Shown here: positions 1 to 64,000 of the stretch, one piece after another
How positions within the stretch are numbered: the stretch's first letter is position 1
How the letters are laid out: each line of letters starts with the position of its first letter
Sequence record: KM606994
Direction: 5' to 3' (one strand)
Source of the DNA: Escherichia phage RB3
Length of the DNA stretch: 64,000 nt
The notes under the pieces: model-generated
What the model saw: the letters and a program-made list of their open reading frames with translations, nothing else
What the model was told of the DNA's origin: nothing
The model's database searches: none
Translations under genes and position numbers: made by a program

Positions 1-375
1 CCATATCCCAGATAATATTGCTGCTGTAAAAATATTAACAAGTATGGTTAAAAGAATCCAATCTCCTATTCTGTCTATTGGATTTTTTATAAAAAAGTAA
101 AATACGAATGATGTCACAGGAAGACTAATAATATACCACAGAATCATAATTTTATCTGTGAACCAATCAGCGTTCGTTAACTTAGCGCGACCATTATGAA
201 TACACACGAATTTATCATCTGTTATAATAGATGGCTTAGCTGCTTGATATCCCATTCTAAACTCCCTAATCAACAAATTTTTCATATCTTCGGAACAACC
301 ATTCCAGTCAACTCTATCAACTGAAATGCCATCATCCCCATCATCTAAATCATACCAGCGAGTTTTTAAAATCAT
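1..375 (-). CDS. hypothetical protein, partial (N-terminus at 375, C-terminus beyond window start); hydrophobic C-terminal segments
   Basis: Open minus-strand frame from ATG 375-373 to window edge; AGGAA Shine-Dalgarno upstream; ATGA overlap with stop of upstream ORF; not in ORF track because incomplete. Confidence 0.45.
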   Translation of the reverse strand, partial: MILKTRWYDLDDGDDGISVDRVDWNGCSEDMKNLLIREFRMGYQAAKPSIITDDKFVCIHNGRAKLTNADWFTDKIMILWYIISLPVTSFVFYFFIKNPIDRIGDWILLTILVNIFTAAILSGIW

Positions 376-734
376 TTAATTTTCCTACAATCACTCACAA
401 ACTCTTCCATTGATTCTTTTTCAATATAAGACATGTAGCTATTATATTCTTTTAATTGTATTTTGTAATCTTTTTTTCTTTGCCAATTTATTTTAAAATT
501 ATCATAATGAAAATATAACATGGTACCAAAGAATGAAAATAATGAAATAATTTTAGTATAGTGAAGTTCACTCCAAACTTCTATTATATTTACTGTGCCG
601 TCAATGTTTAAAATAAGACAGTCAATTAACAATCCAAAAAGACTACCCGCAAGAGCTGCAGCCAACGCCACAGCAAAAATTAAAAATGACTCAGGAAGCG
701 AATATTTGACTTTATTTAGTTTTGGCTTTTGCAT
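372..734 (-). CDS. hypothetical small membrane protein (N-terminal hydrophobic helices, basic C-terminus)
   Basis: 120-aa ORF, ATG start at 734; hydrophobic stretch FLIFAVALAAALAGSLFGLLI; same architecture as the adjacent 130-aa ORF. Confidence 0.5.
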   Translation of the reverse strand: MQKPKLNKVKYSLPESFLIFAVALAAALAGSLFGLLIDCLILNIDGTVNIIEVWSELHYTKIISLFSFFGTMLYFHYDNFKINWQRKKDYKIQLKEYNSYMSYIEKESMEEFVSDCRKIK

Positions 735-1108
735 CGTGATTCCTTAACAAATTTCATAATTTCATCAAATTCATACGCAGCAAGTTTAAGCTGATGTTCC
801 TTTTTAATCTTTTTACACTGTGCTTTCCAATCACGTACGCGTTTACGATAATGCCTTCCTTGATACCAGTATCCTACCCAATTTACAGGTACTAATAAAA
901 ATGGAACTATCATTGGAAGAATTAGTGTTGACGCAAATATTATATTAGATTCAATATTAGTCATAACATCTATAACTATTCCAACCCCCAGTAGAATTAC
1001 AAATGATACAGCTATTACAGGACCTATTAATACATCAGTAGAAATTATCTGACGCTTTAATTCATACTTTAAGGGTTTACTTGGAAGATACATTGATGGC
1101 TTTGACAT
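716..1108 (-). CDS. hypothetical small membrane protein
   Basis: 130-aa ORF, ATG start; two predicted TM helices (VIAVSFVILLGVGIVI, LILPMIVPFLLVPV) followed by a basic K/R-rich tail. Confidence 0.5.
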   Translation of the reverse strand: MSKPSMYLPSKPLKYELKRQIISTDVLIGPVIAVSFVILLGVGIVIDVMTNIESNIIFASTLILPMIVPFLLVPVNWVGYWYQGRHYRKRVRDWKAQCKKIKKEHQLKLAAYEFDEIMKFVKESRCKSQN

Positions 1109-1685
1109 ATTCTCTGCATTCCTTCACAAATTTTTCTAGTAATAAATCGCTTTCAAAATTGGGATTTTCTACGAATTTATCAAAAAGATCATCAACAATA
1201 GTTAAGATATTCTTTTTACTAAGAATACGTTTATTTTCATGCTTCGTTTCAGAATCAACTATAAGAGTAAAGAAATATTTCTTTCCCTGAAATTTTACCG
1301 TAGTATCAATATAGAATAAATTTGACTTTTGTAAGTTACGTTTAAACCATGCGTCACTTAAACTATAAACGCCAAGATAATCATAATCGTCGTTTAAATA
1401 ACAAACTGTCCATTCAGGAGAAATGAAATCAGTAAATTCAACATCAAAATCACACGTCAATGAATGAATTGATTCAATACTGTTAATAAGTATTCCAGGA
1501 CGTATTAAAGACTTTTTACCTCTGGAAAATCTTCCAGAAAGACTTTCATCAGTTTCATATGAAGAACCCCAATAATAATTACGTCCTTCTGCCATACGTT
1601 TAAGAGCATGTAGTAATTGGTCTGGAACATCAACCTGTCTTTGGAACTCTTCAAACATTGAATTGAAATCACTTTGCATTTTCAT
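1077..1685 (-). CDS. hypothetical protein
   Basis: 202-aa ORF in minus-strand early gene array; no motif recognised. Confidence 0.5.
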   Translation of the reverse strand: MKMQSDFNSMFEEFQRQVDVPDQLLHALKRMAEGRNYYWGSSYETDESLSGRFSRGKKSLIRPGILINSIESIHSLTCDFDVEFTDFISPEWTVCYLNDDYDYLGVYSLSDAWFKRNLQKSNLFYIDTTVKFQGKKYFFTLIVDSETKHENKRILSKKNILTIVDDLFDKFVENPNFESDLLLEKFVKECREYVKAINVSSK

Positions 1686-1706
1686 TCCTATTTACTCCAA
1701 GTAATA

Positions 1707-1720
1707 GGGGCCGAAGCCCC
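1707..1720 (-). terminator. GC-rich hairpin (GGGGCC-GAAG-GGCCCC) after stop of ORF 1727-2320; putative terminator or RNA-stability element
   Basis: Perfect hairpin immediately downstream of stop codon; no strong T-run, so weak as an intrinsic terminator. Confidence 0.35.
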
Positions 1721-1726
1721 TTATCA

Positions 1727-2320
1727 TTATTTCAGAGAATTAATGTATTCCTGAACATCGGCAGAAGTAGTTTCAACCCCAGAAATATTACCATTAAAGG
1801 TTTCAACTCGAGCAAGAGTATCTTCAATATCAACCTTAGTCAGCGCTGCAATTTCAACTACATCATCGGCAGTACTAATTCCAAGTGCATTCGCTGCTCG
1901 AGTTTCACGGATATATTCCAATTTAACTGCAAGTTCTTGGCGAGCATCATCCAATTCAACTACTTTCTTGGCGATTTCAATTCGCATTTCAGCATACCCA
2001 TCAGCTTTAGTAGTTAACTGTTCAGCTGTTCGACGATATAGCAAGCCGAGTTTAGCATGCATTGTTACATCTTGACCTTCGGAAAGAAGCTTGCGAATTT
2101 CACGCTCTTTTGATTCGGCTTGCCGATTCTTTTCAACAATAAGTTCACGAATACGTTTTTCTTCATTAATAGATTTAATAGAAGCAGTTTTTAGATCTTT
2201 AATTTTATCAAGCAGTTTTGCTGCTGCGGCAGTATACTGTTCTTCAACAGATAGATTTTTAGCCATAGCAGAACCAAGTTTAGTGCGAATAAACTCAACA
2301 ATTTTCTTCAGTGTGTTCAT
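1727..2320 (-). CDS. coiled-coil protein, weak PspA/IM30-like character
   Basis: 197-aa ORF; heptad-rich, charged sequence ([27 protein letters not shown]); resemblance to PspA is pattern-level only. Confidence 0.5.
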
Positions 2321-2363
2321 AGTATTTCCTTAGGTTAATTAAGATTTAAAATCCATGAGAGTA

Positions 2364-2539
2364 TTATACTCCGGATAGTTTGTAAACTATTTCAACATCG
2401 CCTTTTGCTGCTTTATAACCTTCAGCCCAAGATACAACCGAGTTTTTATCTGAAGATTCAAATTCTGGCATTGGGCTTTCGCCAATGTTCACACAGTATG
2501 TTTCTTCATTTTCGTCAAACCAAATAATTAAAGTAGTCA
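2364..2539 (-). CDS. small hypothetical protein (58 aa), below ORF-track cutoff
   Basis: ATG at 2539 to TAA at 2366-2364, fills gap between flanking minus-strand genes; its 3' end overlaps a GTTTAC promoter-like motif. Confidence 0.3.
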
Positions 2540-2609
2540 TTTATTTCTCCGTTTTCTGTATTTGTTTTGATAAGTCTATAATAACACCGTCCTTGGCGTT
2601 TGTACACAA

Positions 2610-2873
2610 TTATTTCATATTATTGAAATATTCTTCTGCGATTTCATCGTTATCATGGTAAACTTTAGAAGACAGTTTAACATAACCTTCAGCAGTGAAC
2701 ATGTTAATCACAACCTTTACAGTATACCACTGACCATCTTCATTACCCATTACTGCGTAAGTTTCAAACATCGGATGGTCAGGACCGATAACTTTAATAT
2801 CATTCACTGTACGACCAAAATCTTCTGAAACACATTTCATAAAGAAGTTGAACAGTTCGCCGTAATTATCCAT
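2610..2873 (-). CDS. hypothetical protein (87 aa)
   Basis: ORF track gives 2610-2885 with TTG start; ATG at 2873 is preceded by GGAGAATAAA Shine-Dalgarno. Confidence 0.5.
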   Translation of the reverse strand: MDNYGELFNFFMKCVSEDFGRTVNDIKVIGPDHPMFETYAVMGNEDGQWYTVKVVINMFTAEGYVKLSSKVYHDNDEIAEEYFNNMK

Positions 2874-2916
2874 TTTATTCTCCAAGTTGTTTTCTGTATC
2901 AGTAGTTGATAGTTGT

Positions 2917-2946
2917 ATAGTACCATGGAAGAACAGGGATGTAAAC
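2917..2946 (-). promoter_or_regulatory. T4-type early promoter (GTTTAC -18 nt- TACTAT)
   Basis: Minus-strand GTTTAC at 2946-2941 and TACTAT at 2922-2917, same architecture as five other copies in window. Confidence 0.45.
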
Positions 2947-3077
2947 AGTTTTGTGAAAAAATTTTTAAAAAGTTTTAGGGAATTCTAGGGCGGGGAGGGG
3001 CAATTAAAAGATAGGATAATATATTATAAAGGATATAAACTAAATGATGCCTAGAGAGACAAGGAAAGGCCTAGATA

Positions 3078-3106
3078 CCAAAAAGCCCCAACCTTTCGGT
3101 CGGGGC
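3078..3106 (-). terminator. rho-independent terminator ending the tRNA/stable RNA transcription unit
   Basis: Minus-strand hairpin GCCCCGACC-GAAA-GGTTGGGGC followed by TTTTT. Confidence 0.6.
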
Positions 3107-3158
3107 TAAGCCTTGCGGCAACCTTGTCGGGGTTCCACCTGCTAAGGCAAGTGTTTGT

Positions 3159-3301
3159 ACGAAACGCCGGGATTCGAACCCGGTTATTAAGCAGTTGACG
3201 CTACTCAATATTTTTAAAAGGCCATATCTCGACCATATCCGAACGTTCCGTCAAAAACGCTACTCGGCTTACGGCAAAGATATTTCCTCGAATCGATAAT
3301 T
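3159..3301 (-). ncRNA. putative tRNA-like stable RNA (about 140 nt), boundaries approximate
   Basis: No ORF; canonical T-arm CCGGG-TTCGAAT-CCCGG followed by 7-nt acceptor-like strand, but no matching 5' acceptor strand within tRNA distance; internal repeat TTGAGTAGCGT twice. Confidence 0.3.
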
Positions 3302-3423
3302 TGGTGCGCCGTTTCTGCTGTGATATAAGGGGGCATTAACAAAACATAAAGATTTATTAATGCCAGTCCTTAAACAGGGAACATCAGTCCGACGACTTGC
3401 CGGTAGCGACCCGGCTTCTTGTC
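3302..3423 (-). ncRNA. putative stable RNA (about 120 nt) ending in GGCGCACCA, boundaries approximate
   Basis: Starts directly after tRNA-Arg; hairpins GCCGG-GTCGCTA-CCGGC and GGCATTAA..TTAATGCC; 3' end resembles acceptor plus CCA. Confidence 0.3.
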
Positions 3424-3499
3424 TGGTCGAGGCAGTAGGGATCGAACCTACGACCCAGGACTTAGAAGGTCCTTGCTCTTCCTTCTGAGCTATGCCTCG
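3424..3499 (-). tRNA. tRNA-Arg (anticodon UCU)
   Basis: Manual fold: acceptor CGAGGCA/TGCCTCG, anticodon loop CTTCTAA, T-loop GGTTCGATCC, encoded CCA. Confidence 0.85.
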
Positions 3500-3503
3500 T
3501 ATT

Positions 3504-3578
3504 TGGCGGACGTGATAGGATTCGAACCTATAACCAATCGCTTAACAGGCGATCGCTCTGCCATTGAGCTACACATCC
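3504..3578 (-). tRNA. tRNA-Asn (anticodon GUU)
   Basis: Manual fold: acceptor GGATGTG/CACGTCC, D-arm GCTC-AATGGCA-GAGC, anticodon loop CTGTTAA, T-arm ATAGG-TTCGAAT-CCTAT, CCA. Confidence 0.85.
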
Positions 3579-3582
3579 AAAT

Positions 3583-3669
3583 TGGTGGGGAGTGATGGAG
3601 TCGAACCACCCGAGTCGCAATGACAATGGATTTACAGTCCACACCGCTACCTCTACGGGATAACTCCCC
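3583..3669 (-). tRNA. tRNA-Tyr (anticodon GUA), class II with long variable arm
   Basis: Manual fold: acceptor GGGGAGT/ACTCCCC, anticodon loop CTGTAAA, long variable arm, T-loop TTCGACT, CCA; 87 nt. Confidence 0.8.
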
Positions 3670-3678
3670 TAATTAATT

Positions 3679-3753
3679 TGGTGGCCCTGGGTGGAATTGA
3701 ACCACCATCTGGCGATTATGAGTCGCTTGCTTGAACCTTCCAGCTACAGGGCC
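3679..3753 (-). tRNA. tRNA with CAU anticodon (Ile if lysidine-modified, otherwise Met)
   Basis: Manual fold: acceptor GGCCCTG/CAGGGCC, anticodon loop CTCATAA, T-loop GGTTCAATTCC, CCA; sits where T4 has tRNA-Ile. Confidence 0.85.
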
Positions 3754-3754
3754 T

Positions 3755-3830
3755 TGGCGCTGATTGACGGAATCGAACCGCCGACATCCTCATTACAAGT
3801 GAGGTGCTCTACCTACTGAGCTAAATCAGC
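3755..3830 (-). tRNA. tRNA-Thr (anticodon UGU)
   Basis: Acceptor GCTGATT/AATCAGC, D-loop TAGCTCAGTAGGTAGAGC, anticodon loop CTTGTAA, T-loop GGTTCGATTCC, CCA. Confidence 0.9.
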
Positions 3831-3835
3831 AAAAC

Positions 3836-3925
3836 TGGCGGAGGCGATAGGATTTGAACCTATGAGTCGCCGGAGCGACTGCCGGTTTTCAAGACCGGTG
3901 CATTAAACCACTCTGCCACGCCTCC
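3836..3925 (-). tRNA. tRNA-Ser (anticodon UGA), class II
   Basis: Acceptor GGAGGCG/CGCCTCC, anticodon loop CTTGAAA, long variable arm, T-loop GGTTCAAATCC, CCA; 90 nt. Confidence 0.9.
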
Positions 3926-3927
3926 AG

Positions 3928-4001
3928 TCTCCATACAAGGATTTGAACCTTGGACCTCCTGATCCCAAATCAGGCGCTCTACCAAACTGAGCTACACGGA
4001 G
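3928..4001 (-). tRNA. tRNA-Pro (anticodon UGG)
   Basis: Acceptor CTCCGTG/TATGGAG with G-U pairs, D-loop TAGCTCAGTTTGGTAGAGC, anticodon loop TTTGGGA, T-loop GGTTCAAATCC; CCA not encoded. Confidence 0.9.
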
Positions 4002-4011
4002 TAAATTAAAT

Positions 4012-4085
<74 letters not shown>

Positions 4086-4090
4086 AAATT

Positions 4091-4177
4091 TGGTGCGAGA
4101 AGTGGGACTCGAACCCACAAGGAAATCATTCCGCAGCATTTTAAGTGCTGTGCCTTTACCAATTTGACCATTCTCGC
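4091..4177 (-). tRNA. tRNA-Leu (anticodon UAA), class II
   Basis: Acceptor GCGAGAA/TTCTCGC, anticodon loop CTTAAAA, long variable arm, T-loop GGTTCGAGTCC, CCA; 87 nt. Confidence 0.9.
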
Positions 4178-4178
4178 G

Positions 4179-4251
4179 CTGGGAATAAAGGACTCGAACC
4201 TTTGCATCCTGGAATCAAAATCCAGTGCCTTACCAACTTGGCTAATTCCCA
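4179..4251 (-). tRNA. tRNA-Gln (anticodon UUG)
   Basis: Acceptor TGGGAAT/ATTCCCA, anticodon loop TTTTGAT, T-loop GGTTCGAGTCC; CCA not encoded; 1 nt from tRNA-Leu. Confidence 0.9.
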
Positions 4252-4348
4252 ATTATTAACAAAGGCTCTCTAACAAGAACCCTTGATGATAGAGGGTATT
4301 AATCAGTGCGGTATGAGTTAATAATAACAAATAATTCTTAAAGCATAT

Positions 4349-4636
4349 TTACCATTTATGATAATACGTATTTACGATACATTCAAGACCCAAAGGATTC
4401 TTGAAAATATCATATTCAAGAGGACCTTTTTCTGTTTCAATAAAGAAATCAAAATTTACTATATTAAATTTACGGTCTTCCTTCACTAATTTAACCTGAG
4501 AAGATGAACGGTCAATGTAAACCTTTTCAACTTCAAAACATGTTAAAATGCCATAATCATCAATCAAGTCTTTAGCTGCTTCTTGATCATATTTATATCC
4601 ATTTTCAATGGATGATACTTTAGCATAAAGAATCAT
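4349..4636 (-). CDS. hypothetical protein (95 aa), ip-locus accessory gene
   Basis: ORF tightly packed after the 136-aa ORF (2-nt gap); no recognisable motif. Confidence 0.5.
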   Translation of the reverse strand: MILYAKVSSIENGYKYDQEAAKDLIDDYGILTCFEVEKVYIDRSSSQVKLVKEDRKFNIVNFDFFIETEKGPLEYDIFKNPLGLECIVNTYYHKW

Positions 4637-4638
4637 TA

Positions 4639-5049
4639 TCAGCCTCTATCAACGATAGTATGAGTATGGGCATTTACGATTTGCCACCAATCAAAGCGAT
4701 TGGAACCATAATCCGGTTTATTTTCATTTTCTTTAATGATATCACGTAGTTTATCTTCTGTTTCAGCATACGCAATTAAATCATCATATCCACCACAAGG
4801 ATAATAATTATCACCTGCAAATAAAAGAAAATTTACCTTAGATGGATTTACGTAATAATGATCTTTAGGGTATTTAGTTCCTCTCCAATCAGTTACTTCA
4901 ACATAACGATAAGAAAATCCATTTTTGCTTTCAATCCAACTCCACGCTTCAAAAGGAGTATTAAAAACTTTATCAGGTATTAAATTACCTTCAAAATGAG
5001 AAGGATTTGCATAATCCCCAGCATAAACATAATATTCGTTAATACTCAT
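4639..5049 (-). CDS. hypothetical protein (136 aa), aromatic-rich, ip-locus accessory gene
   Basis: ATG start directly abutting stop of upstream 61-aa ORF; Tyr/Trp-rich, no known motif. Confidence 0.55.
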   Translation of the reverse strand: MSINEYYVYAGDYANPSHFEGNLIPDKVFNTPFEAWSWIESKNGFSYRYVEVTDWRGTKYPKDHYYVNPSKVNFLLFAGDNYYPCGGYDDLIAYAETEDKLRDIIKENENKPDYGSNRFDWWQIVNAHTHTIVDRG

Positions 5050-5235
5050 TTATTCACCTTTAGAAATTTTATCCATAACAATAGCGATTAAACCAATTAA
5101 AAATGCTACTACAAGTGAAAACACATTTTCTGCTGTAGTCAATAATCCGCATATAAATCCAACAAACATTGAAAAACTAAAAGCAGAAGCAGAAATTGCA
5201 ATAGCAACATTTCGAATTAATTCACAGCGTTTCAT
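5050..5235 (-). CDS. small membrane protein (61 aa)
   Basis: ORF track 5050-5295 trimmed to ATG at 5235 with GAGGAG Shine-Dalgarno; two hydrophobic helices (VAIAISASAFSFSMFVGFICGLL, VVAFLIGLIAIV). Confidence 0.45.
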   Translation of the reverse strand: MKRCELIRNVAIAISASAFSFSMFVGFICGLLTTAENVFSLVVAFLIGLIAIVMDKISKGE

Positions 5236-5263
5236 TTTATTCTCCTCGGTAGTTGATAGGGTA

Positions 5264-5293
5264 ATAGTATCACTACTAAAACCCCATGTAAAC
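5264..5293 (-). promoter_or_regulatory. T4-type early promoter, repeat copy A
   Basis: Minus-strand GTTTAC at 5293-5288, 18-nt spacer, TACTAT at 5269-5264; shares about 55-nt core with copies B and C. Confidence 0.45.
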
Positions 5294-5311
5294 AACTTTG
5301 TGAATTATTTA

Positions 5312-5599
5312 TTACAAAAGATTTTTAGCAATAATCTTGAGATGTGCCGCAGAAATGTGTTTAGCTTTAAACAACGCAGTTTCTTCAGCAGGAGAGATAA
5401 CGATTGTAGCACCATCCTTTTTAGCAGACCACCCATCACCTAGGTAAACAGTACCTTTGATTTCTTCACCATCAACCAGACTAATCATCGGTTTACCTTC
5501 TCGTCCTTTATTTGCTTTAATAACTTCAGAAGTAAGAGTAGCTTCAGTAATAGTAGAAACCGGGGTAGTCGTAGAAGTAAATTCTTTGAAAGTTTTCAT
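5312..5599 (-). CDS. ipI: internal protein I-like head protein with N-terminal capsid-targeting sequence
   Basis: 95 aa; N-terminus MKTFKEF...ITE matches internal-protein targeting sequence with gp21-type cleavage site; position between tRNAs and 57B as in T4; assignment to ipI by position and length only. Confidence 0.6.
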   Translation of the reverse strand: MKTFKEFTSTTTPVSTITEATLTSEVIKANKGREGKPMISLVDGEEIKGTVYLGDGWSAKKDGATIVISPAEETALFKAKHISAAHLKIIAKNLL

Positions 5600-5629
5600 T
5601 TTATTTTCCTAATTAATTTTGATGAGATA

Positions 5630-5659
5630 ATAGTATCATAACTAAAACCCCATGTAAAC
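5630..5659 (-). promoter_or_regulatory. T4-type early promoter, repeat copy B
   Basis: GTTTAC at 5659-5654, 18-nt spacer, TACTAT at 5635-5630. Confidence 0.45.
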
Positions 5660-5671
5660 AACTTTGTGAAA

Positions 5672-5929
5672 TTATTTTAAATCTTCTAATCGTTTCTTCA
5701 TCTTAGAACCATTTTTAGCGATTTCACCTGCATCGGAGCATAATGCTAAAAGTGCTTTAACTTTCGTTTGGTCTCCTTTAAAAGACGAAGGATCGACTGC
5801 AGCAGCAAGTTCTTTAATACGGGAGAAAAGACGCTCAGCTTCAGCTAAAGCCATTCCAAGCTTTACTTCCATACCGTGAGAAGATTCAGTGATAGTAGTT
5901 TTTGTAGCAAACTCTTTGAAAGTTTTCAT
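5672..5929 (-). CDS. second capsid-targeting-sequence internal-protein candidate (85 aa), divergent mature domain
   Basis: N-terminus MKTFKEFATKTTITE almost identical to the ipI-like ORF through the predicted cleavage site, rest unrelated; own promoter copy. Confidence 0.6.
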   Translation of the reverse strand: MKTFKEFATKTTITESSHGMEVKLGMALAEAERLFSRIKELAAAVDPSSFKGDQTKVKALLALCSDAGEIAKNGSKMKKRLEDLK

Positions 5930-5960
5930 TTTTATTTTCCTAATTAATTTTGATGAGGTA

Positions 5961-5990
5961 ATAGTATCACTACCTCATCAGTATGTAAAC
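5961..5990 (-). promoter_or_regulatory. T4-type early promoter, repeat copy C
   Basis: GTTTAC at 5990-5985, 18-nt spacer, TACTAT at 5966-5961. Confidence 0.45.
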
Positions 5991-6002
5991 AACTTTGTGA
6001 AA

Positions 6003-6687
<685 letters not shown>

Positions 6688-6688
<1 letters not shown>

Positions 6689-7413
6689 TATAGTACCTTT
6701 AGTGTATTTTTAATTTTAGAAAAAAGTTCTTCAAGAGAACCATCGTTTGTAATTACTAAATCGCCATCACGAATTGGCAATCCAGCTTCTGTAATATGTG
6801 TATCATTGGATTTTTGACCAGGACGAACTACATGAATTACTGTAGCACCCATCGCCCTAGCCGCATCCATTTCATGATCTTGACGGGTATCAGGAACGAT
6901 ATAATAATCATAACCTGAGTTAAATTTATCAAGATAATCTAAAGCAAATAATTTTACCCAGTACATGCGGTCGAAGTTATTAACAATCAAATCCGTACCT
7001 AGGGCTTGCATCAGACGACGGACTGACCATTGATCTTCAATATTATTTATAACGTCAATAATCTTGTTAAATGCTATGGAATCAACTGATTCTTGTCCTT
7101 CGTCATCAAAAACAAACACACCCTTAATTGGGCTTTTACCATTAAGATAGCAAAATGCTTGTTCCATAATCGTGATTACTTCTAATTTAGTCAGATTTAA
7201 ATTAGTCTCACGATCATAGTCAATTCCTTCAAACTCTTTACGAGTTAAGCAAGGATAGTCAGTGTTTGTTGCAAATACTCCCCATGCATAAGCCAATGCA
7301 TCCTTAATAGGACCAGCAAGTTGATATTTAACTGCAGAATAATTATTCATGATAAAATCTGCAGTAGTATCCTTTCCACTACGTTTTACACCGCTTAAAA
7401 AGATTAGTTTCAT
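6688..7413 (-). CDS. 1: gp1 deoxynucleoside monophosphate kinase
   Basis: 241 aa; P-loop GVKRSGKDT near N-terminus; T4 gene order 3-1-57A. Confidence 0.9.
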
Positions 7414-7462
7414 GTGTTTCTCCTCAAATTTAGTTAAGATTATAACACATGAAACTGAAGCA

Positions 7463-7993
7463 TTAAACTTCTGCTATAATTTTTCCATCTTTTTCTACTT
7501 GAAAATAGGTGTAAGGAATCGTTGCAGTACATACTAAAGCCGGGTCTGAATCTTCTGTGTAGCTAAATTCTACTTCAGATAGGTCAGAAACCCAAGGCTT
7601 ATAAAAATTTATTGACATCACGATTTCAGTTTTACTATTATCTAAAATGTAAAGCGTAATGTATTCAGGGCCTGTTTTTTGGGCAGTATTTTCACCTGTA
7701 AGATAGTTACTAGTTCCTAACATCCATTCATACATTCCTATCCACGACTTAAGTTCTTCATCAACTATAAATCTCACAATGAGTGGATCATACTCAAATG
7801 TAACACCTGGACGTTGTGCTCGACCCAGGCCAAATGGCCCAGTCACGGTATCAGTAACAGGTATTCTAATTCCTGGAATAGGAACTGACTGAGCATTTAA
7901 AGTAAAAGCAGATGTAGTATTACTGTGTGGTATTGATACTACAAAGTTAGTTGTATTTGCTTGGTTAAAAATTTGTTGCAGAGCTTGCGACAT
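7463..7993 (-). CDS. 3: gp3 tail completion and sheath stabiliser
   Basis: ORF track 203 aa trimmed to 176 aa starting MSQALQQ at ATG 7993 with GAGGA Shine-Dalgarno; T4 gp3 is 176 aa. Confidence 0.85.
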   Translation of the reverse strand: MSQALQQIFNQANTTNFVVSIPHSNTTSAFTLNAQSVPIPGIRIPVTDTVTGPFGLGRAQRPGVTFEYDPLIVRFIVDEELKSWIGMYEWMLGTSNYLTGENTAQKTGPEYITLYILDNSKTEIVMSINFYKPWVSDLSEVEFSYTEDSDPALVCTATIPYTYFQVEKDGKIIAEV

Positions 7994-8099
7994 ATATTCC
8001 TCATAATGCTTTATAATTGTTGATGGTATAATGGGTCTAAGTCCCTTCCATTCAATTCCATTTAGAACAAACAACAGAAAAGAATGGAAGATAATAGAA

Positions 8100-8924
8100 T
8101 TAGATATTTGACCAGACTTTGTTTGCAGAGAAACGTTTTCCTTTTGAAACGAACTGCTGAAGTGGCATCAACACAACGTTCGCCCAGTCTTTCGGGGCGA
8201 TTTCAACAAGGCTACCCATAATATTACCAGGTATATATGCCTTAATCATTTGGTCTGCACCCCTAAATCCTTTCACTTGACTCCAATCAATTTTTAATTT
8301 CGTTTTATTAGTAATAGTAGGTGTATTTGCATATTGCTTTAAAAGCTCTTCTAGAAATTGCTGACGAGCTTTAGGTGGAATATAGTGCAAGTTCAATCCG
8401 TACATTAAGTTATGCTTACCTAAACCAAGATAAATTATCAAAGGAAATTTATCCCAGTAAGGAAGAGTTTCCTTGTGTTTAGCATCATAAGCAAAAGCAT
8501 ATATTCGTCCCGGCTGCGGGCGAACAACTTTATGTCCTTTTACTTGCTTAATAGTTTCAGCAAACCACTTTCTGGTTTTATTATTAATTGCTGCACCTTC
8601 ATTACGAATTTTATCGCGCAATGTTTGTCTGAATGAATTTATCATAAGCAGTTGTCTTTCTTGCTTATTGAGTTTATTCATTGGTTTTGATTCAAGCTTT
8701 TGAATCTTTTCAGCTGTTTTAATTCCTGAAGCATATTTTGACATTGCCGAAGTAAACGTAGAATATTTAATTCCTCTTTCTTCAGCAAATTGCTTTCCTG
8801 TCATTCCTTTTGCTTTGGCCTTTTTGTATTCAAGACCTATCTGAATCCATTTCTTTTCGTTTAATGATTGCTTAACCTTTGGAACTTGGGGAGTGCTTTC
8901 ATTAATTATTTGAAAAATAGCCAT
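8100..8924 (-). CDS. 2: gp2 DNA end protector protein
   Basis: 274 aa, T4 length and position; start overlaps gene 4 stop (TAATG). Confidence 0.9.
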
Positions 8925-9376
8925 TATGCCCCCTTAAAGCCAAGAGCTCGTAATCCATCTTCTGTTAGAATTCTAAATTTTATTCCACGCTTTTCAGCTA
9001 AAGATTGTGCTGCTTTCCATTTATCGGTGTTCACAGACCAGGTATAAATTTCATTCATAAATCTTTTCTTCGCTGCGGTTGTTAGATGTGCTGGTTTAAC
9101 TGGTGGTTGTGTTTCTTTTTTAGGCTTTATTTCAATAAAAAATTCTTGCCCAGAAGAATCTTTCATCCAAATATCCATGAAGTATCTACGTTTTTTCCCT
9201 TCGGCATTACAAAAATAAGGAATTACTGCTGTTTCACTACCCCATGCAATAATTTCTGGATTTTTATCTAACCATTCAAAAAAGAATTTTTCCCAATTTG
9301 ATCTATACGTAATTTTTTTAGGGTCACCTCTATACTTTGATATATTTTTAGGAACCCATTTTCCAGAATATGCCAT
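8924..9376 (-). CDS. 4: gp4 head completion protein
   Basis: 150 aa, T4 length; divergently arranged to gene 53. Confidence 0.9.
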
Positions 9377-9387
9377 TGGATTCTCCT

Positions 9388-9395
9388 TATAAATA
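9388..9395 (+). promoter_or_regulatory. late promoter TATAAATA for gene 53
   Basis: Exact T4 late -10 consensus 29 nt upstream of gene 53 ATG. Confidence 0.6.
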
Positions 9396-9402
9396 GATAA
9401 TA

Positions 9403-9410
9403 TATTTATA
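9403..9410 (-). promoter_or_regulatory. late promoter TATAAATA for gene 4 (divergent)
   Basis: Exact TATAAATA on minus strand upstream of gene 4 start. Confidence 0.55.
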
Positions 9411-9423
9411 AACAGGAGGGCCC

Positions 9424-10014
9424 ATGCTCTTTACATTTTTTGATCCGATTGAATATGCGGCCAAAACGGTGAATAAAAACGCGCCGACTATTCCTATGAC
9501 AGATATTTTTAGAAACTATAAAGACTATTTTAAACGCGCTCTTGCGGGATACCGCTTACGTACTTATTATATCAAAGGTTCACCCCGCCCGGAAGAATTA
9601 GCAAATGCTATATATGGAAATCCACAGTTGTATTGGGTTTTATTGATGTGTAATGATAATTATGATCCATATTATGGATGGATTACTTCACAGGAAGCTG
9701 CTTATCAAGCATCTATACAAAAATACAAAAATGTAGGTGGAGACCAAATAGTATATCATGTGAATGAGAATGGTGAAAAATTTTATAATTTAATATCATA
9801 CGATGATAATCCATATGTTTGGTATGATAAAGGCGATAAAGCTAGAAAATATCCTCAATATGAAGGAGCACTTGCTGCGGTCGATACGTATGAAGCGGCT
9901 GTTCTTGAAAATGAAAAACTTCGTCAAATAAAAATAATAGCAAAATCAGACATTAATTCATTTATGAACGACCTTATACGTATAATGGAGAAATCTTATG
10001 GAAATGATAAGTAA
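9424..10014 (+). CDS. 53: gp53 baseplate wedge subunit
   Basis: 196 aa, T4 length; AGGAGGG Shine-Dalgarno; precedes gene 5. Confidence 0.9.
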   Translation: MLFTFFDPIEYAAKTVNKNAPTIPMTDIFRNYKDYFKRALAGYRLRTYYIKGSPRPEELANAIYGNPQLYWVLLMCNDNYDPYYGWITSQEAAYQASIQKYKNVGGDQIVYHVNENGEKFYNLISYDDNPYVWYDKGDKARKYPQYEGALAAVDTYEAAVLENEKLRQIKIIAKSDINSFMNDLIRIMEKSYGNDK

Positions 10015-11725
10015 TAACCTTAATTGGTTTGTCGGTGTTGTTGAAGATAGAATGGACCCATTAAAATTAGGTCGTGTTCGTGTTCGTGTGGTTGGTCTGC
10101 ATCCACCTCAAAGAGCACAAGGTGATGTAATGGGTATTCCAACTGAAAAATTACCATGGATGTCAGTTATTCAACCTATAACTTCTGCAGCAATGTCTGG
10201 AATTGGAGGCTCCGTTACTGGTCCGGTAGAAGGAACTAGAGTTTATGGTCATTTTTTAGACAAATGGAAAACTAACGGAATTGTCCTTGGCACGTATGGT
10301 GGGATAGTTCGCGAAAAACCTAATAGACTTGAAGGATTTTCTGACCCAACTGGACAGTATCCTAGACGTCTAGGAAATGATACTAACGTATTAAACCAAG
10401 GCGGAGAAGTAGGATATGATTCGTCTTCTAATATTATCCAAGATAGCAATCTAGACACTGCGATAAATCCCGATGATAGACCGCTATCAGAGATTCCAAC
10501 TGATGATAATCCAAATATGTCAATGGCTGAAATGCTTCGCCGTGATGAAGGATTAAGACTAAAAGTTTATTGGGATACCGAAGGATATCCGACAATTGGT
10601 ATTGGTCATCTTATCATGAAGCAGCCAGTTCGTGATATGGCTCAAATTAATAAAGTTTTATCAAAACAAGTTGGTCGTGAAATTACAGGAAATCCAGGTT
10701 CTATTACAATGGAAGAGGCGACGACTTTATTTGAGCGTGATTTGGCTGATATGCAACGTGACATTAAATCACATTCTAAAGTTGGCCCAGTCTGGCAAGC
10801 TGTCAACCGTTCTCGTCAAATGGCATTAGAAAATATGGCATTTCAGATGGGTGTTGGTGGTGTAGCTAAATTTAACACAATGTTAACTGCTATGTTAGCA
10901 GGAGATTGGGAAAAAGCATATAAAGCTGGTCGTGATTCATTGTGGTATCAACAAACAAAAGGCCGTGCATCCCGTGTTACCATGATTATTCTTACGGGGA
11001 ATTTGGAATCATATGGTGTTGAAGTGAAAACCCCAGCTAGGTCTCTATCAGCAATGGCTGCTACTGTAGCTAAATCTTCTGACCCTGCTGACCCTCCTAT
11101 TCCAAATGACTCGAGAATTTTATTCAAAGAACCAGTTTCTTCATATAAAGGCGAATATCCTTATGTACATACAATGGAAACTGAAAGTGGACATATTCAG
11201 GAATTTGATGATACCCCTGGGCAAGAGCGATACAGATTAGTTCATCCAACTGGAACTTATGAAGAAGTATCACCGTCAGGAAGAAGAACAAGAAAAACTG
11301 TTGATAATTTGTATGATATAACCAACGCTGATGGTAATTTTTTGGTAGCCGGTGATAAAAAGACTAACGTCGGTGGATCAGAAATTTATTACAACATGGA
11401 TAATCGTCTTCACCAGATAGATGGAAGCAGTACAATATTTGTACGTGGCGACGAAACGAAAACTGTTGAAGGTAATGGAACTATCCTAGTTAAAGGTAAT
11501 GTTACTATTGTAGTTGAAGGTAATGCTGACATTACAGTTAAAGGAGATGCTACCACTTTAGTTGAAGGAAATCAAACTAATACAGTAAATGGAAATCTTT
11601 CTTGGAAAGTTGCTGGGACAGTTGATTGGGACGTTGGTGGTGATTGGACAGAAAAAATGGCATCTATGAGTTCTATTTCATCTGGTCAATACACAATTGA
11701 TGGATCGAGGATTGACATTGGCTAA
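9998..11725 (+). CDS. 5: gp5 baseplate hub subunit and tail lysozyme
   Basis: 575 aa; lysozyme-like segment YWDTEGYPTIGIGHL; C-terminal VxGxxxxx beta-helix repeats. Confidence 0.95.
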   Translation: MEMISNNLNWFVGVVEDRMDPLKLGRVRVRVVGLHPPQRAQGDVMGIPTEKLPWMSVIQPITSAAMSGIGGSVTGPVEGTRVYGHFLDKWKTNGIVLGTYGGIVREKPNRLEGFSDPTGQYPRRLGNDTNVLNQGGEVGYDSSSNIIQDSNLDTAINPDDRPLSEIPTDDNPNMSMAEMLRRDEGLRLKVYWDTEGYPTIGIGHLIMKQPVRDMAQINKVLSKQVGREITGNPGSITMEEATTLFERDLADMQRDIKSHSKVGPVWQAVNRSRQMALENMAFQMGVGGVAKFNTMLTAMLAGDWEKAYKAGRDSLWYQQTKGRASRVTMIILTGNLESYGVEVKTPARSLSAMAATVAKSSDPADPPIPNDSRILFKEPVSSYKGEYPYVHTMETESGHIQEFDDTPGQERYRLVHPTGTYEEVSPSGRRTRKTVDNLYDITNADGNFLVAGDKKTNVGGSEIYYNMDNRLHQIDGSSTIFVRGDETKTVEGNGTILVKGNVTIVVEGNADITVKGDATTLVEGNQTNTVNGNLSWKVAGTVDWDVGGDWTEKMASMSSISSGQYTIDGSRIDIG

Positions 11726-11759
11726 TATACTTCCAATGAGCGCTGATTTAGGAGAATCC

Positions 11760-12254
11760 ATGGAAGGTTCTTCTATCGACGTCACCTTTACCGCTCAATT
11801 AGAAACGGGTGAAACGTTAGTATCTATAAATATAACTAGTTACGAAGAAACTCCTGGGGTTTTAGTAGAAAAAAATCGCTTATATGGAACATATGAATCT
11901 GTGTTTGGATTTGGAGATGACGCGTTGAAATATCGTTTAGGCGATGAATTTAAAACTGCTGCTTCATGGGAAGAACTTCCTACTGATTCTGATACTCAGT
12001 TGTATTTGTGGAAAGCTCCTCAAAATCTCCAGAAGACATTCACTTACGAAGTAACATTAATATATGACTATCAAGAACAAAGTGAATCTGGGGGTTCTGG
12101 CAGTAATTCTAGGTCATCTTCTGATACTACTGAACCGACAGATCCTCCTGCTCCAGTAAGAAAAACTCTCGTTAAAAATTATACTAAAACTATAGTTGGA
12201 AATTGGAGTCGTTGGGCTAATAAATTGAGAAGCTATGTGTATGAGAGGCCATAA
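11760..12254 (+). CDS. 5.1: gp5.1-like hypothetical protein
   Basis: ORF track 11697-12254 has TTG start inside gene 5; ATG at 11760 has AGGAG Shine-Dalgarno; start uncertain (11700 or 11736 also possible). Confidence 0.6.
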   Translation: MEGSSIDVTFTAQLETGETLVSINITSYEETPGVLVEKNRLYGTYESVFGFGDDALKYRLGDEFKTAASWEELPTDSDTQLYLWKAPQNLQKTFTYEVTLIYDYQEQSESGGSGSNSRSSSDTTEPTDPPAPVRKTLVKNYTKTIVGNWSRWANKLRSYVYERP

Positions 12255-12548
12255 ATGTCAGGATTAAGTTATGATAAGTGTGTTACTGCTGGCCATGAAG
12301 CGTGGCCTCCAACAGTTGTGAATGCTACACAAAGTAAAGTATTCACTGGAGGAATTGCTGTTCTAGTAGAAGGCGATCCAATTACAGAACATACAGAAAT
12401 TAAAAAGCCATATGAAACACATGGCGGAGTGACACAACCCAGAACTTCTAAGGTATATGTCACTGGAAAGAAAGCTGTTCAAATGGCTGATCCAATATCA
12501 TGCGGTGATACTGTGGCTCAGGCATCATCTAAAGTATTCATTAAATAG
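12255..12548 (+). CDS. 5.4: gp5.4 PAAR-like spike tip protein
   Basis: 97 aa, T4 length and position between 5.1 and 6. Confidence 0.8.
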
Positions 12549-12556
12549 GATTTAAA

Positions 12557-14539
12557 ATGGCAAATACCCCTGTAAATTATCAATTAACAAGAACAGCAAA
12601 TGCTATTCCCGAGATATTCGTCGGGGGTACGTTTGCTGAAATAAAACAAAACCTCATTGAATGGCTTAATGGCCAAAATGAATTTTTGGATTATGATTTT
12701 GAAGGCTCAAGATTAAACGTTCTGTGTGACCTTTTGGCTTATAATACGCTGTACATTCAACAGTTTGGTAATGCTGCTGTGTATGAAAGCTTTATGCGTA
12801 CTGCTAACTTACGAAGTTCAGTTGTTCAAGCTGCACAAGATAATGGATATTTACCTACTTCAAAATCAGCTGCGCAGACTGAAATTATGCTAACTTGCAC
12901 AGATGCATTGAATAGAAATTACATTACTATTCCTCGCGGTACTCGCTTTTTAGCATATGCAAAGGATACTTCTGTTAATCCTTATAACTTTGTATCTACC
13001 GAAGATGTTATTGCTATTCGTGATAAAAATAACCAATATTTTCCACGATTAAAATTGGCCCAAGGACGTATAGTAAGAACTGAAATCATTTATGATAAAT
13101 TAACACCTATTATCATTTATGATAAAAATATTGATAGAAACCAGGTTAAATTATATGTTGATGGAGCGGAATGGATTAACTGGACGAGAAAGTCAATGGT
13201 TCATGCTGGTTCAACATCAACGATTTATTATATGCGTGAAACTATTGATGGAAACACTGAATTCTATTTTGGTGAAGGTGAAATTTCTGTTAATGCTTCT
13301 GAAGGAGCTTTGACCGCTAATTATATCGGAGGTCTTAAACCTACCCAGAACTCTACGATTGTTATTGAGTACATCAGTACTAACGGTGCAGATGCGAATG
13401 GCGCAGTCGGATTTTCATATGCAGATACATTAACAAATATAACTGTCATCAATATTAATGAAAATCCAAACGATGACCCAGATTTTGTTGGGGCAGATGG
13501 AGGCGGTGATCCAGAAGATATTGAGCGTATTCGCGAATTGGGTACTATTAAACGCGAAACCCAGCAACGCTGCGTAACTGCGACTGACTATGATACATTC
13601 GTTTCAGAGAGATTCGGTTCTATTATTCAGGCAGTTCAAACTTTCACTGATTCTACTAAACCTGGGTATGCATTTATTGCTGCTAAACCTAAATCAGGTC
13701 TGTATTTAACTACTGTACAACGTGAAGATATTAAAAATTATCTCAAAGACTATAATTTAGCTCCTATTACGCCATCAATTATTTCTCCTAATTATCTTTT
13801 TATTAAGACTAATTTAAAAGTCACATATGCTTTAAATAAACTGCAAGAATCCGAGCAGTGGCTTGAAGGTCAAATAATTGATAAAATTGATCGCTATTAT
13901 ACCGAAGATGTAGAAATTTTTAACTCGTCTTTCGCTAAATCTAAGATGTTAACTTATGTAGATGATGCAGATCATTCTATCATTGGCTCATCAGCGACAA
14001 TTCAAATTGTTCGCGAAGTACAAAACTTCTATAAAACGCCTGAAGCAGGTATTAAATACAATAATCAAATAAAAGACCGTTCTATGGAATCTAATACGTT
14101 TTCATTTAATTCTGGACGAAAGGTTGTAAATCCTGATACTGGTTTAGAAGAAGATGTATTATATGACGTTCGCATAGTATCAACAGACCGAAATTCTAAA
14201 GGAATTGGTAAAGTTATTATTGGTCCATTTGCTTCTGGCGATGTTACAGAAAATAAAAACATTCGTCCATATACAGGCAACGATTTTAATAAATTAGCAA
14301 ATTCTAGTGGACGCGACAAATACTATGTTATCGGTGAAATAAATTATCCAGCTGATATGATTTATTGGAATATCGCTAAAATTAATTTAACATCCGATAA
14401 ATTTGAGGTTCAGACTATTGAACTATATTCTGACCCAACCGATGATGTTATCTTTACCCGTGATGGTTCACTGATTGTATTTGAAAATGATTTACGTCCG
14501 CAATACTTAACTATCGATTTGGAGCCTATATCACAATGA
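12557..14539 (+). CDS. 6: gp6 baseplate wedge subunit
   Basis: 660 aa, T4 length and order. Confidence 0.9.
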   Translation: MANTPVNYQLTRTANAIPEIFVGGTFAEIKQNLIEWLNGQNEFLDYDFEGSRLNVLCDLLAYNTLYIQQFGNAAVYESFMRTANLRSSVVQAAQDNGYLPTSKSAAQTEIMLTCTDALNRNYITIPRGTRFLAYAKDTSVNPYNFVSTEDVIAIRDKNNQYFPRLKLAQGRIVRTEIIYDKLTPIIIYDKNIDRNQVKLYVDGAEWINWTRKSMVHAGSTSTIYYMRETIDGNTEFYFGEGEISVNASEGALTANYIGGLKPTQNSTIVIEYISTNGADANGAVGFSYADTLTNITVININENPNDDPDFVGADGGGDPEDIERIRELGTIKRETQQRCVTATDYDTFVSERFGSIIQAVQTFTDSTKPGYAFIAAKPKSGLYLTTVQREDIKNYLKDYNLAPITPSIISPNYLFIKTNLKVTYALNKLQESEQWLEGQIIDKIDRYYTEDVEIFNSSFAKSKMLTYVDDADHSIIGSSATIQIVREVQNFYKTPEAGIKYNNQIKDRSMESNTFSFNSGRKVVNPDTGLEEDVLYDVRIVSTDRNSKGIGKVIIGPFASGDVTENKNIRPYTGNDFNKLANSSGRDKYYVIGEINYPADMIYWNIAKINLTSDKFEVQTIELYSDPTDDVIFTRDGSLIVFENDLRPQYLTIDLEPISQ

Positions 14540-17500
14540 CAGTAAAAGCACCTTCAGCCACTAGTCTCAGAATTTCCAAGTTATCCGCAAATCAGGTGCA
14601 AGTACGCTGGGATGACGTTGGTGCTAATTTCTACTATTTTGTAGAAATCGCTGAGACAAAAACAGACTCGGGGGAAAATCTCCCGAGCGATCAATATCGT
14701 TGGATTAATTTAGGATATACAGCAAATAATAGTTTCTTTTTTGATGATGCTGATCCACTAACATCATACATCATTAGAGTAGCTACGGCGGCGCAAGATT
14801 TTGAGCAGTCTGATTGGGTTTATACAGAAGAGTTTGAAACTTTTGCTACGAATGCTTACACATTTCAAAACCTGATTGAAATGCAATTAGCCAATAAATT
14901 CATTCAGGAAAAATTTACTCTTAACAATTCTAATTATGTCAATTTTAATAATGACACTATAATAGCTGCATTGATGAATGAATCGTTCCAATTCAGCCCA
15001 TCATATGTTGATGTTTCATCAATAAGTAATTTTATTATTGGTGAAAATGAGTATCATGAAATACAAGGTTCTATTCAGCAAGTATGTAAGGATATTAACC
15101 GTGTTTATTTGATGGAATCAGAAGGGATTCTATATCTTTTTGAGCGTTATCAACCCGTAGTTAAAGTATCTAATGATAAAGGACAAACCTGGAAAGCTGT
15201 GAAGCTCTTCAATGACCGTGTAGGATATCCTTTATCTAAGACAGTATATTACCAATCTGCGAGCACAACATACGTTCTAGGATACGACAAGATTTTCTAT
15301 GGCCGCAAATTTACTGATGTTAGATGGTCAGCTGATGATGTCAGATTTAGTTCGCAGGATATAACATTCGCTAAACTTGGTGATCAACTTCATTTGGGAT
15401 TTGATGTTGAAATCTTTGGTACTTATGCTACATTACCTGCAAATGTGTATCGTATAGCTGAAGCTATTACTTGCACCGATGATTACATTTACGTTGTCGC
15501 CAGAGACAAAGTTAGATACATAAAAACGAGTAATGCACCTATAGATTCTGATCCATTATCTCCAACATATTCGGAAAGACTTTTTGAACCTGATACAATG
15601 ACTATAACCGGAAATCCTAAAGCAGTATGCTATAAAATGGATTCTATCGGTGATAAAGTTTTTGCTCTTATTATTGGTGAAGTTGAAACATTAAATGCTA
15701 ATCCTAGAACATCAAAAATAATTGATTCTGCTGATAAAGGAATATATGTTTTAAATCATGACATGAAAACATGGAAAAGAGTTTTTGGCAACACTGAAGA
15801 AGAAAGAAGACGTATTCAACCTGGATATGCGAATATGTCAACTGATGGTAAATTAGTTTCTCTGTCTTCGAGTAATTTTAAATTTTTAAGTGATAACGTT
15901 GTTAATGACCCTGAAACTGCAGCGAAATATCAGTTAATCGGTGCTGTTAAATATGAATTTCCTCGTGAATGGCTAGCCGATAAGCATTATCATATGATGG
16001 CATTTATAGCAGATGAAAAATCTGATTGGGAAACTTTTACGCTTCAACCGATGAAATATTATGCAGAACCATTCTTTAACTGGTCTAAAAAATCTAACAC
16101 ACGTTGTTGGATAAACAACTCTGACAGAGCTGTAGTAGTTTATGCTGATTTAAAATACACTAAAGTTATAGAAAATATTCCGGAAACATCGCCAGATAGA
16201 TTAGTTCATGAATACTGGGATGATGGTGATTGTACGATAGTAATGCCAAATGTTAAATTCACAGGATTTAAAAAATATGCGTCTGGGATGCTTTTTTATA
16301 AATCTTCTGGTGAAATAATTTCTTACTATGATTTTAACTATCGAGTGAGAGACACGGTTGAAATAATTTGGAAGCCAACTGGAATATTTTTAAAAGCATT
16401 TTTACAAAACCAAGAGCGTGAAACTCCTTGGTCACCAGAAGAAGAGCATGGATTAGCTGACCCTGATTTAAGACCATTGATTGGCACAATGATGCCTGAT
16501 TCTTATTTACTACAAGATTCGAATTTTGAGGCATTTTGCGAAGCATATATTCAGTATCTTTCTGATGGATATGGAACTCAGTATAACAATTTACGAAATT
16601 TAATTCGTAATCAGTATCCACGAGAAGAGCATGCATGGGAATATTTGTGGTCAGAGATATATAAAAGAAACATTTATTTGAACGCGGATAAGCGAGATGC
16701 TGTAGCAAGATTTTTTGAATCACGTAGTTATGATTTTTATTCTACTAAAGGAATTGAAGCATCATACAAATTTCTTTTTAAAGTTCTTTATAATGAAGAA
16801 GTTGAAATTGAAATTGAATCTGGAGCTGGTACTGAATATGATATAATCGTTCAATCTGATTCTTTGACTGAAGATTTAGTAGGACAAACGATTTATACGG
16901 CAACAGGAAGATGTAATGTTACTTATATAGAAAGAAGCTATTCTAATGGTAAATTGCAATGGACCGTAACTATTCATAATCTTTTGGGACGATTAATTGC
17001 TGGTCAAGAAGTTAAAGCAGAAAGACTCCCTAGTTTTGAAGGCGAAATTATTCGTGGAGTTAAAGGAAAGGATTTGCTTCAAAACAATATAGACTATATT
17101 AATAGAAGTAGATCATACTATGTAATGAAAATTAAATCCAATTTACCTTCTTCCCGCTGGAAATCTGACGTTATTCGTTTTGTTCATCCAGTAGGATTTG
17201 GATTTATAGCAATTACCCTTTTAACGATGTTTATTAATGTTGGTTTAACTCTTAAACATACAGAGACTATAATTAATAAATACAAAAACTATAAATGGGA
17301 TTCTGGATTGCCTACTGAATATGCTGATAGAGTAGCTAAATTAACTCCAACCGGTGAAATTGAGTATGATTCAGTAACAGGCGAAGCAATTTATGAGCCT
17401 GGCCCAATGGCTGGTGTAGAATATCCTCTTCCTGATGACTATAATGCTGAAAATAATAATTCAATATTTCAAGGTCAATTGCCGTCTGAACGACGTAAAT

Positions 17501-17634
17501 TAATGAGTCCCCTATTTGATGCTTCTGGAACAACATTTGCGCAATTTAGAGATTTAGTTAATAAACGTCTAAAAGATAATATAGGAAATCCAAGAGACCC
17601 TGAAAATCCAACACAGGTTAAAATAGATGAATGA
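14536..17634 (+). CDS. 7: gp7 baseplate wedge initiator
   Basis: 1032 aa, T4 length; ATGA overlap with gene 6. Confidence 0.9.
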   Translation: MTVKAPSATSLRISKLSANQVQVRWDDVGANFYYFVEIAETKTDSGENLPSDQYRWINLGYTANNSFFFDDADPLTSYIIRVATAAQDFEQSDWVYTEEFETFATNAYTFQNLIEMQLANKFIQEKFTLNNSNYVNFNNDTIIAALMNESFQFSPSYVDVSSISNFIIGENEYHEIQGSIQQVCKDINRVYLMESEGILYLFERYQPVVKVSNDKGQTWKAVKLFNDRVGYPLSKTVYYQSASTTYVLGYDKIFYGRKFTDVRWSADDVRFSSQDITFAKLGDQLHLGFDVEIFGTYATLPANVYRIAEAITCTDDYIYVVARDKVRYIKTSNAPIDSDPLSPTYSERLFEPDTMTITGNPKAVCYKMDSIGDKVFALIIGEVETLNANPRTSKIIDSADKGIYVLNHDMKTWKRVFGNTEEERRRIQPGYANMSTDGKLVSLSSSNFKFLSDNVVNDPETAAKYQLIGAVKYEFPREWLADKHYHMMAFIADEKSDWETFTLQPMKYYAEPFFNWSKKSNTRCWINNSDRAVVVYADLKYTKVIENIPETSPDRLVHEYWDDGDCTIVMPNVKFTGFKKYASGMLFYKSSGEIISYYDFNYRVRDTVEIIWKPTGIFLKAFLQNQERETPWSPEEEHGLADPDLRPLIGTMMPDSYLLQDSNFEAFCEAYIQYLSDGYGTQYNNLRNLIRNQYPREEHAWEYLWSEIYKRNIYLNADKRDAVARFFESRSYDFYSTKGIEASYKFLFKVLYNEEVEIEIESGAGTEYDIIVQSDSLTEDLVGQTIYTATGRCNVTYIERSYSNGKLQWTVTIHNLLGRLIAGQEVKAERLPSFEGEIIRGVKGKDLLQNNIDYINRSRSYYVMKIKSNLPSSRWKSDVIRFVHPVGFGFIAITLLTMFINVGLTLKHTETIINKYKNYKWDSGLPTEYADRVAKLTPTGEIEYDSVTGEAIYEPGPMAGVEYPLPDDYNAENNNSIFQGQLPSERRKLMSPLFDASGTTFAQFRDLVNKRLKDNIGNPRDPENPTQVKIDE

Positions 17635-18631
17635 TTCAAGTGTTATCTATCGTGCGATAGTTACTTCAAAATTTAGAACAGAAAAAATGTTGAATTTTTA
17701 TAATTCAATTGGAAGTGGTCCGGATAAAAACACTATCTTTATCACATTTGGAAGATCAGAACCGTGGTCATCAAATGAAAATGAGGTGGGCTTTGCCCCA
17801 CCTTATCCAACCGATTCTGTATTAGGCGTAACTGACATGTGGACGCATATGATGGGAACCGTAAAGGTTCTTCCATCAATGCTTGATGCAGTTATTCCTC
17901 GTCGAGATTGGGGAGATACTAGATATCCGGATCCGTATACATTTAGAATTAACGATATTATAGTGTGTAACTCAGCTCCTTACAACGCTACTGAATCAGG
18001 CGCAGGCTGGTTAGTATATCGTTGTTTAGATGTTCCTGATACTGGAATGTGTTCAATCGCATCTTTAACTGATAAGGATGAATGCCTTAAATTAGGCGGA
18101 AAATGGACACCTTCTGTTAGGTCAATGACTCCTCCTGAAGGTCGAGGAGATGCTGAAGGAACAATTGAACCTGGGGACGGGTATGTATGGGAATATCTTT
18201 TTGAGATTCCGCCTGATGTATCTATAAATAGATGCACGAATGAATATATCGTGGTTCCTTGGCCTGAGGAATTAAAAGAAGACCCGACTAGATGGGGATA
18301 TGAAGATAATCTCACTTGGCAACAAGATGATTTTGGATTAATTTACCGGGTTAAGGCAAATACTATCCGTTTTAAAGCATATTTAGATTCAGTTTATTTT
18401 CCTGATGCTGCATTGCCAGGAAATAAAGGATTTAGACAAATATCAATAATCACGAATCCTCTTGAAGCTAAAGCTCATCCAAATGACCCAAACGTTAAAG
18501 CTGAAAAGGATTATTATGACCCAGAAGATTTAATGAGGCATTCGGGCGAAATGATTTATATGGAAAATAGGCCACCTATTATTATGGCAATGGATCAAAC
18601 AGAAGAAATCAATATTCTGTTTACATTTTAA
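17627..18631 (+). CDS. 8: gp8 baseplate wedge subunit
   Basis: 334 aa, T4 length and order. Confidence 0.9.
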   Translation: MNDSSVIYRAIVTSKFRTEKMLNFYNSIGSGPDKNTIFITFGRSEPWSSNENEVGFAPPYPTDSVLGVTDMWTHMMGTVKVLPSMLDAVIPRRDWGDTRYPDPYTFRINDIIVCNSAPYNATESGAGWLVYRCLDVPDTGMCSIASLTDKDECLKLGGKWTPSVRSMTPPEGRGDAEGTIEPGDGYVWEYLFEIPPDVSINRCTNEYIVVPWPEELKEDPTRWGYEDNLTWQQDDFGLIYRVKANTIRFKAYLDSVYFPDAALPGNKGFRQISIITNPLEAKAHPNDPNVKAEKDYYDPEDLMRHSGEMIYMENRPPIIMAMDQTEEINILFTF

Positions 18632-18636
18632 ATTAA

Positions 18637-18660
18637 GGGAGCCCATGGGCTCCCTTTTTT
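18637..18660 (+). terminator. rho-independent terminator after gene 8
   Basis: Hairpin GGGAGCCC-ATGGGCTCCC followed by TTTTTT. Confidence 0.7.
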
Positions 18661-18663
18661 CTT

Positions 18664-18671
18664 TATAAATA
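18664..18671 (+). promoter_or_regulatory. late promoter TATAAATA for gene 9
   Basis: Exact consensus 25 nt upstream of gene 9 ATG. Confidence 0.6.
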
Positions 18672-18695
18672 TTATAAACTCATAAGGAAACCGCT

Positions 18696-19562
18696 ATGTT
18701 CATTCAAGAACCAAAGAAATTGATTGATACCGGCGAAATTGGTAACGCTTCTACTGGTGATATCTTATTCGACGGTGGTAATAAAATTAATAGTGATTTT
18801 AACGCAATTTATAATGCGTTTGGCGATCAGCGTAAAATGGCAGTAGCAAATGGCACTGGAGCAGATGGTCAAATTATCCATGCTACTGGGTATTATCAAA
18901 AACACTCTATTACAGAGTACGCAACTCCAGTGAAAGTTGGCACTAGACATGATATTGATACCTCTACTGTAGGTGTTAAAGTTATCATTGAAAGAGGCGA
19001 ACTTGGCGACTGTGTTGAATTTATTAACTCTAATGGATCAATATCAGTTACTAATCCTTTAACTATTCAAGCTATTGATTCAATTAAAGGCGTTTCAGGT
19101 AATTTAGTAGTAACTAGTCCATATAGTAAAGTTACTTTACGTTGTATTTCATCTGATAATTCTACGTCGGTTTGGAATTATTCTATTGAAAGTATGTTTG
19201 GCCAAAAGGAATCACCGGCCGAAGGTACATGGAATATTTCTACGTCTGGATCAGTTGACATTCCGCTATTTCATCGTACTGAATATAACATGGCTAAATT
19301 GTTAGTTACATGCCAATCAGTAGATGGAAGAAAAATTAAAACAGCAGAAATAAATATTCTTGTAGATACTGTTAATTCAGAGGTCATTTCTTCTGAATAT
19401 GCTGTCATGCGGGTTGGGAATGAAACCGAAGAAGACGAAATCGCTAATATTGCATTTAGTATTAAAACAAATTATGTAACGGCGACTATAAGTTCTTCAA
19501 CTGTCGGTATGAGAGCAGCAGTTAAAGTTATCGCTACGCAGAAAATCGGGGTGGCTCAATAA
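18696..19562 (+). CDS. 9: gp9 baseplate wedge tail-fiber connector
   Basis: 288 aa, T4 length. Confidence 0.9.
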   Translation: MFIQEPKKLIDTGEIGNASTGDILFDGGNKINSDFNAIYNAFGDQRKMAVANGTGADGQIIHATGYYQKHSITEYATPVKVGTRHDIDTSTVGVKVIIERGELGDCVEFINSNGSISVTNPLTIQAIDSIKGVSGNLVVTSPYSKVTLRCISSDNSTSVWNYSIESMFGQKESPAEGTWNISTSGSVDIPLFHRTEYNMAKLLVTCQSVDGRKIKTAEINILVDTVNSEVISSEYAVMRVGNETEEDEIANIAFSIKTNYVTATISSSTVGMRAAVKVIATQKIGVAQ

Positions 19563-21367
19563 TGAAACAAAATATTAATATCGGTAATGTTGTTGATGAT
19601 GGTACCGGTGACTACCTGCGTAAAGGTGGTATAAAAATAAATGAAAACTTTGATGAGCTTTATTACGAGCTTGGTGATGGAGATGTTCCATATTCAGCCG
19701 GTGCCTGGAAAACTTATAATGCTTCATCTGGTCAAACATTAAAAGCTAAGTGGGGAAAATCATACGCTATTAATACCTCTTCTGGAAGAGTAACTTTACA
19801 ACTTCCTAAAGGAACTGTTAATGATTATAATAAAGTAATTAGAGCTAGGGATGTATTTGCAACATGGAACATTAATCCAGTTACTTTAGTAGCCGCTTCT
19901 GGTGATACTATCAAAGGATCATCGTCATCGGTTGAAATTAACGTTCAATTTAGTGATTTAGAGCTAGTTTATTGCGCTCCGGGCCGTTGGGAATATGTCA
20001 AAAATAAACAAATTGACAAAATTATTAGTTCAGACATTAGCAATGTAGCTCGTAAAGAATTTTTAGTCGAAGTTCAAGGACAAACAGACTTTTTAGATAT
20101 TTTCCGTGGAACTAGCTATAATGTTAATAACATCCGAGTAAAACATCGTGGTAACGAATTATATTACGGCGATGTATTTAGTGAAAACAGTGACTTTGGC
20201 TCTCCAGGGGAAAATGAAGGAGAACTAATTCCTCTCGATGGATTTAATATTAGGCTAAGACAGCCATGTAATATTGGTGACACTGTTCAAATTGAAACAT
20301 TTATGGATGGTGTATCACAATGGAGAAGTTCATATACAAGACGCCAAATAAAAGTACTAGATTCAAAACTAACATCAAAGACTTCATTAGAAGGAAGTAT
20401 TTACGTTACTGATTTATCGACGATGAAATCAATTCCATTTTCCGCTTTTGGATTAATTCCTGGTGAACCTATTAATCCTAACTCTCTTGAGGTTCGTTTT
20501 AATGGAATTTTACAGCAACAAGCTGGAACAGCTGGATATCCTCTGTTTTTGTGTGAAGGCGCTAGTTCAGATACGCAAGAAGGATGTATATCTCTTGGTG
20601 GTGAATGGAAAGAATCAAACACAGATTATTCTATAGAATATGAAGATGGAAAACCTACCAGTCTTTTATTTGATAGAAAATTTGAATCAGGCGATATAAT
20701 CGTTATAACGTGGTTCAATAATGATTTAGGAACTCTTTTAGAAAAAGATGACATTATTGAATTAACGGATGACCGTTATGTTAGCAAAGGATCATCTACC
20801 GAAGTTACTGGTGATGTAGCCTTAACGGATTTTGATAAAATCGGTTGGCCAAATGTTGAAAAAGTTGATTCTTATACTAGAACGTATAATTCAATATCAT
20901 CTATTTTCGATAGCATTTATCCTGTAGGTTCAATTTATGAAAATGCTATAAATCCAAATAATCCGGCGACTTATATGGGATTTGGTTCATGGAAATTATT
21001 TGGTAAAGGACAGGTTTTAGTAGGATGGAATGATGATGTTACGGATCCAAACTTTGCTTTAAACAATAATGATTTAGATTCTAGCGGAAATCCTTCACAT
21101 ACTGCCGGTGGAACAGTTGGAACAACAACAGTGACACTTGAGAATGCAAATCTTCCTGCGACTAAAACTGATGAAAGGGTTTTAATTGAAGATGAAAATG
21201 GATCAGTTATTATTGGAGGTTGTCAATATGACCCAGACGAAACTGGTCCTATATATACAAAATATCGTGAAGACTACGCAACAACAAACTCTTCACATAC
21301 TCCTCCTGCTAATATTAGTAATATTCAACCGTCTATTACTGTATACCGTTGGATAAGGATTGCATAA
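19562..21367 (+). CDS. 10: gp10 baseplate wedge subunit and tail pin
   Basis: 601 aa, T4 length; TAATG overlap with gene 9. Confidence 0.9.
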
Positions 21368-22026
21368 TGAGTTTACTTAATAATAAAGCGGGAGTTATTT
21401 CCCGCTTAGCAGATTTTCTTGGTTTTAGAACTAAGAAAAATGATATTTCGGTTATGAATAATCAGCCAGTAGGCGCTGTAACAATTTCACAAATAGCAAA
21501 AGGTTTTTATGACCCAAATGTAGAATCTGCTATCAATGATGTTAGAAATATGGCAGAGCAACAGGTTGGAGCTGTATTAGTTAATATAAGCGGCGTATCT
21601 CCTACTGGCGTGCAACAAACCGACTATTGGTCATTTGAAGGAACTGTTACTGATACTTCAGACAAACCAGGTGACCCAGTTATTGTTAACATGTTTGGTA
21701 TTCCAGTTAAAGCTACTAATGGAATGACTTCAATTGAATTTACTAGTGCTGTTAGAACAGCTCTACAGGAAATGGTTGTAAAATTTATTGCAATTGATTC
21801 ATTTGAAGACCATCCTACTATAGGAAATAAAATACAAGTTAAGTATTTAGATAACCAAGAACATATCTTAGAGCAATACTCTGATAAAGGAATTACTTTC
21901 AAACAAGAAATAATTTCTCCTTCTAAACCTGGGTACGGAACTTGGCAATTATTAGGTGCGCAAACTGTCACGCTAGATAGTCACACACAACCTACAGTAT
22001 TTTATTATTTTGAGAGAATAGCATGA
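21367..22026 (+). CDS. 11: gp11 baseplate wedge subunit and tail pin
   Basis: ORF track 225 aa trimmed to 219 aa starting [20 protein letters not shown] at ATG overlapping gene 10 stop. Confidence 0.9.
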
Positions 22027-23579
22027 GTAACAATACATATCAGCACGTATCAAATGAATCAAAATATGTTAAATTCGATCCAGTAGGATCGAATTTTCCT
22101 GACACTGTTACGACAGTGCAGTCTGCATTATCAAAAATAAGTAATATCGGCGTAAATGGTATTCCTGATGCAACTATGGAAGTTAAAGGAATAGCAATGA
22201 TTGCATCAGAGCAAGAGGTTTTAGATGGAACAAATAATTCTAAAATCGTTACACCAGCTACATTAGCAACAAGATTATTGTATCCAAATGCTACTGAAAC
22301 TAAATATGGTTTAACGCGCTATTCAACAAATGAAGAAACATTAGAAGGCTCAGATAATAATTCATCAATAACGCCGCAAAAACTGAAATACCACACTGAC
22401 GATGTGTTCCAAAATAGATATTCGTCTGAGTCATCAAACGGGGTTATTAAAATATCATCTACACCTGCAGCTTTAGCTGGAGTTGATGATACTACGGCAA
22501 TGACTCCATTAAAAACACAAAAACTTGCAATAAAATTAATTTCACAAATAGCTCCTTCAGAAGACACTGCAACAGAATCTGTGAGAGGAGTAGTTCAATT
22601 ATCTACTGTTGCACAAACTCGTCAAGGAACTCTCCGCGAAGGATATGCAATTTCTCCGTATACCTTTATGAATTCTGTTGCAACACAAGAATATAAGGGT
22701 GTTATACGTTTAGGAACACAATCGGAAATTAACAGTAATTTGGGAGATGTTGCAGTAACAGGTGAAACACTAAATGGTCGAGGAGCTACTGGTTCTATGC
22801 GCGGAGTAGTTAAATTAACGACGCAAGCCGGTATTGCCCCTGAAGGTGATAGTTCTGGAGCATTAGCATGGAACGCAGATGTAATTAATACTCGTGGTGG
22901 ACAAACTATTAATGGTTCTTTAAATTTAGATCATCTCACAGCAAATGGAATTTGGTCGCGCGGTGGAATGTGGAAAAATGGCGATCAGCCAGTTGCGACA
23001 GAACGTTATGCATCAGAAAGAGTTCCGGTTGGGACTATTATGATGTTTGCGGGAGATTCGGCACCTCCGGGTTGGATTATGTGCCACGGTGGAACAGTGT
23101 CAGGTGACCAATTTCCTGATTATAGAAACGTAGTTGGAACAAGATTTGGTGGGGATTGGAATAATCCAGGGATTCCTGATATGCGAGGTCTTTTCGTCAG
23201 AGGAGCCGGCACAGGCGGTCATATTTTAAATCAACGTGGACAAGATGGCTATGGAAAGGATAGACTGGGCGTAGGATGTGACGGAATGCATGTTGGTGGT
23301 GTTCAGGCACAACAAATGTCATACCATAAACATGCTGGTGCCTGGGGGGAAAATGGAAATAACAGAGGTTATGCACCGTTTGGCGCATCTAATGGCAATG
23401 GATATTTGGGCAATGGTAGAAGCGCCGACTGGGACAACCATTTGTTCTTTACTAATGACGGATTTGAAATGGGTGGTCCTCGTGACTCGTTCGGCACGTT
23501 AAATCGCGAAGGATTAATTGGTTATGAAACTAGACCATGGAATATATCATTAAACTATATTATTAAAATTCATTACTAA
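22023..23579 (+). CDS. 12: gp12 short tail fibre
   Basis: 518 aa; ATGA overlap with gene 11; position before wac. Confidence 0.85.
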
Positions 23580-23588
23580 GGATTACAA

Positions 23589-25046
23589 ATGATTGAATTA
23601 AAAGAGTTACCTTTTGTTGATAGCGTTCCTGGCGAAGGTCAGGAACGTATTTCATGGATTAAAAATGGTGAAGAAATATTAGGAGCTAGTACTAAGTATG
23701 GAAACGATGGGTCAATGAATAGACCAATTGTTTCCGTGTTTAAAAACGTCGAGGTTCTTGATGAAAATGTGGGAATTCTTAAAACTGCCATTGAAACATC
23801 ACAGAAAGATATTAAAACAATTCAAGGAGTTTTAGATGTATCAGGAGATATAGAAGCACTATCGCAGATCAGTGTTAATAAAAATGACATATCAAATTTA
23901 AAGACACTTACTAATGAACACACTGATATATTAACTGGAACTAATAATACAGTTGACAAAATTATTGCTGATATAGGTCCATTTAATGATGAAGAAAATT
24001 CTGTTTATAGAACAATTAGAAATGATTTATTGTGGATTAAACAAGAACTAGGGCAATATTCTGGCCAAGACATTAACGGTCTTCCTGTTGTTGGTAATGC
24101 TAGCACAGGAATGAAACATAGAATAATAACAAATAGTACATTATTATCTTCACAAGGCATTCGTTTAAGTGAATTAGAAAATAAATTTACTGAATCTGAC
24201 GTAGGATCATTGACGGTTGAAGTTGGTAAATTACGCGATGAACTTGGTAATAAACCAGTAGATTTTGGGCCAAATATTTATAATAGATTAAGCATTATAG
24301 ATGATAAACAGTCTTTAATAAATTCTGATATAGCAGAAATTAAATCTTCTATTGGATATCCAGAAAATGTTTCTATAATAACAGAAATTAATAATAACAA
24401 AAGTAGCATTGAAGCTATTAATAATGAATTAAATCAGAGTGAAGGTGTTAAACAACGCTTAACATCTATTGAAACTTCTATTGGTTCAGATGATATTCCT
24501 TCTAGTATTAAAGGAAAAATTAAAAATCACACAACTTCTATTGAGTCTTTAAACGGAATTGTTGGTGAAAACACTTCGTCTGGATTAAGAGCGAATGTTT
24601 CGTGGTTAAATCAAATTGTTGGAACTGACTCTAGCGGAGGACAGCCATCTCCTTCTGGGTCTCTATTAAATAAAGTTTCAGTGATTGAAGGAGAAGTTTC
24701 AGTTTTAAACAATAATGTTCAAAATATACAGGTCGAAATAGGAAATAATAAAACAGGAATTAAAGTCCAAGTTATTGAACTCACTTCACTTATAAATGGA
24801 AATAATCCTGACGGATCAACTGTTGAAGAACGAGGATTAACTAATTCTGTAAAAACGAATGAAACCAACATTGCGGCAGTCACACATGAAGTAAATACAG
24901 CTAAAGACAATATATCCTCTTTACAGAGCAGCGTTCAAGCTCTACAAGAAGCAGGTTATATTCCTGAAGCTCCAAAAGATGGCCAAGCTTACGTTCGTAA
25001 AGACGGCGAATGGGTACTACTTTCTACCTTTTTATCACCAGCATAA
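23589..25046 (+). CDS. wac: fibritin (whisker antigen control)
   Basis: 485 aa; long heptad coiled coil; C-terminal foldon [27 protein letters not shown]. Confidence 0.95.
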
Positions 25047-25049
25047 CAT

Positions 25050-25065
25050 GGGGCCGCAAGGCCCC
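25050..25065 (+). terminator. GC hairpin after wac (GGGGCC-GCAA-GGCCCC)
   Basis: Perfect hairpin 4 nt after wac stop; no T-run, so may be partial terminator or stability element. Confidence 0.4.
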
Positions 25066-25077
25066 AAAGGATTTTAA

Positions 25078-26779
<1,702 letters not shown>

Positions 26780-26820
26780 TAAATATTATAAACTAATTAA
26801 AGCCCAGATTAGGAGAAATC

Positions 26821-29962
<3,142 letters not shown>

Positions 29963-29989
29963 ATTAAAGCATATTAAAGAGGATTAAAA

Positions 29990-31969
29990 ATGACTTTATT
30001 ATCTCCGGGCATTGAGCTCAAAGAAACTACGGTTCAAAGCACCGTGGTTAATAACTCTACTGGTACAGCAGCTTTGGCCGGTAAATTCCAGTGGGGTCCT
30101 GCTTTTCAGATTAAACAGGTTACAAATGAAGTAGATTTAGTTAATACTTTTGGTCAACCAACCGCTGAAACTGCTGACTATTTTATGTCTGCGATGAATT
30201 TCTTGCAGTACGGAAATGACTTACGAGTAGTTCGTGCTGTTGATAGAGATACCGCTAAAAACTCATCGCCAATTGCTGGTAATATTGAATACACAATTTC
30301 TACCCCAGGTAGTAACTATGCGGTTGGAGATAAAATCACGGTCAAATATGTTTCAGATGATATTGAAACTGAAGGTAAAATTACCGAAGTAGACGCAGAT
30401 GGAAAAATTAAGAAAATTAATATTCCTACTGCAAAAATTATCGCTAAAGCGAAAGAAGTCGGTGAATATCCAGCACTAGGTTCTAACTGGACTGCGGAAA
30501 TTTCTTCGTCTTCCTCTGGTTTAGCTGCAGTAATAACTCTTGGAAAAATTATTACTGATTCTGGTATTTTATTAGCTGAAATTGAAAATGCTGAAGCTGC
30601 TATGACAGCGGTTGACTTTCAAGCAAGTCTCGAAAAATACGGAATTCCAGGAGTAGTAGCTCTTTATCCAGGCGAATTAGGCGATAAAATTGAAATTGAA
30701 ATCGTATCTAAAGCTGACTATGCAAAAGGAGCTTCTGCATTACTCCCAATTTATCCGGGCGGTGGTACTCGTGCATCTACTGCTAAAGCAGTGTTTGGAT
30801 ATGGACCACAAACTGATTCACAGTACGCTATTATAGTTCGTCGTAATGATGCTATTGTTCAAAGCGTTGTTCTTTCAACTAAGCGTGGTGAAAAAGATAT
30901 TTACGATAGTAACATCTATATCGATGACTTTTTCGCAAAAGGTGGTTCAGAATATATTTTTGCAACTGCACAAAACTGGCCAGAAGGATTCTCTGGAATT
31001 TTAACTCTGTCTGGTGGATTATCATCAAATGCTGAAGTAACAGCAGGAGATTTGATGGAAGCTTGGGACTTCTTTGCTGACCGTGAATCTGTTGATGTTC
31101 AACTGTTTATTGCAGGTTCTTGTGCTGGTGAATCTTTAGAAACAGCATCTACTGTCCAAAAACACGTCGTTTCAATCGGGGATGCTCGTCAAGATTGCTT
31201 AGTATTGTGCTCTCCTCCGCGTGAAACTGTAGTTGGAATTCCTGTAACTCGCGCTGTTGACAACTTAGTCAACTGGAGAACCGCAACAGGTTCATACACT
31301 GATAATAACTTTAATATCAGTTCAACCTATGCAGCAATTGATGGTAACTATAAGTATCAGTATGACAAATATAATGATGTGAATCGTTGGGTTCCATTAG
31401 CAGCTGATATTGCTGGTTTATGCGCAAGAACTGATAACGTATCTCAGACTTGGATGTCTCCAGCTGGTTATAATCGTGGTCAGATTCTTAACGTTATTAA
31501 ACTGGCTATTGAAACTCGCCAGGCTCAGCGCGACCGTTTATACCAAGAAGCTATCAACCCAGTAACTGGTACAGGTGGTGATGGTTACGTATTGTATGGT
31601 GATAAAACAGCTACTTCTGTTCCTTCTCCATTTGATCGTATTAACGTTCGTCGTCTGTTTAATATGTTGAAAACGAATATCGGACGTAGTTCAAAATATC
31701 GTTTGTTCGAATTAAACAACGCGTTTACTCGTTCATCATTCCGCACAGAAACTGCCCAATACTTACAGGGAATTAAAGCTCTCGGTGGAATTTATGAATA
31801 TCGTGTAGTTTGCGATACAACAAATAACACTCCGTCAGTAATTGATAGAAATGAGTTTGTTGCAACATTCTACATCCAACCGGCGCGCAGTATAAATTAT
31901 ATTACTTTGAATTTCGTCGCAACTGCTACTGGTGCAGATTTCGATGAGTTAACTGGTCTTGCAGGTTAA
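29990..31969 (+). CDS. 18: gp18 tail sheath protein
   Basis: 659 aa, T4 length; GAGGA Shine-Dalgarno. Confidence 0.95.
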   Translation: MTLLSPGIELKETTVQSTVVNNSTGTAALAGKFQWGPAFQIKQVTNEVDLVNTFGQPTAETADYFMSAMNFLQYGNDLRVVRAVDRDTAKNSSPIAGNIEYTISTPGSNYAVGDKITVKYVSDDIETEGKITEVDADGKIKKINIPTAKIIAKAKEVGEYPALGSNWTAEISSSSSGLAAVITLGKIITDSGILLAEIENAEAAMTAVDFQASLEKYGIPGVVALYPGELGDKIEIEIVSKADYAKGASALLPIYPGGGTRASTAKAVFGYGPQTDSQYAIIVRRNDAIVQSVVLSTKRGEKDIYDSNIYIDDFFAKGGSEYIFATAQNWPEGFSGILTLSGGLSSNAEVTAGDLMEAWDFFADRESVDVQLFIAGSCAGESLETASTVQKHVVSIGDARQDCLVLCSPPRETVVGIPVTRAVDNLVNWRTATGSYTDNNFNISSTYAAIDGNYKYQYDKYNDVNRWVPLAADIAGLCARTDNVSQTWMSPAGYNRGQILNVIKLAIETRQAQRDRLYQEAINPVTGTGGDGYVLYGDKTATSVPSPFDRINVRRLFNMLKTNIGRSSKYRLFELNNAFTRSSFRTETAQYLQGIKALGGIYEYRVVCDTTNNTPSVIDRNEFVATFYIQPARSINYITLNFVATATGADFDELTGLAG

Positions 31970-31975
31970 TTGATA

Positions 31976-31989
31976 TGGGGCTTCGGCCC
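31976..31989 (+). terminator. GC hairpin after gene 18 (GGGGC-TTCG-GCCCC)
   Basis: Perfect UUCG-capped hairpin 7 nt after gene 18 stop. Confidence 0.45.
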
Positions 31990-32007
31990 CTATTCTCGAG
32001 GAATCAA

Positions 32008-32625
32008 GTGATTATTTCTAAATTTATTAAAGTGAAAATTGTACCATCAAATTTTAAACATTATCAATCAAAGGGTTATAAATTAACACCTCTTGGAGCG
32101 GTTAAACATGGATTTAGGTATTATGAAATTGATGTTAAAGTTGAAGACATTAAAGGTAGTACCGCGTATGTAAAATGCCGTTGCGATAAATGTGGAATTG
32201 AATATAACCAACGCATTGGAAGAAACACTGATATTTGTCGTGATTGCCGTCATAAAGATAAAATGCGCAATAATTCATATGGTTCCGCGAATAAAGGAAA
32301 AACAGTAGAATGTATGCATGGCGTAAATCATCCAAGATGGAACCCAAATAAATCTGAAATGCGTGAATATATTTCATTGGTATATAAAGAAACTCGTAAG
32401 CATAAGAAAATTTGGTCAAAATGGCCAAATGCTGATAAAATAGGAGTGTGTGGTACAAAAGGCGCTTACCAACTTGATCATAAGGTATCTATCAAATACG
32501 GTTTTGATAATTTAATTCCTGCTAAAATAATTGGCGGTATTAATAATTTAGAAATAATCACTTGGGAATCTAACCGAGAAAAATCAAAAAGAAATAGTGT
32601 AGATCTTTGGGATTTACTAGAATGA
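32008..32625 (+). CDS. free-standing HNH homing endonuclease inserted between genes 18 and 19
   Basis: C-terminal HNH-like segment YQLDHKVSIKYGFDNL...NNLEIITWESNREKSKRN and Cys pairs CRCDKCG/CRDCRH; GTG start with GAGGAA Shine-Dalgarno preferred over track ATG at 31975, which lies inside the hairpin. Confidence 0.65.
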   Translation: MIISKFIKVKIVPSNFKHYQSKGYKLTPLGAVKHGFRYYEIDVKVEDIKGSTAYVKCRCDKCGIEYNQRIGRNTDICRDCRHKDKMRNNSYGSANKGKTVECMHGVNHPRWNPNKSEMREYISLVYKETRKHKKIWSKWPNADKIGVCGTKGAYQLDHKVSIKYGFDNLIPAKIIGGINNLEIITWESNREKSKRNSVDLWDLLE

Positions 32626-32633
32626 TTCTAAAG

Positions 32634-32651
32634 GCCTGTTTCGGCAGGCCA
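32634..32651 (+). terminator. hairpin after HNH ORF (GGCCTG-TTTCGG-CAGGCC)
   Basis: Inverted repeat directly after HNH stop. Confidence 0.4.
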
Positions 32652-32652
32652 T

Positions 32653-32660
32653 ATAAATAC
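32653..32660 (+). promoter_or_regulatory. late promoter motif TATAAATA, first of two upstream of gene 19
   Basis: Exact consensus immediately after HNH hairpin. Confidence 0.45.
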
Positions 32661-32710
32661 ACTATATCCTTAATTCTTTAATTCTATATGCCCTAGGTTA
32701 AACATAGGGA

Positions 32711-32718
32711 TATAAATA
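32711..32718 (+). promoter_or_regulatory. late promoter TATAAATA for gene 19
   Basis: Exact consensus 15 nt upstream of gene 19 ATG, preceded by hairpin CCCTAGG..CATAGGG. Confidence 0.55.
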
Positions 32719-32732
32719 CTACAGAGGCTAAT

Positions 32733-33224
32733 ATGTTTGTAGATGATGTAACACGAGCGTTTGAATCTGGTGATTTTGCTCGACCTAACTTATTCCAAGT
32801 AGAAATTTCTTATCTTGGACAAAATTTTACGTTTCAATGTAAAGCTACTGCTTTACCAGCTGGTATTGTAGAAAAAATTCCAGTCGGATTTATGAACCGT
32901 AAAATTAACGTAGCAGGCGATCGTACATTCGATGACTGGACTGTTACAGTAATGAACGATGAAGCTCATGATGCTCGCCAGAAGTTCGTTGATTGGCAAA
33001 GCATTGCTGCGGGGCAAGGAAACGAAATTACTGGTGGAAAACCTGCAGAGTATAAAAAGAGCGCTATCGTTCGTCAATATGCTCGTGACGCTAAAACAGT
33101 AACAAAAGAAATTGAAATTAAAGGTCTGTGGCCTACTAACGTGGGTGAACTTCAGTTAGATTGGGATTCAAACAATGAAATCCAAACATTTGAAGTAACT
33201 CTTGCTCTCGATTATTGGGAATAA
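32733..33224 (+). CDS. 19: gp19 tail tube protein
   Basis: 163 aa, T4 length. Confidence 0.95.
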   Translation: MFVDDVTRAFESGDFARPNLFQVEISYLGQNFTFQCKATALPAGIVEKIPVGFMNRKINVAGDRTFDDWTVTVMNDEAHDARQKFVDWQSIAAGQGNEITGGKPAEYKKSAIVRQYARDAKTVTKEIEIKGLWPTNVGELQLDWDSNNEIQTFEVTLALDYWE

Positions 33225-33229
33225 AATGA

Positions 33230-34881
<1,652 letters not shown>

Positions 34882-34882
<1 letters not shown>

Positions 34883-35127
34883 TGGAAGGTTTAATTGAAG
34901 CTATTAAATCAAACGACCTCGTAGCCGCTCGTAAATTATTTGCTGAAGCCATGGCTGCAAGAACGATTGATTTAATTAAAGAAGAAAAAATCGCTATCGC
35001 TCGTAATTTCTTAATCGAAGGTGAAGAACCTGAAGACGAGGATGAAGATGAAGATGATGACGAAGATAGCGATGATAAAGACGACAAAAAAGACAAAGAC
35101 TCTGACGAAGACGAGGATGATGAATAA
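34882..35127 (+). CDS. 67: gp67 prohead core protein
   Basis: 81 aa with highly acidic Asp/Glu C-terminal tail; ATGA overlap with gene 20. Confidence 0.85.
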
Positions 35128-35552
35128 TGCTTCTGATCCCTGAAACTCATGAATTAGTTCTCGAGAATGTCGAAGCACTTATTCCTGAAGCACAGGGTCG
35201 CTTTGACGAATTGTCTTCTGCTTTAAATAAAGACGATATAAATACAATTGTCGAGAATATGCTTGATGATGAAACTGACTTAGCGGTTGCATTAGCTTCT
35301 ATTAATGAAAATATGCCGTTAAATGAATTTATCGTTAAACATGTTTCCGCCCGTGGTGAAATTACTCGCACTAAAGATCGCAAAACCCGCGAACGAAATG
35401 CATTTCAAACCACTGGGCTGTCTAAAGCAAAACGTAGACAAATTGCTCGTAAAGCTACCAAAACGAAGATTGCCAATCCAGCAGGTCAATCTCGTGCTCA
35501 GCGTAAGCGTAAAAAAGCTCTTAAACGCCGTAAAGCATTAGGATTAAGCTAA
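35127..35552 (+). CDS. 68: gp68 prohead core protein
   Basis: 141 aa, T4 length and order; basic C-terminus. Confidence 0.85.
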
Positions 35553-36190
35553 TGAATGAACCCCAATTACTAATTGAAACTTGGGGTCAACCTGGCGAAA
35601 TTATTGATGGCGTGCCAATGCTTGAATCTCATGATGGAAAAGACTTAGGTTTAAAACCGGGTTTATACATCGAAGGAATATTCATGCAAGCGGAAGTCGT
35701 CAATAGAAATAAACGTCTTTATCCAAAACGTATATTAGAAAAAGCGGTAAAAGACTATATTAATGAGCAAGTTTTAACTAAACAAGCTCTCGGAGAATTA
35801 AATCATCCTCCACGCGCTAATGTTGACCCGATGCAAGCCGCTATCATTATAGAAGATATGTGGTGGAAAGGAAATGACGTATACGGACGAGCTCGTGTTA
35901 TTGAAGGTGACCATGGTCCTGGAGATAAATTAGCAGCTAATATTCGTGCCGGATGGATTCCAGGAGTTTCTTCTCGTGGATTAGGTTCATTGACTGACAC
36001 AAATAAAGGTTATCGTATCGTAAACGAAGGATTCAAATTAACTGTAGGTGTTGATGCGGTATGGGGTCCAAGTGCTCCAGATGCATGGGTAACTCCTAAG
36101 GAAATTACCGAATCACAGACGGCGGAAGCCGATACAAGTGCCGATGACGCCTATATGGCTCTCGCAGAGGCCATGAAAAAAGCGTTATAA
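35552..36190 (+). CDS. 21: gp21 prohead core scaffold and protease
   Basis: 212 aa, T4 length and order. Confidence 0.9.
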   Translation: MNEPQLLIETWGQPGEIIDGVPMLESHDGKDLGLKPGLYIEGIFMQAEVVNRNKRLYPKRILEKAVKDYINEQVLTKQALGELNHPPRANVDPMQAAIIIEDMWWKGNDVYGRARVIEGDHGPGDKLAANIRAGWIPGVSSRGLGSLTDTNKGYRIVNEGFKLTVGVDAVWGPSAPDAWVTPKEITESQTAEADTSADDAYMALAEAMKKAL

Positions 36191-36220
36191 ATATTATTAT
36201 CTAAACAACAGGACTACAAA

Positions 36221-37030
36221 ATGCTTAAAGAACAACTGATTGCCGAAGCGCAGAAAATTGATGCTTCCGTTGCTCTTGATAGTATTTTCGAATCAGTTAA
36301 TATTTCTCCGGAAGCAAAAGAAACTTTCGGCACTGTATTCGAAGCTACCGTCAAGCAGCACGCCGTTAAATTAGCTGAATCTCATATCGCTAAAATTGCT
36401 GAAAAAGCAGAAGAAGAAGTAGAAAAAAATAAAGAAGAAGCCGAAGAAAAAGCTGAGAAGAAAATCGCTGAGCAAGCTTCTAAATTCATTGACCATCTTG
36501 CGAAAGAATGGCTCGCTGAAAATAAATTAGCAGTTGATAAAGGCATCAAAGCCGAACTGTTTGAATCCATGCTTGGTGGATTAAAAGAGCTCTTTGTTGA
36601 ACACAACGTTGTTGTTCCAGAAGAATCAGTTGATGTTGTAGCTGAAATGGAAGAAGAGCTGCAAGAACATAAAGAAGAATCAGCTCGTCTGTTCGAAGAA
36701 CTCAATATGCGCGACGCATATATCAATTATGTGCAGCGTGAAGTGGCATTGAGCGAAAGTACTAAAGATCTGACTGAGTCTCAAAAAGAAAAAGTCTCTG
36801 CTCTGGTCGAAGGTATGGATTATTCAGATGCATTCTCAAGTAAATTGAGTGCAATCGTAGAAATGGTGAAGAAATCTAATAAAGATGAAAGCACTATTAC
36901 TGAGAGTATAAATACTCCTGATACTGAAGCAGCCGGACTGAATTTCGTCACTGAAGCTGTAGAAGATAAAGCTGCACAAGGTGCAGAAGATATTGTAAGT
37001 GTATATGCGAAAGTCGCATCTCGTTTCTAA
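36221..37030 (+). CDS. 22: gp22 prohead core scaffold protein
   Basis: 269 aa; Glu/Lys-rich coiled coil. Confidence 0.9.
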   Translation: MLKEQLIAEAQKIDASVALDSIFESVNISPEAKETFGTVFEATVKQHAVKLAESHIAKIAEKAEEEVEKNKEEAEEKAEKKIAEQASKFIDHLAKEWLAENKLAVDKGIKAELFESMLGGLKELFVEHNVVVPEESVDVVAEMEEELQEHKEESARLFEELNMRDAYINYVQREVALSESTKDLTESQKEKVSALVEGMDYSDAFSSKLSAIVEMVKKSNKDESTITESINTPDTEAAGLNFVTEAVEDKAAQGAEDIVSVYAKVASRF

Positions 37031-37048
37031 TTTTAAAGGTTAACACAA

Positions 37049-38614
37049 ATGACTATCAAAACTAAAGCTGAACTTTTGAACAAATGGAAGCCATTACTGG
37101 AAGGTGAAGGTTTACCGGAAATTGCTAATAGCAAACAAGCGATTATCGCTAAAATCTTTGAAAACCAGGAAAAAGATTTCCAGACAGCTCCAGAATACAA
37201 AGACGAAAAAATTGCTCAGGCATTTGGTTCTTTCTTAACAGAAGCTGAAATCGGTGGTGACCACGGTTACAATGCTACTAACATCGCTGCAGGTCAGACT
37301 TCTGGCGCAGTAACTCAGATTGGCCCAGCTGTTATGGGTATGGTACGTCGTGCTATTCCTAACCTGATTGCTTTCGATATTTGTGGTGTTCAGCCGATGA
37401 ACAGACCGACTGGCCAGGTATTCGCACTGCGTGCAGTATATGGTAAAGATCCGGTGGCTGCTGGTGCTAAAGAAGCTTTCCACCCAATGTATGGTCCAGA
37501 TGCAATGTTCTCTGGTCAGGGTGCTGCTAAGAAATTCCCAGCTCTGGCTGCTAGCACACAAACCGTTGTAGGTGATATCTATACTCACTTCTTCCAGGAA
37601 ACTGGTACTGTGTATCTGCAAGCTTCCGCTGTAGTAACAATCGATGCTGGTGCGACTGATGCTGCTAAATTAGATGCTGAAATTAAGAAACAAATGGAAG
37701 CTGGTGCACTGGTAGAAATCGCTGAAGGTATGGCTACTTCTATCGCTGAACTCCAGGAAGGTTTCAACGGTTCTACCGATAACCCATGGAATGAAATGGG
37801 CTTCCGTATCGATAAGCAAGTTATTGAAGCTAAATCTCGCCAGCTGAAAGCTGCTTACTCTATCGAATTAGCACAGGACCTCCGCGCTGTTCACGGTATG
37901 GATGCTGATGCTGAACTGTCCAGTATTCTGGCTACAGAAATCATGCTGGAAATCAACCGTGAAGTTGTTGATTGGATTAACTACTCAGCTCAGGTTGGTA
38001 AATCTGGTATGACCCTGACTCCGGGTTCTAAAGCTGGTGTATTTGACTTCCAGGATCCAATCGATATTCGTGGTGCTCGCTGGGCAGGTGAATCCTTTAA
38101 AGCTCTGTTGTTCCAGATTGACAAAGAAGCAGTTGAAATTGCTCGTCAGACTGGTCGTGGTGAAGGTAACTTCATTATCGCTTCCCGTAACGTAGTTAAC
38201 GTTCTGGCTTCAGTTGATACCGGAATTTCTTATGCTGCACAGGGTCTGGCTACCGGCTTTAACACTGATACTACCAAGTCAGTATTTGCTGGTGTTCTGG
38301 GTGGTAAATACCGTGTATATATCGACCAGTATGCTAAACAGGATTATTTCACTGTAGGTTATAAAGGTCCGAACGAAATGGATGCTGGTATTTACTACGC
38401 TCCATATGTAGCTCTGACTCCGCTGCGTGGTTCCGATCCGAAGAACTTCCAACCGGTAATGGGATTCAAAACTCGTTACGGTATCGGTATCAACCCATTT
38501 GCAGAATCCGCTGCTCAGGCTCCGGCTTCTCGCATCCAGAGCGGTATGCCTTCTATTCTGAATAGCCTTGGTAAAAACGCTTACTTCCGCCGTGTATATG
38601 TTAAAGGTATCTAA
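37049..38614 (+). CDS. 23: gp23 major capsid protein
   Basis: 521 aa, T4 length; strongly biased codon usage typical of a highly expressed gene. Confidence 0.95.
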   Translation: MTIKTKAELLNKWKPLLEGEGLPEIANSKQAIIAKIFENQEKDFQTAPEYKDEKIAQAFGSFLTEAEIGGDHGYNATNIAAGQTSGAVTQIGPAVMGMVRRAIPNLIAFDICGVQPMNRPTGQVFALRAVYGKDPVAAGAKEAFHPMYGPDAMFSGQGAAKKFPALAASTQTVVGDIYTHFFQETGTVYLQASAVVTIDAGATDAAKLDAEIKKQMEAGALVEIAEGMATSIAELQEGFNGSTDNPWNEMGFRIDKQVIEAKSRQLKAAYSIELAQDLRAVHGMDADAELSSILATEIMLEINREVVDWINYSAQVGKSGMTLTPGSKAGVFDFQDPIDIRGARWAGESFKALLFQIDKEAVEIARQTGRGEGNFIIASRNVVNVLASVDTGISYAAQGLATGFNTDTTKSVFAGVLGGKYRVYIDQYAKQDYFTVGYKGPNEMDAGIYYAPYVALTPLRGSDPKNFQPVMGFKTRYGIGINPFAESAAQAPASRIQSGMPSILNSLGKNAYFRRVYVKGI

Positions 38615-38629
38615 TCTTTGACGATTTAA

Positions 38630-38645
38630 GGGACCTTCGGGTCCC
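38630..38645 (+). terminator. terminator hairpin after gene 23 (GGGACC-TTCG-GGTCCC)
   Basis: Perfect hairpin followed by TTTAG. Confidence 0.5.
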
Positions 38646-38662
38646 TTTAGTTGTTTTTATGG

Positions 38663-38670
38663 TATAAATA
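38663..38670 (+). promoter_or_regulatory. late promoter TATAAATA for gene 24
   Basis: Exact consensus 28 nt upstream of gene 24 ATG. Confidence 0.6.
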
Positions 38671-38697
38671 AATCATATAAACCAAAAGGAAAGCGCA

Positions 38698-39981
38698 ATG
38701 GCTAAAATCAACGAACTTCTGCGCGAATCAACCACAACGAATAGCAACTCAATCGGTCGCCCAAATCTCGTTGCTTTGACTCGCGCTACCACTAAATTAA
38801 TATATTCTGACATTGTAGCAACGCAAAGAACTAATCAACCTGTTGCTGCTTTTTATGGTATCAAATACCTTAACCCAGACAATGAATTTACATTTAAAAC
38901 TGGTGCTACTTATGCTGGCGAAGCTGGATATGTAGACCGAGAACAAATCACAGAATTAACAGAAGAGTCTAAATTAACTCTCAATAAAGGCGATTTATTC
39001 AAATATAATAACATCGTTTATAAAGTATTAGAAGATACACCATTTGCTGATATTGAAGAAAGCGATTTAGAATTAGCTCTTCAGATTGCAATTGTTCTTT
39101 TAAAGGTTCGTCTATTTTCTGACGCAGCGTCAACAAGCAAATTTGAAAGCTCTGATAGCGAAATTGCGGATGCTAGATTCCAGATTAATAAATGGCAAAC
39201 CGCAGTTAAATCTCGTAAACTTAAAACTGGCATCACAGTTGAATTAGCGCAAGATTTAGAAGCAAACGGATTCGATGCTCCTAATTTCTTGGAAGATTTG
39301 CTTGCAACTGAAATGGCAGATGAAATCAATAAAGATATTCTGCAGTCTTTGATTACAGTATCAAAACGTTATAAAGTTACAGGAATTACTGATACTGGAT
39401 TCATTGATTTGAGTTATGCATCTGCACCTGAAGCTGGTCGTTCATTATACCGAATGGTATGTGAAATGGTTTCGCATATCCAAAAAGAATCAACTTATAC
39501 AGCAACGTTCTGTGTTGCTTCAGCTCGTGCTGCTGCGATTCTTGCTGCATCAGGTTGGTTAAAACATAAACCAGAAGATGATAAATATCTTTCACAAAAT
39601 GCCTATGGGTTCTTAGCTAATGGTTTACCGCTTTATTGCGATACTAACAGCCCATTAGATTATGTAATCGTTGGCGTAGTAGAAAATATCGGTGAAAAAG
39701 AAATTGTTGGATCAATTTTCTATGCTCCGTATACAGAAGGTCTCGACTTAGATGACCCTGAACATGTAGGTGCATTTAAAGTTGTTGTTGATCCAGAAAG
39801 CTTACAACCGTCTATCGGTTTATTAGTTAGATATGCTTTATCAGCAAATCCTTATACCGTAGCAAAAGATGAAAAAGAAGCAAGAATAATTGACGGTGGA
39901 GACATGGATAAAATGGCGGGTCGTTCAGATTTGTCTGTTTTATTAGGTGTTAAATTACCAAAAATTATTATTGATGAATAA
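38698..39981 (+). CDS. 24: gp24 capsid vertex protein
   Basis: 427 aa, T4 length; gp23-like fold expected. Confidence 0.9.
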   Translation: MAKINELLRESTTTNSNSIGRPNLVALTRATTKLIYSDIVATQRTNQPVAAFYGIKYLNPDNEFTFKTGATYAGEAGYVDREQITELTEESKLTLNKGDLFKYNNIVYKVLEDTPFADIEESDLELALQIAIVLLKVRLFSDAASTSKFESSDSEIADARFQINKWQTAVKSRKLKTGITVELAQDLEANGFDAPNFLEDLLATEMADEINKDILQSLITVSKRYKVTGITDTGFIDLSYASAPEAGRSLYRMVCEMVSHIQKESTYTATFCVASARAAAILAASGWLKHKPEDDKYLSQNAYGFLANGLPLYCDTNSPLDYVIVGVVENIGEKEIVGSIFYAPYTEGLDLDDPEHVGAFKVVVDPESLQPSIGLLVRYALSANPYTVAKDEKEARIIDGGDMDKMAGRSDLSVLLGVKLPKIIIDE

Positions 39982-39984
39982 AGC

Positions 39985-40006
39985 AAAGGGACCGAAAGGT
40001 CCCTTT
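39985..40006. terminator. bidirectional terminator between gene 24 and rnlB
   Basis: Hairpin AAAGGGACC-GAAA-GGTCCCTTT with T/A runs on both sides, between convergent genes. Confidence 0.6.
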
Positions 40007-40010
40007 TTAT

Positions 40011-41015
40011 TTAGCTCACCAACTCAATCCAAGCTGGACGAAGTACATCTTGTACCATTTTAACTAATTCCTTTTTAATCAAAGAAGGATTATCTGCTTG
40101 AGTTAGAGTAATACCTTCACGAGAAGTTTCTTCCAAAATATCTTGAACAGTTAGCCCCATCACCTTTCCAAAATCTTTAGGACCAATTTCGCCAATTTTA
40201 GAAATAACGTTATTTACTCGGTTCAGTGTAACGTAACAAGCTAAAATTCCCACCAATTTGTTATCAGCTTCTGATAGTTCAACTTTAGCTTTAATAGGCT
40301 TATCAGACTTTTTCTTTTCACTAAATTTGGAATTCTTGCATTTAATCGCTACACGATTTCCATTACGAAGCCAAGAAGGATAACAAGGTTTCAATACATA
40401 TCCTTCAGCGGTAAATACTTCGCCTTTTGCTTCGGCATTCCAAACGCATTTATTTGCATCAACTAATCCAGCATGGTCTACTGTAAAATTATAATCTTGG
40501 ACGACAGAATCTAAATCATTTGGCAATTTAATAAGCTCTTCAAATTTACCGCGACCTAAAAGTGGAGCCATTTTAAATTTAAATGTATTGCAGAATGATT
40601 CCATCATATAATCATCGACATAAGTCACATCACCACTTTCTGTAGTAACAATAATGTCAAATACATAAAAATCTTTATCGCCATAATCAACATTCTTCTG
40701 AATGCCAGGTCCAGCGAATTCGCCAAAGACTTGATAAGATACAACTGCTGAAGTTTCCATAATATCTTGTACTGCTTTAATGGAATCAGCGTAATTCTTT
40801 AAAATAATTTCATACCCAAAGAAATCTTCAGCAGGAAGAATAGGACCAGTACGTTTAGCGCAAGTTACTTTATCACGCTCAATAATCAATGAGAAATTTG
40901 TGCCGTGAATTTTTTCACGAGCTACCCATTCGCCGCCAGTCAATCCCAGGCTATAAAGTTTTTCAATAAATTTAGAGTTGTAATGATTTTCAAGACTGCT
41001 ATACTTTTTAAACAT
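40011..41015 (-). CDS. rnlB: RNA ligase 2
   Basis: 334 aa; nucleotidyltransferase lysine motif KIHGTNFS; T4 position after gene 24. Confidence 0.9.
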
Positions 41016-41024
41016 AATTAATCC

Positions 41025-41303
41025 TCAAAATGTAATTTCTAACCAATCACCATCACGCTGATCACTATTGACTTTAAAGCTAAATCCTTCTTTTCTCAGC
41101 CAATCACCAATTTCTTCAGTAATCAATTTATCACGAGCAATACAATAATAATTAAAATGTGTTTTACCTTGTTCAGCTGCTTTATTAGCAAGTTCCGAAA
41201 AATCTTTAATAAAACACTCTAGCTTAAACTGTTTACTTTTAAATGCTTTTTCGCGTAATTGATTAGCAAAAGATTCATTTTCATAAAGATCATACTGTTC
41301 CAT
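41025..41303 (-). CDS. hypothetical protein (24.2-like position)
   Basis: 92-aa ORF between rnlB and hoc. Confidence 0.5.
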   Translation of the reverse strand: MEQYDLYENESFANQLREKAFKSKQFKLECFIKDFSELANKAAEQGKTHFNYYCIARDKLITEEIGDWLRKEGFSFKVNSDQRDGDWLEITF

Positions 41304-41505
41304 TTTTCACCTTTTTATTGATATGTCTTTTTCTATAGACAACTTTTTCTCGAGTTTCAAATTTATTCTTAGCAGTCATAGCTCGAGCCCATAATACAGC
41401 CACTTCTTTTGCCTGCAAGTTTAATTCACGAGCAATTTCAATGAATGACTTTCCAGACTCATGAAGAGTAAACACCACAATCTCAGTTCTCATAATCAAT
41501 CTCAT
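41290..41505 (-). CDS. small protein with possible helix-turn-helix (24.3-like position)
   Basis: 71 aa; segment SGKSFIEIARELNLQAKEVAVLW resembles an HTH. Confidence 0.45.
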   Translation of the reverse strand: MRLIMRTEIVVFTLHESGKSFIEIARELNLQAKEVAVLWARAMTAKNKFETREKVVYRKRHINKKVKNGTV

Positions 41506-41573
41506 GTTATCGAGTTGGTGCCATTATATACATCATTTTCTGATTGTGTTTTTGTGTGCTTTCAAAATGAAGA

Positions 41574-41591
41574 AAGGGGCCGAAGCCCCTT
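41574..41591 (-). terminator. GC hairpin after hoc (AAGGGGCC-GAAG-GGCCCCTT)
   Basis: Perfect hairpin directly after hoc stop, followed by TTTCTTCATTTT on minus strand. Confidence 0.5.
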
Positions 41592-41595
41592 ATGA

Positions 41596-42726
41596 TTATG
41601 GATAGGTATAGATGATACCAGTTTCTAAAGCAGTTTTGTGAATGATGTATCCATTACGCGATTCTTGGACATCAACTTCTGGATAATCTTTCATCATCTT
41701 CTGAAGAGTGTAACGATGCAGGTAGTATTTACTATCTGGATCTTCAGTTTTCCAATCTTTACCTTCTTCAGTCATTTTTTGGATTTCATCCATAACCCAC
41801 CAACCGCACCAGATGTAAGCTGAAGTACGATGTGGAAGAGGATGAACATAAGGTAATTCACCTTCTGGTTCCGGAGCAACTTTATCAGTTACCTGAACTT
41901 GACCTTCTGCCGTAATAGTTTTGCTATCATAATCAGCAGCAGTAACAGTTGCAGTAACTTCAATAGTTTGACTTCCAATAGATGAGGTATCAACGGTATA
42001 TACATTAGTTGACCCTTCTACAGGAGAAGAATCTTTCTTCCATGAATACGCAATTTGCGCTTCTTCTGGAGCATTAGTGACATTAGCGGTAAATGTAGCC
42101 GAAGCATCTTGCTGCACGTTAATAGAAGGAGGAGTCAATGTAACCTGTGGATTCATTGTCTTCTTATTAACCGTTAATGATACTTCATTCGAAGTAACTT
42201 CCTTTTCATTGTAATTTTCAGCAGTTACTTGGGCTACGCATTTAATTCTTTTTACTCCACTTGTAGTTGGAGTATAGCTAAATGTAGAGTTAGTTTCTCC
42301 ACCAACTTGTGAATCATCTACATACCACTGATACGTAGCAGACGCTCCAACGGGTTGAGAAGCTAAGGCAGCAGTAAATTGAACTGGGGTTCCAATTACT
42401 CCAGCTGAAGGACTATCAGGAGTTACTGCCAAGGTAGTTGTCTGTGTCTTATTTTGAACTGTGATAGTTGTACTAATTTCAGCTGTTTCAGCTTCAGAAT
42501 CAGGAATAGTATTTGTTGCAACTACCTTAATAGTTTTTTGACCAGCAGGTCCTTTTAATACATAATCAAAAGTTGCTGCTGATCCTTCTTGGGGAGCATT
42601 ATCTACGCTCCAAGCATAGGTAATAGTTCCACCTCCAGTTTCACCACTGGGTGTAGCAGTAAACTGCTTGGTTTCATCAATAACCCCTGTTGGTGTTTTA
42701 GGAGTTATATCAACTGTAAAAGCCAT
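41596..42726 (-). CDS. hoc: Hoc outer capsid protein, Ig-like domains
   Basis: 376 aa, T4 length; repeated Thr/Val-rich Ig-like modules. Confidence 0.9.
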   Translation of the reverse strand: MAFTVDITPKTPTGVIDETKQFTATPSGETGGGTITYAWSVDNAPQEGSAATFDYVLKGPAGQKTIKVVATNTIPDSEAETAEISTTITVQNKTQTTTLAVTPDSPSAGVIGTPVQFTAALASQPVGASATYQWYVDDSQVGGETNSTFSYTPTTSGVKRIKCVAQVTAENYNEKEVTSNEVSLTVNKKTMNPQVTLTPPSINVQQDASATFTANVTNAPEEAQIAYSWKKDSSPVEGSTNVYTVDTSSIGSQTIEVTATVTAADYDSKTITAEGQVQVTDKVAPEPEGELPYVHPLPHRTSAYIWCGWWVMDEIQKMTEEGKDWKTEDPDSKYYLHRYTLQKMMKDYPEVDVQESRNGYIIHKTALETGIIYTYP

Positions 42727-42735
42727 AAGTTATCC

Positions 42736-43416
42736 TTATTTTAATGTTACGAAAGAAGAATTGCGTGTTTCACGAATTAGAACTGATCCATCACGATTAA
42801 TGTAGTAAATTAAGCTAAATAAAGTTTGGTGTGCCGACGCGTGTTCAAAACTAGTTGGGTGAGATTTCCAATCCGGAGTTTCAGCAATCCACTGGTAAAT
42901 CCACCAAGGAACCGTGCAGAATCCTGGATTTTTTCCAATCAGCTGAAGATTCGGACTAAAGTTTTCCGGAAGAGTAAATACAGACGGCTTTTCAGATTCA
43001 ACAATCTCAGCTACAGCCTGTTCGAATTTTTCTTCAACAAAAGGAGTATCTTCAATCAAAACTGAGGTATTTTCAGGAATTTTATCCGTTTCTACTACTT
43101 CAATTTTAATGTCAGATTTAACCGGAGAATCAATCAGAAGTGCTGCTTCTGGATTGACTTCTTCATCGTCATATTTTAATCCCTCTGCGGCATCAGCAGC
43201 ATCAATTAGGTCTTTAATAGATAACCCATCAGTCTCAGGCATAGGTTCACTAGCGAGCTTCTGGAGGGCTTCTTCAATATCAACAACGATATTATCAAAA
43301 GATTTATTCTTTTTGACCTTTATACCAAACTGTTCAGCATATTCAGCTAATTTAGCTTTAGCTTCTTTATTATCATCAAGAGCCTTCAGCTCTGCAATAT
43401 AATCTTTATCTATCAT
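42736..43416 (-). CDS. inh: Inh inhibitor of prohead protease
   Basis: 226 aa, T4 length and position next to hoc. Confidence 0.8.
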   Translation of the reverse strand: MIDKDYIAELKALDDNKEAKAKLAEYAEQFGIKVKKNKSFDNIVVDIEEALQKLASEPMPETDGLSIKDLIDAADAAEGLKYDDEEVNPEAALLIDSPVKSDIKIEVVETDKIPENTSVLIEDTPFVEEKFEQAVAEIVESEKPSVFTLPENFSPNLQLIGKNPGFCTVPWWIYQWIAETPDWKSHPTSFEHASAHQTLFSLIYYINRDGSVLIRETRNSSFVTLK

Positions 43417-43429
43417 AATATTTCCTCAG

Positions 43430-43437
43430 TATAAATA
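43430..43437 (+). promoter_or_regulatory. late promoter motif TATAAATA upstream of SegE-like gene
   Basis: Exact consensus 28 nt upstream of ORF start. Confidence 0.45.
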
Positions 43438-43465
43438 TAGATATATTTATTACTCGGAAAATAGT

Positions 43466-44083
43466 ATGTACCACTTTGTATATGAAACAACAAATCTAAT
43501 AAATGGTAAAAAGTATATAGGAAAACACTCTACTGATGACTTGAATGATGGTTACCTTGGTTCCGGTAAGGCAATTCAGCAGGCTATAAAGAAATATGGT
43601 GAAAACAATTTCTCTAGAACAATACTAAAAGAGTTTAAAACTTCCGAAGAAGCGTACATGTATGAAGAAGAAATTATAACTCCTGAACTAATAAAAAGCA
43701 AAAATTATTATAATATGAAACCTGGTGGAATTGGTGGAATTGTTATGACTACAGAGGTTATAGCAAAGATGAAAGAATCTTCCGCTAAAAGATTTGAAAA
43801 CTCACCAGGCACGGTATTAGGTAAAACTTGTTACACTAATGGAACTAAAAATATTTTTATTAAACCTGGAGAACTTGTTCCAGAAGGATTTGTAAAAGGG
43901 ATGGTTCATCCTAATAGAAAGTCCAGAAAAGGATGTAAAGTCAAACCGACTACCACAGGAACTTTTTGGGTCAATAATGGCGCAATAAATAAATTAATAC
44001 AACCAGACGGTATTATTCCCGACGGATTTATTAAAGGTCGTCTCATGAAAAGAGATTCTAAAGGCAAATTTAGTAAGGCATAA
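43466..44083 (+). CDS. segE: GIY-YIG homing endonuclease, SegE-like
   Basis: 205 aa; N-terminal VYETTNL...GKKYIGKH GIY-YIG motif, downstream conserved Arg, Glu and Asn (YYNMKPGG); location upstream of uvsW as recalled for T4 segE. Confidence 0.7.
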   Translation: MYHFVYETTNLINGKKYIGKHSTDDLNDGYLGSGKAIQQAIKKYGENNFSRTILKEFKTSEEAYMYEEEIITPELIKSKNYYNMKPGGIGGIVMTTEVIAKMKESSAKRFENSPGTVLGKTCYTNGTKNIFIKPGELVPEGFVKGMVHPNRKSRKGCKVKPTTTGTFWVNNGAINKLIQPDGIIPDGFIKGRLMKRDSKGKFSKA

Positions 44084-44085
44084 TT

Positions 44086-45594
44086 ATGGATATTAAAGTA
44101 CATTTTCACGACTTCAGTCATGTACGCATCGATTGTGAAGAGAGCACGTTCCACGAATTAAGAGATTTCTTTTCGTTTGAGGCCGATGGATATAGATTTA
44201 ACCCTCGCTTCAGATATGGCAACTGGGATGGACGAATCCGTCTGTTAGATTATAATCGTCTTCTTCCATTCGGCTTAGTCGGGCAAATTAAAAAGTTCTG
44301 TGATAACTTTGGCTATAAAGCTTGGATTGACCCGCAAATTAACGAAAAAGAAGAATTATCAAGAAAAGATTTTGATGAATGGCTTTCTAAATTAGAAATC
44401 TATTCAGGAAATAAAAGAATTGAACCGCACTGGTATCAAAAAGATGCAGTGTTCGAAGGATTAGTTAATCGTCGTAGAATTCTTAATCTTCCAACATCTG
44501 CAGGTAAATCTTTAATTCAAGCTTTGCTTGCGCGATATTATTTGGAAAATTATGAAGGTAAAATTCTTATCATTGTTCCAACAACTGCTTTAACAACTCA
44601 GATGGCTGATGACTTCGTTGACTATCGTTTATTCAGTCATGCAATGATAAAGAAAATCGGCGGCGGAGCATCAAAAGATGATAAATATAAAAATGATGCA
44701 CCAGTCGTTGTTGGTACATGGCAAACTGTAGTAAAACAACCAAAAGAATGGTTCTCACAATTTGGAATGATGATGAATGATGAATGTCATCTTGCTACAG
44801 GAAAAAGTATTTCATCTATCATATCAGGTTTAAATAACTGCATGTTCAAATTTGGTCTATCGGGTTCATTACGTGATGGCAAAGCCAATATCATGCAGTA
44901 TGTTGGAATGTTTGGTGAAATATTTAAACCAGTAACGACTTCTAAATTAATGGAAGATGGACAAGTAACTGAGCTAAAAATTAATAGTATTTTTCTTCGC
45001 TATCCCGATGAGTTCACTACTAAATTAAAGGGAAAAACTTACCAAGAAGAAATAAAAATTATTACTGGGCTTAGTAAAAGAAATAAATGGATCGCTAAAT
45101 TAGCTATTAAGCTTGCACAAAAAGATGAAAACGCTTTTGTCATGTTTAAACATGTATCGCATGGTAAAGCTATTTTCGATTTAATTAAAAATGAATACGA
45201 TAAAGTTTATTACGTATCAGGGGAAGTTGATACCGAAACCCGCAACGTAATGAAAACCTTAGCTGAAAATGGTAAAGGAATAATTATAGTAGCTAGTTAT
45301 GGTGTATTTTCTACTGGTATTTCAGTTAAAAATCTGCATCACGTTGTTTTAGCGCACGGTGTTAAATCTAAAATTATTGTATTGCAAACAATCGGTCGTG
45401 TATTACGTAAGCATGGTTCTAAAACAATCGCAACAGTCTGGGACCTCATAGATGATTGTGGTGTTAAGCCAAAATCTGCTAATACTAAAAAGAAATATGT
45501 TCATTTGAACTATCTTTTAAAACACGGCATTGATCGTATTCAGCGCTACGCAGATGAAAAATTTAATTACGTAATGAAAACAGTTAATTTATAA
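44086..45594 (+). CDS. uvsW: UvsW RNA-DNA and DNA-DNA helicase
   Basis: 502 aa; Walker A PTSAGKS and DECH box NDECHLAT. Confidence 0.9.
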   Translation: MDIKVHFHDFSHVRIDCEESTFHELRDFFSFEADGYRFNPRFRYGNWDGRIRLLDYNRLLPFGLVGQIKKFCDNFGYKAWIDPQINEKEELSRKDFDEWLSKLEIYSGNKRIEPHWYQKDAVFEGLVNRRRILNLPTSAGKSLIQALLARYYLENYEGKILIIVPTTALTTQMADDFVDYRLFSHAMIKKIGGGASKDDKYKNDAPVVVGTWQTVVKQPKEWFSQFGMMMNDECHLATGKSISSIISGLNNCMFKFGLSGSLRDGKANIMQYVGMFGEIFKPVTTSKLMEDGQVTELKINSIFLRYPDEFTTKLKGKTYQEEIKIITGLSKRNKWIAKLAIKLAQKDENAFVMFKHVSHGKAIFDLIKNEYDKVYYVSGEVDTETRNVMKTLAENGKGIIIVASYGVFSTGISVKNLHHVVLAHGVKSKIIVLQTIGRVLRKHGSKTIATVWDLIDDCGVKPKSANTKKKYVHLNYLLKHGIDRIQRYADEKFNYVMKTVNL

Positions 45595-45619
45595 GGGCTT
45601 CGGCCCTTTGGAGAAAAAG

Positions 45620-45850
45620 ATGTTACTAGAATTTAAACAATTTCTTTATGAAGCTTCTATTGATGAATTTATGGGTAAAATTGCCTCTTGCCAAACATTA
45701 GAAGGTCTAGAAGAACTTGAAGCTTATTATAAGAAAAGAGTTAAAGAAACTGAATTAAAAGATACTGATGACATCTCTGTGAGAGATGCTTTGGCAGGAA
45801 AAAGAGCTGAATTAGAAGATTCAGACGATGAAGTAGAAGAAAGCTTTTAA
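45620..45850 (+). CDS. uvsW.1: UvsW.1
   Basis: ORF track start 45608 is TTG; ATG at 45620 gives 76 aa; follows hairpin GGGCTTCGGCCC. Confidence 0.75.
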   Translation: MLLEFKQFLYEASIDEFMGKIASCQTLEGLEELEAYYKKRVKETELKDTDDISVRDALAGKRAELEDSDDEVEESF

Positions 45851-45905
45851 ATTAAAAAAGGCCCAACCAAAAAGGAAGGGCCAAAACTATAGACTAAAGG
45901 TCACA

Positions 45906-46073
45906 CTATAGCAAAAGTTGTGTTTCATTTAATTGTTCTTCCGAACTTTCTGAAACTGGTAGTTCTTTAATGTAATTATAGCAAGGCCCAGGATGTACAG
46001 GACCTTTGTCTGTTTCAACAACCAATGCAGAATCGATTGGAGTTTTACAGACAACACAAATCTTATCTGACAT
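45906..46073 (-). CDS. small hypothetical protein (55 aa), below ORF-track cutoff
   Basis: ATG at 46073 with AGGAGA Shine-Dalgarno; sequence MSDKICVVCKTP...GPCYNY has three Cys; followed by hairpin and T-run on minus strand. Confidence 0.4.
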   Translation of the reverse strand: MSDKICVVCKTPIDSALVVETDKGPVHPGPCYNYIKELPVSESSEEQLNETQLLL

Positions 46074-46101
46074 GATTGTCTCCTCTGAATTATATATCTA
46101 T

Positions 46102-46326
46102 TTATACAACTCTCATATGCATATCAATGCCCATATCTTTAGAATAAAAATATTCATCAAGATATCCGGAAAATTTTCCTTTAATATAAAGGACATCTTC
46201 ACCACACGGGTGGTCGGCCAGGATACGAATATCCTGACGCTTAAGATTATGCTTTTTCATTAAGAATTGAATTTCCGTTTCAAATTCTTCTTCATAATTA
46301 AAAGCATCATCAATGCTATATCTCAT
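46102..46326 (-). CDS. hypothetical protein downstream of uvsY (uvsY.-2-like)
   Basis: 74-aa ORF; ATGA overlap with uvsY stop. Confidence 0.6.
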   Translation of the reverse strand: MRYSIDDAFNYEEEFETEIQFLMKKHNLKRQDIRILADHPCGEDVLYIKGKFSGYLDEYFYSKDMGIDMHMRVV

Positions 46327-46739
46327 TATTTTCCAGCCTCAAATGCTCGCATGTCTTGAATATGCTTAATAGCAAATCCACGTGATTTGATAGCATCAAG
46401 AGCTCCGCTACAGAAATCTAATAAAATTCCCCAATATTGTAATGAAGTATCAACCTTTAAAACATCCTTATCAGCTGATAGAACTGTCTTCATTTCTGAT
46501 TTCTCGTAACGATCCATACTAAATTCATCACCATCTCCTCGTCCCGAGTAGTAGTCTAATCTAGCTTTAAGAGCAACTTTTTTCTGTGCTTCAATTCTAA
46601 GCATTTCCTTTTTAATACTTGAATGCTTATTAAGCCATTTACTATATAACATCACATTATTAGCTGCTTCATACTGTAATTTAGTCGAATCTATAAACAC
46701 ATCTTTCTTCAATTCTTCTTGAAGATCTTCTAATCTCAT
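46326..46739 (-). CDS. uvsY: UvsY recombination mediator protein
   Basis: 137 aa, T4 length; between gene 25 and uvsW region. Confidence 0.9.
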   Translation of the reverse strand: MRLEDLQEELKKDVFIDSTKLQYEAANNVMLYSKWLNKHSSIKKEMLRIEAQKKVALKARLDYYSGRGDGDEFSMDRYEKSEMKTVLSADKDVLKVDTSLQYWGILLDFCSGALDAIKSRGFAIKHIQDMRAFEAGK

Positions 46740-46779
46740 ATTGTTCTCTATTCAATTGTTATTGGATGGACTTAGATTC

Positions 46780-46806
46780 ATTATACCACGTTTATACGTG
46801 AAGCAT
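46780..46806 (-). promoter_or_regulatory. MotA-dependent middle promoter candidate for uvsY
   Basis: Minus-strand MotA-box-like ATGCTTCA, 13-nt gap, then TATAAT. Confidence 0.45.
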
Positions 46807-47204
46807 TATACTCTATTACTAGAAGCCAATTGCAGTTTTATCTGCTCAATATCATCGGGGTTATCGATGACCGAAAAGCGTATTTCTACTATCAGAGTAT
46901 AATCATCATAAACGGGTATCACATTAACTGATAATTTATCAATACGCGGCTCATAGTTTCTTACTGCGCTTTCGATATTGCGCTCAACTGTATCAGCAGT
47001 AAGAGGAGTCATATTTTCAAAAAGCTGGTCTGATAAATCACATCCAAATTCAGGGTCAAACGGTCTTGAACCTTTTCTTGTTGTAATAATTCCCAAAAGA
47101 CTGTTTTTAATTGACCTTAATCCAAGTGATCTGGAAACATCTTTGTTCCAATCCATTTTCATTTCCGGGTCAATATCAGAATAAAGCTTATTAATATTTG
47201 CCAT
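46806..47204 (-). CDS. 25: gp25 baseplate wedge subunit
   Basis: 132 aa, T4 length; overlaps gene 26 stop. Confidence 0.9.
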   Translation of the reverse strand: MANINKLYSDIDPEMKMDWNKDVSRSLGLRSIKNSLLGIITTRKGSRPFDPEFGCDLSDQLFENMTPLTADTVERNIESAVRNYEPRIDKLSVNVIPVYDDYTLIVEIRFSVIDNPDDIEQIKLQLASSNRV

Positions 47205-47830
47205 TATAGTAACTCAAAGAACTCTTTGAGGCCTCTTATTACGTGAGCATGGGTTTTTCCACACTCTGGACACTTAATTGGAACAGCCAAATAAACGGTA
47301 GGCTTTAAAAGCATATCTTTTATAGCTACAATATCTGACTCTGTGATGATAGAATATAAATCTTCTAGTTCCTTTTCATTTAAGTCTTCAACTGGAATGC
47401 TTTCCCCGTTAGCATGAATCGTTTCTATACATGATACTATCATGTGGGCTATATTTTTATCATCAAAAATTTTAGGGTATCGGAATTTAATTTTAATGTC
47501 ACCCAGTGTATACCAGAGGTCTTCTGGCGCATCTATTTGTGTGTGTAATAGATTTATATGGGTTGGTATTTCAGTTCCACAGGTGCACTTCCAGGAGTTT
47601 TCGTGATTAACTTCGCCGAGAGAATGTGCCCATAAATGAATCAACAATAGTTCTGATTCTTGGCGGTTTAAATCTTTTGCATTTGTGCAGTCTTTGATTA
47701 GCTTTTTAACAATTACTTCTACAGAACCATTATTTTTGGCAGTAATAAGTTCTAGATATTCTTTAAGCGTGAATGCGCGACAATTGATTATTTTAGAACC
47801 AACTCTCACATCAAATTTGTATTCATACAT
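47204..47830 (-). CDS. 26: gp26 baseplate hub subunit
   Basis: 208 aa, T4 length; divergent from gene 51. Confidence 0.9.
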
Positions 47831-47851
47831 ATTTAGCTCCTTTATTTATCA

Positions 47852-47859
47852 TATTTATA
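47852..47859 (-). promoter_or_regulatory. late promoter TATAAATA for gene 26
   Basis: Exact consensus on minus strand in the 26-51 intergenic region. Confidence 0.55.
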
Positions 47860-47863
47860 AATA
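47856..47863 (+). promoter_or_regulatory. late promoter TATAAATA for gene 51
   Basis: Exact consensus on plus strand, overlapping the minus-strand copy. Confidence 0.55.
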
Positions 47864-47880
47864 GAATAAAAGGAGCATCT

Positions 47881-48630
47881 ATGGCAAACATTATTCGTTG
47901 TAAATTACCAGATGGTGTTCATCGTTTTAAACCATTTACGGTAGAAGATTATCGAGATTTTTTGTTAGTTCGAAACGATATAGAACATCGGTCACCACAA
48001 GAACAAAAAGAAATAATTACTGATTTAATTGATGATTATTTTGGAGACTATCCGAAGACTTGGCAACCATTTATATTTTTGCAGGTATTTGTAGGGTCAA
48101 TAGGTAAAACTAAAGTACCAGTCACATTCGTATGTCCAAAATGTAAAAAAGAAAAGACAGTTCCATTTGAAATATATCAAAAAGAATTAAAGGAACCTGT
48201 TTTTGATGTAGCTAATGTTAAAATTAAATTAAAGTTTCCTTCTGAGTTTTATGAAAATAAAGCAAAGATGATTACTGAAAATATTCATTCTGTTCAAGTA
48301 GATGAAATATGGTATGATTGGAAGGAAATTAGCGAGTCCAGTCAAATAGAACTAGTTGACGCCATCGAGATAGAAACATTAGAAAAAATTCTCGATGCAA
48401 TGAATCCTATTAATTTAACTCTACATATGTCATGCTGTAATAAGTACATTAAAAAATACACTGATATAGTAGACGTGTTTAAGCTATTAGTTAACCCAGA
48501 TGAGATATTTACTTTTTATCAAATTAATCACACACTCGTAAAAAGTAATTATAGCTTAAATTCAATAATGAAAATGATTCCTGCTGAGCGCGGATTCGTA
48601 TTAAAACTGATTGAGAAGGATAAACAATAA
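47881..48630 (+). CDS. 51: gp51 baseplate hub assembly catalyst
   Basis: 249 aa, T4 length; AGGAG Shine-Dalgarno. Confidence 0.9.
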
Positions 48631-49805
48631 TGAGTATGTTGCAACGCCCCGGATATCCAAATCTCAGCGTTAAATTATTTGATAGCTACGACGCTTGGAG
48701 TAATAATAGATTTGTTGAATTAGCTGCTACTATTACCACATTAACTATGCGGGATTCTCTTTATGGACGAAATGAAGGAATGCTGCAGTTTTATGATTCT
48801 AAAAACATCCATACAAAAATGGATGGAAATGAAATAATTCAGATTTCTGTAGCTAATGCAAATGATATTAATAATGTTAAAACACGAATTTATGGATGTA
48901 AGCATTTTTCCGTGTCAGTAGATTCAAAAGGTGATAACATCATTGCTATTGAATTGGGAACTATTCATTCTATAGAAAATCTTAAATTTGGTAGACCATT
49001 TTTCCCTGATGCAGGTGAATCTATAAAAGAAATGCTTGGTGTCATTTATCAGGATCGCACATTATTAACTCCAGCAATAAATGCTATAAATGCTTATGTT
49101 CCTGATATTCCATGGACTAGCACATTTGAAAACTATTTGTCATATGTAAGAGAAGTTGCTCTAGCTGTAGGAAGCGACAAATTTGTATTTGTGTGGCAAG
49201 ACATCATGGGAGTTAACATGATGGACTATGATATGATGATAAATCAAGAACCATATCCAATGATTGTCGGTGAGCCATCTTTAATAGGTCAATTCATCCA
49301 AGAATTAAAATATCCATTAGCATATGATTTTGTTTGGTTGACTAAATCGAATCCTCACAAACGTGACCCAATGAAAAATGCTACTATCTATGCTCATTCA
49401 TTTTTAGATTCTTCATTGCCAATGATTACTACAGGAAAGGGCGAAAACTCTATTGTAGTGTCAAGGTCAGGTGCTTATTCTGAAATGACTTATAGGAATG
49501 GATATGAAGAAGCTATTCGTCTTCAAACTATGGCACAATATGACGGCTATGCTAAATGTTCTACTGTCGGTAATTTTAACTTGACTCCTGGCGTTAAAAT
49601 TATTTTTAATGATAGTAAAAACCAATTTAAAACAGAATTTTACGTTGATGAAGTTATCCATGAATTATCCAATAATAATTCAGTAACTCATCTATATATG
49701 TTCACTAATGCAACGAAACTGGAAACAATAGACCCAGTTAAGGTTAAAAATGAATTTAAATCTGATACTACCACTGAAGAAAGTAGTTCTTCCAATAAGC
49801 AATAA
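48630..49805 (+). CDS. 27: gp27 baseplate hub subunit
   Basis: 391 aa, T4 length; TAATG overlap with gene 51. Confidence 0.9.
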
Positions 49806-50283
49806 AGAAGTTTCTATTCCTAAAATGGGTCTTAAACATTATAACATTTTAAAAGATGTTAAAGGTCCTGATGAAAATTTAAAACTTCTTATTGATTCTA
49901 TTTGTCCGAATTTATCACCGGCAGAAGTTGATTTCGTTTCTATTCATTTATTGGAATTTAATGGAAAGATTAAATCTCGTAAAGAAATAGATGGCTATAC
50001 TTATGACATTAATGATGTTTATGTGTGCCAAAGATTAGAGTTTCAATACCAAGGAAATACATTTTATTTTAGACCTCCTGGAAAATTTGAACAATTTTTA
50101 ACAGTGAGCGATATGTTATCTAAATGCTTACTTAAGGTCAATGATGAAGTTAAAGAAATTAATTTTCTTGAGATGCCAGCATTCGTTTTAAAATGGGCAA
50201 ATGATATTTTTACAACTTTAGCAATTCCTGGCCCTAATGGTCCAATAACTGGAATTGGCAATATTATTGGATTATTTGAATGA
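49750..50283 (+). CDS. 28: gp28 baseplate hub distal subunit
   Basis: 177 aa, T4 length; ATG at 49750 overlaps gene 27 3' end by 56 nt. Confidence 0.85.
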
Positions 50284-52052
50284 AAAAGCCACAAGAAATG
50301 CAAACGATGCGTAGAAAAGTTATTTCAGATAATAAACCAACACAGGAAGCGGCTAAATCCGCTTCTAACACTTTATCTGGACTTAATGATATATCTACGA
50401 AATTGGATGATGCTCAAGCTGCTTCTGAATTAATAGCTCAAACTGTCGAAGAAAAATCGAATGAAATAGTTGGAGCAATTGGTAACGTAGAAAGCGCAGT
50501 GAGTGATACTACTGCTGGTTCTGAGTTAATTGCTGAAACTGTCGAAATTGGCAATAATATTAATAAAGAAATCGGTGAATCGCTCGGAAGCAAATTAGAT
50601 AAATTAACAAGTTTACTAGAGCAAAAAATCCAGACAGCTGGAATTCAACAGACTGGAACTAGTTTAGCCACTGTTGAAAGCGCTATTCCTGTTAAAGTCG
50701 TTGAGGATGATACTGCTGAATCTGTGGGTCCTTTATTACCAGCTCCTGAAGCAGTTAATAATGATCCTGACGCTGATTTTTTCCCTACCCCTCAGCCAGT
50801 TGAACCCAAACAAGAATCACCAGAAGAAAAACAGAAAAAAGAAGCATTTAACTTAAAATTATCTCAAGCTTTAGATAAATTAACAAAGACTGTTGATTTT
50901 GGATTTAAGAAATCCATTTCAATTAGTGATAAAATATCAAGCATGTTATTTAAGTACACCATCAGTGCTGCTATTGAAGCCGCTAAAATGACTGCAATGA
51001 TATTGGCTGTTGTTGTTGGAATAGACCTGTTGATGGTTCATTTTAAATACTGGTCAGATAAATTTTCAAAAGCCTGGGATTTATTTAATACTGACTTTAC
51101 TAAATTCTCTAGCGAAACCGGAACATGGGGTCCTTTATTACAGAGCATCTTTGATTCTATTGATAAAATTAAACAACTTTGGGAAGCGGGAGATTGGGGT
51201 GGATTGACAGCAGCTATTGTTGAAGGACTCGGAAGTGTTCTTTTTAATTTAGGTGAACTTATTCAATTAGGTATGGCTAAATTATCTGCAGCAATTCTTC
51301 GAGTCATTCCTGGTATGAAGGATACTGCTGATGAAGTAGAAGGAAGAGCATTAGAAAATTTCCAAAATTCTACTGGAGCATCTCTCAATAAAGAAGACCA
51401 AGAAAAAGTTGCAAATTATCAAGATAAACGAATGAACGGAGACCTTGGTCCGATAGCAAAAGGATTAGATAAAATTGCTAATTGGAAAACTCGTGCATCT
51501 AATTGGATTCGCGGGGTTGATAATAAAGAAGCACTAACTACCGACGAAGAACGTGCAGCAGAAGAAGAAAAATTAAAGCAACTTTCACCGGAAGAAAGAA
51601 AAAATGCTTTAATGAAGGCTAATGAAGCTCGTGCTGCGATGATTCGTTTTGAAAAATATGCCGATTCAGCTGATATGAGTAAAGACTCAACAGTTAAATC
51701 AGTTGAATCTGCCTATGAAGACCTTAAAAAACGGATGGATGACCCGGATTTAAATAATTCACCGGCAGTTAAAAAAGAACTTGCTGCTAGATTTTCTAAA
51801 ATTGATGCTACTTATCAAGAGCTCAAGAAAAATCAGCCTAATGCCAAACCTGAAACTTCTGCTAAATCGCCAGAAGCGAAACAAGTCCAGGTTATTGAAA
51901 AGAACAAAGCACAGCAAGCTCCTGTTCAACAAGCATCTCCTTCAATCAATAATACTAATAATGTTATTAAGAAAAATACTGTCGTTCATAATATGACACC
52001 TGTTACGAGTACAACTGCTCCTGGTGTATTTGGCGCGACTGGAGTTAATTAA
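50280..52052 (+). CDS. 29: gp29 baseplate hub subunit and tail length determinator
   Basis: 590 aa, T4 length; Ala/Glu/Lys-rich extended regions. Confidence 0.9.
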   Translation: MKKPQEMQTMRRKVISDNKPTQEAAKSASNTLSGLNDISTKLDDAQAASELIAQTVEEKSNEIVGAIGNVESAVSDTTAGSELIAETVEIGNNINKEIGESLGSKLDKLTSLLEQKIQTAGIQQTGTSLATVESAIPVKVVEDDTAESVGPLLPAPEAVNNDPDADFFPTPQPVEPKQESPEEKQKKEAFNLKLSQALDKLTKTVDFGFKKSISISDKISSMLFKYTISAAIEAAKMTAMILAVVVGIDLLMVHFKYWSDKFSKAWDLFNTDFTKFSSETGTWGPLLQSIFDSIDKIKQLWEAGDWGGLTAAIVEGLGSVLFNLGELIQLGMAKLSAAILRVIPGMKDTADEVEGRALENFQNSTGASLNKEDQEKVANYQDKRMNGDLGPIAKGLDKIANWKTRASNWIRGVDNKEALTTDEERAAEEEKLKQLSPEERKNALMKANEARAAMIRFEKYADSADMSKDSTVKSVESAYEDLKKRMDDPDLNNSPAVKKELAARFSKIDATYQELKKNQPNAKPETSAKSPEAKQVQVIEKNKAQQAPVQQASPSINNTNNVIKKNTVVHNMTPVTSTTAPGVFGATGVN

Positions 52053-52060
52053 GGAATAAT

Positions 52061-53155
52061 ATGGCAATTGTTAAAGAAATAACTGCTGATTTAATTAAAA
52101 AGTCCGGTGAGAAAATTTCAGCCGGACAGAGCACTAAATCAGAAGTAGTAACTAAAACATACACTGCCCAGTTTCCAACTGGGCGTGCTAGTGGTAATGA
52201 CACTACAGGGGACTTCCAGGTAACAGATCTATATAAGAATGGATTATTATTTACTGCATACAATATGTCATCTAGGGATTCTGGAAGTCTTAGATCGATG
52301 AGATCTAACTACTCTTCTTCATCTTCGAGTATTTTAAGTACAGCCAGAAACACTATTAGTAGTACAGTATCAAAACTATCAAATGGATTAATATCAAATA
52401 ATAATTCAGGAACAATAAGTAAAGCTCCTGTCGCAAACATTCTTTTACCGAGATCTAAATCTGATGTTGATACATCATCACATAGATTTAATGATGTTCA
52501 AGAAAGCCTTATCAGTAGAGGCGGAGGTACTGCTACTGGTGTGCTAAGTAATATTGCTTCAACCGCAGTATTTGGGGCACTGGAAAGTATAACACAAGGT
52601 ATAATGGCTGATAATAATGAGCAGATTTATACGACAGCCAGAAGTATGTACGGTGGCGCTGAAAATAGAACTAAAGTGTTTACATGGGATTTGACTCCAC
52701 GTTCCACAGAAGATTTAATGGCTATTATTAATATCTATCAATATTTTAACTATTTTTCTTATGGTGAAACGGGTAAATCTCAATATGCTGCTGAAATAAA
52801 GGGATATTTAGATGATTGGTATCGTTCTACGTTAATTGAACCTTTATCTCCGGAAGACGCAGCTAAAAATAAAACACTATTTGAGAAAATGACATCGAGT
52901 TTAACTAACGTTCTAGTAGTTTCAAACCCGACAATTTGGATGGTGAAAAACTTTGGTGCAACATCTAAGTTTGATGGAAAAACTGAAATATTTGGTCCAT
53001 GCCAAATTCAAAATATCAGATTTGATAAAACACCTAATGGTAACTTTAACGGATTAGCTATTGCTCCAAACCTCCCTAGTACATTTACTCTCGAGATTAC
53101 TATGAGAGAAATTATCACGTTAAACCGTGCTTCTTTATATGCGGGGACTTTTTAA
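52061..53155 (+). CDS. 48: gp48 baseplate tail tube cap
   Basis: 364 aa, T4 length and order. Confidence 0.9.
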   Translation: MAIVKEITADLIKKSGEKISAGQSTKSEVVTKTYTAQFPTGRASGNDTTGDFQVTDLYKNGLLFTAYNMSSRDSGSLRSMRSNYSSSSSSILSTARNTISSTVSKLSNGLISNNNSGTISKAPVANILLPRSKSDVDTSSHRFNDVQESLISRGGGTATGVLSNIASTAVFGALESITQGIMADNNEQIYTTARSMYGGAENRTKVFTWDLTPRSTEDLMAIINIYQYFNYFSYGETGKSQYAAEIKGYLDDWYRSTLIEPLSPEDAAKNKTLFEKMTSSLTNVLVVSNPTIWMVKNFGATSKFDGKTEIFGPCQIQNIRFDKTPNGNFNGLAIAPNLPSTFTLEITMREIITLNRASLYAGTF

Positions 53156-54120
53156 TGTATTCTTTAGAGGAATTTAATAATCAAGCAATAAACGCAGATT
53201 TCCAACGTAATAATATGTTTAGCTGCGTTTTTGCAACAACTCCATCAACTAAAAGCTCTTCGTTGATAAGTTCAATTAGCAACTTTTCTTATAATAACTT
53301 GGGCCTAAATTCAGATTGGCTAGGATTAACTCAAGGTGATATTAATCAGGGAATTACCACGCTAATTACAGCTGGCACACAAAAACTGATAAGAAAATCA
53401 GGGGTTAGTAAATATCTTATTGGTGCCATGAGTCAACGTACAGTTCAAAGTTTATTAGGCTCATTCACAGTTGGTACATATTTAATTGACTTCTTTAACA
53501 TGGCATATAACTCATCTGGATTGATGATATATTCTGTAAAAATGCCAGAGAACAGATTATCCTATGAAACTGACTGGAACTATAATTCTCCTAATATTCG
53601 TATAACCGGAAGAGAATTAGACCCTTTGGTTATTTCATTTAGAATGGATTCAGAAGCTTGTAACTATCGTGCAATGCAAGACTGGGTTAACGCTGTTCAA
53701 GACCCAGTAACTGGATTACGTGCTTTGCCACAAGATGTCGAGGCAGATATTCAGGTTAATCTTCATGCTCGTAATGGATTACCTCATACTGCGGTGATGT
53801 TCACCGGATGCATTCCAATATCAGTGAGCGCTCCTGAGTTATCATATGATGGAGATAACCAAATAACTACATTTGACGTTACTTTTGCGTATAGAGTGAT
53901 GCAGGCTGGAGCAGTTGATAGGCAAGCTGCGCTTGAATGGCTTGAATCTGCTGCTATAAATGGTATTCAAAGCGTTCTCGGAAATAGTGGAGGTGTTACT
54001 GGACTATCTAATTCGCTTTCACGACTCAGTAGATTAGGAGGAACTGCGGGGAGCATTTCAAACATTAATACTATGACAGGAATTGTCAATTCGCAAAGTA
54101 AAATATTAGGAGCAATATAA
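53155..54120 (+). CDS. 54: gp54 baseplate tail tube initiator
   Basis: 321 aa; TAATG overlap with gene 48. Confidence 0.9.
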   Translation: MYSLEEFNNQAINADFQRNNMFSCVFATTPSTKSSSLISSISNFSYNNLGLNSDWLGLTQGDINQGITTLITAGTQKLIRKSGVSKYLIGAMSQRTVQSLLGSFTVGTYLIDFFNMAYNSSGLMIYSVKMPENRLSYETDWNYNSPNIRITGRELDPLVISFRMDSEACNYRAMQDWVNAVQDPVTGLRALPQDVEADIQVNLHARNGLPHTAVMFTGCIPISVSAPELSYDGDNQITTFDVTFAYRVMQAGAVDRQAALEWLESAAINGIQSVLGNSGGVTGLSNSLSRLSRLGGTAGSISNINTMTGIVNSQSKILGAI

Positions 54121-54124
54121 CAAT

Positions 54125-54150
54125 GGGGACCGAAAGGTCCCCATATTTTT
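54125..54150. terminator. bidirectional terminator after gene 54
   Basis: Hairpin GGGGACC-GAAA-GGTCCCC followed by ATATTTTTATTT, between convergent transcription units. Confidence 0.6.
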
Positions 54151-54439
54151 ATTTACGGAATGAAATGAAAGCAGAAACTGAAGCAACTAAACTGTCTTCA
54201 ATATAAACTTCAATTTTTACCGGAGCTTCTGACTCAAATTTACCTGTTACTACACTCTGAAAAATACTTTCAGACTGTTCTGGCTTTGAAAAATTTTCAG
54301 AAGGAAAAATTCCAAACTTTTTATCTGTTCCAAAAATTTTAATAAATTCATCGTAAACTGCTTCATTAAAAGCATTATCAGCAGGAATAACGCCTTCAAC
54401 TACAAGTTCTTGACCTAAAAAGCGCAAAGAAGATTTCAT
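54149..54439 (-). CDS. hypothetical protein downstream of alt genes
   Basis: 96-aa ORF with its own GTTTAC early promoter. Confidence 0.5.
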   Translation of the reverse strand: MKSSLRFLGQELVVEGVIPADNAFNEAVYDEFIKIFGTDKKFGIFPSENFSKPEQSESIFQSVVTGKFESEAPVKIEVYIEDSLVASVSAFISFRK

Positions 54440-54470
54440 TTTGTGTTCCTCATGTTATGTCAGTAAGTCT

Positions 54471-54500
54471 ACTATAACACAACACGAGGGACTTGTAAAC
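54471..54500 (-). promoter_or_regulatory. T4-type early promoter (GTTTAC -18 nt- TATAGT)
   Basis: Minus-strand GTTTAC 54500-54495 and TATAGT 54476-54471. Confidence 0.45.
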
Positions 54501-56557
54501 TACATTTTGAACTTTTTAGACATTCCGTTGATGTTAACCAAAGAAGCTAATATTTGAGAAACTTCGTTTTCCTCTTCTTTTGATTCTTCTACAAGGAATT
54601 GATTAAATCCAGCCATTGGACGAACTTCACCAGTTTCCATTAAATGGTCTCCATCATATACTGATTCTTCTAATTGTTCAGAAGGAGGAACGATTGTACC
54701 TTCGATTAGATACTTGTTATAAGCAGTTTCTTTCATAAAGTACGTACTTACTTTATTAATCTTCAGTAAAATTCCGCGCGGTAGAATAACTTCAGCTTCT
54801 GATGGAAATCCTGATAAATGACCTGGAACGATAACTTTGATTCGCTCAGCTCCTTTAATTACCATACCCACGCTAGTTTCAGCATCTTCATTAGCATATG
54901 TAGAATGACTACCCATATGCATCAAATCTTCTGCATCAACGGAACCTTCTCCTTCACCAGAAAATACTGCGCCGGAATCATCTAGAGCCATATAGTTTTT
55001 ACCATGCTCACCGAAGATATTTGGTTTAAGCGATGTGGATACGAAGTTCTTGAAATAGAACATTTTGTTTTCAATGTTATGACGCAAAGTTTTAAAGGTA
55101 ACTTCTTGTCCACGATAAAGCGTAGTTCCTGGAGGAAGAACTGAACCTTTAGCGAATGCAGAATCAAGCGTCTCAATATGTTTAATAGCTCGTTCCATAT
55201 ATTCTTCACGGGTAGAATCTGGTTTACCCAAAAGGAACGAGTTCATTTCAACATATGAATCTGCACAATAATCTTCAATTACATCAGATTCAGCTTGAGT
55301 TAATCCTTTTGGAGTTACTTCGGTGCTTGCGTATTCATATGCCTGGGCAGCAGATTCATTAATCAATTTATAAATGCCATTCATGACAAATTGAATAATA
55401 GCTGTCTTTTCATCTGGCGTAGCTTTAGAACCTTTAACTAAATCATTAATAATTTTCTTAATAACATCAAAGCTATTAGAAATATTAATGTCAGCAAGAT
55501 CGCTTAAAATTTTATCAGTTTTATAATCAAAGAATTCTTTATTCTTTAAATATTCTTGAGAACCTTGATACGATATATCGCTCTGCAACTTGATAGATGG
55601 ATCACGTAAACGTGCATGGGCTAATGCAATATGATTTCGGAAACTTTCTAGTTCATAATCGTTAGATTTAAAACGAGAAGCACTTCTCATACCACCGATA
55701 GCTCCTTTGCCGAAGTTTGAACCAATCTGAATAACGCCAGAGTTCATTGGTCCTTCTGCTTTATATACCGGAACTTTAGATTCAAACTCTTGATATTTCT
55801 TGGCAGCGAAGCTATCACCCTGAAGTGAAGCATCGACAGTAGAATATTGAGCTTGTGCTGCTAATCGACGACTAATTTTAGTTTTTTGAATAACAGCTTG
55901 ATCCGTGCGCTTATCATTTTCTAAAGCAATAGAAGCAGCAACAGCGACAGCTTTAGGAACAGCATTACCTGTTTTAACATCTACATAAACATCACCGACC
56001 TTTGATTCAACTTTTGTGAATAACTCAGTTGAAATAGGAGGTACACCTGGAATGTCTTCTAAATTGGCATTTTTACGGTAAACCATAATATATGCATACT
56101 TTTTATCATAGTCCCAGATTTCCTTTAAAAGAACATATCGACCTGCTCCTTTAGTACGTACTAAACGGTCAGCAATAACTTGCATTTGACGAGCAGCGCC
56201 ATTTGTTTTACTTTTTAGTACGCGGAATAGGCATGCGTCAATTTTATACTGTTTCATTGTTTGAAGAGCAGTATCAAAAACAGCATTAATGACGCCAATT
56301 GGATTTCCACCCAAGTTTCTAAGCTTAACCAGCGATAATTTCTCGTTGACACCTATCATTACGATATGCATCATTTTATCGCCTGGCTTAACGTTTTTAT
56401 TCGTATCACCACCAGAGGTGTATGTACAAAATCTAAATCCAGGAAGCACGCTTTCTTCGCCGGCTTGAATAGCAAAAATTTGTGGTATTTTATGCTTAGG
56501 ATTTAAGTTAACAACCGGCGCCGAAGCGCCGTCAAATAATTCTGTAATAAGTTCCAT
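54500..56557 (-). CDS. Alt-family mono-ADP-ribosyltransferase, second tandem copy
   Basis: 685 aa; first about 230 aa nearly collinear with the upstream Alt (MELITELFD...); ART-type motifs retained (YRGQ, VSTSL, EAEVILPRG); middle and C-terminal regions divergent. Confidence 0.8.
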   Translation of the reverse strand: MELITELFDGASAPVVNLNPKHKIPQIFAIQAGEESVLPGFRFCTYTSGGDTNKNVKPGDKMMHIVMIGVNEKLSLVKLRNLGGNPIGVINAVFDTALQTMKQYKIDACLFRVLKSKTNGAARQMQVIADRLVRTKGAGRYVLLKEIWDYDKKYAYIMVYRKNANLEDIPGVPPISTELFTKVESKVGDVYVDVKTGNAVPKAVAVAASIALENDKRTDQAVIQKTKISRRLAAQAQYSTVDASLQGDSFAAKKYQEFESKVPVYKAEGPMNSGVIQIGSNFGKGAIGGMRSASRFKSNDYELESFRNHIALAHARLRDPSIKLQSDISYQGSQEYLKNKEFFDYKTDKILSDLADINISNSFDVIKKIINDLVKGSKATPDEKTAIIQFVMNGIYKLINESAAQAYEYASTEVTPKGLTQAESDVIEDYCADSYVEMNSFLLGKPDSTREEYMERAIKHIETLDSAFAKGSVLPPGTTLYRGQEVTFKTLRHNIENKMFYFKNFVSTSLKPNIFGEHGKNYMALDDSGAVFSGEGEGSVDAEDLMHMGSHSTYANEDAETSVGMVIKGAERIKVIVPGHLSGFPSEAEVILPRGILLKINKVSTYFMKETAYNKYLIEGTIVPPSEQLEESVYDGDHLMETGEVRPMAGFNQFLVEESKEEENEVSQILASLVNINGMSKKFKM

Positions 56558-56560
56558 GAT

Positions 56561-58657
56561 TTATCCTTGAACGAACTTGTAAGGCATGTTTGTAATATCT
56601 ATGCAAGACGCAATAATTCCAAGAGATGATTCTGCTTTCTGTTTAACGTTTGATGAAACAAATGATGCAAAGTCAACTCTGTCTTCTATTTCAATATCAC
56701 CTGTCATTGCAACTACTTCACCGGTTTCCATTAAATGGTCTCCGTCATAGATTACCGATTCGGTGAGTTCTTCGGTGGTCATAACTTCAGCTTGAATGAG
56801 TTTTGTATTATTAGATGTTGTTCCGTCATTATTAGAAGCATCAGTTATTTTATTAACTTTGACCATCAATCCACGCGGTAGAATAACTTCAGCTTCTGTT
56901 GCTATTCCGAGACTTCCTGGATATACAACATTAACTTTATGAGCTCCATCAATTGCCCATCCTATTTGAACTTTAACGTATTCAGGATTTTCTTTATACG
57001 CTCTTATTTCGTTTGGATTAATAGTTATTCCTTCTTCATTTTTATCAACTGTTAATTCATTGCGAGCTTCTGGTTCTAAAAGACCAATACCAGCATGTGT
57101 AATTCCAAAACGTCCAAAAATGATAGGAGTTAAAGAAGTAGATACAAAATTTCTGAAATAGAACACTTTATTTTTAACTAGTGCTTCGTATATAGGAGCA
57201 GTCATACTTTGAGCACGATAAACTGTAATGCCTTCTGGTATACGGTCACCATTTTCAAAAGCTGAATCTAAATTATTTATCGCAGATTCAATTTCTTTTT
57301 CACTCATTACATCATATCGTTCTGGATTGTAGCGGCCTAAAAGAAGATTATTGATGTCAGTATATCCTGATCCACAATACTCTCTAATACCGCGCTTTTG
57401 CGATGGAGTATATTTAGAACCATCACGGGCAATAGTAATATCAATCATTGGACCTGCACCAATTCCAGAAAAACTATAAATCATTCGTTTGAGGAATTTA
57501 GTTTTTGCTGAGTTCCAAGAATTTTTAGTTATTTCTTCCCAGACTTCATCTGGCTGCCCTTTACGAGTTTTATTATGTTTATCAAGCCAATTATCTTTAT
57601 ATTCTTCAAAGAATTGATTAACAGCTGCTGCGTATTTCTCTAAACATTTTATTGAAGTAGTTGGTTCATTTTTAATCGCATTAAGAATTACATCTTTAAT
57701 TTTTTCAGAAACTTCATTAACCTCACTTTTTGAAAAGAATTTATAGTCATAGTGAAGTTCATCTGCGGTTCCTTCGGCAATGATTTTTGCTGCCTTAGTT
57801 TTAGAAGCTAATGAATTAATTCCAAGCTTCATTTCTTCTGCTTCGGGAATTAAAGGAGCAGTAGCAGGTTTATTGAAATTAGCTGCGGTAGATTCATACT
57901 TCTGGAATAATTCACTTTCAAATCTAGAAGACTCTAACGATTGACTTTGTGCAATTGCTCTACGTGAAATTTTAACTTTAACGATTACAGCTTGGTCAGA
58001 ACGTTTATCATTTTCTTGCGCAATAGATGCTGCAATTGCCTCATTTTTAGTTACTTGGGCTCCAGTATCTTTATTGATATAAACATCACCGACCTTCGAT
58101 TCAACTTTAGTAAAGAGCTCAGTACTAATTTCCGGAACTCCCGGAATGTCTTCTAGTGATACATTTTTGCGATGTATAAGAATATATGCATACTTTTTAT
58201 CGTAATCCCAGAGTTCCTTAAGAAGGACGTATCTGCCACCTGAACGACTGCGGATGAGTCTATCAGCAATAAGTTGAATTTGTCGAGCTTGACCGGCGGT
58301 TTTAGACTTAAGAATACGAAGCATGCAGGCATCAATTTTATACTGACGCATTGTTTGCATTGCAACAGTAAAAACCGAATTGATATAATTAATTGGGCTT
58401 GGACCAAGACCTTTCAATTTAGCAATTGAACCTTTAGCGGTTAATGTAAAAGGAACAATATGCATCATTTTATCGCCCATTTTTAAATCGCGATTAGTAT
58501 CACCTCCAGATGTATAGGTACATAAACGAAAGCCTGGTTGTTCAATTGCATCATCAACATGAACTGAAAAAATTTGCGGTATTTTCTTCTTTGGATTTAA
58601 GTTTGTAATCGGAAGAGTAGTATCTTCGTCAAATAATTCTGTAATAAGTTCCATCAT
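56561..58657 (-). CDS. alt: Alt ADP-ribosyltransferase (head-packaged)
   Basis: 698 aa (697 if second ATG used); ART motifs YRAQ, VSTSL, EAEVILPRG; minus-strand late promoter upstream; T4 position next to ligase gene 30. Confidence 0.85.
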   Translation of the reverse strand: MMELITELFDEDTTLPITNLNPKKKIPQIFSVHVDDAIEQPGFRLCTYTSGGDTNRDLKMGDKMMHIVPFTLTAKGSIAKLKGLGPSPINYINSVFTVAMQTMRQYKIDACMLRILKSKTAGQARQIQLIADRLIRSRSGGRYVLLKELWDYDKKYAYILIHRKNVSLEDIPGVPEISTELFTKVESKVGDVYINKDTGAQVTKNEAIAASIAQENDKRSDQAVIVKVKISRRAIAQSQSLESSRFESELFQKYESTAANFNKPATAPLIPEAEEMKLGINSLASKTKAAKIIAEGTADELHYDYKFFSKSEVNEVSEKIKDVILNAIKNEPTTSIKCLEKYAAAVNQFFEEYKDNWLDKHNKTRKGQPDEVWEEITKNSWNSAKTKFLKRMIYSFSGIGAGPMIDITIARDGSKYTPSQKRGIREYCGSGYTDINNLLLGRYNPERYDVMSEKEIESAINNLDSAFENGDRIPEGITVYRAQSMTAPIYEALVKNKVFYFRNFVSTSLTPIIFGRFGITHAGIGLLEPEARNELTVDKNEEGITINPNEIRAYKENPEYVKVQIGWAIDGAHKVNVVYPGSLGIATEAEVILPRGLMVKVNKITDASNNDGTTSNNTKLIQAEVMTTEELTESVIYDGDHLMETGEVVAMTGDIEIEDRVDFASFVSSNVKQKAESSLGIIASCIDITNMPYKFVQG

Positions 58658-58677
58658 AGCCTCTCTAGTGTTTATTC

Positions 58678-58685
58678 TATTTATA
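58678..58685 (-). promoter_or_regulatory. late promoter TATAAATA for alt
   Basis: Exact minus-strand consensus about 20 nt upstream of alt ATG. Confidence 0.55.
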
Positions 58686-58689
58686 AAAT

Positions 58690-58707
58690 TAAAGGCCCGA
58701 AGGCCTT
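58690..58707 (-). terminator. hairpin AAAGGCC-CGAA-GGCCTTT after ORF 58707-58895
   Basis: Perfect hairpin immediately after stop, followed by AATTTT on minus strand. Confidence 0.45.
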
Positions 58708-58895
58708 TAGTAATCTAGTGGTAAGAGAGTACGATATATTTCAAACTTCGGTCCTTTTTCATAGGCATCAAATGTTTCTGTAAATTTGTTATAAGCGTAT
58801 GCATCTACAAATTCGAGAATGACTTGTGATACAGAAGTAGAAACATCTCCACCTTCTTTTTGAGCAATGACAATTGTTTCTAAGTAAGCTTTCAT
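58707..58895 (-). CDS. hypothetical small protein (62 aa)
   Basis: ORF overlapping ligase stop (ATGA). Confidence 0.5.
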   Translation of the reverse strand: MKAYLETIVIAQKEGGDVSTSVSQVILEFVDAYAYNKFTETFDAYEKGPKFEIYRTLLPLDY

Positions 58896-60355
58896 AGACC
58901 AGTTACCTCATGAAAATCACCAAATACATCCTCGAATGTATTAGCTTTAGTTTTATCTTCACGTAAACGAATCGCAATCGGAAGAAATAATTTAACGTAA
59001 TCAGTGCGGCCATCAGATTTTAACCAACCGTTGCATTCGCACTCTAGAATTTTTCCAATATAATAATTTTGGTTTTCCATAATGCGAGTACGGTCAAGTT
59101 CATGCGATTTTACACCGGCTTTATCTTTTAAGCCTGAACCAGCATTTACTTTAATTTTTCCACACTCTGACTCAAGAATAAATCCACCTGCTTTAGTAGG
59201 GTCTTTACGGTGAGGATAAATTCCTACAATTTTTAAATCAACATCAATTACTTCTTTAAATTTATAGAGATTTTTTGAACGAGCATTTTCCCATAATCCA
59301 TCGATATTTTTGAGAATAATACCTTCAAGACCTTGGTCAATATACTTTTTATAAATTACCTTAGCTTCATCTAAGTTATTTACTACTTGGTTTTCAATTA
59401 AAATTACTTTATCATATCCTGATGTCATTTGTTCTAGTTTAGAAAAACGTACATCATATTTCAAACGAAATGCAGGAAGACCGTATATTTCTACCAACGG
59501 TACATAATCCCAGACCTGAAACTTCATGCACTGTGCTTCTTTTTCAGAAATGGTTCCCTTTAAAGATTTATTGGCGATGCCATTAGATGCAGTACGTGAT
59601 TCAGCTACTTCGGCGAATTCTTTAGCTTTACTAATTTCAGGATAAGCATCAAAAAGAAAATCTAGGCCTTCTGGCTCCTTTTTAACTTGCTCATGGTATA
59701 CCAATTCGCCATCAATTAACACACCTTCTGGATGAATCTGGCGGGCTTCAGCGGTCATTTTGATTAACTCTTCCTTAAGAAGATCTAATCCTAGATATTC
59801 ATTACCAGCTCGTGATAAAAGACGAACATCATCTAATTCATCACCTCTAACTTCAGCAAAACACCGAGCTCCATCAGCTTTTAACTGGGCAAAAGCTGGA
59901 AATTTGATATTCTTATTAATGCCTTTTTCATCATAAGAACTTGCAAGCATTTGAGGTTGTTCAGGAATTAAACCTGGCCAAACTTTGTTTGCAATAGATA
60001 CCGAAGCACCGCATTCAAGGTCTCGCATCATCACCCGACGCAAAACTTCAACATCATCTTTTTTACCGTCAGTAATATATCCAGTTAATTCCTCAATTGC
60101 CGCATTTCCAGTCAATTTCCGAGTAGCTAACGTGAATTCAATGAAGTCAAGCATATCGGTAAGAGTCAACATTCCAAAACTCTGGGTAGCAATACCAGGT
60201 TTAGGCCATTTCTTGATATAATACTGTAACCCACGAGAATAAGTCAGACGATATACCCGTTTAAGCAATTCATTATCTTTATTCTTTTCAAGAATTGCTT
60301 GCTTCTGCTTAGTTGAACCAATAGATGCTATTTCGTTCAGAATTTTAAGAATCAT
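58892..60355 (-). CDS. 30: gp30 ATP-dependent DNA ligase
   Basis: 487 aa, T4 length; adenylation motif KADGARC. Confidence 0.95.
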   Translation of the reverse strand: MILKILNEIASIGSTKQKQAILEKNKDNELLKRVYRLTYSRGLQYYIKKWPKPGIATQSFGMLTLTDMLDFIEFTLATRKLTGNAAIEELTGYITDGKKDDVEVLRRVMMRDLECGASVSIANKVWPGLIPEQPQMLASSYDEKGINKNIKFPAFAQLKADGARCFAEVRGDELDDVRLLSRAGNEYLGLDLLKEELIKMTAEARQIHPEGVLIDGELVYHEQVKKEPEGLDFLFDAYPEISKAKEFAEVAESRTASNGIANKSLKGTISEKEAQCMKFQVWDYVPLVEIYGLPAFRLKYDVRFSKLEQMTSGYDKVILIENQVVNNLDEAKVIYKKYIDQGLEGIILKNIDGLWENARSKNLYKFKEVIDVDLKIVGIYPHRKDPTKAGGFILESECGKIKVNAGSGLKDKAGVKSHELDRTRIMENQNYYIGKILECECNGWLKSDGRTDYVKLFLPIAIRLREDKTKANTFEDVFGDFHEVTGL

Positions 60356-60621
60356 TGTTCATCCTTTAGAGTTTGGTTTACAGCTCTATTATAAATCAAT
60401 TCATCATTAAGCTCAGTCAAAGACCTGTGGTACGTGGTTCTAACTTTATTTCCTTGCATCCAGTGCTTGACGTAAATGAAACCTTGCTCTACACATTTTT
60501 TAAAAATTCGTTCGTCTTTTTGAGCTCGGAATTCTGGATTGCATCTAAAAAATTGATTTACGTGACCGTAATCACGTGTAGTATTACCTTCATTTTCATA
60601 AATAGTATGAACAACAAACAT
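60352..60621 (-). CDS. hypothetical protein (30.1-like position)
   Basis: 89-aa ORF, ATG start, overlapping ligase start. Confidence 0.55.
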   Translation of the reverse strand: MFVVHTIYENEGNTTRDYGHVNQFFRCNPEFRAQKDERIFKKCVEQGFIYVKHWMQGNKVRTTYHRSLTELNDELIYNRAVNQTLKDEQ

Positions 60622-61460
60622 TAGAATGCTCCTTGGAAAATATTATCACCACTAGTAGGTCTATTATACAAATACCCTATGCCGCCAGGTTTAATATAGT
60701 TCCATGTCTGAAACGGATGTGTCTGATATGGATGATATAGATGATTATAAGGATTAAACCCAGGAGTTCTCCAGGTAGTGTTCCAAGGAAAAGAATCGTT
60801 TTTGATCATCTTCTCAATTACATCTTTTATAACTTTTTCACTATCAAAACTTTCTTTATTTTCCTTCGATGGAAAAAGCTTATTCTCTACATCATTCCAT
60901 GTATAAACTCGCTGTGCAGTTTTTGGAATACTGTCACGCTCCCCTCGAACCATCCAATAAACAGGAACATTTAATATTTCACTCGCGTGATCGCAATGGT
61001 GAGCGAGATCGTCAATATAACAAATTACGTTATATTTCTCTTTTGCCTTTTTGAACAACTCTTCTTTTGAAGAATCATGACTACACATCAGTACTTCTGA
61101 GAAGGCACCAGGAAAAAGAGCATTCAAATTAAATTGACGATTCAGCAGAGCGTCAATAGAATCACCCAATGCTGTAACAGCTACAAAATTATAATCTTCT
61201 TTTAATTTGTTAATTACACACAGGGCATCTTTATATGGAGACAAGTAACGAATAAAATCTGAACGATTGTATTTTTCAATTAACTTGACGCCAAGTTCTT
61301 CATCACAATTAAAGAGTTTACCAGGAGAAATAAATTTCTCATCTTGGATCATTTTTAAAATATGTTCTAACGGAAGATTATATTTCTGAGCAAAATAAGG
61401 AAGGCCTGATTGCCAGCTTAAACATACTCCATCAATATCAGTTAAAATAGTAGGCTTCAT
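60621..61460 (-). CDS. HAD-superfamily-like hydrolase (30.2-like position)
   Basis: 279 aa; N-terminal ILTDIDGV matches HAD DxDG motif I. Confidence 0.55.
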   Translation of the reverse strand: MKPTILTDIDGVCLSWQSGLPYFAQKYNLPLEHILKMIQDEKFISPGKLFNCDEELGVKLIEKYNRSDFIRYLSPYKDALCVINKLKEDYNFVAVTALGDSIDALLNRQFNLNALFPGAFSEVLMCSHDSSKEELFKKAKEKYNVICYIDDLAHHCDHASEILNVPVYWMVRGERDSIPKTAQRVYTWNDVENKLFPSKENKESFDSEKVIKDVIEKMIKNDSFPWNTTWRTPGFNPYNHLYHPYQTHPFQTWNYIKPGGIGYLYNRPTSGDNIFQGAF

Positions 61461-61915
61461 AGAGAGTCTCTTAATAGGTTTAACACATCAATAAATTCAG
61501 CTTCAGTTAGTATTGTATCATCTTTTGTTAGACCACTAGCCATGCTGTGCTTCAAAACTTTTCCTTTCGAGGCTTGTAATGCATCACGAAAGCCCTTGTT
61601 TTGGATCGCTGCTTCAAAATATGCATTTGTATACAGCTCTTTCCACGCCGGGGAGTATCTTGAAAACGGAACTCCAATCCAGAAGAGGGTCCCACGGTCC
61701 TGAGCTCTAGCATAAGACCTTCCAGCTTGTTGGGCGGCAAGCCCGGATAACCCAAATATACGACGTTGTTGTTCAACATTTTTCACCTTGCATCCTTGGA
61801 GGAATCCTTCAAGACCTCCAAATTGAATACCATCCATAACGAAAGGCCATTGGGCGAAATTACTTAATGCACATGATGGCCACCTAAAATTGTTTCTAAT
61901 CTCTAACTCAGACAT
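61457..61915 (-). CDS. NADAR (YbiA/DUF1768)-like protein (30.3-like position)
   Basis: ORF track TTG start trimmed to ATG 61915 (152 aa); motif LSNFAQWPFVMDGIQFGGLEGFLQGCK matches the NADAR N-terminal signature. Confidence 0.6.
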   Translation of the reverse strand: MSELEIRNNFRWPSCALSNFAQWPFVMDGIQFGGLEGFLQGCKVKNVEQQRRIFGLSGLAAQQAGRSYARAQDRGTLFWIGVPFSRYSPAWKELYTNAYFEAAIQNKGFRDALQASKGKVLKHSMASGLTKDDTILTEAEFIDVLNLLRDSL

Positions 61916-62114
61916 TTTCAATGCTTATAATTTCAACATCAGCCCAATGACCATAGCAAGGAAGACGAAATTCAACTGGCCAGTTAGGGTCCTTTTCTAA
62001 TATAATAGACTTAACTTGTGGTTCTTCATGTTCATCAGTATATGGATTTTTATCTGTTACTTTATATGTGACCTTAATGTACTGAATTCCAAAAATCTTA
62101 TTAATTATATTCAT
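61908..62114 (-). CDS. hypothetical small protein
   Basis: 68-aa ORF, ATG start, in overlapping gene chain. Confidence 0.5.
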   Translation of the reverse strand: MNIINKIFGIQYIKVTYKVTDKNPYTDEHEEPQVKSIILEKDPNWPVEFRLPCYGHWADVEIISIENV

Positions 62115-62308
62115 ACTAGTTCCTTTAATCCGTAAATAGGAGATAATTCATCACCCATACGAAGGTCTTCATTTCCATCTACCCAGGAAACAATATAAGC
62201 CTCTTTTATTTGAACACCACTCCATTTAAATGGAGGTAGAACCTTAGAAATTAATCCAGGTATACCAACTCCCTTTAATTCAACAGTTTGACCTAAAAAG
62301 AATTTCAT
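62111..62308 (-). CDS. hypothetical small protein
   Basis: 65-aa ORF, ATG start, ATGA/TAATG coupling to neighbours. Confidence 0.5.
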   Translation of the reverse strand: MKFFLGQTVELKGVGIPGLISKVLPPFKWSGVQIKEAYIVSWVDGNEDLRMGDELSPIYGLKELV

Positions 62309-62596
62309 TAGAACCTCATCTGAAAACCGTGCGATTTAACATTACCGCCACCAATATCAGAGATATTAATTTCGCGCGCAATTGAAGGGTCAATGTCAAT
62401 TTCGCGATTGAGTTTAGTGATAGCTAAAGTATCGCGCCCATTTACAGTACGAAACTCTAAAGGACAAACCACATCAACATAGTTTTTAATCGATTCGCTA
62501 GTAGGTTGCAAATGTGCAGGAAGGTCTTTAGGCGCCTTTGAGAAAACTACTTCGCAGAAGTTTTTACGGGTATCAAAATAAGTAGTCATAAACATA
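62308..62596 (-). CDS. hypothetical protein
   Basis: ORF track 62308-62646 trimmed to ATG 62596 (MFMTTYFD) with GAGGA Shine-Dalgarno; track extension would run through the hairpin at 62612-62627. Confidence 0.5.
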
Positions 62597-62611
62597 ACAT
62601 TTTCCTCAGTA

Positions 62612-62627
62612 AGGGGCCAAAGCCCCT
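62612..62627 (-). terminator. GC hairpin (AGGGGCC-AAAG-CCCCT family)
   Basis: Hairpin between stop of ORF 62636-63001 and start of next ORF. Confidence 0.4.
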
Positions 62628-62635
62628 CATTTATT

Positions 62636-63001
62636 TTAAATATCAAATTCGTTAAGAACTACATCAAAGATTGCTTCAAGATGCTCAGGTTTAGCTCTGT
62701 TACTCAGAATATGACGAATCCAAGTTTTAACCAAAAGCTTGCGATTAGCACCATTCCAGCAAGGATGAGTCCCTAAATCACGTTGACGAAAATCATCATC
62801 CAGAGCGATTTTGAAGTTTGAACCTTCCATTGTGATTGAAACCGTGATGCCATTTTCAAATCGCATATAAACGTAGTTAGGAGTCATATACTGTTCAATT
62901 TCGCATACTGATCCATTTTGATGTTTCCAAAGGCAGATGGTATCAATAGAACCTGCAATACCATTAGAAACATATTTACGTTCAAAGTTGATGTAGTTCA
63001 T
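62636..63001 (-). CDS. hypothetical protein
   Basis: ORF track TTG start at 63013 trimmed to ATG 63001 (MNYINF) with GGAGAATAAA Shine-Dalgarno. Confidence 0.5.
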   Translation of the reverse strand: MNYINFERKYVSNGIAGSIDTICLWKHQNGSVCEIEQYMTPNYVYMRFENGITVSITMEGSNFKIALDDDFRQRDLGTHPCWNGANRKLLVKTWIRHILSNRAKPEHLEAIFDVVLNEFDI

Positions 63002-63068
63002 TTTATTCTCCAAGATGTTTAATTGCGGTACAGGTATATAATATCATATCCTGCACCAAAGTAAACAA

Positions 63069-63401
63069 TTATTTTACTACTTTCCAATGCTGCATGTCAA
63101 GTTTACCAACTTTTTTCATCTTCTCAATTAAGCGTTCGGCACGTTGGCGAGCTGTAACATAATACCATTCACCTAATTCATTTTGTTCAATTTTTCCAAC
63201 GATTACTGTATTTAATTCATAAATCCAACCAGTAAAGAAATTATGAACTTGAATTGTAAAGGTGAAATCTGTTCCCATACCTTCTGTTGTTTCTACTTCA
63301 ATAATATCACCTTCAACTGCCATTAAGAACCACATAGTTTCATCATATTTACCATTGAAGCATTTAGTTTTAACTGCAGCGTTCAGATTAATCGTTTTCA
63401 T
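63069..63401 (-). CDS. hypothetical protein
   Basis: 110-aa ORF, ATG with GGAGAATAAA Shine-Dalgarno, early promoter just upstream. Confidence 0.55.
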   Translation of the reverse strand: MKTINLNAAVKTKCFNGKYDETMWFLMAVEGDIIEVETTEGMGTDFTFTIQVHNFFTGWIYELNTVIVGKIEQNELGEWYYVTARQRAERLIEKMKKVGKLDMQHWKVVK

Positions 63402-63428
63402 TTTATTCTCCTTTGTTTGTGTAAGATA

Positions 63429-63458
63429 ATACTATCACAAAGGAGCTATACTGTAAAC
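63429..63458 (-). promoter_or_regulatory. T4-type early promoter (GTTTAC -18 nt- TAGTAT)
   Basis: Minus-strand GTTTAC 63458-63453 and TAGTAT 63434-63429. Confidence 0.45.
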
Positions 63459-63477
63459 AACTTTATGCAATCTTTGG

Positions 63478-63507
63478 AAAATAAAAAAGGACTCCCGAAG
63501 GAGTCCT
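63478..63507 (-). terminator. rho-independent terminator
   Basis: Minus-strand hairpin GGACTCC-TTCG-GGAGTCC followed by TTTTTTATTTT, directly after stop of ORF 63512-63688. Confidence 0.65.
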
Positions 63508-63511
63508 CAAC

Positions 63512-63688
63512 TTATGCTTTCTGCTTACCAAAACGAGAAGCATCATCTCGAAGAACCGCACGCGCTCGGCGCATGATCTTCTCAACAGTTTGATTGATAC
63601 GAGAGTTCGACCCACGCTTGTAGCCAGCGCGTTTAGAATCACCAACTTTCTTTTCAACTGCTTTCTTTGCTTTAACTTGTTTTGCCAT
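63512..63688 (-). CDS. small highly basic protein (58 aa)
   Basis: ORF track 72 aa trimmed to ATG 63688 (MAKQVKAKK...); Lys/Arg-rich. Confidence 0.45.
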   Translation of the reverse strand: MAKQVKAKKAVEKKVGDSKRAGYKRGSNSRINQTVEKIMRRARAVLRDDASRFGKQKA

Positions 63689-64000
63689 TATAAATTCTCT
63701 TTTAAATGAAAATGCAGGACTTATTGGCATTGCCTGCGCAAGCCCTCAAGGGGAACATAGGTTTTTGGATATTTAACGACCAGGATAACCATAAACCCGT
63801 CATCATTCACATTCAAGAGGTACACCGTAAAACTGCCGAGGTCTTAAAACTATAATGATTCGCAAATCATTAATCAGACAGTTCGACGGCTCCTCGATTT
63901 TAGCTCACACTAAGGTAGTGAATCTCCAATAAATTACTTCAATGTTACCACAAAGTGACGAACTGCTTTTCGTGCAGCAGAAGCCAGAGGCTTAGCATAT

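Follow-up and report, generated by a model that had tools for sequence, protein, structure and literature searches.

Tandem alt and alt.-2 genes of Escherichia phage RB3 encode two Alt-family proteins with similar N-terminal domains and divergent effector parts

The Alt protein of phage T4 is a head-packaged, injected NAD+:arginine ADP-ribosyltransferase (ART) that acts on RNA polymerase alpha. In the 64,000-nucleotide stretch of Escherichia phage RB3 DNA analysed here (record KM606994; the window), two full-length genes of this family stand side by side. Why would a phage maintain two such enzymes, and would both of them act on the same host proteins?

Layout of the locus and its transcription signals

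The pair spans positions 54500-58657 on the minus strand. As described in an initial annotation of the sequence, it consists of two adjoining open reading frames, one of 698 aa when counted from the first ATG (56561..58657) and the other of 685 aa (54500..56557). A spacer of 3 nt lies between the stop codon of the upstream gene, alt, and the ATG of its paralog. The RB5 record places the start of alt at the second ATG (58654), so that the protein has 697 aa plus stop (56561..58654, minus strand). The downstream gene (54500..56557, minus strand; 685 aa plus stop) is named alt.-2 in RB5 and RB32. Both genes are already named in RefSeq and the pair is already known; its sequence in the window is 100% identical to that of phages RB5, RB6, RB7, RB9 and RB10. 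The order of genes at the locus is gene 30/alt.1, the alt pair, and alt.-3/gene 54, where the neighbouring alt.-3 (54149..54439, minus strand; 96 aa, DUF5498) is not an ART (PMC11618068).

Both proteins match phrog_802, labelled 'Alt-like RNA polymerase ADP-ribosyltransferase', over their full length (E 5e-273 for alt and 5e-256 for alt.-2). The Mod proteins of T4 are small (about 200 aa), early and not packaged, and no Mod family was found among the PHROG matches of the window proteins. ModA and ModB belong to the Alt/VIP2 R-S-E clade of ARTs (PMC5512222, PMC9503650).

A T4-type late promoter, TATAAATA, is located at 58678..58685 on the minus strand, 23 nt upstream of the annotated alt ATG. 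This agrees with the late promoter initially assigned to the upstream copy, and the site is the sole one of its kind on the minus strand between 54 and 59 kb. Upstream of it, an intrinsic terminator hairpin, AAAGGCCTTCGGGCCTTT followed by a T run (58690..58709, minus strand), closes the gene 30/alt.1 unit, and the G50 annotation has a terminator at the matching place. No promoter of its own was seen for alt.-2, whose AAGGA Shine-Dalgarno sequence sits within the 3' end of alt. Similarly, no terminator was seen on the minus strand from the alt late promoter down to a bidirectional hairpin in the gap between alt.-3 and gene 54 (54123..54144), which is the first minus-strand terminator downstream of that promoter. 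A sigma-70 or T4-early-like promoter for alt.-3 (54471..54499, minus strand; TTTACA, 17 nt, TATAGT, with a TG extension) begins directly after the alt.-2 stop codon. As judged from consensus motifs only, alt and alt.-2 would be co-transcribed from one late promoter.

Modular comparison of the two proteins

In a pairwise BLASTP alignment, a check that the initial annotation had proposed, alt and alt.-2 are 41% identical over their full length (E 2e-163), a similarity that is far beyond chance. Direct DNA repeats recur across the pair at a spacing of 2091-2103 nt, which confirms a tandem duplication. The two genes are indeed tandem Alt-family paralogs, and Pfam PF03496 (ADPrib_exo_Tox) is found in both proteins, with 128.9 bits for alt and 71.8 bits for alt.-2 against a gathering cut-off of 23.4 bits. 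Over the N-terminal 240 aa, the protein and nucleotide alignments alike show 67% identity, and this is the best-conserved part between the paralogs; the reported conservation of this region holds, but 'near-identical' overstates it. The middle regions share 17-20% identity, in line with their description as largely unrelated, and the ART domains share 35-42%.

The domain boundaries are as follows, all on the minus strand. In alt, residues 1-240 (57935..58654) comprise the N-terminal propeptide MELITE, which ends in the gp21 motif ITE-6, and an N-terminal domain (N-domain) of the Tevenvirinae_ADPRT type. Residues 241-410 (57425..57934) form a variable middle region, residues 411-628 (56771..57424) the ART catalytic domain with Ile at ARTT position -3, and residues 633-697 (56564..56758) an acidic predicted C-terminal propeptide (pI 4.2) that ends in ...PYKFVQG and would be removed after LTE-632. 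In alt.-2, the same propeptide MELITE and an alpha/beta N-domain occupy residues 1-240 (55838..56557), followed by a middle domain that is all-helical according to the model (residues 241-415; 55313..55837), the ART catalytic domain with Phe at ARTT position -3 (residues 416-628; 54674..55312) and an acidic predicted C-terminal propeptide (residues 632-685; 54503..54664), which is disordered in the model, ends in ...SKKFKM and would be removed after LEE-631.

T4 Alt is the ortholog of the window alt, with a matching position (gene 30 - alt.1 - alt) and late promoter. However, the window gene is an RB5/T6-type allele with only 70% overall identity to T4 Alt: the N-domain is 99% and the C-terminal tail 94% identical, whereas the middle and ART regions are 31% and 66% identical to T4 Alt and 64% and 82% identical to the upstream copy of Dhakavirus dhabil. 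The alt.-2 protein resembles T4 Alt in its four-part architecture, catalytic motif and gp21 motifs, but it is only 41% identical to it overall, forms part of a different clade, has the C-terminus ...KFKM where T4 Alt has ...KFVQG, and carries F rather than P at ARTT position -3.

A profile of the N-domain (residues 1-240) matched 73 clusters among 1.84 billion representatives, all of them Alt-like proteins, and nearly all matches lie at the N-terminus of a protein of 600-712 aa. PF26846 (Tevenvirinae_ADPRT) is present in the precomputed Pfam annotation of a protein that is 99% identical to alt.-2 (P0001) and of all listed full-length homologs.

The R / S-T-S / E-x-E signature that had been noted in both proteins was located at R480 (57215-57217), S505-T-S507 (57134-57142) and E587-A-E589 (56888-56896) in alt, and at R482 (55112-55114), S507-T-S509 (55031-55039) and E587-A-E589 (54791-54799) in alt.-2. 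Loss of catalytic residues from the second copy had been raised as a concern, but all of them are present on alignment, and the R, S-x-S and E-x-E columns are invariant across 15 aligned family members. The 'E577A' mutation of T4 Alt abolishes ADP-ribosylation (PMC11404850), and E577 is most likely the second Glu of E-x-E.

A structural model of alt.-2, built from a shallow 15-sequence alignment, is of only moderate confidence (pLDDT 76, pTM 0.69; an AlphaFold2 model of the N-domain alone has a pLDDT of 83.6). A Foldseek comparison of this model with known structures returned Vis, Certhrax, C3bot, CDTa, VIP2 and iota Ia with a probability of 1.00, E values of 1.5e-6 to 8e-4 and target-normalised TM-scores of up to 0.71. 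The ART fold and the R / STS / ExE site are common to the Alt pair and to the C3 exoenzymes, VIP2, iota Ia, CDTa, C2-I, Vis and Certhrax. Nevertheless, these toxins are only 13-20% identical to the Alt pair, have no equivalent of the N-domain or the gp21 propeptides, and are delivered by secretion or by a B component, whereas Alt is ejected from the phage head. The E-x-E form is linked to arginine specificity in iota-type and VIP2-type toxins, and alt.-2 would be expected to be arginine-specific as well.

In an alignment with CDTa, the position three residues before E-x-E falls on the Tyr of 'GYAGEYE'. All proteins of the alt.-2 clade have F or Y there, and all proteins of the alt clade have I, P or Q. 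By analogy with the C3 and iota toxins, this is likely a substrate-recognition position, and alt and alt.-2 carry clade-specific residues at it.

The history of the modules was examined with neighbour-joining trees in which the effector part and the N-domain were treated separately. The effector tree pairs RB5 alt with the upstream copy of dhabil at 100% bootstrap and alt.-2 with the downstream one at 99%. In disagreement with it, the tree of the N-domain clusters the proteins by genome (100% and 99% bootstrap). Since Tequatrovirus and Dhakavirus have orthologs of both effector types, the pair is ancestral.

The explanation that we favour, with a probability of about 0.78, is that alt and alt.-2 are both late-made, packaged, trimmed and injected arginine ADP-ribosyltransferases that have a common delivery part and different effectors. 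Late in infection, the single promoter TATAAATA (58685-58678) would drive alt and then alt.-2, and both proteins would join the prohead scaffolding core. The gp21 prohead protease would then trim them at both ends, with one cut behind ITE-6 in each protein and the other behind LTE-632 of alt and LEE-631 of alt.-2. The mature enzymes of about 70 and 69 kDa would be kept in the head and enter the next host together with the ejected DNA. There, they would transfer ADP-ribose from NAD+ to arginines of host proteins by means of the C3/VIP2/iota-type R / S-T-S / E-x-E site. The delivery part would consist of the N-terminal propeptide, the N-domain of ~235 aa and the acidic C-terminal propeptide, and the effector part, in which the two differ, of the helical and ART domains.

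Given a common delivery part and different effector parts, the host substrates of the two enzymes are most likely different or only partly overlapping. Distinct targets are plausible, and three features are compatible with them: the strong divergence of the helical domain, the divergence of the segment between STS and ExE, and the clade-specific ARTT-loop residue. To our knowledge, ADP-ribosylation of RNA polymerase alpha (Arg265) and of other host proteins is known only for T4 Alt. Literature cited in PMC5512222 describes T4 Alt as modifying many host proteins; therefore, some overlap or redundancy of targets is possible.

An unlikely alternative is that both enzymes act on the same targets, chiefly Arg265 of RNA polymerase alpha, and that the second copy adds enzyme or robustness. 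The effector types share only 17% identity in the middle region and 35% in the ART domain, yet each has been kept across genera with 99-100% bootstrap and under strong purifying selection, and their ARTT position differs in a clade-specific manner. Of duplicates that simply raise dosage, one would expect that they remain alike or vanish, not that they persist as two old, distinct lineages. Features that would suit redundancy are the architecture, catalytic motif, operon and processing motifs common to both genes, the lack of a full second copy in T4 and about 91 other records, the existence of single hybrid genes, and the fact that Alt is non-essential (PMC9026906).

Predicted packaging and gp21 processing signals

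T4 Alt is cleaved at ITE-6 and LTE-619, as determined by mass spectrometry (PMC5694885, PMC9026906). ITE occupies residues 4-6 in both alt and alt.-2. The candidate C-terminal gp21 sites are LTE-632 in alt, the counterpart of LTE-619 of T4 Alt (PMC5694885), and LEE-631 in alt.-2, each followed by S. The motif [L/I/M]-x-E with S or A after the cut, preceding YDGD, is kept in 15 of the 15 aligned homologs, and disorder in the alt.-2 model sets in exactly at residue 630. The predicted mature proteins comprise residues 7-632 of alt (70.2 kDa) and 7-631 of alt.-2 (69.1 kDa). By these sequence motifs, alt.-2 would be packaged, processed and injected; our literature search found no report of the alt.-2 protein in virions, cleaved, injected or enzymatically active, and no experiment on the second paralog.

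Other head proteins that are incorporated into the core and coejected with DNA carry a short N-terminal propeptide that ends in L/I-x-E and is removed by gp21 (PMC9958956, PMC5694885). Unlike them, Alt proteins have an added 235-aa N-domain and a C-terminal propeptide, and Alt is present at ~40 copies per head compared to ~360 for those proteins (PMC9026906).

Could alt.-2 be made late but act, unpackaged, on host or phage proteins of the producing cell? Its late timing would also suit such a role, but we find this improbable, as alt.-2 keeps the ITE-6 propeptide, the family N-domain, the C-terminal LxE site before S and the acidic tail, and its sites match those that mass spectrometry located in packaged T4 Alt (PMC5694885). 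Furthermore, natural hybrids of an alt N-domain and an alt.-2 effector serve as the sole alt gene of their genomes, which suggests that the delivery parts are interchangeable.

Alt has been termed both a core protein and an enzyme (PMC11404850) and the N-domain is the part that the paralogs conserve best, so alt.-2 might be envisaged as a non-catalytic, structural component of the prohead core. This is very improbable: R482, S507/S509 and E587/E589 do not vary within the family, the structural comparison of the alt.-2 model recovers the ART fold with confidence, and the ART domain of alt.-2 has a dN/dS of 0.03-0.05, as low as that of the whole gene (0.028-0.055 in all 15 pairs of six orthologs, about 0.04), with values of at most 0.13 in every domain. 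Hence, alt.-2 is a functional gene under strong purifying selection, and the alt/alt.-2 pair is real and probably functional.

Distribution of the pair and its remnant in T4

The initial annotation implied that the pair is unusual, a view that does not stand. The part of the gene that is missing from T4 is present at a coverage of at least 80% in 400 records, including T2, T6 and RB32, whereas the T4-type deletion junction is found in 91; a full-length pair is also present in one Dhakavirus. Most Tequatrovirus genomes have the full-length pair, which, as the normal state of most T4 relatives, is largely 'conserved rather than unusual', the very outcome that the annotation had named as speaking against its own view.

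The T4 record contains a single alt gene followed by the small open reading frames alt.-1, alt.-2 and alt.-3, in agreement with the initial annotation, and its GenBank note attributes alt.-1/alt.-2 to an old duplication that covered the first part of alt. The T4 frames alt.-1 (61 aa) and alt.-2 (67 aa) are the same gene as 54500-56557 of the window, the DNA being collinear; in the window alt.-2 protein, phrog_23015 matches residues 1-56 (E 2e-40) and phrog_15247 residues 62-117 (E 1e-37). T4 has lost 1,699 bp between two copies of the 9-bp direct repeat CTAAAAAGT. The RB3 window contains these 1,699 bp and both repeats on the minus strand, the left one at 56210..56218 (alt.-2 codons about 114-116, the left end of the T4-type deletion) and the right one at 54511..54519, near the alt.-2 stop codon. 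The T4 relic of ~115 codons also carries an A5-to-A4 frameshift. In summary, T4 lost the second gene by a microhomology deletion, and the RB32 record note of an 'apparent insertion in alt.-2' has the direction of the event backwards.

The window alt.-2 itself is not such a pseudogene relic, as its 685-aa frame is intact and its dN/dS is 0.03-0.055. The frameshifted relic in T4-type genomes, some 115 codons long, and the recombination-prone nature of the locus might point to a decaying copy that is being lost. Such a fate is hardly credible in view of the presence of the region that T4 lacks in about 400 records (T2 and T6 among them), the intact 685-aa frames of all six aligned orthologs with their dN/dS of about 0.04, and the positional ortholog in a Dhakavirus.

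A few phages have fused the pair into one hybrid gene, in which the alt N-domain is joined to the alt.-2 effector. ECML-134, SCS4 and Yersinia phage PST have such a single hybrid gene, and so does one metagenomic contig of 65 kb. As T4 and ~90 other records have no full alt.-2 and these few phages have only the hybrid, alt.-2 is dispensable in laboratory hosts.

The gene pair and its remnant in T4

The segment 54100-58950 is 100% identical to Enterobacteria phages RB5, RB6, RB7 and RB9 (RB10 is listed at 100.0%) and about 97% identical to T6, RB32, RB27 and hundreds more records; the window comes from a T-even phage. Genes on the - strand run from gene 30 (ligase) through alt.1, alt and a second long ORF to alt.-3, and the convergent tail genes 54, 48 and 29 lie beyond. 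The ORF finder places alt at 56561-58657 (- strand, 698 aa), and the RB5 record begins the gene at the second ATG, at 58654, which gives 697 aa. The second ORF (54500-56557, - strand, 685 aa) is labeled 'hypothetical protein, alt.-2' in the RB5 record.

The initial annotation had taken the two ORFs for tandem Alt-family ADP-ribosyltransferase (ART) paralogs, and this view was borne out. The proteins align end to end with 41% identity (E 2e-163), both match Pfam ADPrib_exo_Tox well over threshold, and both belong over their full length to phrog_802, 'Alt-like RNA polymerase ADP-ribosyltransferase'. Direct DNA repeats at a spacing of 2091-2103 nt are a nucleotide-level trace of the tandem duplication. 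The ART assignment is sound for both proteins, and the feature is real. No NCBIfam model matches either protein, and no Rfam family reaches its gathering score in 53800-59200. On the + strand within 54500-58657 there are only ORFs of at most 59 aa, which we judged to be noise. The neighboring alt.1 gene (58707-58895, - strand; 62 aa) has matches in Pfam (PF24647, 'Phage blade protein') and PHROG (phrog_1976). It shares 4 nt with the end of the ligase gene and is followed, ahead of the alt late promoter, by a terminator.

In T4, a single alt gene (682 aa) precedes alt.-1 (61 aa), alt.-2 (67 aa) and alt.-3, in agreement with the initial annotation. When the T4 DNA is read against the window, the first ~115 codons of the window's second gene correspond to T4 alt.-1 plus alt.-2, which are split by an A5-to-A4 frameshift. 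The T4 sequence passes from '...CGCGTACTAAAAAGT' straight to 'TCAAAATGTAGTTTACAAG', the final codons of the window's second gene, and CTAAAAAGT occurs in the window twice, at 56218-56210 and 54519-54511 (the junction was compared by eye in the printed T4 sequence, and the window was checked by pattern search). Hence, a deletion between two 9-bp direct repeats has removed 1,699 bp from T4. It ends just short of the early-type promoter of alt.-3 (54499-54471), which stays intact. The small T4 ORFs are a remnant of the second gene, and the remark 'apparent insertion in alt.-2' in the RB32 record reverses the direction of the event. The alt.-3 gene (54149-54439, - strand, 96 aa; DUF5498, phrog_1739) has this promoter (TTTACA, 17 nt, TATAGT; 54471-54499) to itself, and the promoter begins directly 3' of the alt.-2 stop. 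C-terminal extension mutants of T4 Alt.-3 evade the CmdTAC defence system (PMC11618068).

The part of the second gene that is missing from T4 is found in 400 phage records, T2, T6, RB32 and AR1 included, at a coverage of at least 80% and 94-100% identity, and a 75-nt probe over the T4 junction is fully matched in 91 records, among them T4, T4T, RB55, RB59 and HY03. The type of alt and the state of the second gene assort independently: AR1 combines a T4-type alt with a full second gene, and slur14 an RB5-type alt with the deleted remnant. A third state is represented by the database homologs P0004-P0006, in which an alt-like N-terminus of ~105, 195 or 225 residues is followed by alt.-2 sequence. 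That these are assembly chimeras is largely rejected, since the complete genomes of ECML-134, SCS4 and Yersinia phage PST carry one hybrid gene each, 96-98% identical to P0005, which is itself encoded on a 65-kb contig as the sole alt gene between alt.1 and alt.-3. The hybrid genes arose by unequal recombination of the tandem copies. The Dhakavirus phage dhabil shows the layout alt.1, ART (686 aa), ART (707 aa), alt.-3. The two-gene pair is common in T-even phages and is probably their ancestral state, and the suggestion that it is unusual did not hold. It is already annotated publicly, with 'Alt-like RNA polymerase ADP-ribosyltransferase' as the RefSeq/GenBank name of both genes, and the duplication is described in the T4 record and by Nolan et al. 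2006 (PMC1524935). The pair is known, is no novelty of the RB3 genome and would not surprise a specialist. Two matches outside this group, a record-end fragment of Staphylococcus phage SAJK-IND (MG010123.1, 31880-32170) that is 99% identical to the alt.-2 C-terminus, and alt.-2 at 97% identity in Pseudomonas phage vB_PSGBLB0006 (PV654520.1), look like contamination or mislabeled T-even sequence.

Constraint, catalysis and probable delivery of the second enzyme

The alt.-2 orthologs of RB5, RB32, SfPhi01, T2, G50 and AR1 are all intact ORFs of 685 aa (6/6). Their pairwise dN/dS (Nei-Gojobori) is 0.028-0.055, with regional values of 0.014-0.016 (N-domain), 0.09-0.13 (middle), 0.03-0.05 (ART domain) and 0-0.03 (C-tail). 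The gene is under purifying selection. The R / S-T-S / E-x-E signature, reported earlier for both ORFs, is located at R480, S505-S507 and E587/E589 in alt and at R482, S507-S509 and E587/E589 in alt.-2. The possibility that a careful alignment would find the second copy stripped of catalytic residues fell away, as a family alignment of 15 sequences shows no variation at the catalytic Arg, at either Ser of S-T-S or at either Glu of E-x-E. A mutation of T4 Alt published as E577A abolishes ADP-ribosylation (PMC11404850). In the 682-aa T4 Alt CDS the motif reads E574-M-E576, so that the published numbering is offset by one, and the mutated residue is most likely the second Glu of E-x-E.

An AlphaFold2 model of alt.-2 (pLDDT 76.2, pTM 0.69) consists of four parts: disordered residues 1-10, an alpha/beta N-domain to ~240, an all-helical domain (~240-415) and the ART domain (416-628), with the tail disordered from residue 630. 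In a Foldseek search the ART domain of the model matches Vis, Certhrax, C3bot, CDTa, VIP2 and iota Ia. The PDB contains no Alt structure, and the best sequence matches in it are CdtA and iota Ia (E ~4e-4). The second gene very likely encodes a functional enzyme. A full-text literature search found no experimental work on the second paralog.

A terminator hairpin (58709-58690, - strand) closes the alt.1 unit. It is followed by the late promoter reported earlier ahead of the upstream copy, TATAAATA at 58685-58678 (- strand), which agrees with the T4 late-promoter consensus and is its sole copy on the - strand in 54-59 kb. The alt.-2 gene starts 3 nt past the alt stop codon, AAGGA lies within the end of alt, and the next - strand terminator after the alt late promoter is at 54144-54123, beyond alt.-3. 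From this arrangement we infer a bicistronic late mRNA for alt and alt.-2, whose translation may be coupled. The hairpin at 54123-54144 has a perfect 9-bp stem (ATGGGGACC-GAAA-GGTCCCCAT) with T runs on both sides and terminates transcription in both directions where the alt.-3 and gene 54 units converge; it is kept in T4, and the G50 annotation has a terminator at the equivalent position. Across the 64-kb window TATAAATA occurs 21 times as compared to the 10.4 ± 3.0 expected from shuffles, 0 of 100 of which reach 21, and this excess is in keeping with a high density of T4-type late promoters for the structural genes of this region.

T4 Alt is a prohead-core protein present in ~40 copies per head and ejected with the DNA (PMC9958956, PMC9026906). 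According to mass spectrometry, the prohead protease gp21 cleaves it at the motifs ITE-6 and LTE-619, which removes 6 residues from the N-terminus and 63 from the C-terminus and yields a protein of 68.2 kDa (PMC5694885). Both window proteins begin with MELITE|LFD, and the C-terminal gp21 site reads EELTE(632)|SVIYDGDHLMETGE in alt and EQLEE(631)|SVYDGDHLMETGE in alt.-2. The pattern [L/I/M]-x-E|[S/A] ahead of YDGD is present in 15/15 aligned homologs, and order in the alt.-2 model ends exactly at residue 630. The predicted mature masses are 70.2 kDa (alt) and 69.1 kDa (alt.-2), and the predicted C-terminal propeptides are acidic (pI 4.2 and 4.6, respectively). The conserved ends, which explain the shared N-terminus noticed from the sequence at the outset, may be read as the delivery part of the protein, and alt.-2 is probably co-packaged and injected with Alt.

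Modular divergence of the two enzymes

Pairwise alignment and an 11-sequence alignment show that the identity between alt and alt.-2 varies strongly by region: it is 67% in the N-domain, 17-20% in the middle, 35-42% in the ART domain, 15% in the STS-to-ExE segment and 30-48% in the C-tail. The middle regions are largely unrelated, as previously thought. The N-terminal region is conserved, but it is not near-identical as had been claimed, its 240 residues being only 67% identical in protein and DNA alike. A recent gene conversion does not account for the conserved N-terminus, as the N-domains are only 67% identical in nucleotides, just 59% of the codons for identical residues are themselves identical, and near-identity is limited to the first 25-30 nt. 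An older concerted evolution of the N-domains is supported instead.

The window alt is 70% identical to T4 Alt overall. Its N-domain (99%) and tail (94%) are closer to T4 than its middle (31%) and ART domain (66%), and its effector part (helical middle plus ART domain) is nearer to the upstream gene of dhabil (64% and 82%, respectively). In a tblastn search with the central 354 residues of alt, the alleles fall into classes of at least 95% identity (314 records), ~80% (34 records) and ~45% (T4-type genomes). With 314 records in the RB5-type class, T4 Alt is not the common allele among sequenced relatives. The alt gene is thus itself a mosaic, with a central region (56855-57916) ~45% identical to that of T4 Alt between an N-domain and a C-tail at 94-99%.

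Neighbor-joining trees of the modules (11 sequences, 200 bootstraps) conflict with each other. In the tree of residues 241-628, RB5 alt groups with the upstream copy of dhabil (100%) and alt.-2 with the downstream copy (99%), within two deep clades (87% and 100%), whereas in the N-domain tree the dhabil copies pair with each other (100%) and alt.-2 joins the Tequatrovirus alt genes (99%). Because the effector tree groups by type, the effector types predate the split of Tequatrovirus and Dhakavirus. Either the N-domains were homogenised within genomes or effector cassettes were exchanged between phages, and under either account recombination acts near residue 240. The junctions of the natural hybrids lie inside the N-domain, at ~residues 105, 195 and 225.

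Substrate recognition and the possible role of two enzymes

In toxins of the iota, C2 and VIP2 types, E-x-E goes with arginine modification, and in C3 Q-x-E goes with asparagine. Since E-x-E is present in both window enzymes, both are predicted by analogy to be arginine-specific. Their divergence is concentrated in the helical domain and in the STS-to-ExE segment, where the PN and ARTT loops of C3-like enzymes lie. The position three residues ahead of the first Glu corresponds in the alignment to the Tyr of CDTa 'GYAGEYE'; we take it to be the position of the aromatic residue of ARTT turn 1, which has a part in substrate recognition in iota Ia and C3. All members of the alt.-2 clade and its relatives have F or Y here, and all members of the alt clade have I, P or Q. 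Among the sequence-level arguments that the two enzymes recognise different substrates, this clade-specific residue is the strongest, and it is no more than suggestive.

Alt is a textbook example of a phage-injected enzyme that reprograms the host, and to our knowledge nearly all work on it uses T4. T4 is the exception: a second intact Alt-type gene is found in T2, T6 and the majority of other Tequatrovirus records. We give a probability of roughly one in three to a joint reading, according to which the Alt locus is a natural 'delivery chassis plus exchangeable warhead', alt.-2 has a target other than RNA polymerase alpha, and both ARTs are injected. In this reading, a head-targeting and ejection module (N-propeptide, N-domain and acidic C-propeptide) is kept uniform in each genome by recombination between the tandem copies, and at least three effector cassettes, the T4-alt, RB5/Dhakavirus-alt and alt.-2 types, are swapped between phages and genera. 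One possibility is that the alt.-2-type enzyme hits a host defence or stress-response protein. If the joint reading is true, most T-even phages inject two different first-strike ADP-ribosyltransferases, one of which was never studied because T4 had lost it.

The papers searched appear not to discuss the T4 microhomology deletion, the natural hybrids, the fact that the second paralog has conserved its two gp21 sites, the phylogenies by module or the clade-specific ARTT residue. If the targets of alt.-2 differ from those of Alt, there is more host modification in the first minutes of a T-even infection than the T4 model suggests. A shared delivery module could explain the exchange of effector domains and might serve to package foreign proteins.

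Four further database homologs, P0182 (1142 aa), P0183 (541 aa), P0180 (485 aa) and P0187 (347 aa), have the Alt N-terminal domain and no Pfam ART domain. They may represent other effector types on the same head-delivery domain, or they may be fragments or miscalled genes.

Follow-up and report, generated by a model that had tools for sequence, protein, structure and literature searches.

That phage-encoded NADAR proteins counter DarT is known biology, published in 2024-2025 for gp30.3 (AdfN) of bacteriophage T4. Deletion of T4 gp30.3 sensitizes T4 and T2 to DarTG1, RB69 is rescued by ectopic expression of AdfN, the substitutions E36A and K43A impair function of the T4 protein, and purified T4 AdfN strips ADP-ribose from DarT1-modified DNA (PMC11825919). 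T4 gp30.3 is active on guanine-linked but inactive on thymidine-linked ADP-ribose, and a His-type third catalytic residue has been described for gp30.3 proteins (PMC11125620). AdfN-T4 fails to detoxify DarT1 in uninfected cells or to rescue T5 and Bas25, and an extra T-even protein has been proposed by the authors as a possible requirement for its action (PMC11825919). DarG1, the NADAR antitoxin of DarTG1, reverses guanine ADP-ribosylation by DarT1, a chemistry that gp30.3 would share. DarG1 is a partnered antitoxin, whereas gp30.3 is an orphan that has 30.4 and 30.2 as neighbors, no adjoining toxin gene and no PADLOC match, and AdfN cannot replace DarG1 in uninfected cells (PMC11825919). AdfN works like an antitoxin and is not a member of a toxin-antitoxin pair.

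We examined the corresponding locus in Escherichia phage RB3, using a 64,000-nucleotide window of sequence record KM606994. RB3 is a T4-like Tequatrovirus, and over this region it is 100% identical to RB5, RB6, RB7, RB9, and RB10. The coding-strand order is 30.4, 30.3, 30.2, 30.1, ligase (gene 30), and alt.1. Gene 30.3 (adfN; positions 61457 to 61915, minus strand), which matches PF08010, starts with an ATG at 61915 and encodes a 152-amino-acid protein of the NADAR family, a predicted DNA ADP-ribosylglycohydrolase. A mechanically called ORF of 154 amino acids results from a TTG two codons upstream of this ATG. Directly upstream of adfN lies 30.4 (61908 to 62114, minus strand; 68 amino acids; phrog_2042 and ORF list), and the last codon of 30.4 and the first of adfN run into each other in ATGTCTGA. 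The end of adfN in turn overlaps the start of 30.2 (60621 to 61460, minus strand; 279 amino acids; phrog_420, E = 7e-92), a HAD-superfamily gene, in the stop/start sequence ATGA. Between 30.2 and the ATP-dependent DNA ligase gene (58892 to 60355, minus strand; RB5 and T4 annotation) sits 30.1 (60352 to 60621, minus strand; 89 amino acids; DUF3045, PF11243, E = 2.9e-64), and the ORF coordinates give overlaps of 1 nucleotide for 30.2/30.1 and 4 nucleotides for 30.1/ligase. A promoter scan found 20 candidates against 18.7 expected from shuffling, which is no excess.

The RB3 gp30.3 protein is an orthologue of T4 AdfN. The two are equal in length and identical at 149 of 152 positions (98%), the three substitutions relative to T4 (N8S, I80L, and M125I) are all conservative, and the genes share their neighbors, with 30.4 upstream and 30.2 downstream. 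E36, K43, and H123 are kept, and the C-terminal helix (amino acids 138 to 151) is intact, unlike that of the RB69 frameshift allele. Because the T4 orthologue has already been published, the RB3 locus adds only one more allele.

The preliminary description of this DNA, made from the letters alone, had recognized a NADAR/YbiA signature in the 152-amino-acid ORF, and this assignment was borne out at the levels of motif, profile, and fold. The N-terminal signature of gp30.3, ALSNFAQWPFVMDGIQFGGLEGFLQGCKV, aligned with FSNFAAWPIKVDGKTWPTSEHYFQAQKF of Escherichia coli YbiA in an hhalign profile comparison (Prob 91.7%, E = 7.8e-7), and the two proteins have the motif SNF...DG...E-x-F-x-Q-x-x-K in common. 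Among 48 homologues, down to 34% identity, S18, N19, F20, E36, F38, and Q40 were invariant, and G29 and K43 were nearly so, with K43 present in at least 90%. H123, which lies just after a strand at residues 120 to 122 and opposite YbiA E125, was also invariant in this set. The codons of the three catalytic residues occupy 61810-61808 (E36), 61789-61787 (K43), and 61549-61547 (H123). An AF2 model of the protein (pLDDT 93, pTM 0.89) returned as its top three Foldseek matches in the PDB YbiA (2b3w; E = 3.9e-4), PnNADAR (8bau), and GlNADAR (8bat), with TM scores of 0.65, 0.57, and 0.55, respectively, and beyond these three NADAR structures the search gave no other meaningful PDB match. The protein therefore has a NADAR-superfamily fold with its catalytic residues kept. 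It differs from the three structural relatives in being shorter and without extra domains, in being only 12 to 18% identical to them, and in carrying His at the third catalytic position, where they carry Glu or Asp.

A match to PF08719, the canonical NADAR model, had been put forward as the check on this assignment, and here the expectation failed: gp30.3 gave no PF08719 match at E ≤ 1. Instead, it matched PF08010 (Phage_30_3) at E = 4.5e-70. The PF08719 family includes YbiA, PnNADAR, and GlNADAR, and the miss arises because Pfam places the phage branch in a separate family, PF08010. One remote gp30.3 homologue (P0184) is annotated with both models. Since phage NADARs fall in PF08010 and not in PF08719, a test against PF08719 would wrongly refute a true call. 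Direct sequence searches against PDB chains returned nothing significant for either gp30.3 or gp30.2, and neither protein matched an NCBIfam or PADLOC model.

From orthology, at 98% identity to the T4 protein, we infer that gp30.3 of RB3 hydrolyzes guanine-linked ADP-ribose on DNA. On this model, host DarT1 would ADP-ribosylate replicating phage DNA, and AdfN would hydrolyze the bond between ADP-ribose and guanine, so that the adduct would be gone and replication could go on. E36 and K43 would contact the ADP-ribose, and H123 sits at the family-specific third catalytic position, which is Glu in YbiA and Asp in DarT-linked NADARs. Because it would remove the DarT1 adduct, AdfN would therefore act as an "orphan antitoxin." Given that the best structural and profile match of gp30.3 is E. 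coli YbiA, annotated as "N-glycosidase YbiA," one could propose that the phage protein is a YbiA-type N-glycosidase that acts on small metabolites (such as riboflavin-pathway intermediates) and not on ADP-ribosylated DNA. We regard this as extremely improbable, as the 98%-identical T4 protein de-ADP-ribosylates DNA according to both biochemical and genetic evidence, and the third catalytic residue is the His of phage NADARs and not the Glu of YbiA.

Part of the genetic case for AdfN comes from HIDEN-SEQ, published fitness data for transposon insertions in T4 on DarTG1 and control hosts. Insertions in 30.3 were lost on DarTG1 (log2FC -7.25, q = 0), with mean reads falling from 261 to 0.7. Together with the removal of DarT1-derived ADP-ribose by the T4 orthologue (PMC11825919, PMC11125620), this requirement on DarTG1 hosts upholds the earlier proposal that the NADAR gene can counter DarT-type toxins. 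Insertions in 30.4 were mildly depleted in the same T4 data (log2FC -1.79, q = 0.014), for which polarity on adfN is the simplest explanation.

The same data bear on how far the anti-DarT function extends along the locus. Two Alt-like ADP-ribosyltransferase genes had been reported close to adfN, and both are present and full length: alt (56561-58657, minus strand; RB5 annotation) and alt.-2 (54500-56557, minus strand; RB5 annotation), each matching PF03496 (E = 1.9e-37 and 6e-20 for the two genes). The preliminary description had gone on to join the NADAR gene, the HAD gene, and the two alt genes into a single functional ADP-ribosylation cluster, in which the HAD enzyme would, for instance, act on products derived from ADP-ribose, or AdfN would offset the activity of Alt. 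The arrangement does invite such a proposal: all of the genes share a strand and fit into about 7.5 kb, 30.3 and 30.2 overlap at their stop and start codons, and these two genes occur in a nearly identical set of about 1,450 to 1,500 phage records. However, this co-occurrence at the genome level arises because nearly all T4-like phages have both genes, and it does not hold at the level of the locus. Around NADAR genes, 30.2 was found within 8 kb in 18 of 79 loci and alt in 14 of 79, and many T4-like genomes hold the NADAR gene about 60 kb from ligase and 30.2 (one example being a single contig that was sampled twice, as L020 and L121). A terminator-like GC-rich hairpin followed by a T-run (58690 to 58709, minus strand), a pattern match from a consensus scan, lies at the end of alt.1, between alt.1 and alt, and so sets the 30.x and ligase genes apart from the alt genes. 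According to the T4 record, Alt is packaged in the capsid and enters the host with the DNA. On DarTG1, T4 insertions in 30.2 (log2FC -0.12), alt (-0.01), alt.-1, and alt.-2 were all neutral in HIDEN-SEQ, and the other T4 anti-DarT genes, adfA (61.2) and adfM (tk.4), sit elsewhere in the genome. Synteny and published fitness data thus correct the cluster idea, which we now consider very unlikely. The alt genes are an independent unit, and their adjacency to the 30.x genes is inherited synteny; we found no evidence for a functional link of alt to 30.2 or 30.3, and such a link is not supported. Taken together, it is highly probable that 30.3 is adfN, an anti-DarT NADAR gene, that 30.2 encodes an NT5C-like HAD protein outside that mechanism, and that alt is independent of both.

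The neutrality of 30.2 also speaks to the additional T-even protein suggested for AdfN (PMC11825919). Because 30.2 directly adjoins adfN, the stop codon of one gene overlapping the start codon of the other, and is essentially restricted to T4-like phages, it could be that helper and could explain why AdfN is fully active only in T-even infection. Yet insertions across the 71 TA sites of 30.2 were unaffected on DarTG1 in T4 relative to the control (p = 0.61; mean reads 271.5 versus 249.8) under conditions in which 30.3 insertions vanish, and most phage NADAR genes are not beside 30.2. A helper role for gp30.2 is accordingly hardly credible, and the HIDEN-SEQ DarTG1 table argues strongly against gp30.2 as the missing T-even cofactor. 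Rather, gp30.2 stands outside the anti-DarT mechanism, and in gene order 30.2 is conserved alongside DNA ligase. A 30.2 homologue adjoins ligase in 74 of 80 loci, from phages of Escherichia, Klebsiella, Acinetobacter, Aeromonas, and Vibrio, and ligase is its most conserved neighbor.

What kind of enzyme gp30.2 is can be addressed from its sequence and predicted structure. The DxDG motif I that had been pointed out in the 279-amino-acid ORF is present as D8-I-D10-G11 (D8/D10 at 61439-61431) and is invariant in the family, and the remaining HAD motifs could be located as well, motif II at T96, motif III at K132, and motif IV at D150-D151. In the phage family alignment, D8, D10, G11, W16, R108, and K132 were invariant, and T96, D150, and D151 were at least 90% conserved. 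Among relatives down to about 23% identity, D8, D10, R108, and K132 remained invariant and W16, T96, N111, and D151 nearly so; W16, R108, and N111 are family-specific invariant residues. Residues 1 to 200 (60861 to 61460, minus strand) comprise the HAD catalytic core and a helical C1 cap at about amino acids 16 to 86. In the AF2 model, with pLDDT above 90 over residues 1 to 190, the core is Rossmann-like and the cap, roughly 70 residues long, is inserted between motifs I and II. With its four motifs and C1 cap, gp30.2 is a real HAD-superfamily enzyme.

Within this superfamily, the closest described relatives of gp30.2 are the 5'(3')-deoxyribonucleotidases of the NT5C family, namely cdN (2jao/2i7d), mdN (1mh9), and the Staphylococcus epidermidis protein 3bwv, which likewise combine a HAD core with a helical C1 cap and have a DxDGV motif I and, 8 positions past the nucleophile, an aromatic residue. 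In cdN, this residue is the Phe of DGVLADFESGL, which aligns with gp30.2 W16; in cdN and mdN, that Phe stacks on the base. The gp30.2 family profile matched 3bwv over its full length (E = 4.5e-6), and 3bwv was both the best full-length profile match and a top structural match. NT5C (PF06941) matched 7 of 47 close and 20 of 58 remote gp30.2 members at sub-threshold scores or better (best E = 4.2e-10), but no Pfam or NCBIfam model, NT5C included, reached its threshold on the RB3 protein itself. The RB3 protein scores below the NT5C gathering cutoff and is 14 to 20% identical to the NT5C enzymes, from which R108, N111, and a disordered tail of about 80 residues also set its family apart. Because the structural neighbors of gp30.2 span many HAD substrate classes at near-equal scores, its assignment as a nucleotidase leans on weak sequence-profile evidence.

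We propose that gp30.2 is a Mg-dependent HAD phosphomonoesterase whose active site is covered by a C1 cap, probably kin to 5'(3')-deoxyribonucleotidase-like enzymes. In its chemistry, D8 would carry the aspartyl-phosphate intermediate and D10 would serve as general acid/base, and its most likely substrate would be a small, nucleotide-like molecule. T5 offers a phage-encoded precedent in Dmp, a deoxynucleoside-5'-monophosphatase that acts on dNMPs, is encoded in the first-step-transfer DNA that is first to enter the host, and has a DxDG(T) motif I like that of gp30.2. Kinship between gp30.2 and Dmp was rejected, as nothing beyond motif I is common to the two (hhalign Prob 1.6%).

Given the constant adjacency of 30.2 to ligase, we also weighed whether gp30.2 might heal DNA ends as a 3'-phosphatase, a PNKP-like HAD domain that readies nicks for sealing by the ligase, whose gene lies two places downstream. 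Weak matches to the HAD_PNKP Pfam model (E = 0.2 for the RB3 protein and E = 0.003 for one remote member) are in keeping with this idea. However, NT5C is ahead of PNKP by many orders of magnitude in the profile comparisons, a polynucleotide kinase/3'-phosphatase, PseT, is already present in the phage (RB5 annotation), and the helical cap stands above the gp30.2 active site in the model. Caps are typical of small-molecule HADs, and polynucleotide phosphatases are not known to carry one. An end-healing role is thus improbable, and we retain the NT5C-like assignment, which gives this protein, near-universal in T4-like phages, a testable annotation as a putative capped HAD phosphatase beside the ligase gene. 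A nucleotidase role gives no account of the lasting position of 30.2 beside ligase.

Homologues of 30.2 are present in about 1,440 sequenced phage genomes and, when clustered at 50% identity, have 1,368 representatives. In the genomes of 185,579 bacterial species there was a single match, whose 178-kb contig is probably phage, and cluster look-ups of remote members led to metagenomic proteins only. Larger fusion proteins showed no extra Pfam domains. By name, gp30.2 was the subject of no paper in our literature search and appeared elsewhere only in gene lists; the search likewise gave nothing relevant to 30.2 on HAD, nucleotidase, or anti-defense functions in T4, and a review of T4 relatives mentions neither 30.2 nor 30.3. 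T4 30.2 showed no phenotype in either LB or M9 medium, nor any on DarTG1 hosts, and a nutrient-dependent role was set aside because the comparison of LB with M9 revealed no effect. One could speculate, although we think it rather doubtful, that gp30.2 belongs to a large NT5C-like capped HAD phosphatase clade, almost phage-only in these data and fixed beside ligase, which may act on a particular nucleotide that is modified or non-canonical, or on an immune signal derived from nucleotides. If so, its role would be visible only on hosts with the matching defense or metabolic state, and the variable disordered tails might serve as lineage-specific docking motifs.

In RB3, this tail comprises residues 201 to 279 (60621 to 60860 with the stop codon, minus strand) and is predicted to be disordered and rich in Pro, Trp, and Tyr (pLDDT 40 to 60). 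It carries a short GI(G/E)YLYNRPT motif, and many of the 102 homologues compared have another tail or none. A docking role, such as clamp binding, might be imagined for the GIEYLxxQPT tail motif but was not adopted: the tails vary strongly, several unrelated motifs occur at the C terminus, and many homologues end without a tail.

Two minor observations concern the adfN reading frames. GenBank records of the RB5 group give a 126-amino-acid product from M27, a start that would delete the SNF motif; it is an annotation problem with no biological difference, and we flag the N-terminally shortened adfN of these records here. Within adfN, a putative out-of-frame gene of 75 amino acids (61552 to 61779, minus strand; ORF list) is the equivalent of T4 30.3' (T4 annotation). 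Of 13 close relatives, 11 keep this frame open for 76 codons, one has it broken, and one has it shortened to 61 codons.

Window positions 60300 to 62150 are 100% identical in RB5, RB6, RB7, RB9 and RB10 and 95 to 99% identical in ∼400 other Tequatrovirus genomes. On the minus strand of the RB5 record, the gene order is 30.9 ... 30.4, 30.3, 30.2, 30.1, 30 (DNA ligase), an unnamed alt.1 homologue, alt, alt.-2, and alt.-3, and the order in the T4 record is the same. The two reading frames that the preliminary description placed side by side are both present in our ORF list, as gene 30.2 (60621 to 61460, minus strand, 279 aa) and gene 30.3 (61457 to 61915, minus strand), whose ORF spans 61457 to 61921 and yields a 152-aa product from the ATG at 61915. 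In the raw sequence, stop and start codons overlap as ATGTCTGA at the 30.4/30.3 junction and as ATGA at the 30.3/30.2 junction. ORF coordinates give further overlaps of 1 nt between 30.2 and 30.1 and of 4 nt between 30.1 and the ligase gene, so that all of these genes are closely packed in a single string.

The 152-aa product had been read as a NADAR protein able to counter DarT toxins, and this reading was borne out both by our structural and profile comparisons and by published work on T4, whose gp30.3 is identical at 149 of 152 residues. The protein matches Pfam PF08010 (Phage_30_3; E value, 4.5e-70); the canonical NADAR model PF08719, against which a search had been proposed, gave no match at an E value of ≤1. 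Forty-eight aligned homologues, the most distant at 34% identity, all share S18, N19, F20, E36, G37, F38, L39, Q40, and H123, and nearly all share K43. The profile built from them matched Escherichia coli YbiA (probability, 91.7%; E value, 7.8e-7), pairing the proposed NADAR signature with YbiA FSNFAAWPIKVDGKTWPTSEHYFQAQKF. The alignment stops one residue short of YbiA E125, so that H123 falls opposite this glutamate; phage NADARs have been described as recognizable by a histidine in the last strand (PMC11125620). AlphaFold modeled the protein with high confidence (pLDDT, 93; pTM, 0.89), and the top three PDB matches of the model are the NADAR entries YbiA 2b3w, 8bau (Phytophthora, with ADP-ribose), and 8bat (Geobacter), below which the matches are noise.

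T4 gene 30.3 has been renamed adfN (PMC11825919). T4 and T2 lacking adfN form no plaques on DarTG1 hosts, RB69, whose own allele is frameshifted, is rescued by ectopic adfN expression, the E36A and K43A mutants are impaired, and purified AdfN removes ADP-ribose from DarT1-modified DNA (PMC11825919). An independent study found gp30.3 to be active on guanine-ADPr and inactive on thymidine-ADPr (PMC11125620). In the published T4 transposon screen, mean reads in 30.3 fell from 261.0 in the control to 0.7 on DarTG1 (log2FC, −7.25; q = 0). The anti-DarT assignment is thus already published, including the exact experiments that had been proposed. Because the window allele is full length and retains the C-terminal helix, its AdfN should be functional.

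At 0.423, the GC content of adfN exceeds the window mean of 0.359, lies in the top 5.5% of equal-sized windows, and is the highest among the twelve genes compared from alt.-2 to 30.8. Its GC3 is 0.34, against ∼0.18 to 0.27 in the immediate neighbors and 0.345 in 30.6. This moderately high GC content fits the published view that adfN was acquired from cellular NADARs (PMC11825919). A 75-aa ORF in another frame inside adfN (61552 to 61779, minus strand), equivalent to T4 30.3', was compared in 13 close relatives: 11 keep the frame open for 76 codons, among them alleles with just 84% AdfN identity, one has it broken, and one has it shortened; local high GC content may be what keeps it open.

Annotations of the gene vary. 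In the RB5 group, GenBank gives 30.3 as a 381-nt, 126-aa CDS starting at M27 (RB5 record KM606995, 125449 to 125829), a start that leaves the NADAR motif without its LSNF residues, and the 126-aa database entries P0106 to P0108 share this start call; in both the T4 record and the experimental papers, the product is 152 aa long. Other database entries (P0109, P0113 to P0118, P0121, P0145, and P0193) are incomplete gp30.3 sequences, or pieces with additional matches to PF06919, PF11097, or PF06019, which model other phage families. So many fragmentary entries, some with foreign Pfam matches, suggest that RB69 is not alone and that certain other T-even relatives also have a naturally disrupted or recombined adfN. 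Gene 30.4 (61908 to 62114) likewise shows a significant loss of insertions on DarTG1 in the published T4 HIDEN-SEQ table (log2FC, −1.79; q = 0.014). Since the 30.4 stop and the adfN start share an 8-nt overlap, the simplest reading is a polar or translational-coupling effect; a direct role of 30.4 may instead be at work.

The broader proposal, that the NADAR gene, the HAD gene, and two Alt ADP-ribosyltransferases make up one ADP-ribosylation cluster, was not supported, and three lines of evidence speak against it. A terminator-like hairpin (58709 to 58690, minus strand), a putative terminator, lies between alt.1 and alt, and the T4 record describes Alt as packaged in the capsid and delivered with the DNA. 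Eighty loci were picked for carrying a 30.2 homologue, namely those of RB5 and T4 and 78 from IMG/VR; 74 of them have the ligase gene adjacent, 58 have an Alt-like gene no more than 8 kb away, and 40 have a gp30.3-type NADAR within that distance. When loci were instead picked by the NADAR gene (n = 79), 30.2 was within 8 kb in only 18, ligase in 19, and alt in 14. In several genomes present in both sets, such as contig 2974666281 (loci L020 and L121), 30.2 and the NADAR gene are ∼60 kb apart. GenBank phage records contain 30.2 in 1,438 cases and 30.3 in 1,509, with almost identical genus distributions; nearly all T4-like phages have both, and their co-occurrence is therefore uninformative. The window itself carries two full-length Alt-type paralogues at 54500 to 58657 (698 and 685 aa, both PF03496), whereas in T4 the second copy survives as the small remnants alt.-1 and alt.-2.

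The published T4 fitness tables answer the cluster question directly. On DarTG1, mean reads were 271.5 and 249.8 (control and test) for 30.2, with 71 TA sites (log2FC, −0.12; P = 0.61), 211.0 and 210.0 for alt (−0.01; P = 0.97), 163.5 and 167.7 for alt.-1 (0.04; P = 0.92), 163.9 and 169.1 for alt.-2 (0.04; P = 0.89), and 209.5 and 165.8 for adfA (61.2) (−0.34; P = 0.58). Insertions in 30.2 were recovered at 72 of 72 TA sites on K-12, where the gene is nonessential, and LB versus M9 gave 329.2 and 306.7 (−0.10; P = 0.61). An "additional T-even protein" has been proposed to explain why AdfN functions fully only during T-even infection (PMC11825919); the neutrality of 30.2 insertions on DarTG1 argues strongly against gp30.2 in this part.

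Calling the 279-aa product a HAD protein was right at the superfamily level. No Pfam or NCBIfam model matched gp30.2 at threshold, and it falls in PHROG 420, labeled "unknown function." All organism-named members of its 102 homologues come from T4-like phages except an Acinetobacter baumannii record on a 169-kb contig. In the 47 homologues aligned, D8, D10, G11, W16, R108, and K132 are invariant and T96, D150, and D151 nearly so, and the conserved residues span all four HAD motifs. The AlphaFold model (pLDDT, >90 over residues 1 to 190; residues 200 to 279 disordered) has a helical insertion at ∼16 to 86, between motifs I and II, corresponding to a C1 cap. Foldseek returned 108 PDB chains at an E value of ≤1e-3, the best 50 of which are all HAD-fold, with mouse and human 5'(3')-deoxyribonucleotidases and the Staphylococcus epidermidis deoxyribonucleotidase-like 3bwv at the top. 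An exhaustive profile search reached 1,368 cluster representatives (E value, ≤1e-3), and D8, D10, R108, and K132 remained invariant in 57 of the more remote members. Pfam NT5C matches 20 of the 58 aligned remote sequences (best E value, 4.2e-10), and the match of the remote-family profile to 3bwv covers the whole protein (4.5e-6), with SSM1/Sdt1-type enzymes, XMP phosphatase, and other nucleotide phosphatases ranking next. The counterpart of W16 in cdN DGVLADFESGL is the Phe, a residue that in cdN and mdN stacks on the base of the nucleotide. No relationship between gp30.2 and the T5 dNMP phosphatase Dmp was detectable.

By its motifs and modeled fold, gp30.2 is predicted to be a HAD phosphomonoesterase of NT5C-like ancestry, with a nucleotide-like small molecule as its probable substrate. 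Its fixed place beside the ligase gene would also suit an end-healing DNA 3'-phosphatase, a role we consider very unlikely given the capped active site of the predicted structure, a profile signal far stronger for NT5C, and the PseT encoded in the same genome. The HAD assignment can now be refined to an NT5C-like, capped protein, ligase-adjoining in most T4-like phages and dispensable in the laboratory.

The gp30.2 tail (residues 201 to 279; 60621 to 60860) is rich in Pro, Trp, and Tyr and extremely variable between lineages, with recurring short C-terminal motifs such as GIEYLxxQPT, LRAYY, and YxLLNKVxANDS; roughly one homologue in two lacks it altogether. Among 185,579 bacterial and archaeal species genomes, the one homologue (47% identity) was on a 178-kb contig of a Flagellimonas marina assembly (NZ_JBHSCL010000010.1; locus L162), which is of T4-like size and therefore probably phage sequence. 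NCBI labels a 216-aa homologue from Acinetobacter phage AB1I1M-1 (P0076) "DNA ligase," a name probably carried over by mistake from the adjoining gene.

Follow-up and report, generated by a model that had tools for sequence, protein, structure and literature searches.

Covarying RNA modules and a single ToxI-like unit in the rIII-30.9 intergenic region of Escherichia phage RB3

The DNA analysed here, referred to as the window, is a stretch of 64,000 nucleotides from Escherichia phage RB3 (sequence record KM606994), and the region of interest lies at its end. The last 600 bases of the window match the coliphages RB5, RB6, RB7, RB9 and RB10 at 100% identity and many T4-type phages at 98-99%. According to the records of RB5, Kha5h and T4, the minus strand carries, in this order, cd, 31.2, 31.1, 31 and rIII, then a gap without annotation, and then 30.9, a terminator and 30.8. 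A preliminary description of the sequence had noticed a minus-strand reading frame that enters from beyond the window and stops near 63934, and this frame is the 3' end of rIII, an assignment based on 100% identity to the annotated rIII of RB5 and on tblastn searches of relatives with RIII. The basic 58-aa reading frame with its ATG at 63688, reported in the same description, is gene 30.9. Both genes are on the minus strand, and the gap between them measures 245 nt (63689-63933). A generic promoter and terminator scan flagged neither sigma-70 promoter sites nor terminator-like sites in this gap, and a GC-rich stem followed by a U run is absent from it. Since the first intrinsic terminator sits after 30.9, rIII, the spacer and 30.9 constitute one terminator-free unit. 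Early, middle and late promoters have been reported for rIII (PMC9409239), and the locus is unmentioned in a T4 omics paper. The features of the region are listed in Table 1.

Table 1. Features at the rIII-30.9 locus at the end of the RB3 window
Feature	Position	Strand	Basis or remark
Gene rIII, 3' end (lysis-inhibition accessory protein)	63934..64000	-	TAA stop at 63936-63934; enters from beyond the window
Single ToxI-family (type III antitoxin-like) unit, module T, UGGAGAUUCACUACCUUAGUGUGAGCUAAAAUCG	63895..63928	-	34 nt, directly after the rIII stop
H stem-loop (module H), 79 nt, 25 bp, four stacked helices	63817..63895	-	Covariation; shares its first base with the end of the unit
Perfect 8-bp AT hairpin, apex of the H stem-loop	63853..63872	-	Sequence
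Promoter-like remnant and cassette junction	63803..63831	-	Alignments
Module A, 46 nt: AUGAUG, 6-bp bulged hairpin, tail GUUAAAUAUCCAAAAAC	63761..63806	-	Covariation
Module C, small hairpin CCC-CUUGA-GGG	63743-63753	-	Sequence
Module C, hairpin GCAGG-14 nt-CCUGC	63714-63737	-	Sequence
Weak ribosome-binding region (AAGAG) and gene 30.9 (58-aa basic protein)	63512..63705	-	PHROG 1427
First intrinsic terminator downstream, C(UUCG)G hairpin and U run	63487..63508	-	Terminator scan; annotated in Kha5h
Mechanical ORF, 34 aa, starts AUGAUG	63702-63806	-	ORF listing
Mechanical ORF	63721-63825	-	ORF listing
Mechanical ORF, 49 aa	63706-63855	+	ORF listing
Mechanical ORF	63855-63932	+	ORF listing

The gap had been described as free of reading frames in any frame. 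Taken literally this is incorrect, as mechanical ORFs of 25-49 aa are present, but the substance of the remark stands, because 1-nt and large indels break these frames in relatives, and the candidate small-protein ORFs were therefore rejected. No frameshifted ORF emerged in the gap, and ARAGORN found no tRNA in it. Judged by these sequence comparisons, the gap is non-coding and its small ORFs are unconserved. Gene 30.9 itself matches PHROG 1427, a family of unknown function, with an E value of 3.5e-31, and contains no Pfam domain. Its MAKQ start is conserved across 24 IMG/VR relatives whereas the in-frame upstream extension is not, so that the 58-aa form is taken to be the real 30.9 and the 72-aa form in some records is probably wrong. 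The gap had also been considered GC-richer than its surroundings. Its GC fraction of 0.392 indeed exceeds that of the window (0.359) and that of the 30.8-30.9 spacer (0.336), but the excess is modest, and the flanking coding DNA, with 0.43-0.45, is higher.

The length of the spacer differs between phages, with 123 nt in RB18, 194 nt in ime09, 244 nt in T4, 288 nt in T2 and LZ, 294 nt in a20 and 398 nt in Pinarejo, and it ranges from 120 to 416 nt among IMG/VR relatives. Alignment of these relatives resolves the gap into modules, each of which comes, goes or changes place as a whole, and in the window these are, from rIII to 30.9, modules T, H, A and C. The perfect 8-bp AT hairpin to which the preliminary description had drawn attention (TAATGATT-TGCG-AATCATTA) is present within module H. 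The window contains 29 perfect 8-bp hairpins versus 12 +/- 4.4 in shuffled sequences, so such a hairpin is not rare on its own, and its significance derives from covariation in relatives and not from its perfection. It forms the apex (UAAUGAUU-UGCG-AAUCAUUA) of a larger stem-loop, the other helices of which are GAGG/CCUC, GCCGU/ACGGU and GAACUGUC/GGCAGUUU. Over 11 distinct sequences, 99.3% of the cells in the H alignment were paired and six pairs had changed on both sides, a number that was equalled by none of 500 shuffles, and slid registers gave only 0-1 such pairs. The changes include G-C, G.U and A-U at one and the same position, a C-G to U-A change, and an apex U-A to C-G change, and in PNJ-6 two apex pairs are altered (A-U to U.G and U-A to C-G) with pairing kept. 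Three of the G.U pairs are invariant, and the opposite strand would have C.A in their place, so the structure is assigned to the sense, minus-strand RNA. The apex is deleted in ime09, VIPECOOM03, S16 and L030, which keep the stem base alone, and RB18 lacks modules T and H entirely. An 88-nt sub-region with the hairpin has a minimum free energy of -26.1 kcal/mol (z -2.93); folding of the whole gap was unexceptional (z -0.83 for the minus strand and -1.55 for the plus strand).

Module A shows the same kind of support. Over 20 distinct sequences, 91.5% of its cells were paired, five of the six pairs had changed on both sides, and its covariation score was reached by 0 of 500 shuffles; the slid controls were clean for this module too. 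The loop carries a conserved 11-nt sequence, UUnnUnGnUAU, and the module is 45/48 identical to that of phage S16. It occurs once in the window, and vibriophage KVP40 and an environmental phage contig both have it within their tRNA clusters. Its place relative to the ToxI-like unit depends on the lineage, since it follows the unit in T4 types, whereas TG1-like phages and the L016-L018 group have it ahead of the unit; the module order is A-T-B-C in the L016-L018/L027 group versus T-H-B-A-C in RZ. A role as promoter was considered and dropped, as module A fits neither sigma-70 spacing, nor a MotA-box middle promoter, nor a TATAAATA late promoter (judged by eye). The possibility that it is a repeat of another type III antitoxin was rejected as well, since no arrays and no match in Enterobacterales turned up when 185,579 species genomes were scanned with its pattern; the scan returned 112 single matches scattered over unrelated taxa, about the number expected by chance according to a hand estimate. 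Finally, a BLAST search of plasmids with a composite of all spacer modules gave matches solely via the ToxI-like units.

In module C, the GC palindrome mentioned in the preliminary description (CCCTCAAGGGG) does exist, but it is located at 63743-63753 and thus slightly outside the interval 63750-63775 that was given for it. Module C is thermodynamically ordinary; relatives keep hairpins at both of its places with other stems, for example CCUC/GAGG and GGGAGC...GCUCCC (by eye). That description had suggested a structured leader, an operator or a small RNA, and had proposed conservation of secondary structure as a check. The compensatory base changes across relatives in the H stem-loop and in module A bear out a structured RNA, and the three labels are indistinguishable with the tools used here. 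The most informative element of the gap, the ToxI-like unit, had escaped that description. A plain, unconserved 3' untranslated region or a frameshifted ORF, which would have spoken against the idea, was not what emerged, as the upstream gene is rIII and the spacer is more conserved than its flanking genes.

A search of Rfam, which had also been proposed, gave no family at gathering threshold in the gap, and the same was true of the spacers of relatives, module B included. Permissive scans of the gap with Rfam 15 returned sub-threshold matches only (ToxI with 16.6 bits, DUF2815 with 14.5 bits, and others), and the sole match inside module T was ToxI. For this unit, the curated ToxI family RF02519 gave 16.6 bits and an E value of 1.6 in a 321-nt search, versus a gathering score of 50. 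A covariance model, named R1, was built solely from 10 bacterial ToxI repeats out of five arrays, namely those upstream of annotated ToxN/AbiQ toxin genes in E. coli pU90-1, Lelliottia, Enterobacter and P. putida pGRT1, and the P. atrosepticum repeat as published (PMC4010927). With R1, all 64 kb of the window were searched on both strands without filters. The best match was 63928-63895, which aligned over the full length of the model (1-36/36) with 20.5 bits and a rough E value of 0.029; the runner-up scored 13.4 bits, and the window thus holds one ToxI-like unit only.

The unit in the window matches four bacterial variants with which it was compared in 26-28 of 36-38 aligned columns (70-78%). 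The central stem of ToxI (U9-A25, G10-C24, C11-G23) is preserved as C-G, A-U and C-G, with G10A compensated by C24U, so that CAC/GUG takes the place of the UGC/GCA or CGC/GCG of bacterial ToxI. GCUA and the 3' AAAAU motif are kept. The unit also has changes at positions where the bacterial repeats behind R1 do not vary (T4 to A, G10 to A and C24 to U, with one loop A missing). With respect to the ToxN cleavage motif (AA^AU), the 3' side reads CUAAAAUCG and the 5' side GUAAUUUAUU (UAAUUUAUU), without AAAU; the unit of Yersinia phage fHe-Yen9-01 has AAAU on both sides. Neither a tandem array nor an adjacent gene of the toxN/abiQ family is present in the window, where the unit is flanked by rIII and 30.9. 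Compared with phage S16, 35/37 positions of the unit are identical, at 72.3% identity for rIII and 74.5% for 30.9. Given this conservation above that of the flanking genes, the unit, as far as the sequence comparison goes, is not simply decaying.

Units at the same site in other phages cover a wide range of R1 scores, with 52 bits in Yersinia phage fHe-Yen9-01, 45 bits in JK45, 34.5 bits in a20, RZ and UPEC01, 25-30 bits in L016-L018, L022 and L027, and 13.9 bits in T2, Pinarejo and other ACTGCC forms. The T4-type units, with 13.9-20.5 bits, are the lowest-scoring of the family. In JK45 and a20 the unit, which follows directly after the rIII stop, reads AGGTGATTCGCTACCTTAAGTGCGGCTAGAAAATC. Compared to the published 36-nt ToxI repeat, AGGTGATTTGCTACCTTTAAGTGCAGCTAGAAATTC (PMC4010927, PMC8610362), it differs by U9C/A25G, by UUU to UU, and by one extra 3' A, and these three changes match three groups of changes in the pseudo-ToxI of Pectobacterium phage phiTE, which carries further changes (PMC3475682). 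The subtype of the window, which T4 and T2 also carry, is more diverged, with GGAG for GGUG and the CAC/GUG stem (pattern UGGAGA-UCAC...GUGUGA), and it is found at the rIII-30.9 locus in about 500 phage records. One copy of the same diverged subtype is present in the unrelated Vibrio phage 1.170.O (19.7 bits with R1), and in metagenome contigs it occurs as solitary units, some of them beside tRNA genes. PNJ-6 has no ToxI-like unit, and RB18-type phages have neither the unit nor the stem-loop. Because some relatives are without them (RB18-type phages, PNJ-6, and ime09-type phages for the apex), the modules are dispensable for growth.

BLAST found ToxI-like single units in 215 phage records, 164 of which are Klebsiella phages, and the same query recovered the annotated pseudo-ToxI of phiTE. 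Small mobilizable plasmids from E. coli, Salmonella and Klebsiella carry ToxI repeats that are 100% identical to the P. atrosepticum one, which places the target system in hosts. Bacterial arrays of the CAC/GUG subtype were found neither in plasmids, where the search gave only chance-level matches in Legionella coding sequences, nor in 5,426 complete E. coli genomes, nor in an exact-pattern scan of metagenomes, which yielded solitary units only. Repeat expansion was not seen among the relatives fetched. The idea that the unit tracks the ToxI variant of the phage's own host was not borne out, as the unit most like the Enterobacter/Pseudomonas plasmid variant is the one of the Yersinia phage.

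The junction between modules H and A is the site at which relatives carry additional cassettes. In the window, the 3' arm of H includes TTTACG (63831-63826), which is followed, after N17, by GAATGA (63808-63803), and the extra cassettes are inserted between 63809 and 63808, a site that is empty in RB5 and T4. The -10 position is occupied by TACTAT in T2, JK45 and PNJ-6 and by TATTCT in RZ and Pinarejo, after which module D, a covarying hairpin, or module B, a structured RNA of about 145 nt, follows; module B is absent from the whole window. In RB5 and T4, GAATGA stands at the -10 position, which means that the -10 has been lost. The consensus of PeSL promoters in T4 and PST is TTTACW-N17-TAYWAT (PMC4122927), and the TTTACG-N17-TACTAT of T2 and JK45 fits 11 of its 12 specified positions (by eye), although the generic sigma-70 scan flags none. 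The corresponding sequence in the window, TTTACG-N17-GAATGA, does not fit the consensus and was not flagged as promoter. PeSL cassettes likewise consist of a stem-loop followed by a -35 of the TTTACW type, at a spot of cassette gain and loss among related genomes, and PeSL-mediated shuffling has been described for T4-type phages (PMC2839356, PMC4122927). Here, by contrast, the stem-loop is 79 nt long with an AT-rich tip and no U run, the -10 is absent, and the modules that are exchanged are non-coding RNAs and not ORFs.

Bacterial ToxI (RF02519) consists of 36-nt repeats on plasmids of Pectobacterium, E. coli, Salmonella and Klebsiella, and it shares with the phage unit its length, the 70-78% identity and the order of elements, that is, a GGNGA 5' part, a 3-4 bp stem, a UACCUUAGU loop, GCUA and an A-rich 3' tail. 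The phage unit differs in that it is not part of a tandem array, has no toxN next to it, has changed at invariant positions and scores below the Rfam threshold. Another parallel is the pseudo-ToxI of phiTE, which is also phage-encoded, intergenic, non-coding and homologous to the ToxI repeat (PMC3475682), and module T is likewise a ToxI-homologous non-coding sequence in a phage intergenic region; the units of JK45 and a20 even share the three changes described above. However, phiTE carries 1.5 repeats that are active only after expansion to 4.5-5.5 (PMC3475682), and T4-type phages carry one unit. This unit is of a more diverged subtype, occupies a fixed locus in the roughly 500 records, and is followed by a conserved stem-loop; furthermore, no escape phenotype is known for it, and plasmid-borne toxIN restricts T4. 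A ToxI-like unit in T4-like phages was not described in the literature searched, which did contain the phiTE pseudo-ToxI and the T4 TifA work. RNA anti-CRISPRs are solitary CRISPR repeat units that are kept by phages as decoys. The logic would be the same, with one isolated copy of a defence RNA acting as decoy, but the defence system is a different one and the function is putative here.

We are quite confident of the modular anatomy of the spacer and of the homology of module T to ToxI. The functional reading, to which we assign about even chances, is that the spacer consists of co-transcribed structured RNA modules on the sense strand, headed by a solitary antitoxin mimic. As transcription would meet no terminator until it has passed 30.9, the spacer would be co-transcribed with rIII from the rIII promoters. 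The ToxI-like unit would then fold as an antitoxin monomer that occupies, or is processed by, a ToxN-family endoribonuclease, and type III toxin-antitoxin abortive infection would thereby be blunted, as with the expanded pseudo-ToxI of phiTE. As stable elements with a structural or processing role, the H stem-loop and module A would insulate both the unit and the message of 30.9. That the unit works as an antitoxin mimic at present is a tentative proposal, and one that we lean against. It is a single unit that scores far below the Rfam gathering threshold, departs from ToxI at invariant positions and lacks the 5' AAAU. Plasmid toxIN strongly restricts T4, T2 and T6, escape from it came via amplification of tifA and not via the rIII-30.9 locus, and native tifA suffices against chromosomal toxIN (PMC9391042). 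The 1.5 repeats of phiTE were inactive until expanded (PMC3475682), a bacterial CAC/GUG array was missing from plasmids, E. coli genomes and the exact-pattern metagenome scan, and RB18-type, PNJ-6 and ime09-type phages lack some or all modules. Part of the conservation of the spacer could also be due to recent recombination. An extension of the mimic reading, which we regard as fairly unlikely, would make the rIII-30.9 spacer an island of counter-defence RNAs that phages swap as cassettes, in which solitary units matched to ToxN-family subtypes lie beside module A, the 145-nt module B and module D, so that the CAC/GUG unit would neutralise some further ToxN-type toxin.

Several other explanations were weighed against the mimic. 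The spacer might be a purely cis-acting mRNA element, formed by the 3' untranslated end of rIII and the leader of 30.9, with a likeness to ToxI that reflects ancestry only, and it could act in mRNA stability, in processing by RegB or, at the long stem, by RNase E or RNase III, or in translation of 30.9. The lack of a terminator between rIII and 30.9 agrees with this, as do two GGAG motifs for RegB (63924-63927 and 63889-63892), the finding that RIII itself modulates RegB (PMC9409239), the G.U-paired structure on the sense strand, the hairpins adjoining a weak ribosome-binding site, and the remaining sensitivity of T4 and T2 to plasmid toxIN. We nevertheless consider it somewhat unlikely, since module A and ToxI-like units also occur outside the rIII/30.9 context, in tRNA clusters and unrelated phages, the lineage-dependent order of modules speaks against a fixed leader architecture, and the unit is 95% identical where the genes are about 73% identical. 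The same conservation, well above that of flanking coding DNA, argues against the distinctly unlikely case that the region is an evolutionary scar of cassette exchange at a PeSL recombination hot spot, with a captured ToxI repeat that is decaying and has no present function. Compensatory base changes, which occur in module A and in the stem of the unit as well as in the stem-loop, point in the same direction, and so does the recurrence of the same diverged subtype in unrelated phages. Such a scar would fit the spread of spacer lengths from 120 to 416 nt with clean gains and losses of modules, the promoter-like site that has lost its -10 in RB5 and T4, the low scores of the T4-type units (13.9-20.5 bits), and the shuffling via PeSL known in T4-type phages (PMC2839356, PMC4122927). 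A hidden small protein gene or upstream ORF, such as the 34-aa AUGAUG frame (63806-63702) or the 49-aa plus-strand frame (63706-63855), is highly improbable. These ORFs do exist, most relatives retain the AUGAUG with which module A begins, and several database records annotate short CDSs in the spacer. However, 1-nt indels shift the AUGAUG frame, so that its length varies from 3 to 34 codons among the phages; these indels and the cassette insertions also interrupt the plus-strand ORF, and the conserved positions follow base-pairing and not codons.

T4 versus toxIN is a current model of phage counter-defence, and the known answer of T4 is a protein, TifA. The unit described here would add to the phage-borne ToxI mimics, with two companion RNA motifs, its mimic function being putative. 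Near-canonical ToxI units are carried by coliphages such as JK45, a20 and RZ and by Yersinia phages, and more than 160 records of Klebsiella phages contain them as well; if solitary units work, type III antitoxin RNA mimicry would be widespread instead of a curiosity of phiTE, and repeat expansion would not be needed for it. The results also bear on annotation, as database records call short CDSs, or the 72-aa start of 30.9, across RNA structures that are supported by covariation.

The cassette site between stem-loop H and module A, which is unoccupied in the window, is exactly where relatives carry module B, an RNA for which RNAalifold predicted 43 pairs, 20 of them with compensatory changes, and a fold that includes a closing stem and a hairpin with a GAAA tetraloop. 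Aside from the interval listed in the table, module B was present in L004, L036, L037, L016, L018, L020-L025, L027, L029, L032, and L035. It had no match among the Rfam 15 families and could represent a type of phage non-coding RNA that is not yet described as a family. Module D occupies the same site as an alternative cassette, and its hairpin covaries (CAGA-AAAGUGUUA-UCUG versus CAGC-AAAAGGUUA-GCUG).

Short CDSs are annotated over covariation-supported RNA modules in L004 (CDS0215/0216), T2 (L005; CDS0232), phage a20 (L007; a20_46), and L037 (two CDSs), and 30.9 is given a long start (72 aa) across RNA modules in the Kha5h, RB18, T2, and Pinarejo records. Both are probably over-calls.

Location of RNA modules and related features
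Feature	Position	Strand	Remarks
Module B, structured RNA	L017:947-1090	+	~145 nt; RNAalifold; phage relative
Module D, 44-50-nt cassette	between H stem-loop and module A		L005 (T2), L039 (JK45), L040 (PNJ-6), L028, L033
Two differing ToxI-like units, tandem	L199:3851-3930	+	metagenome contig
Module A among tRNA genes	L068:8107-8133	-	KVP40-sized contig
Module A among tRNA genes	L049:6804-6830	-	environmental phage contig
10-gene tRNA cluster	window 3424-4251	-	Arg, Asn, Tyr, Met, Thr, Ser, Pro, Gly, Leu, Gln
Terminator-plus-promoter cassette	window 63429-63508	-	30.9-30.8 spacer

Our search of the phage collection returned 215 records, spread over several unrelated groups, in which single ToxI-like units matched the Pectobacterium repeat at 90-99% identity. 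Klebsiella phages accounted for 164 of these; carriers include Erwinia phage IT22 (H87), Salmonella phage Kenya-K36 (H88), Escherichia phage XT18 (H89), and Klebsiella phage JD18 (H120). Pseudo-ToxI is annotated only in phiTE among the 215, and in Erwinia phage IT22 a tRNA-Ser is annotated over the unit. The tandem units of the metagenome contig have a CAC/GUG stem in one and a CGC/GCG stem in the other. Bacterial toxI arrays were examined in four plasmid records (L042, L043, L044, and L190) and by a plasmid collection search, in which arrays whose repeats matched that of P. atrosepticum at 100% identity were located on small mobilizable plasmids (~4-14 kb) of E. coli, Salmonella, Klebsiella, and Serratia. 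An IncX4 plasmid of E. coli and plasmids of Enterobacter, Lelliottia, and P. putida bore distinct variants of the repeat.

As listed in the table, module A lies among tRNA genes in two distant phages, and in both it shares their strand, which suggests a role linked to clusters of processed non-coding RNA and not to rIII or 30.9. The tRNA cluster of the window contained neither module A nor, in a search with the covariance model of bacterial ToxI repeats (R1), a ToxI-like unit. Contig L049 also carries, at 5198-5257 and 3462-3704 on the minus strand, an abiF RNA match near threshold (30.5 bits versus a gathering score of 37) and a group I intron, which at 59 bits exceeds its gathering score of 50. 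This abiF match, below its gathering score, is a further defence-associated RNA motif on a contig bearing module A.

The 30.9-30.8 spacer is a terminator and promoter cassette of textbook form, in which a C(UUCG)G hairpin and U run are followed by TTTACA-17-TAGTAT with a TG upstream.
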